A stretch of 20,266 nucleotides of DNA, from positions 1 through 20,266 of the forward strand of contig JBHLLT010000039.1 in NCBI GenBank assembly GCA_048938855.1. Direction: 5' to 3'. Of this stretch, positions 1 to 20,266 are shown one piece after another. The translations under genes and the position numbers were made by a program. The notes under the pieces are model-generated. The model was not told the origin of the DNA and did no database searches. It saw only the letters and a program-made list of their open reading frames with translations. The DNA comes from Promethearchaeota archaeon. GTDB lineage: Archaea; Asgardarchaeota; Lokiarchaeia; Sigyniarchaeales; SOKP01. Each line of letters opens with the position of its first letter. Positions within the stretch are counted from its first letter, which is position 1.

Positions 1-18
1 AATAAACTAAAAAAATAA

Positions 19-1452
19 TTATGAGAGATCTAGTCTTCTTTTATAATTTGATATTTTTGAGAGTAATGGAATAACTTCAAGCGGATCTCCAAAAACAGGA
101 ATACTTCTTTTATTTAACTTATTCAAGATTCTACCCCTTTCTTCAGGACGATTCAAACGTTGAATTATAGGAATTAATGGTTTATGATGTTTATGACCTA
201 AACTTAAAGCCTCTATTATGTTGCTTTCAAATGTGTGATTATCCACTGATTTAAAGACATTGGTTAAATAGAAACTAGGTAAATCTAGTATAAGCCCATC
301 AATAATGTCATCACTTAAAGCAAGATCAATTATTTCATATACTGCATTTTCAGTAAAAAACTGGGCGGCTAAATCTAAAGGATTTCTGGAACTTGTACCA
401 GGTAATATAAATTTAGATTCTAATATCTCTTGAATCTTAGGAGAAAATGGTGGTACTCTAATTCCTTCATTTTCTAGTAGATCAACTAAAATTACACCAT
501 ATCCTCCGCTGATACTAAAGACAGCTATATCATTAATGTCGAAAGCTCCATAGCAATCAATTAAACGAGCGGTATATAACAATTGTTCTAAAGAATTAAC
601 TTGAATCATATTATATTGTTGAAAAAAAGCCTCCCAAATTCTTTTATCTCCAGAAATTGAGGCAGTATGGGTTTTAGCTGCAATAGATCCAGTTTCTGAT
701 TGACCTCCTTTTAAAATTATTATAGGTTTTTTATTTTGATTTAGGACTTTTTTTAATGTTCCAATTCTACCTTCTTTAATACCCTCTAAATAACATAATA
801 TTATTTCAGTTTCTGGATCATTACTCAAAAAATAGAGTAAATCTACAAAATCTAAATCGGCACCGTTTCCAAATGAAAATACTTTTGAAAAATTAATTCC
901 AATCGCTTCTGCTCCATAAATCGCTATATTACAGATTCCACCTGACTGAGCAATAAATCCTATGTTTCCTGCTGTTGTTGGAAATTGTGAACGCCATGCG
1001 ATTCCCTTTTTAGGATAAAAAAGCCCCATTCCATTTGGTCCTAGTATTCTTACTTTATTCTGTGCTCGATTCAATAGTTCTCTTTCTAATTGAATTCCTT
1101 GTTCAGTCCCTGAATCAGAAAACTCAGAAGTAAAAACAGTTGCTAATTTTACCTTTTTTCTTACACAAGAATCTATTATTTTTAGAACTTGAGATGGTGG
1201 GACAGCAATAAAGACAAAATCCACATCTCCAGGGATGTCTTCTAATGTTGGAAAAATGCATTTCATATTAAAATTGGGTATATCATCAATTTTAGGGTGT
1301 ACTGCATAAACTGGACCTTTAAAATATTGTGCATGGTTTCTTAGAAAAAAGTAGTCTCTTTTTTTAGAAAATCCAACAACTGCTATTGATTTTATACTAT
1401 TTATAAAAAAGAGATCTTTAATATTTAATTCTCTAGAACCAATTTTTGACAT
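19..1452 (-). CDS. Acyl-CoA synthetase (NDP-forming) alpha subunit / CoA-binding protein
   Basis: 477 aa. N-terminal CoA-binding fold (SIAVVGFS, VYAVHP, DVDFVFIAVP), RILGPNGMG, IGFIAQSGG, SFGNGADL, ILCYLEG, phospho-His motif AAKTHTASISG, SISGGYG and NPLDL. No ATP-grasp (beta) domain in this ORF. Confidence 0.9.
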   Translation of the reverse strand: MSKIGSRELNIKDLFFINSIKSIAVVGFSKKRDYFFLRNHAQYFKGPVYAVHPKIDDIPNFNMKCIFPTLEDIPGDVDFVFIAVPPSQVLKIIDSCVRKKVKLATVFTSEFSDSGTEQGIQLERELLNRAQNKVRILGPNGMGLFYPKKGIAWRSQFPTTAGNIGFIAQSGGICNIAIYGAEAIGINFSKVFSFGNGADLDFVDLLYFLSNDPETEIILCYLEGIKEGRIGTLKKVLNQNKKPIIILKGGQSETGSIAAKTHTASISGDKRIWEAFFQQYNMIQVNSLEQLLYTARLIDCYGAFDINDIAVFSISGGYGVILVDLLENEGIRVPPFSPKIQEILESKFILPGTSSRNPLDLAAQFFTENAVYEIIDLALSDDIIDGLILDLPSFYLTNVFKSVDNHTFESNIIEALSLGHKHHKPLIPIIQRLNRPEERGRILNKLNKRSIPVFGDPLEVIPLLSKISNYKRRLDLS

Positions 1453-1482
1453 TAATTATGTAAAATAATGAAAAAATAAATT

Positions 1483-1497
1483 TTTTAAGATTTTTCC
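1483..1497 (-). promoter_or_regulatory. Putative BRE/TATA promoter of the acyl-CoA synthetase gene
   Basis: Minus strand reads GGAAAAATCTTAAAA, about 30-35 bp upstream of the ATG at 1452. Confidence 0.4.
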
Positions 1498-1749
1498 TAT
1501 TTATTTTTAGAATTCTTAAGTTTAGGAGGGATTTTGTATTTTTGTAAATTCTTCTGTGTTATAATATTTCGAATTTGAGAAGATAATTCATAATATCTTA
1601 TTAATAGAGGATATTTTGACTTTTATATATGGTACATTTATTTTTTATAAGTAAAAAGCTGATTACATTTAAGAATATTTTGCGGTAATTTCATATAAGA
1701 TAAGTAAGGATAAGCGTTTGGAAACCTCTTTTCAATTTTGTAAAATGAA

Positions 1750-1767
1750 AAAAAAAAGATTTATATA
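1750..1767 (+). promoter_or_regulatory. Putative BRE/TATA box (TTTATATA) for protease copy 1
   Basis: A-rich run followed by TTTATATA at 1760-1767, 193 bp before the ATG. The paralog has TTTATAAA at an equivalent position (194 bp). Confidence 0.55.
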
Positions 1768-1952
1768 TTAAACGGCATAATAAAAAATCACTGAAAATGT
1801 CTAGAATTTCTTAGGGTGAAAATCACTTGCAGAAGTTTTACGACTTTTTAGCGTTGTTCAAAATATTTTGTACAGAATGACTTTTTAAATATTTCAACAA
1901 CGAAAATGGAAAAGAAATTTCTAACAAATTTAAAAAAAAAAGATGAAAAGTT
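1760..1952 (+). promoter_or_regulatory. Conserved promoter plus long 5' leader of protease copy 1 (candidate structured RNA)
   Basis: Alignable with 4426-4619. Shared blocks are ACGGnATAATA, TCAC, TGTCTnnAATTTCnTAGGG, GACTTTTT, AATATnn...nnATATT and AGATGAAAAGTnATG. Confidence 0.5.
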
Positions 1953-4181
1953 ATGAGAAAAAAACTAGTTACAATACTAGTAGTCTTCGCCTTTTTAAGT
2001 GTTGCTGGAGTTACTGTGACGTTTAATGTGACAGGAAATGTCGCACAGGAATATAATGGATATGATATTGAACCAACTAAAGACATGAAAACTGCTGATG
2101 AGTATACACTTGATGGTGTGGAATTTACCCGACCACACAGTCCATGGGACTATCCTACACTTGATGATTACTTAGGTATTCTTGTTTGGCGTGAGTTTGA
2201 TAATATCTTTAACGGTACATATGGAAATATTTGGATTAGTTTAGATCCTGCATATGACGAATATATTGATAATGGTCCCGCAGGATATAGTCCTGAGGAT
2301 ATCTGGGTTTTTGGTTATCCATGGTCTGCTACAGGTTACCCAGATGATAGCTACCCAGGTGGATATTATTTACCTCCAGGGTATAAAGATACTATAACTG
2401 GACAAGACTTATTAGAAGTTTTAAATGAATTCGATACTAACATACATGATACTGATGTGGGATATTTTGGTGAATATGCTGATCGAGCAGGTCCATTTGG
2501 TGATTATAAAGTTCAAATTATGGTATTTAACCTTCGAGATGAATGGTTCTACGATCCTGTAAACGCAGCAGGATTTACTGAAGGATACTTCTGGAGCGCT
2601 ATTGCTAATTGGGGTGCAAATGCATTTCATATGGATACATATCAGTGGTGGAGAAGACAAGGTGGAGATCCACCTATGGTTGATCCTTTAACTGGATATG
2701 ATTATGGCTATCTTAGCGTTAAAGCATGGGAATATGAAGGAACCTTTGCTCACGAATTTCAACACCTTATACACTATGATAGAGACCCTGATGAATTTTC
2801 ATGGGTTAATGAAGGATGTTCAACCTTAGCTGAATGGTTATGTGGATATGGATTCTCACCGGGGCATATTTCAGAATATTTACTTTGGTTTTGGGATACT
2901 CCTTTGACAATCTGGGAAGGATATTTAGCTGATTATGGTGCTTCATTTCTATGGACTTTCTATATGTATCAACATTATGGTGGAGCTTCTTTCTTATGGG
3001 ATCTTGTCCAAGACCAAGCTAATGGAATTGCTGGTTATGAAAATACACTAGCAGCACATCATATCCATAGAACATTCGATCAAATCTTTCAAGATTGGTG
3101 TATCGCAAATTATCTTGATGATACAAGCTTCGGTCATGGAAGATATGGTTACTGGGAATTAGATATTCCCTCTGCAAACTCAGAAGATATGAGCATTCAG
3201 TTATCAATGGAATTATGGGCAACATGGTATGCAGGTACTGGTTTTTTCGATTGGTTTGTAGATGAATATCCATATGAGGGAAGCTATATTCTAGCCGGAC
3301 GTGGTTTACCTTACACTGCGAGCTATGTCAAATTCACCGATATGCCACAATTATTCAAAATTACCTTTGATGGTGATGATTATTGTGGTGCGGCTCCAAC
3401 AAGTGGTACTCATAATTGGTATTCTGGTGGTGAAGCATGGTCATGGTACCAACTTGGTCAGACATTTGATGTTCCTGCCACAGGAGCAACCTTACAATTC
3501 TCTAATTATTTCTCAATCGAATTAGATTGGGATTATGGTTATGTAGAAGTCCATGACCTTACTACTGACGAGTGGACAACACTTCCTGGTCTTATGACCA
3601 CCGACTATCTTGGACATGAGCAAAATAACCCTAATACTCCTAATGAGCGAGAACCAACCACTTATAATGATGCAGGAAAATGGAACTGCTTTACAGGAGA
3701 AAGTAATGGATTATATACTGAAATGATGGACCTTACACCTTTTGCAGGACACACAATAGAACTCTATTTTACATATTGGACTGATGGATATACACTCGGT
3801 TCAGGATGGTATCTTGATGATATTGAAATTCCTGAAATTGGGTTCTATGATGATTGTGAAACTGAAGGTGCTTGGACATTCAACGGATGGAGCTTAAATG
3901 ATGAGATTATTTACAATAATTTTGAAGTAAGCTTCATTACAACCTATACATTAACAAAGAAGAATGGTGCTGTATGGCATATATGGGACAGCATTTCCAA
4001 AATGTGCCTTAACAGTGCTACCGAAGAAGGTATGAAGAAAATTCTTGCCCTTAACAATAAGCGTACCTCAACTGAAGTAGTAATGGTTGTTGCGAACCAA
4101 CCGGGTTATGAACACACCTTTGGAACCAGCTATACTTATACTGCAGGCTCATGGAATTGGCATTGCCACTGGCATAAGTAA
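1953..4181 (+). CDS. Secreted/membrane-anchored zinc metalloprotease, copy 1 (gluzincin, M30-like catalytic domain plus immune-inhibitor-A-like C-terminal beta domain)
   Basis: 742 aa. Signal peptide/anchor MRKKLVTILVVFAFLSVAGVTV. HEFQH (2751-2765) followed by WVNEG as third Zn ligand. The C-terminal IELDWDYGYVEV...DLTPFAGHTIELYFTYWTD...GWYLDDIEI resembles InhA/M6-associated beta-sandwich domains. Confidence 0.85.
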   Translation: MRKKLVTILVVFAFLSVAGVTVTFNVTGNVAQEYNGYDIEPTKDMKTADEYTLDGVEFTRPHSPWDYPTLDDYLGILVWREFDNIFNGTYGNIWISLDPAYDEYIDNGPAGYSPEDIWVFGYPWSATGYPDDSYPGGYYLPPGYKDTITGQDLLEVLNEFDTNIHDTDVGYFGEYADRAGPFGDYKVQIMVFNLRDEWFYDPVNAAGFTEGYFWSAIANWGANAFHMDTYQWWRRQGGDPPMVDPLTGYDYGYLSVKAWEYEGTFAHEFQHLIHYDRDPDEFSWVNEGCSTLAEWLCGYGFSPGHISEYLLWFWDTPLTIWEGYLADYGASFLWTFYMYQHYGGASFLWDLVQDQANGIAGYENTLAAHHIHRTFDQIFQDWCIANYLDDTSFGHGRYGYWELDIPSANSEDMSIQLSMELWATWYAGTGFFDWFVDEYPYEGSYILAGRGLPYTASYVKFTDMPQLFKITFDGDDYCGAAPTSGTHNWYSGGEAWSWYQLGQTFDVPATGATLQFSNYFSIELDWDYGYVEVHDLTTDEWTTLPGLMTTDYLGHEQNNPNTPNEREPTTYNDAGKWNCFTGESNGLYTEMMDLTPFAGHTIELYFTYWTDGYTLGSGWYLDDIEIPEIGFYDDCETEGAWTFNGWSLNDEIIYNNFEVSFITTYTLTKKNGAVWHIWDSISKMCLNSATEEGMKKILALNNKRTSTEVVMVVANQPGYEHTFGTSYTYTAGSWNWHCHWHK

Positions 4182-4184
4182 GAC

Positions 4185-4216
4185 AATAAATTTATTAAAT
4201 TTTAATTTTTTTTTTT
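4185..4216 (+). terminator. Palindrome plus poly-T terminator after protease copy 1
   Basis: AATAAATTTATT palindrome followed by a long T run just after the stop. The same sequence follows copy 2. Confidence 0.65.
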
Positions 4217-4425
4217 ATTTCTCGTACTAAAATTACAGATAAACCATTTAGAATTAACCACATAAGAAATTCTGATATCAATAATAGATTTATACTGAAT
4301 TTTTTTAATATAGTGGGAACAAAATATTGGGGAGTAATGCTGTTTCAAATTCAACAAAAAGCGACTCGTCATAATATTGGAACGTGTCAGATGATACTTA
4401 GATCTGATGTTAGATTCAAATTAAC

Positions 4426-4619
4426 TTTATAAACAACACGGGATAATATAAATCTCACCAAATTTGTCTGCAATTTCGTAGGGAGTAATCTAATTTGTGA
4501 AATTTTTAGACTTTTTGGTAATATTTCTAATATCCTCAAACTGTATTGAGTTTTGGATATTTATACTGTAATAAGAAAAAAATAAGAACTAATTTAAAAA
4601 AAAATTGAGATGAAAAGTA
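4426..4619 (+). promoter_or_regulatory. TATA box (TTTATAAA, 4426-4433) plus conserved long 5' leader of protease copy 2
   Basis: Homologous to 1760-1952 at an offset of 2666-2667 bp, the same offset as the two genes. Confidence 0.5.
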
Positions 4620-6845
4620 ATGAGAAAAAGACTAGTTACATTACTTATAGTCTTCACCTTTATTAGTGTTGCTGGCGTTACCGTGATGTTTAATGTAACA
4701 GGAAATGTCAAGAAAGAGTATAATGGATACGACATCGCAGCTGTTAATGATTTTAAACATACAAATGAATTTACACTTGATGGTGTAGAATTTACTTATC
4801 CTCACAGTCCATGGTTGTATCCTACCCTTGATGATTATTTAGGTACAGTTGTTTGGCGTGAATTTGATAACATCTTTAATGGAACTCATGGAAATATTTG
4901 GATTACTTTAGATCCTGCATACGATGAATATATTGATCTTGGTCCAGCAGGATATAGTCCGGAGGACATTTGGGCTTTTGGTTATCCCTGGACTCCTACT
5001 GGATATCCTGATTCAGGTTATCCTGGTGGTTACTATTTACCTCCTGGATATAGAGATACAATAACTGGCGCAGATTTGTTAGATCTTCTAGACGAATTTG
5101 ACAGTAATATTCATGAGACAGTTGTGAACAATTTTGGTCATTATGCTGATCGAGCAGGTCCTTTTGGTGATTATAAAATCCAAATTATGATATTCAACCT
5201 TCGGGATGAATTTTTCTACTCTCCGCTTACGGCTCCTAGCTATACTGCTGGTTATTTCTGGCCTGCTATCGCTAATTGGGGCGTTAACGCATTCCATATG
5301 GATACATATCAGTGGTGGAGAAGACAAGGTGATAATCCACCTATGATTGATCCTTTAACTGGATATGATTATACTTATCTTAGTGTGAAACCAAATGCGT
5401 ATGAAGGAACTTTTGCTCATGAATTTCAACATCTTGTCAATAATGATGTAGATCCGGATGAATATTCATGGGTTGATGAAGGTAGCTCAGATTTGGCAAT
5501 ATATCTCTGTGGATATGGGTTTGCACCTGATCATATTTCAGAATATTTGCTTTGGCACTGGGATACTCCATTGACTATTTGGGAAGGTTATTTAGCTGAT
5601 TATGGAGCATCTTTTCTGTGGACTTTCTATATGTATGAACATTATGGTGGTGCTGATTTGATACGGGAGTTCTGTTATGAACAAGCTAATGGAATCGAAG
5701 GTTGGAATAATGTACTTGCGGCTCGTGGTATACATAAAACGTTTGATCAAATCTTTCAAGATTGGTGTATCGCAAATTATTTGGACGATACATCCTTCTG
5801 TCATGGAAGGTTTGGCTATTATGCATTAGATATACCATCTGATAACTCGGAAGGAGAAAGTATTCAAGCCTCAATGGAATATTGGTATGATTTATATGGA
5901 GAGTATGGCTTTTTCGATTGGTTTGTAGATGAATATCCATATGAGGGTAGTTATATCCTTGTTGGACGCGGTTTACCTTATACTGCAAATTATGTCAAAT
6001 TCACTGATATGCCACAATTATTTAAACTTACCTTTGATGGTGATGATTATTGTGGTGCTGTACCGACGAGTGGTAGCCATAATTGGTATTCAGGTGGTGA
6101 ACAATGGTCATGGTACCAACTTGGTCAGACATTTGAAGTTCCTGCTACAGGAGCGACTCTACAATTTTCAAATTATTATTCAATTGAATTAGATTGGGAC
6201 TATGGTTATGTAGAAGTCCACGATCTTACTACTGATGAATGGACAACGCTTCCTGGTCTTACTACTACCGACTATCTAGGGTATGAGCAAAATAATCCAA
6301 ACACTCCCCTTGAACGAGAACCATCAACCTATAATGAGGCTGGAACGTGGAATTGCTTTACAGGAGACAGTAATGGATTATATACTGAAATGATGGACCT
6401 TACACCTTTTGCAGGACACACAATTGAACTTTATTTCACATATTGGACTGACGCATATACACTTGGTTCAGGTTGGTATCTTGATGACATTGAAATTCCT
6501 GAAATAGGGTTTTATGATGATTGTGAGACTGAAGGTGCCTGGACATTCAATGGATGGAGCTTAAATGATCAGATTCTTTATAACAACTTTCATGTAAACT
6601 TCATTACAACCTATACATTAACAAAGAGGAATGGTGCTGTATGGCATATATGGAACAGCATTTCCAAAATGTGCATTAACAGTGCTACCGAAGAAGGAAT
6701 GAAGCGAATTCTTACCCTTAACAATAAACGTACTTCAACTGAAGTAGTAATGGTTATTGCAAACCAACCGGGTTATGAACACACAATTGGAACCAGCTAC
6801 ACTTATACTGCAGGCTCATGGAATTGGCATTGCCACTGGCACTGA
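4620..6845 (+). CDS. Secreted/membrane-anchored zinc metalloprotease, copy 2 (tandem paralog)
   Basis: 741 aa, collinear with copy 1. Signal peptide, HEFQH (5418-5432), WVDEG and the same C-terminal domain. Ends WNWHCHWH-TGA-TAA. Confidence 0.85.
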   Translation: MRKRLVTLLIVFTFISVAGVTVMFNVTGNVKKEYNGYDIAAVNDFKHTNEFTLDGVEFTYPHSPWLYPTLDDYLGTVVWREFDNIFNGTHGNIWITLDPAYDEYIDLGPAGYSPEDIWAFGYPWTPTGYPDSGYPGGYYLPPGYRDTITGADLLDLLDEFDSNIHETVVNNFGHYADRAGPFGDYKIQIMIFNLRDEFFYSPLTAPSYTAGYFWPAIANWGVNAFHMDTYQWWRRQGDNPPMIDPLTGYDYTYLSVKPNAYEGTFAHEFQHLVNNDVDPDEYSWVDEGSSDLAIYLCGYGFAPDHISEYLLWHWDTPLTIWEGYLADYGASFLWTFYMYEHYGGADLIREFCYEQANGIEGWNNVLAARGIHKTFDQIFQDWCIANYLDDTSFCHGRFGYYALDIPSDNSEGESIQASMEYWYDLYGEYGFFDWFVDEYPYEGSYILVGRGLPYTANYVKFTDMPQLFKLTFDGDDYCGAVPTSGSHNWYSGGEQWSWYQLGQTFEVPATGATLQFSNYYSIELDWDYGYVEVHDLTTDEWTTLPGLTTTDYLGYEQNNPNTPLEREPSTYNEAGTWNCFTGDSNGLYTEMMDLTPFAGHTIELYFTYWTDAYTLGSGWYLDDIEIPEIGFYDDCETEGAWTFNGWSLNDQILYNNFHVNFITTYTLTKRNGAVWHIWNSISKMCINSATEEGMKRILTLNNKRTSTEVVMVIANQPGYEHTIGTSYTYTAGSWNWHCHWH

Positions 6846-6851
6846 TAAGAC

Positions 6852-6885
6852 AATAAATTTATTAAATTTTAATTTTTTTTTTTTT
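6852..6885 (+). terminator. Palindrome plus poly-T terminator after protease copy 2
   Basis: AATAAATTTATTAAATTTTAA followed by a T run at 6873-6885. Confidence 0.65.
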
Positions 6886-6996
6886 AAATTTTATTTTTCT
6901 AAGATTACATTATAGACTTGAATTTTTAAAGAATGCTTAATTAATTTCATTTAAATCGGCAGAAATTAACATAAAATATCCTAGTGGCAAATCAGT

Positions 6997-7938
6997 TTGG
7001 ATAATCAAGAGATGGATGTTCAAAGAAAACTCTCTGAATTAAGAGCAGATAATTCATCAGGAGCAAGTGAATTAGTTTTTAAAGCTTTAGAAATTGTGAA
7101 ATCTCAGTTAGAATTAATTGAAGATCCAAATGAAAATATCGAAGATTTAATAATTGATTTAGCTAAAGAAATTATTGACTCACGTCCTACAATGGCCCCT
7201 CTAATTAACACTATTGGATGTATTCTTCAAAATTCAGTACCTCTCAATAAGAATACAATAAAGAAGAGTTTGAGGCAATTTGAAACAGATAGGATTTCTA
7301 GGAATAGAGCTCTTGAAGAATCGTTTCACGAATTTTTGAATTTATATGCAAAATCTCACTGTAGATTAATGCTTATTTCATATAGCTCTACAATTGTCAA
7401 TCTATTAAAGAAATTTAACAAATTTAATCTTGAAATATACGTTCTCGAATCGAGACCTTTATTTGAAGGACGAAAAACTGCTGAAATTTTGTCAAAATAC
7501 TTTAAAACTCATCTAATAATAGATGCTGCTATGGGAAAATTTATTGATCAAATTGATTTAGTGTTAATTGGAGTTGATAGTATCTTAGAAGACGGATCGA
7601 TAATTAATAAAATTGGGAGTCATCCTTTAGCATTATTAGCAGAAATTTATAAAAAAAAGGTTTATGCAATCTGCGATACTTTTAAGTATAACTTACGAAG
7701 CCATTTTGGATACCCAATTTTAATCGAAGAGAAACCTTCTGATGAGATTTATAGTGAAGAATTATTTAATGGTTTATTGGAAGTTCATAATTATTATTTT
7801 GATATTACAAGCCCTAAATATCTCTCAGGGATTATTACTAATCTGGGAGTATTAAGTGTTAAAGATTTTCTGAAAAAAGTACAACAAGATTTACCAATCG
7901 ATTGGTTTAAATATTTTATACATAACAAAAAGATATGA
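6997..7938 (+). CDS. Translation initiation factor eIF2B subunit-like / sugar-phosphate isomerase (IF-2B family) protein
   Basis: 313 aa (start may be ATG 7012). Motifs DNSSGASEL, SRPTMAPL, SYSSTI, ESRPLFEG, LIIDAA, LIGVDSILEDGSIINKIGS and NYYFDIT are typical of the IF-2B family. Confidence 0.85.
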   Translation: MDNQEMDVQRKLSELRADNSSGASELVFKALEIVKSQLELIEDPNENIEDLIIDLAKEIIDSRPTMAPLINTIGCILQNSVPLNKNTIKKSLRQFETDRISRNRALEESFHEFLNLYAKSHCRLMLISYSSTIVNLLKKFNKFNLEIYVLESRPLFEGRKTAEILSKYFKTHLIIDAAMGKFIDQIDLVLIGVDSILEDGSIINKIGSHPLALLAEIYKKKVYAICDTFKYNLRSHFGYPILIEEKPSDEIYSEELFNGLLEVHNYYFDITSPKYLSGIITNLGVLSVKDFLKKVQQDLPIDWFKYFIHNKKI

Positions 7939-9185
7939 TTTTAAAATCAAAAATGAAGCTTCAAGAATTAAATGAAAAAATAGCAAATAAAACATTTATT
8001 AATAAGAACCTTGATGCAGATAATGCTTATAAAATAACAGAAAGACTAGCATTTCCTCGATTAGTTGGTTCAGAAGGCGAAAAAAAAGCTATAGAAATTG
8101 TGTTAGAGGAGTTCAAGAAAACAGGGTATAATCTAATATATAAAGAAAATTTTAAAACTTCCCTTTATCTTTGGACTGTATTAAGGTATGCATTTATTCC
8201 TATGAGTTTATGTCTAATCTTTCTATCTATTTCGTTTTTCATTAATCCATGGCTTACCTTAGGATCAATCTTGTTGAATATATATGTTTGTGCAAAAATT
8301 CTTGGATTAGCAACTTCAGGCGAAACAAGATTATTTAGAAATGATCAAAAGAATTTTACTACTCAAAATATTTATACTGATTTGAAAAGCAAAAATTCAA
8401 AAGCAAAAGTAATTTTTTTGGGACATTGGGATTCGAAATCGCAAACTTTTCCTTCTAACATAAGAATACTTCTATTTATAATTACTCTTTTTAGTTTTAT
8501 AATAGTTATTCTTTTATATCTTGTCTTTTCGATTATTCAATTAATATTTCCATTTAATAATTTGATACTAAGTAATGTATTGCTCTACTTTTGCATCGCA
8601 ATTAGTATAATTAGTAATTTTAATTATTTTAATAAAACAAAAAATAAATCTCCTGGGGCATATGACAATGCAGCAGCTGTAGGAGCAATTATTGAGCTAG
8701 CTAGATTTTATAGAAACAATCCTATAAGCAATATTGATTTTATATTTTTATGTCCTAGTTCTGAAGAATTAAACCTAGCAGGGGCAAAACATTTCATTCA
8801 AAACCATAAAAATGAATTTGATAAAAATTCAACTTATTTTATTAATCTTGATCCAATTGGAGGAAATGAATTAATAAGATTAATAACTTCTTTTGGAATT
8901 CCTCGTAAATCTTCTTCTCATAAATTAAATAAATTATTTATGAAGAATGCTAAAAAGTTAAAAATTAATATAAAAGATATATATCTACCTACGGGGATGT
9001 GGTCTGATTATATGCCGATTGTTGAAGAAGGGTTTGAAGCATGCTGGCTTGGTTCTCAACCCGGATTAAAATATGTGCATACAAAGAAAGATAATATGGA
9101 ATTAGTCTCAAAGGAAGGAATAAAAAATATCCTCTTTTTATGCACAGCTGTAGTAAACGAATTGAACAATGAGTTAGATTTATAA
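7935..9185 (+). CDS. M28-family metallopeptidase with inserted transmembrane hairpins
   Basis: 416 aa. PRLVGSEGE, GHWDS, GAYDNAAA, SSEE, INLD, SDY and HT metal-ligand motifs. Two hydrophobic helix pairs at about aa 78-125 and 177-230. Start overlaps the upstream stop (ATGA); an alternative ATG is at 7953. Confidence 0.85.
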   Translation: MILKSKMKLQELNEKIANKTFINKNLDADNAYKITERLAFPRLVGSEGEKKAIEIVLEEFKKTGYNLIYKENFKTSLYLWTVLRYAFIPMSLCLIFLSISFFINPWLTLGSILLNIYVCAKILGLATSGETRLFRNDQKNFTTQNIYTDLKSKNSKAKVIFLGHWDSKSQTFPSNIRILLFIITLFSFIIVILLYLVFSIIQLIFPFNNLILSNVLLYFCIAISIISNFNYFNKTKNKSPGAYDNAAAVGAIIELARFYRNNPISNIDFIFLCPSSEELNLAGAKHFIQNHKNEFDKNSTYFINLDPIGGNELIRLITSFGIPRKSSSHKLNKLFMKNAKKLKINIKDIYLPTGMWSDYMPIVEEGFEACWLGSQPGLKYVHTKKDNMELVSKEGIKNILFLCTAVVNELNNELDL

Positions 9186-9230
9186 GTTGTTCATTCAAAT
9201 TTAATCTCTTATTTTTGATAATGAAACTAT

Positions 9231-9246
9231 GAGAAAGATTTAAGAA
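9231..9246 (+). promoter_or_regulatory. Putative BRE/TATA promoter of the oxidoreductase operon
   Basis: GAGAAAGATTTAAGAA, a purine-rich BRE-like segment plus TTTAAG, about 70 bp before the first CDS. Confidence 0.4.
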
Positions 9247-9311
9247 ATAATAAGCATAACTTAATTTTTATTCTAAAATTTAATTAAATGAAATTTATTT
9301 TATAAAAAATA

Positions 9312-10316
9312 TTGAGTTATATTAAGATGTTAACTCCAGAACAAATGAAAGAAATTCTAAAAGAAAATGTAATTAATCTAAGATTTCACGCTCGTGGCGG
9401 TCAAGGAGGAGTAACTGCTTCAAATCTCTGCGTTGAAGCTTTTTATGGGTATGGAGTATGTCAACCCTTATTTGGAGCAGAACGTATGGGATCTCCTACT
9501 GAGAGTTATGTTAGACTTAGCGCAAATGAAGAATTGGTAAGAACTAATGAACAAGTTTATGCACCGCATGCAGTAGCAGTACTCGATCCCTCTTTATTGG
9601 GTGAAATTGATGTTACTGCGGGACTAGCACCAGGAGGGTGGTTGATAGTCAATACAACCTTGGATCAAATATCCCTCCAAACTGTAGTTGGCAGAAAAGA
9701 CATTAATATCGCTACTATAGATGCTCTAAATATTGCAATGGAAATTCTTGGAAGAAATATTACCAATACAATCATTCTTGGGGCTCTATTAAGGGTTATC
9801 CCAATTTTTTCTATGGATGCATTAGCAGATGCCATAATGCGTCGATTTAAAGGAGCGATAGCCGGGAAGAATGCGGAAGCTATTAAGCGTGCTTTTGAAG
9901 AAACTTGTATATATGAAACTCCTAGTGCTCCAGAGTTGGATTTCACTGTTGATACTAAGATACCATGGCAACAAGTCAATCCTGGTTTACCTGGATTAAA
10001 AGAGTTAGATGATGCAGGTGTATGGTACTGTGACGAAGATGTTATAGAAATTGGCAGCAAACAAGTAAATACAGGTTCTTGGGGTGAATGGGATATGATT
10101 TGGGATGAAGAAAAATGTACCGATTGTGCTCAATGTTGGTATATTTGCCCTGATTTTACAATTATAAGAGAACAGGGTGAAGATGGATTATGGCATATGA
10201 AAGGTATTGATCAATCTCATTGCAAATCATGTCAAAATTGTTTAGAGATTTGTCCTGTACAAGCAATTACTAAAAAACTTAAACAAGGTCCGGCTGCATG
10301 TGCCGCACCTGAATAA
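9312..10316 (+). CDS. porC: Pyruvate/2-oxoacid:ferredoxin oxidoreductase gamma-delta fusion (PorC + PorD)
   Basis: N-terminal gamma motifs LRFHARGGQG, FGAERMGSP, VAVLDPSL, IDALNIA and NTIILGA. C-terminal delta with TGSW and two ferredoxin motifs, CTDCAQCWYICP and CKSCQNCLEICP. TTG start; ATG 9327 is possible. Confidence 0.9.
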   Translation: MSYIKMLTPEQMKEILKENVINLRFHARGGQGGVTASNLCVEAFYGYGVCQPLFGAERMGSPTESYVRLSANEELVRTNEQVYAPHAVAVLDPSLLGEIDVTAGLAPGGWLIVNTTLDQISLQTVVGRKDINIATIDALNIAMEILGRNITNTIILGALLRVIPIFSMDALADAIMRRFKGAIAGKNAEAIKRAFEETCIYETPSAPELDFTVDTKIPWQQVNPGLPGLKELDDAGVWYCDEDVIEIGSKQVNTGSWGEWDMIWDEEKCTDCAQCWYICPDFTIIREQGEDGLWHMKGIDQSHCKSCQNCLEICPVQAITKKLKQGPAACAAPE

Positions 10317-10330
10317 AGGAGGGAAATATT

Positions 10331-11560
10331 ATGAGTATAGAACCAATGAGAGTATTTTTTAAAGAAATTAAAGAACCAATAGAAACAACCATGATTGGAA
10401 ACTATGCCGTTGCTGGGGGTGTAACTCAGACAGATCCCGATGTAATATGCGCTTTTCCTATTACTCCTCAAACTCAATCTGTGGAAGGATTGTCAGATGT
10501 TGTTCATCATGGTAGATTAAAAGCAGCATTTGTAAATGTAGAATCAGAATTAGCAGCTATAAGTTTTTCGACAGCTGCATGCGCTGCAGGAGCAAGAGCT
10601 TTTACCGCTACAGCAAGTCAAGGTTACTTACTAATGACTGAAGCACTTCCCATGGCAGTTGGTTGGAGACTTCCTTTAACCATGATGATTTCTGCCCGAG
10701 CTTTTAACTCTCCTAATCTATCGATTTGGAATTCTTGGGAATATACGCAAGTGAATTCTGAACTTGGTTGGAATATAATAGTATCAGAAAATGTCCAAGA
10801 AACCTATGATGCAGCAATCTTAGCTGTAATGATTTCAGAAGAATCACTATTTCCAACCATATTTGTACATGATGGTTTTATAATTTCTCATTCAGTTCAA
10901 AAATTAACTTTAATTCCAGATGAAATAGTTAAAAGAATGACTCCAAAAAAACCCAGACATACTATTGATCCATCAAAACCAGGAACTTGGGGTGGAATAG
11001 TAACTCCATCTTACTTTATGGAGGGCAGGGCAAATCTAGAAGAAGCCAAAAAACCAGTTTTAGGTCAAATGATTGACGTTTTCAGAAAATTTAAAGCAGA
11101 AACTGGAAGAGATTATAATTTGATTGAAACTTATAATTTAGACAACTCCTCTAGAACTGCTTTTTGTACTATGGGGTCGATGAGTGGAAATATTATAAGT
11201 TGGATGACTAAAAATAAGGATATTGGCTTAATTAAAATCAGAGCATATCGTCCATTTCCATATCAAGAGCTCCGTAGAATCGTGGAAGAACATAATTTAG
11301 AAAAATTAATTCTTTTAGAGAAGAGTGATTCTCTGAATGGGTTGTTACCACCCTTTTCAATGTCAATTGCTTCTGCCTTATATCCTTTAGGAACTATTTT
11401 TAGAAGTTTTATTGTTGGTTTAGGTGGAAGAGATGTTACTCGAGATGAATTTGATGTAGCAAAAAAGAAAATGGAATCTGTGACAGATATGAAAGGTCAA
11501 TTATATCAATATCTAGGAGTCCGAGAAACCAAACAAAAAATTTCAGGGGTGAATCAATAA
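10331..11560 (+). CDS. porA: Pyruvate/2-oxoacid:ferredoxin oxidoreductase alpha subunit
   Basis: AFPITPQT, VESE, RAFTATASQG, DGFIISH, IRAYRPFP and GLGGRD. GGAGG ribosome-binding site upstream. Confidence 0.92.
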   Translation: MSIEPMRVFFKEIKEPIETTMIGNYAVAGGVTQTDPDVICAFPITPQTQSVEGLSDVVHHGRLKAAFVNVESELAAISFSTAACAAGARAFTATASQGYLLMTEALPMAVGWRLPLTMMISARAFNSPNLSIWNSWEYTQVNSELGWNIIVSENVQETYDAAILAVMISEESLFPTIFVHDGFIISHSVQKLTLIPDEIVKRMTPKKPRHTIDPSKPGTWGGIVTPSYFMEGRANLEEAKKPVLGQMIDVFRKFKAETGRDYNLIETYNLDNSSRTAFCTMGSMSGNIISWMTKNKDIGLIKIRAYRPFPYQELRRIVEEHNLEKLILLEKSDSLNGLLPPFSMSIASALYPLGTIFRSFIVGLGGRDVTRDEFDVAKKKMESVTDMKGQLYQYLGVRETKQKISGVNQ

Positions 11561-12649
11561 GTGTCTAAACCAGAGAGAAACATTATTAATTTTGATGATA
11601 TTTTAGCTAGAGATGAAAAATGCAATGTGCTATTTTTCAACTATGATAATGAAGCTTTTATGAATACTGGGATTCAAGAAAGTGGAGGTACACCTCCTTA
11701 TGCTTCTACGACTACAGGTCCTGCAGGAGATAAAATTCCAGGTAAAATAGGTGTAAAACAAGATTTAGTAACTCCATTTGCTTTCTATGGAACAAAAAAA
11801 TTATTCCTAGCTACTGTAAATCCAGCATATCCAAATGATTTTATGGGCAAAGTAGCAGATGCACTTAAATCCAATGGCTCTGCTTTCATCCAAGCATATT
11901 CTGATTGTATGAGAGGTTGGAGACATGAAGCCTCTGATGCCTTGAAAATTTCAAAGTTAGCAACTGATTGTGGATATTGGCCACTTTATACAGTGAGAGT
12001 TGAAGATGGTGTCCCTATTTTTACATATTATCGTGGATTAGATATTGATAAAGATAAGTTTATTGAGTATCTTAAATCCATGGGTAAATTTAGGCATTTA
12101 TTTAAACCCAAATTTATGGAAAAGGAAATCGACGAGATAATTTACCTTACAGAACGACGTAATAACAAAATAAAAGGCTTATTAGAGAAATTTGGAGCTG
12201 AAAAACTTGTAGATGTTTATAGGATTAATCGTAAAAAACTGCAACCACAAATCCATTTACAACCAGGTCATGGTTTATGTCCTGGATGTGGAGCGGGGAT
12301 GGTTTTGAATCAAATGGCAACTGCTGCAACTGCTGTTGCTGATAGGAACATAATATATGTAAATAATACTAGTTGTTCAGAAGTGTCAACTTCAAAAGAT
12401 AACGTAACTTCTTGGAATGTTCCATGGGTACACCATTTATTTGAATCTGGCGCAACTGTTGCCGAAGCTATTTCAACCGCTAAAAAGATAATGAAAGCAA
12501 AAGATCTCTATAATTATGAGATACCTTGGGTTATCCATATAGGAGGAGACGGTTCTACATACGACATAGGATTTCAATTTCTCAAAGCAGCGCTCATTAG
12601 AACTAGCAGTTTTGTTGAAATGAATGAATATTTGAAAAATCAAAAATAA
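11561..12649 (+). CDS. porB: Pyruvate/2-oxoacid:ferredoxin oxidoreductase beta subunit, circularly permuted
   Basis: All PorB motifs are present in swapped order: YDNEAFMNTGIQ (aa 28-39), SDCMRGW (C116) and GYWPLY come first, then GHGLCPGCG (C240, C243), TSCSEV (C272), PWVHHLFE and GGDGSTYDIGFQ (aa 328-339). The GTG start abuts the porA stop, with GGGGTGA upstream. Confidence 0.9.
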   Translation: MSKPERNIINFDDILARDEKCNVLFFNYDNEAFMNTGIQESGGTPPYASTTTGPAGDKIPGKIGVKQDLVTPFAFYGTKKLFLATVNPAYPNDFMGKVADALKSNGSAFIQAYSDCMRGWRHEASDALKISKLATDCGYWPLYTVRVEDGVPIFTYYRGLDIDKDKFIEYLKSMGKFRHLFKPKFMEKEIDEIIYLTERRNNKIKGLLEKFGAEKLVDVYRINRKKLQPQIHLQPGHGLCPGCGAGMVLNQMATAATAVADRNIIYVNNTSCSEVSTSKDNVTSWNVPWVHHLFESGATVAEAISTAKKIMKAKDLYNYEIPWVIHIGGDGSTYDIGFQFLKAALIRTSSFVEMNEYLKNQK

Positions 12650-12683
12650 AATTTATTTTATTACTTTTTTCTTTTTGTTTAAA
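12650..12683. terminator. T-rich terminator region between convergent genes
   Basis: T runs on the + strand immediately after the porB stop. Confidence 0.45.
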
Positions 12684-13610
12684 TTAATTTTCTTCTATTT
12701 TAAGATATGGTTTCCTCTTGTATTGTGCGTGATACAGTTCACAACGAATTGAATTTCTGATTATATATCCACTTGTTTGGAAAATCGAATCTTCCAGAAT
12801 AAAATCATAATACATTGATGCCATACACGGATAAGAATAATGAGCTTTATTGATTTCCTCCATTAGGTAAAAATCATCTTTATATTCTTTATTAAAGCAT
12901 TTTAGTTTCAAATTTTGTATAATAAAGTTAGTTGAACCACATGGAGCACTCTGTATTACACATGCGTCTTCTATTGATCTACCATCATTACTCATTAATA
13001 TAGATATAATTGGCACTCCTATTCCAAAATAATCTATGAATTCATCTACATAATGCCGTTCTTTTGTTACATGAAATCCTGCTTTATTGTATTGATCTTC
13101 CTCTTTACTTAGCGAACAGAAAGGTTTAGGAAATGCTGCTTGAATATTATATTGGTCAAATTCAAATATAAGTTTCACTTGAAGTTCTGGTGTAACCCAT
13201 TTTGGATTCTCAATTGGTATAATTACTGCTTTCACTCCTTTATCTCGTAAATATTTTGGTAATTTTTCAAGTAAAAAAGAATTGATTCCTATCACCAATA
13301 GAAAGTCAATAGATGGTATTTCTTCTGATAAAAGATTGAAATCATCTCCATCAATCTTATTAGAAGCACTTGGAACTTTAATATAAAAATATATTTTACT
13401 AGCGTGATTCTTTAGATATTTACGACATTGTATACAATTTGATTTTTGGTTTAGAATTTGGCAAGCATTACAAAATTTCAAGTCATTAATTAAATGTCCA
13501 ATGAATTTCGATGCCAATTCTTCTATTTCCGGGTCTTTACCATATAAAACTCCTAACTTATAGCCCTTTTCATATAACTTAGATTCGACTTTTAACAAAT
13601 TTTCTTGCAT
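12684..13610 (-). CDS. DUF166-like protein with Cys cluster
   Basis: 308 aa. AVIIP, FPKPFCSL, FGIGVP, SAPCGST and HYSYPCMASM match my recollection of the archaeal DUF166 family. Extra N-terminal CNAC-x8-CIQC. Confidence 0.72.
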   Translation of the reverse strand: MQENLLKVESKLYEKGYKLGVLYGKDPEIEELASKFIGHLINDLKFCNACQILNQKSNCIQCRKYLKNHASKIYFYIKVPSASNKIDGDDFNLLSEEIPSIDFLLVIGINSFLLEKLPKYLRDKGVKAVIIPIENPKWVTPELQVKLIFEFDQYNIQAAFPKPFCSLSKEEDQYNKAGFHVTKERHYVDEFIDYFGIGVPIISILMSNDGRSIEDACVIQSAPCGSTNFIIQNLKLKCFNKEYKDDFYLMEEINKAHYSYPCMASMYYDFILEDSIFQTSGYIIRNSIRCELYHAQYKRKPYLKIEEN

Positions 13611-13646
13611 TTTCTTCCTAAAATCTTCTTTAATTAAGAAATTAAA

Positions 13647-13874
13647 TTAAAAAAAAAATTCACAAAAGGATTTTTTAAAATCTTTTAATAACGAGTTGTT
13701 GGTTTTTTCAAATTGAGGTTTTTCAAACCATTTAAAATATTGTTTATAGGCGTTAGAATTGTTGGTATTATTAAAATAATTATTCAAAGAATCTCCATAC
13801 TCATATAGTTTTGGACTCTTCATTTCAGCGACATTATTTGCCTCAAATACGGATATAATTGTGGATTTTAGCAT
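13647..13874 (-). CDS. Small hypothetical protein (75 aa)
   Basis: Fills the gap between two same-strand genes with 32-36 bp spacers. ATG preceded by GAGG. No recognisable motif. Confidence 0.45.
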   Translation of the reverse strand: MLKSTIISVFEANNVAEMKSPKLYEYGDSLNNYFNNTNNSNAYKQYFKWFEKPQFEKTNNSLLKDFKKSFCEFFF

Positions 13875-13906
13875 ATTTTTATTTTCCTCTTCATTTTGTT
13901 ATTTTT

Positions 13907-14932
13907 TCAATTTAATAAATGATATGCACTTTTAAGGCATTTCTCAGCACTTTTTACAATTGAATTTATTATATCTGAAACACTCTCAATTTCATCAATT
14001 AGACCACAACTTTGCCCTAAGAGAATCATTCCATTATCAACATCACCATTATAAGCTTTTTCTAACTTTAACACACCGTCTCTTATTACAGACATCGAAA
14101 CTTCTTCTGCTCTCTTTTCTTCTTTGCTTAAAACGACAGTAGCACTTTTAGCGTAATTGTTTTTCAATACTCTTGCTGGACCAAAAACGCCTGTAACCAT
14201 TTTAGTATCTGATATTGTAGCATTCTTGACTTCATTCTTATAATTATCATGAAACTCACATTCTCTTGATGCAATGAGTCTTGTTCCCATTGCGATTGCC
14301 CCAGCACCCATAGCTAAAGCTGATGCTAGTCCTTCTCCAGTAGCATAGCCCCCACATGCAATAATAGGAACTTCTGGCAATTCTTGTCTTATTTGCTGTA
14401 AGAGGACTAATGTACTGGCATTTTCATATGATTGATGTCCTCCACCTTCATGTCCAGTTGCAACAATTCCATCTACACCATCTTTTATTACTTTTTTAGC
14501 CAACTTTAAAGAAGGGACAACATGAAAATTTTGAATATTCGTACTTTCTTTTAACTCTCTATAGTACTTATTGTAGAGAATTTTTGGAGATCCTGCACTT
14601 GTAATTATGTAATTACATTGATCTTTGATTTTAGGATTATCCATAATAAATCTTGGAATTTGCCTACATAATTTAATTGCATCAGGTTGTAGTGCAGCTG
14701 TTCTAATATTAACTCCAAAAGGCTTATCCGTATATTCAACCACTGTTTTCATGCTTTCTTTAATTTGGTTTAAGGTAATACCTTCGCTTAATGTTACATG
14801 ACTCAGAACACCTAACCCTCCTGCTTCTGAGACGGCAATTGTTAAATTTGTTGTATAAAAGGGACCCATTGGAGCTGCAATAATAGGATGTTTAATACCC
14901 AACATTTCAGTTATATTTGTTTTTATTACCAT
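13907..14932 (-). CDS. Nitronate monooxygenase / FabK-like enoyl reductase family flavoprotein
   Basis: 341 aa. LGIKHPIIAAPM, AVSEAGGLG, TDKPFGVN, GHEGGGH, PIIACGG and AMGTRLIASREC. Confidence 0.9.
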   Translation of the reverse strand: MVIKTNITEMLGIKHPIIAAPMGPFYTTNLTIAVSEAGGLGVLSHVTLSEGITLNQIKESMKTVVEYTDKPFGVNIRTAALQPDAIKLCRQIPRFIMDNPKIKDQCNYIITSAGSPKILYNKYYRELKESTNIQNFHVVPSLKLAKKVIKDGVDGIVATGHEGGGHQSYENASTLVLLQQIRQELPEVPIIACGGYATGEGLASALAMGAGAIAMGTRLIASRECEFHDNYKNEVKNATISDTKMVTGVFGPARVLKNNYAKSATVVLSKEEKRAEEVSMSVIRDGVLKLEKAYNGDVDNGMILLGQSCGLIDEIESVSDIINSIVKSAEKCLKSAYHLLN

Positions 14933-15290
14933 TCTTTCCGACCATTTTTATTAAATTTTTTTTATTTTCTATAAAATGAACATCTATTCAGTGCAATATT
15001 TATTTGATTTAATAGATATCTAGTTGAATTACCAGCATCATATATAAGTTTAACCAAATTGCCAATATTAGTATAAAGAGTATACTTAATACGATTTCTA
15101 TGGGGAATCTTTAAAGAATAAAGAAATTTTTTAAGTAATTTTTAGATTTTGAATGAATCCTCATTCAATACTGAAGTAGAAAAATAAACTTAAAGATTCA
15201 GTTTTATTTAGAAAAGTAAACTAAATTAATATATCGAATTTCAATTTTAAATTCATCAAATTTTTTAGATCTGATAATTTATGTTTTTCC

Positions 15291-16058
15291 ATGACAGTTC
15301 TTATAGAAATTGATTATCCTATTTATACAATAATTATAAATAATCCTAAAGTTAAAAATGCTGTAGATGGCTCTACTGCTAAAGAACTTGCTGATGCTTT
15401 TCGAAGATTCGAAAATGATGAAAAAGCAGAAGTTTCAGTTCTATATGGTGCTAATGGAATATTTTGTTCAGGAGCAAATTTAAAAACTATTAGTGAAGGA
15501 GCTGGAAATCGTATTGAAAGGCAAGGAGATGGTCCTATGGGACCTACAAGGATGAGTTTATCAAAACCAGTGATTGCAGCTGTTGCAGGATATGCTGTTG
15601 CTGGCGGTCTTGAACTAGCACTATGGTGTGATCTCAGAGTTGTAGAAAAAAGTGCAATATTTGGTGTGTTTAATCGTAGATTTGGTGTACCATTAATTGA
15701 TGGAGGTACAGTTCGTCTTCCTCGACTCATTGGTTTAAGTAGAGCACTGGATATGATCCTTACGGGTCGTCCAGTAACTGCTGATGAGGCATATACATGG
15801 GGATTAGCTAATCGAATCGTTGACGATGGTAAATCAAGGGAGGAAGCTGAAAATTTGGGAAGAAAATTAGCTAAATTTCCAAAATTTTGCATGAGAAATG
15901 ATCGATTATCCACTTATGATCAATTTGGTTTAAATGTGGAAGTTGCTATGTCAAAAGAATTTGAATATGGGTTAAATACTTTAGAACATGGTGAGTTTCT
16001 TAATGGTAGTAAGGAATTCACACAGGGAAAGGGGAAACATGGAACTTTTGATGGATAA
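15291..16058 (+). CDS. Enoyl-CoA hydratase/isomerase (crotonase) family protein
   Basis: 255 aa. NNPKVKNAV, FCSGANL, KPVIAAVAGYAVAGGLELALWCDLR, GVPLIDGGTVRLPRLIG and MILTGR. Confidence 0.93.
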   Translation: MTVLIEIDYPIYTIIINNPKVKNAVDGSTAKELADAFRRFENDEKAEVSVLYGANGIFCSGANLKTISEGAGNRIERQGDGPMGPTRMSLSKPVIAAVAGYAVAGGLELALWCDLRVVEKSAIFGVFNRRFGVPLIDGGTVRLPRLIGLSRALDMILTGRPVTADEAYTWGLANRIVDDGKSREEAENLGRKLAKFPKFCMRNDRLSTYDQFGLNVEVAMSKEFEYGLNTLEHGEFLNGSKEFTQGKGKHGTFDG

Positions 16059-16102
16059 GAAATTGTTTTAAGTAATTCAGAATTAGTTATTTTGATGATT
16101 AA

Positions 16103-16519
16103 ATGATGAGATTTGAAGAATTTAGAGTTAAAACTCGAGAACGGGAAGTTTTAATTGATATTACTAATGAAATTAATAGTATAGTTAGAAAATATAATGT
16201 AAAGGAAGGTGTATGTCGAGTATTTATACCGCATACTACAGCGGGAGTAACTATTAATGAAAATGCAGATCCTTCGGTTATTAAAGATATCAGTAATTAT
16301 TTAAGCAAACTTATCCCAAAAGGTGGAGGATTAGGATATACATATAGGCACGGTGAAGGAAATTCTGATGCTCATATTAAGTGTTCACTAACAGGCCATT
16401 CTGTTGATGTCTTAATACATGATAATAGACTAATGTTAGGGACTTGGCAGGGAATAATGTTTGCTGAATATGATGGCCCACGAAATCGAAGGGTTTATGT
16501 GCAAATTCAGGGAGAATAG
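16103..16519 (+). CDS. yjbQ: YjbQ / UPF0047 family protein
   Basis: 138 aa. IDIT, PHTTAGVTINENADPSV, HGEGNSDAHIK and LGTWQGIMFAEYDGPR. Confidence 0.93.
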   Translation: MMRFEEFRVKTREREVLIDITNEINSIVRKYNVKEGVCRVFIPHTTAGVTINENADPSVIKDISNYLSKLIPKGGGLGYTYRHGEGNSDAHIKCSLTGHSVDVLIHDNRLMLGTWQGIMFAEYDGPRNRRVYVQIQGE

Positions 16520-16526
16520 GAGGGCT

Positions 16527-17369
16527 TCATGTTCGATTTTGTAAAGAGTTTGTGTATTCCACCCTATCCAGCCAATTTAAAACTAGAGAATTAAACAATT
16601 GCTCTTGTTCAATCTGTAAATTATGACCAGCTTGATCTAATATTGCAAATGTAGCTCTAGGATAATTCTCTATAATACTCCATGCGTCACGATAACCAAC
16701 AGCTATATCTTGTCTTCCAAGCAAAAACAAAGTCGGTTTGTCAAATCTGCCCAGTATTTCATCTATATTGAAAGAAAATGGATACCCTTTTTCAAATAAA
16801 TTATTTAAAAATACCTGATCTGCAATTTTTAAGCCAGATTGGACTTCATCCTTATATCTTTCCCAATTTTTAAGGCTCTGAACTATTAATGAATTCTCTA
16901 ATTCCTCAACTTCTGAAGGACTTAAACTTGAAATTAAATTATTATCTCTTTTTAGAACACTAAATTCTTTTGGTAAAGTTCGTTTATTTGGCTGAGGAAC
17001 TATAAGAGGACAAATAAATAAGACTCCATCTATAAATTCAGATCTTTTATGAATCAAGCCTCGTGCTAGATAACACCCATAAGATTCACTAGCAATTATA
17101 AATCTCTTATTCGGAATAATTTTATCTATAAATTCCAAAATGACATTAAGCATTTGATCTGAATTTTTTAACCATTTTGGTCCGGATGTGTTCCCCATTC
17201 CCGGTAAATCAAAATAAATTCGTTTATAACTATTCTTTTCTTTAAAAAGAGGCTCCATACATCCTTTCATTAAACGATGATCCGGTGTAAATCCATGGAT
17301 CATCAAAATAGGATAGCCTAGACCATATTCTTCATAATATATTGTTAAGTCTCTAAGATTACAATCCAT
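16527..17369 (-). CDS. Alpha/beta hydrolase
   Basis: 280 aa. MIHGF, DLPGMG, nucleophile elbow SESYG, GRQD and AGHNLQIEQ (Ser-Asp-His triad). Confidence 0.9.
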   Translation of the reverse strand: MDCNLRDLTIYYEEYGLGYPILMIHGFTPDHRLMKGCMEPLFKEKNSYKRIYFDLPGMGNTSGPKWLKNSDQMLNVILEFIDKIIPNKRFIIASESYGCYLARGLIHKRSEFIDGVLFICPLIVPQPNKRTLPKEFSVLKRDNNLISSLSPSEVEELENSLIVQSLKNWERYKDEVQSGLKIADQVFLNNLFEKGYPFSFNIDEILGRFDKPTLFLLGRQDIAVGYRDAWSIIENYPRATFAILDQAGHNLQIEQEQLFNSLVLNWLDRVEYTNSLQNRT

Positions 17370-17390
17370 GATATTTAATTTAATTAATAT

Positions 17391-17468
17391 TATTGAATAA
17401 AATTTTTCCCAGTCTATTTTTTTAGATTGTAATATTAATTTTTTTAAAATATAATGAAATCTTTAAAT
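17391..17468. promoter_or_regulatory. Divergent archaeal promoters
   Basis: + strand GAAATCTTTAAA (TTTAAA at 17462-17467) lies about 30 bp before ATG 17496. - strand GGGAAAAATTTTAT lies about 30 bp before ATG 17369. Confidence 0.5.
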
Positions 17469-17495
17469 TTGTAAAAGTTTAATATTGAATATAGA

Positions 17496-18395
17496 ATGGA
17501 GCTTTCTTTATATTGGTTAGGAGTTCTGTTAGCAGTCTTAGCAGGTATGATAACACAGTTAGGCTCTGTGTTCCAAAAAAAAGCTGTAAATGAAAAATCC
17601 TCGGATTCAGGATTCATGAAAAGTTTAGTTAAAAGTCCTACATGGCTTTTGGGTGTATTTCTAAGTTTTGGAATTAGTTCGATATTTTTTTTAATAGCTC
17701 AGGGTTTTATTGGTCCAGCACTTATACCGGGGCTTATGTCCTTAGGATTAATAGTCTTAGTTATAGGTTCTATAAAGCTCGTGGGAGAAAAGTTAAAATT
17801 AGAGGAGTATTTGGGAATTTTGTTAATGATAACAGGAACACTATTACTAAGCTTAAGTCAATTATCAATTGAAATAATTGAAGCTGATTTATTAGAAATA
17901 TGGTATCTAATCCGGCTAATCCTCTATACTATAATTCTTTTTATCTTATCACTATTATGTTATATTTTTCAAAAGAAAAGTAACAGATTTAAAGGTATAC
18001 TTTTAGCAATCTTATCAGGTTTAATGTTTGCTCTAGGAAATCTATGGGTAAGTCAACTTATTGGAACAATAACAGATGTTTTTAGTGGAAATTTTAATAT
18101 ACCTCAACTGATATTATGCATAACCGCAATAATAATATTAATTTTATGTAATGTTTATGGCCTAACGACTATACAGCATGCTTATCGAGTAGGTCAGGCA
18201 AGTAATTTGATTCCCATCCAAAATGTGCCTTCATTAATATCTCCGATTTTTATATATTTCTTAGTGTTTCTTATGAACCCCCCATTTATCTATTCTATAT
18301 TCTTTTTAGCATCTGGAGTATCACTGATTATAGTAAGTTTTTTTTTATTAGGAAAGCGATCAGCAAGAATGGAAGAATTAAATAGAGAATCATAA
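17496..18395 (+). CDS. DMT-superfamily membrane transporter (NIPA-like)
   Basis: 299 aa with about 9 hydrophobic helices. The pattern GVLLAVLA...QKKAV...LVKSPTWLLG...GPALIPGL...GEKL resembles DMT/NIPA Mg-transporter N-termini. Confidence 0.7.
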   Translation: MELSLYWLGVLLAVLAGMITQLGSVFQKKAVNEKSSDSGFMKSLVKSPTWLLGVFLSFGISSIFFLIAQGFIGPALIPGLMSLGLIVLVIGSIKLVGEKLKLEEYLGILLMITGTLLLSLSQLSIEIIEADLLEIWYLIRLILYTIILFILSLLCYIFQKKSNRFKGILLAILSGLMFALGNLWVSQLIGTITDVFSGNFNIPQLILCITAIIILILCNVYGLTTIQHAYRVGQASNLIPIQNVPSLISPIFIYFLVFLMNPPFIYSIFFLASGVSLIIVSFFLLGKRSARMEELNRES

Positions 18396-18407
18396 TTCTG
18401 AGACAAT

Positions 18408-19202
18408 ATGACAAAGATTATATTTTTTCAAGCTCACCCTGATGATTTAGAACATAAATGTGGCCATTTAATGCATTATATTGTGAATAAAGGAAAAGAT
18501 AAGTATAAAATTAGAATTGTTTCTATTACTAAAGGAGAGTATGGACTTCCTGGATCTAAATATGATAAGTTCAAAGGTGATTTATTAGCAAGAATTAGAA
18601 CCAAAGAACTTATAGAAGCAGAAAGAATTCATGGGCTCTCTCCCGAAAATATTGATTTTTTGGGATATATTGATGGATTCGTCCCATTTAATAAAGAATT
18701 TGTTAACAAGATTGCTCAGTATTTAGCTAAAGAGAAGCCAGATATAATAATTGCCCCAGAGGCAATTTACTCATGGTATTATCATATGGATCACATCAAT
18801 ACTGGTAAAGCAATATTTTATATTATTTTTAATAGTTTAATTGATTTCAAACCAATACTTTATTTCTATACTTCTTTACACCCGAATTTCTTTTTTGGAT
18901 TTAAAAGAGAAGACATTAAGAGTTTAACACATAAATTAATTGCATGTCATAAAACTCAACATTGGCTTTTAAGATATACGATGATTCCTTATCGTCCATT
19001 TAACAGATTCGCTGGAAGGAAGCTTCCTGGTTGGAAGTATGCTGAACCCTACCGACGTGTATATTTTAACCAAAAGAATCTAATCAAAAACAAACAACCT
19101 ATTATAGTAAGAATATTTACACATTTTTTTGCAAATATCCCATGGACTAAAGCAAAATATCCAAAAGAAATATTGATAAAACTTAAGAAAAATAACAAAT
19201 GA
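18408..19202 (+). CDS. PIG-L / LmbE family N-acetyl deacetylase
   Basis: 264 aa. AHPDD, ITKGEYG, RTKE, LGYIDG, PDIIIAP, HMDH, CHKTQ and AEPY. Confidence 0.9.
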   Translation: MTKIIFFQAHPDDLEHKCGHLMHYIVNKGKDKYKIRIVSITKGEYGLPGSKYDKFKGDLLARIRTKELIEAERIHGLSPENIDFLGYIDGFVPFNKEFVNKIAQYLAKEKPDIIIAPEAIYSWYYHMDHINTGKAIFYIIFNSLIDFKPILYFYTSLHPNFFFGFKREDIKSLTHKLIACHKTQHWLLRYTMIPYRPFNRFAGRKLPGWKYAEPYRRVYFNQKNLIKNKQPIIVRIFTHFFANIPWTKAKYPKEILIKLKKNNK

Positions 19203-19242
19203 AAAATACAAAAGAAAAAAAAATTTCTAGATGTGAAAATTT

Positions 19243-19587
19243 ATGGCTACAGCTGAAGAATTAAAACTAGCCTTAGAAAGCTGGGCAAAAAAACTTGATG
19301 AACCAGAAATTGCTGAAGAATTTGAAGATTTTGATAAAACTATGCAATTTATATTTCCAGATGTTAATTATAAAGTCCAATTGATTTTTGAAAATAAAAA
19401 GGCAAGAGTAGAAGAAGGCTTTAATGAGAATGCTGAAATGAGTTTAGAAGTTGAATCTGATCTTTTCCTAAGTATATCAACTGGAGAAATCGACCCAATG
19501 GAAGCTTTTATGGATGGTACACTTAAACCAAAAGGGACAATGTCTGATTTGGAAAGATTGGAGATTTTTATGGACGATATTGACTAA
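19243..19587 (+). CDS. Stand-alone SCP2 sterol/lipid-binding domain protein
   Basis: 114 aa, acidic. The C-terminal DLFLSISTGEIDPMEAFMDGTLKPKG is the SCP2 signature. Confidence 0.85.
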   Translation: MATAEELKLALESWAKKLDEPEIAEEFEDFDKTMQFIFPDVNYKVQLIFENKKARVEEGFNENAEMSLEVESDLFLSISTGEIDPMEAFMDGTLKPKGTMSDLERLEIFMDDID

Positions 19588-19604
19588 AAAGGTGAGATAT
19601 TTAA

Positions 19605-20266
19605 ATGGTTGAGCCAATAGGTTATAATAAAAAAAGAGCGAGTGAAATTCTTGAGAAATTTGGAGTTGATGCTTTAATTGCTACAACACCTGTAAATGTT
19701 TTTTATACTACCGGGATTCCTACATTACACGTTGCACCTAATCCCATCTTATTTGTATTATATAATCAATATCCTAGCTTCTCAATAATAACTAACGATG
19801 GAGAAGTATGTTTGTTAATATGGGGTTTGTATGATAGTATTGAAAAATTTTCTTGGGTTAAAGATTATGAACGTGTTGGTTCTCCTAAAGCAGGTTTAAA
19901 GTTGCTCGAAGAGAAGTTAGAAAGTTTTGGTTTAAGAACTGGAAAAATAGGTCTTGAAACTCTTATGCCAAGATATCAATCAGAATTTCTACGAAGAATA
20001 TTTCCAAATGCTGCTTTTGTTGATGGCGATAATATGTTTTTAGAAATGCGATTGATCAAATCTGAAGAGGAGATAAATAGAATTAAAAATTCAACTCAAA
20101 TAGCTGAAAAAGCTATTCTCAATTGTATCGAATCTTTAAAAGAAGGAATTACAGATATTGAATTACTTAAAATAGCCAGAAGATCCATTGTGAATGAAGG
20201 AGCAGAAGGTTGGGACCATTTAACCATGAATATAGGGGATTCAGATCCAGAGGCTCCTGGTGTTGG
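19605..20266 (+). CDS. M24 family (Xaa-Pro peptidase/creatinase-like) protein, truncated by the window end
   Basis: Not in the ORF track. ATG 19605 follows a GGTGA ribosome-binding site and stays open to the end of the window: MVEPIGYNKKRASEILEKFGVDALIATTPVNVFYTTG...KIGLE...EMRLIKSEEEINRIK...LKEGITDIEL. Confidence 0.88.
   Translation, partial: MVEPIGYNKKRASEILEKFGVDALIATTPVNVFYTTGIPTLHVAPNPILFVLYNQYPSFSIITNDGEVCLLIWGLYDSIEKFSWVKDYERVGSPKAGLKLLEEKLESFGLRTGKIGLETLMPRYQSEFLRRIFPNAAFVDGDNMFLEMRLIKSEEEINRIKNSTQIAEKAILNCIESLKEGITDIELLKIARRSIVNEGAEGWDHLTMNIGDSDPEAPGV

Follow-up and report, generated by a model that had tools for sequence, protein, structure and literature searches.

Known OFOR beta subunits and the permuted gene

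Among the described 2-oxoacid:ferredoxin oxidoreductases (OFORs), three systems can be compared with the gene analyzed in this study. The beta subunit PorB of the four-subunit PFOR of Methanosarcina acetivorans (9bt4 chain C; model NF008819) is homologous to both halves of the gene product, with an overall E-value of 8e-46. The beta chain of the oxalate oxidoreductase (OOR) of Moorella thermoacetica (5c4i, 5exd, 5exe), an enzyme that does not use CoA, is also homologous to both halves (E 1.3e-40), scores below PorB, and itself has the canonical order. Structurally, the first half of the modelled protein is matched best by domain VI of the single-chain PFORs of Desulfovibrio africanus (1b0p) and Moorella (6cin). 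This domain shares the ThDP and cluster residues, but it is in canonical order and is part of a fusion protein of roughly 1,200 aa. More generally, the order of the PYR and PP domains differs among the ThDP enzyme families, for instance, between transketolases and decarboxylases. Such rearrangements shift whole domains, whereas in the beta subunit described here the cut lies inside the PP domain and passes through the ThDP/Mg motif.

The gene is located at positions 11561..12649 (plus strand) of a 20,266-nucleotide stretch of DNA from a Promethearchaeota archaeon of the class Lokiarchaeia (contig JBHLLT010000039.1), below called the window. Its product has in common with the M. acetivorans PorB the GDG...DNE...NTG residues, the four cluster cysteines, and the position of the gene after that of the alpha subunit, and its model shows a PP-domain fold. 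It differs in the exchanged order of its halves, the break falling after the helix that follows GDG and before the DNE strand, and in the addition of a 22-aa leader, about 11 residues in the joint, and a 15-aa tail. The operons differ as well, since the gamma and delta subunits, separate in the M. acetivorans enzyme, are fused in the window; the oxalate oxidoreductase is likewise encoded by three genes and has a fused gamma-delta-type subunit.

Order of the halves and cofactor residues

The permuted beta (PP-domain) subunit is encoded by an uninterrupted frame of 362 aa with a GTG start. The leader (aa 1-22; 11561..11626) is variable, except for the nearly invariant N7 and I9, is modelled as a strand (6-10) and a helix (11-15), and has no significant match to canonical beta subunits. 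It is followed by the former C-terminal half (aa 23-193; 11627..12139), equivalent to PorB 119-282 by both phmmer and HMM alignments, which contains Y28-D29-N30-E31 (11642-11653), N35-T36-G37, and the cysteine C116 (11906-11908) of the CxxGW motif (SDCMRGW). The joint that links the two original termini (aa 194-232; 12140..12256) is modelled as a strand (212-221) preceded by a long helix (187-211). The former N-terminal half (aa 233-347; 12257..12601), equivalent by the same two methods to PorB about 10-115, contains G236-H-G-L-C240-P-G-C243-G, T270-S-C272, G329-D330-G331 (12545-12553), and the D335-I-G helix. The protein ends with a tail (aa 348-362; 12602..12646) whose first residues are SSFV.

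A phmmer comparison with the chain sequences of the PDB aligned residues 23-193 with 119-282 of the solved PorB 9bt4_C (i-E 3.5e-26) and residues 226-347 with 3-115 of the same chain (i-E 1.3e-16), and the identical two-piece swapped pattern was obtained with the oxalate oxidoreductase beta chain 5c4i_C. An HMM built from 72 canonical beta subunits recovered two swapped pieces in all 75 permuted sequences. In the window protein, residues 21-215 correspond to HMM positions 124-306 and residues 227-352 to positions 8-127, so that only about aa 216-226 of the joint (~11 residues) lie outside the canonical HMM. With the standard PorB model NF008819, the score is 202 bits (cut-off 405), again in two stretches of swapped order, and of the Pfam families only the last half of TPP_enzyme_C is matched (aa 17-111, 25.6 bits). 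The two local matches in swapped order that the initial annotation expected from an alignment with known PorB were thus both found, and its claim of swapped halves is borne out by PorB, by the OOR beta chain, and by the canonical HMM. The motifs that it had read from the DNA, that is, NVLFFNYDNEAFMNTGIQ at aa 22-39, C116 in SDCMRGW, PGHGLCPGCG at 12263-12292, TSC272, and GGDG at 12542-12553, are all present at these positions. Its linker does exist between the old termini, though not with the proposed limits of about aa 205-235: the joint spans about aa 194-232, and only about 216-226 have no canonical counterpart. At the level of the sequence, the circular permutation of a PorB-type beta subunit is confirmed as real.

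Because the cut separates the post-GDG helix from the DNE-bearing strand, D330 and N30 lie near the opposite ends of the chain, 300 residues apart and in reversed order, as had been noted. The residue set GDG...(D)N(E)...NTG for binding of ThDP and Mg is nevertheless complete. In the 75 family members, which are 52-89% identical, the invariant columns are Y28-D29-N30-E31, N35-T36-G37, C116, G119-W120, C240, C243, T270, and C272, and in the same sequences also G329-D330-G331, D335-I-G, and R347. All four invariant cysteines C240, C243, C272, and C116 of the proximal [4Fe-4S] cluster align with the cysteines of PorB.

Operon structure

The permuted gene is the last in a cluster of three genes on the plus strand, encoding a gamma-delta fusion, alpha, and beta subunits, with intergenic gaps of 14 nt and 0 nt. 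The gamma-delta subunit (9312..10316) consists of a POR gamma domain and a ferredoxin domain for two [4Fe-4S] clusters (CTDCAQCWYICP, CKSCQNCLEICP), with both CxxCxxCxxxCP motifs present. It matches Pfam POR (4.8e-26) and the Fer4 families, NCBIfam PorC_KorC TIGR02175 with 149 bits (cut-off 81), PorD_KorD with 57 bits (cut-off 60), and, at aa 57-321, the oxalate oxidoreductase-type family NF045790. The open reading frame was listed from TTG 9312, but translation more likely begins at ATG 9327, which follows an A/T-rich, TATA-like stretch (9296-9311).

The alpha subunit (10331..11560, 409 aa), comprising the PYR domain and domain II, matches Pfam POR_N (2.9e-55) and PFOR_II (3.8e-11), and its ATG is preceded at 8 nt by an AGGAGG Shine-Dalgarno sequence. 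It retains PITP, ESE (E71-S72-E73), and R113, which are positions common to canonical alpha subunits, and scores 290 bits with NCBIfam PorA_Arch, under the cut-off of 550. The TAA stop codon of the alpha gene (11558-11560) directly abuts the start of the permuted beta gene, and a Shine-Dalgarno-like GGGGTGA (11546..11552) lies 8 nt upstream of the GTG. In relatives, the GGGGTGA/ATAA context is kept, with ATG at the homologous start codon. The normal operon position and good ribosome-binding site described in the initial annotation were found both in the window and in relatives.

The same gene order occurs in two relatives (loci L006 and L007, 61% and 55% identity), where the neighboring genes otherwise differ. 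In the window, a T-rich stretch (12650..12683) after the stop codon of the beta gene is probably an archaeal terminator, and it is followed by a convergent DUF166 gene (12684-13610, minus strand; Pfam DUF166). Other products encoded in the window are an M28 peptidase, a pair of paralogous InhA-like peptidases, and a protein resembling ADP-forming acyl-CoA synthetases; these peptidase and synthetase genes fit a setting of peptide and 2-oxoacid fermentation, although the neighborhood in the relatives is different.

Phylogenetic position and predicted function

For phylogenetic analysis, 14 permuted sequences were cut at the breakpoint, rejoined in the canonical order, and combined with the 72 canonical beta subunits. 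They form one clade (SH-aLRT 100) with a stem of 0.93 substitutions per site, adjoining the canonical beta subunits of other Asgard classes. The permutation is old, and the tree indicates a single origin. The neighboring canonical Asgard beta subunits are more similar to PorB than to VorB (e.g., 399 versus 338 bits) and are encoded in operons of gamma, delta, alpha, and beta genes.

All three subunits of the permuted operon have their best matches among the NCBIfam POR models, and all are assigned scores below the PorA/PorB/PorC equivalog cut-offs. The two other beta subunits of the genome (contigs C79 and C81) have the canonical order and belong to the other half of the tree. One of them is VorB-like (393 bits with VorB versus 361 with PorB), and for the other the scores are effectively tied (384 versus 383.5). 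Neither a single-chain PFOR nor a second PorB-like beta subunit was found in the genome of the window. The alpha subunit of the permuted operon is the most divergent of the three in this genome (290 bits with PorA_Arch versus about 407). Since the nearest canonical relatives are PorB-like, the permuted enzyme is, on sequence grounds, most likely the pyruvate-type OFOR of the organism; its specificity may nevertheless have changed, given the divergent alpha subunit and the long stem.

Combining these observations with the models described below, we consider it very likely that the gene product works as the beta subunit of a three-gene OFOR of the POR/VOR class, that its single PP domain is circularly permuted, that pyruvate is the likeliest substrate, and that the permutation originated once in the ancestor of the class. 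The chain would begin at the beta-strand of DNE...NTG, run to the old C-terminus, continue through about 11 new residues into the old N-terminus, and stop just past GDG and its helix. The Mg-ThDP site would be formed from both ends of the chain, with N30 and N35-T36-G37 contributed by the N-terminal side and D330 by the C-terminal side, and the proximal [4Fe-4S] cluster would be held by C116, C240, C243, and C272. The enzyme is expected to perform the usual chemistry, converting a 2-oxoacid, most likely pyruvate, together with CoA and oxidized ferredoxin into acyl-CoA, CO2, and reduced ferredoxin.

It is unlikely, in our estimate, that the protein has been conserved for a changed function, acting on another 2-oxoacid or differing in reaction direction, tolerance of oxygen, or exchange of the cofactor, and is not the pyruvate:ferredoxin oxidoreductase of the cell. 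The length of the stem branch, the distance of the alpha subunit from PorA_Arch compared with its paralogs, the scores of every subunit under the equivalog cut-offs, and the existence of some complete relatives without the operon would fit such a change. On the other hand, the closest canonical beta subunits are PorB-like, the other two OFOR operons lean toward VorB, one of them marginally, the search of the genome yielded no substitute PorB-like subunit or single-chain enzyme, and the catalytic and cofactor residues of both alpha and beta are unchanged. A related and slightly more doubtful suggestion is that the permutation itself is non-neutral. The placement of the chain ends at the Mg-ThDP site and the rapid co-divergence of alpha would then have given Lokiarchaeia an OFOR with changed properties, such as another substrate range, another loading or exchange of the cofactor, or a swapped assembly of two beta subunits. 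If so, the central carbon and electron metabolism of the cultured lineage closest to eukaryotes would have undergone a class-specific adaptation.

Origin of the permutation

In the preferred reading, a working permuted subunit of single origin, the permutation arose in place, inside an operon of the porCDAB type in the ancestor of the class. The route would be a tandem duplication of the beta gene, an in-frame fusion of the copies, and the loss of the outer halves. This route is likely but unproven, and the evidence for it comes from the joint and the ends of the protein. Across the 75 permuted sequences, the HMM alignments of the two pieces share a median of 4 positions (range -1 to 9), and in the window protein the tail SSFV and the N-terminal CNVL align to the same canonical positions, 'hdil'. 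The make-up of the joint and this short overlap of the ends would be expected if tandem copies had fused head to tail and then been truncated.

A search for extended versions of the gene, whether fusions or tandem beta-beta intermediates, gave nothing at E 1e-20, which is weak evidence, and none of the other clusters in the top 150 representatives is swapped. Both by eye and when phmmer aligns the protein with 1b0p, aa 11-23 fall on the post-GDG helix. We do not claim that the leader is a relic of this helix or the tail a relic of the DNE strand, as hhalign of their profiles against the canonical alignment gave non-significant E-values of 0.13 and 0.064, respectively, with matches to other regions.

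In a different route, the gene was split, perhaps at the site of an intein or another mobile element in the ThDP motif, and the parts were fused again in reverse order. Canonical PorB-like relatives do have inteins at three sites of the ThDP motif, one of which (between TYV and C) is within about 4 residues of the breakpoint, and the absence of significant relic homology in the leader and tail is compatible with fission. However, the class showed no split beta genes and no remnants of inteins, intein motifs are absent from the leader and tail, and the joint runs from the old C-terminal tail through about 11 residues into the old N-terminus, with ends that overlap by the median of 4 HMM positions. 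We regard fission and re-fusion as improbable, and retain tandem duplication with truncation as the likely route.

Predicted mini-introns in the permuted genes of relatives

Besides the inteins of the canonical relatives, intervening sequences of another kind were observed in the permuted family itself. The permuted-beta genes of five relatives from three genera contain hairpin inserts of 30 or 31 nt, located either between NTG and IQ or 7 nt further, which bring stop codons or shift the frame. One of these inserts folds into a textbook bulge-helix-bulge structure, in which the central helix has 4 bp and the bulges on the 5' and 3' strands have 3 and 4 nt, respectively. When both bulges are cut in silico behind their second base, NTGIQESGG and the full-length frame are restored in four copies, while the fifth locus is at a contig end. 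We predict that the inserts are mini-introns of the tRNA type. Translated insertion, Sec recoding of TGA, and ribosomal bypass were ruled out as explanations: two inserts are 31 nt long and cause a frameshift, the stems covary at the RNA level, and there is no matching landing codon.

Structure models

The AF2 model of the permuted beta subunit, built from the 75-sequence alignment, is one compact domain (pTM 0.88, mean pLDDT 83). Its confidence is low (pLDDT <50) only at aa 32-40 and 238-242, that is, in the cofactor and cluster loops, which is expected since the model contains no cofactors. The convergence of D330 and N30 at one Mg-ThDP site is suggested by homology and by the compactness of this model. 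The Foldseek TM-score to 9bt4_C is 0.44, but sequential aligners can reach only one half of a permuted protein, so this value says nothing against the fold. VIA-align gave Z-scores of 14.0 to PFOR domain VI (189 residues) and 12.4 to 9bt4_C, with about 185 residues covered.

Modelling of the alpha subunit together with the permuted beta subunit as two chains resulted in an ipSAE of 0.82 in three runs, compared with 0.00 for the best of three controls; the mark used for this score is reached by 58 of 80 solved complexes and by 2 of 110 mismatched pairs. The runs agreed in at least 94% of contacts, with a partner pLDDT of at least 85. The modelled interface brings beta residues 262-347 and the tail residues 354, 358, and 361 into contact with alpha. 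These models support the pairing of the permuted beta subunit with alpha, although the score may partly reflect the likeness to solved OFOR complexes.

OFORs are dimers, and the free chain ends at the cofactor site could allow domain swapping, with the GDG half of one beta subunit and the DNE half of the other completing the ThDP site across the dimer. Such an arrangement seems highly improbable, as the single-chain model is compact and confident, the alpha/beta model is one-to-one with a well-modelled partner, and the joint of ~11 residues is long enough to link the old termini within one chain.

Distribution, selection, and reality of the gene

Collinear homologs of the permuted subunit, at 52-96% identity, are present in 120 of the 151 sampled genomes of the class (~80%), where they are spread over seven families at 52-94% identity, while none was found in about 155 sampled genomes of other classes of the phylum. 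In a comparison of 201 genomes across the phylum, full-length matches were obtained only in the order of the window, and the other ~155 genomes gave half-length matches in the canonical order. The suggestion that the permutation may be a lineage marker is supported by these counts, and the search of other genomes for the same order showed that close relatives share the permuted rather than the canonical order.

A word-indexed search of 5.8 billion proteins yielded 193 clusters from NCBI, JGI, ENA, and Logan assemblies. The full-length members are ~360 aa and match the whole query collinearly down to 55% identity. They are named 'hypothetical protein' by NCBI, whereas JGI calls them OFOR beta subunits. 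The 139 loci in species-representative genomes are mostly labelled Promethearchaeota or Promethearchaeia and include one in the closed chromosome CP070831.1. When 1.84 billion cluster representatives were searched exhaustively with HMMER, P0121 was the one cluster matched collinearly over its full length; besides fragments, all other hits consisted of two stretches. When the top 150 representative clusters were scored with the canonical HMM, the swapped order occurred only in P0121, which is the Lokiarchaeial permuted-beta family.

Five genomes without the permuted beta gene were inspected. Alpha is present in two of them (G210 and G174), and in G210 it is located right at a contig end; the beta gene of these two may be unassembled rather than lost. 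Conversely, the whole operon, including alpha, is missing from at least three near-complete relatives, which implies that the enzyme is dispensable in some. Thus, the value of ~80% is a lower bound for the permuted beta subunit in the class, and genuine losses occur too. An apparent alpha-beta fusion of 715 aa in one genome (G153) proved to be a scaffold gap of N.

Pairwise dN/dS values (Nei-Gojobori) of the window gene versus four close relatives are 0.042 for the permuted beta subunit overall, 0.030 for the former C-terminal half, and 0.034 for the former N-terminal half. The leader and the joint have higher values of 0.117 and 0.078, respectively, and the tail has 0.013, with few pairs only. 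These ratios indicate that the permuted gene is kept under purifying selection. Taken together with the invariant cofactor residues, the compact model, and the alpha/beta interface model, they support the view of the initial annotation that this is a functional permutant and not a decayed gene. The same order has come from many studies, in 193 clusters and in 120 genomes that include closed chromosomes; together with the dN/dS of 0.04, the uninterrupted frame, and the conserved start, this leaves practically no room for an assembly artefact or a decaying gene; an assembly error in particular is excluded because the collinear homologs recur in 120 of the 151 genomes of the class.

Implications

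A full-text literature search on circular permutation in OFOR and ThDP enzymes found no published description of a permuted OFOR beta subunit, in line with the novelty suspected from the sequence. It appears to be a new and so far unpublished topology of this well-known enzyme subunit. A natural permutation through the signature cofactor motif of ThDP enzymes that has been retained by selection informs both the tolerance of the PP domain to breaks and its engineering. It is also a clean rare genomic change that marks one class of Asgard archaea.

The swapped order explains the 'hypothetical protein' label in NCBI and leads to the subunit being missed by model-based pipelines, and metabolic reconstructions of Lokiarchaeia can consequently score the pyruvate:ferredoxin oxidoreductase as incomplete. 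As the only PorB-like OFOR found in the genome, the permuted enzyme probably carries the step from pyruvate to acetyl-CoA in a fermentative, ferredoxin-based metabolism.

Hairpin inserts in the permuted porB genes

In five relatives from three genera, the permuted porB gene is interrupted by a hairpin insert of 30 or 31 nt. The interrupted genes are at L016:741-1856 (genome G273), L017:721-1839 (G283), L018:673-1527 (G295, where the locus stops at the contig end), L034:358-1462 (G019), and L033:391-1516 (G272). Each insert either carries a stop codon or shifts the frame. The insertion point lies within the I38 codon, immediately after NTG, in four of the five genes and 7 nt downstream in the fifth. 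The L033 insert has a textbook bulge-helix-bulge fold, that is, a 7-bp outer helix, the central UCCA/UGGA helix, bulges AGG and AAAA, and a 9-bp inner helix; the remaining four are relaxed versions of this fold, and their inner stems covary. With cuts placed in each bulge behind its second base, all four copies spliced in silico (L018, whose locus ends with the contig, was not among them) regained NTGIQESGG and a full-length frame. These inserts are probably tRNA-type mini-introns residing in an mRNA. The porB gene of the window has no such insert.

Inteins in canonical relatives

Inteins with Intein_splicing and LAGLIDADG_3 domains were observed in the nearest PorB-like relatives of canonical order (cluster representatives P0125, P0133, P0149, and P0140, the last with two inteins). 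They occupy three sites in the ThDP motif, namely GDGG/C...N/SYDIG, ...TYV/C...N/CYDNE, and YMN/C...N/TGIQ, slashes marking the junctions. The middle site is at most about 4 residues from the permutation breakpoint; nothing was found to suggest that this proximity reflects more than a common tendency of mobile elements to target conserved motifs.

Permuted copies and the C-terminal tail

The record labels of several loci containing permuted porB appear to be at odds with their placement. An 83%-identical copy resides on contig L079 (DATKTW010000155.1), labeled 'Candidatus Nanopelagicaceae bacterium' and probably mis-binned, and copies 81-96% identical to the gene of the window (L039-L041, L056, L085, and L104) are labeled as Hermod-, Hod-, Odin-, or Thorarchaeota. 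In genome G153, an apparent open frame of 715 aa that links alpha to beta is not a fusion protein but a run of N, a scaffold gap (G153:C34, L015:2098-2201).

The tail beyond the breakpoint (aa 348-362, window 12602-12646) has the lowest dN/dS among the regions, 0.013, from few pairs. In the two-chain complex model its residues 354, 358, and 361 touch alpha, and the tail may have acquired a function in contacts between the subunits.

Genomic context of the operon

For the gamma-delta gene, ATG 9327 is a more probable start codon than TTG 9312, the one in the ORF listing. The gene is preceded by an A/T-rich, TATA-like stretch, TTTATTTTATAAAAAA (9296-9311), whose position suggests that the transcript leader would be short or absent. 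Upstream are an ADP-forming acyl-CoA synthetase-like gene with CoA_binding_2 and Succ_CoA_lig domains (19-1452, minus strand) and, on the plus strand, two paralogous genes for 740-aa InhA-like (MAM-domain) peptidases (1953-4181 and 4620-6845) and an M28 peptidase gene (7935-9185). This neighborhood, absent around L006 and L007, two relatives with the same three-gene order, is consistent with peptide fermentation.
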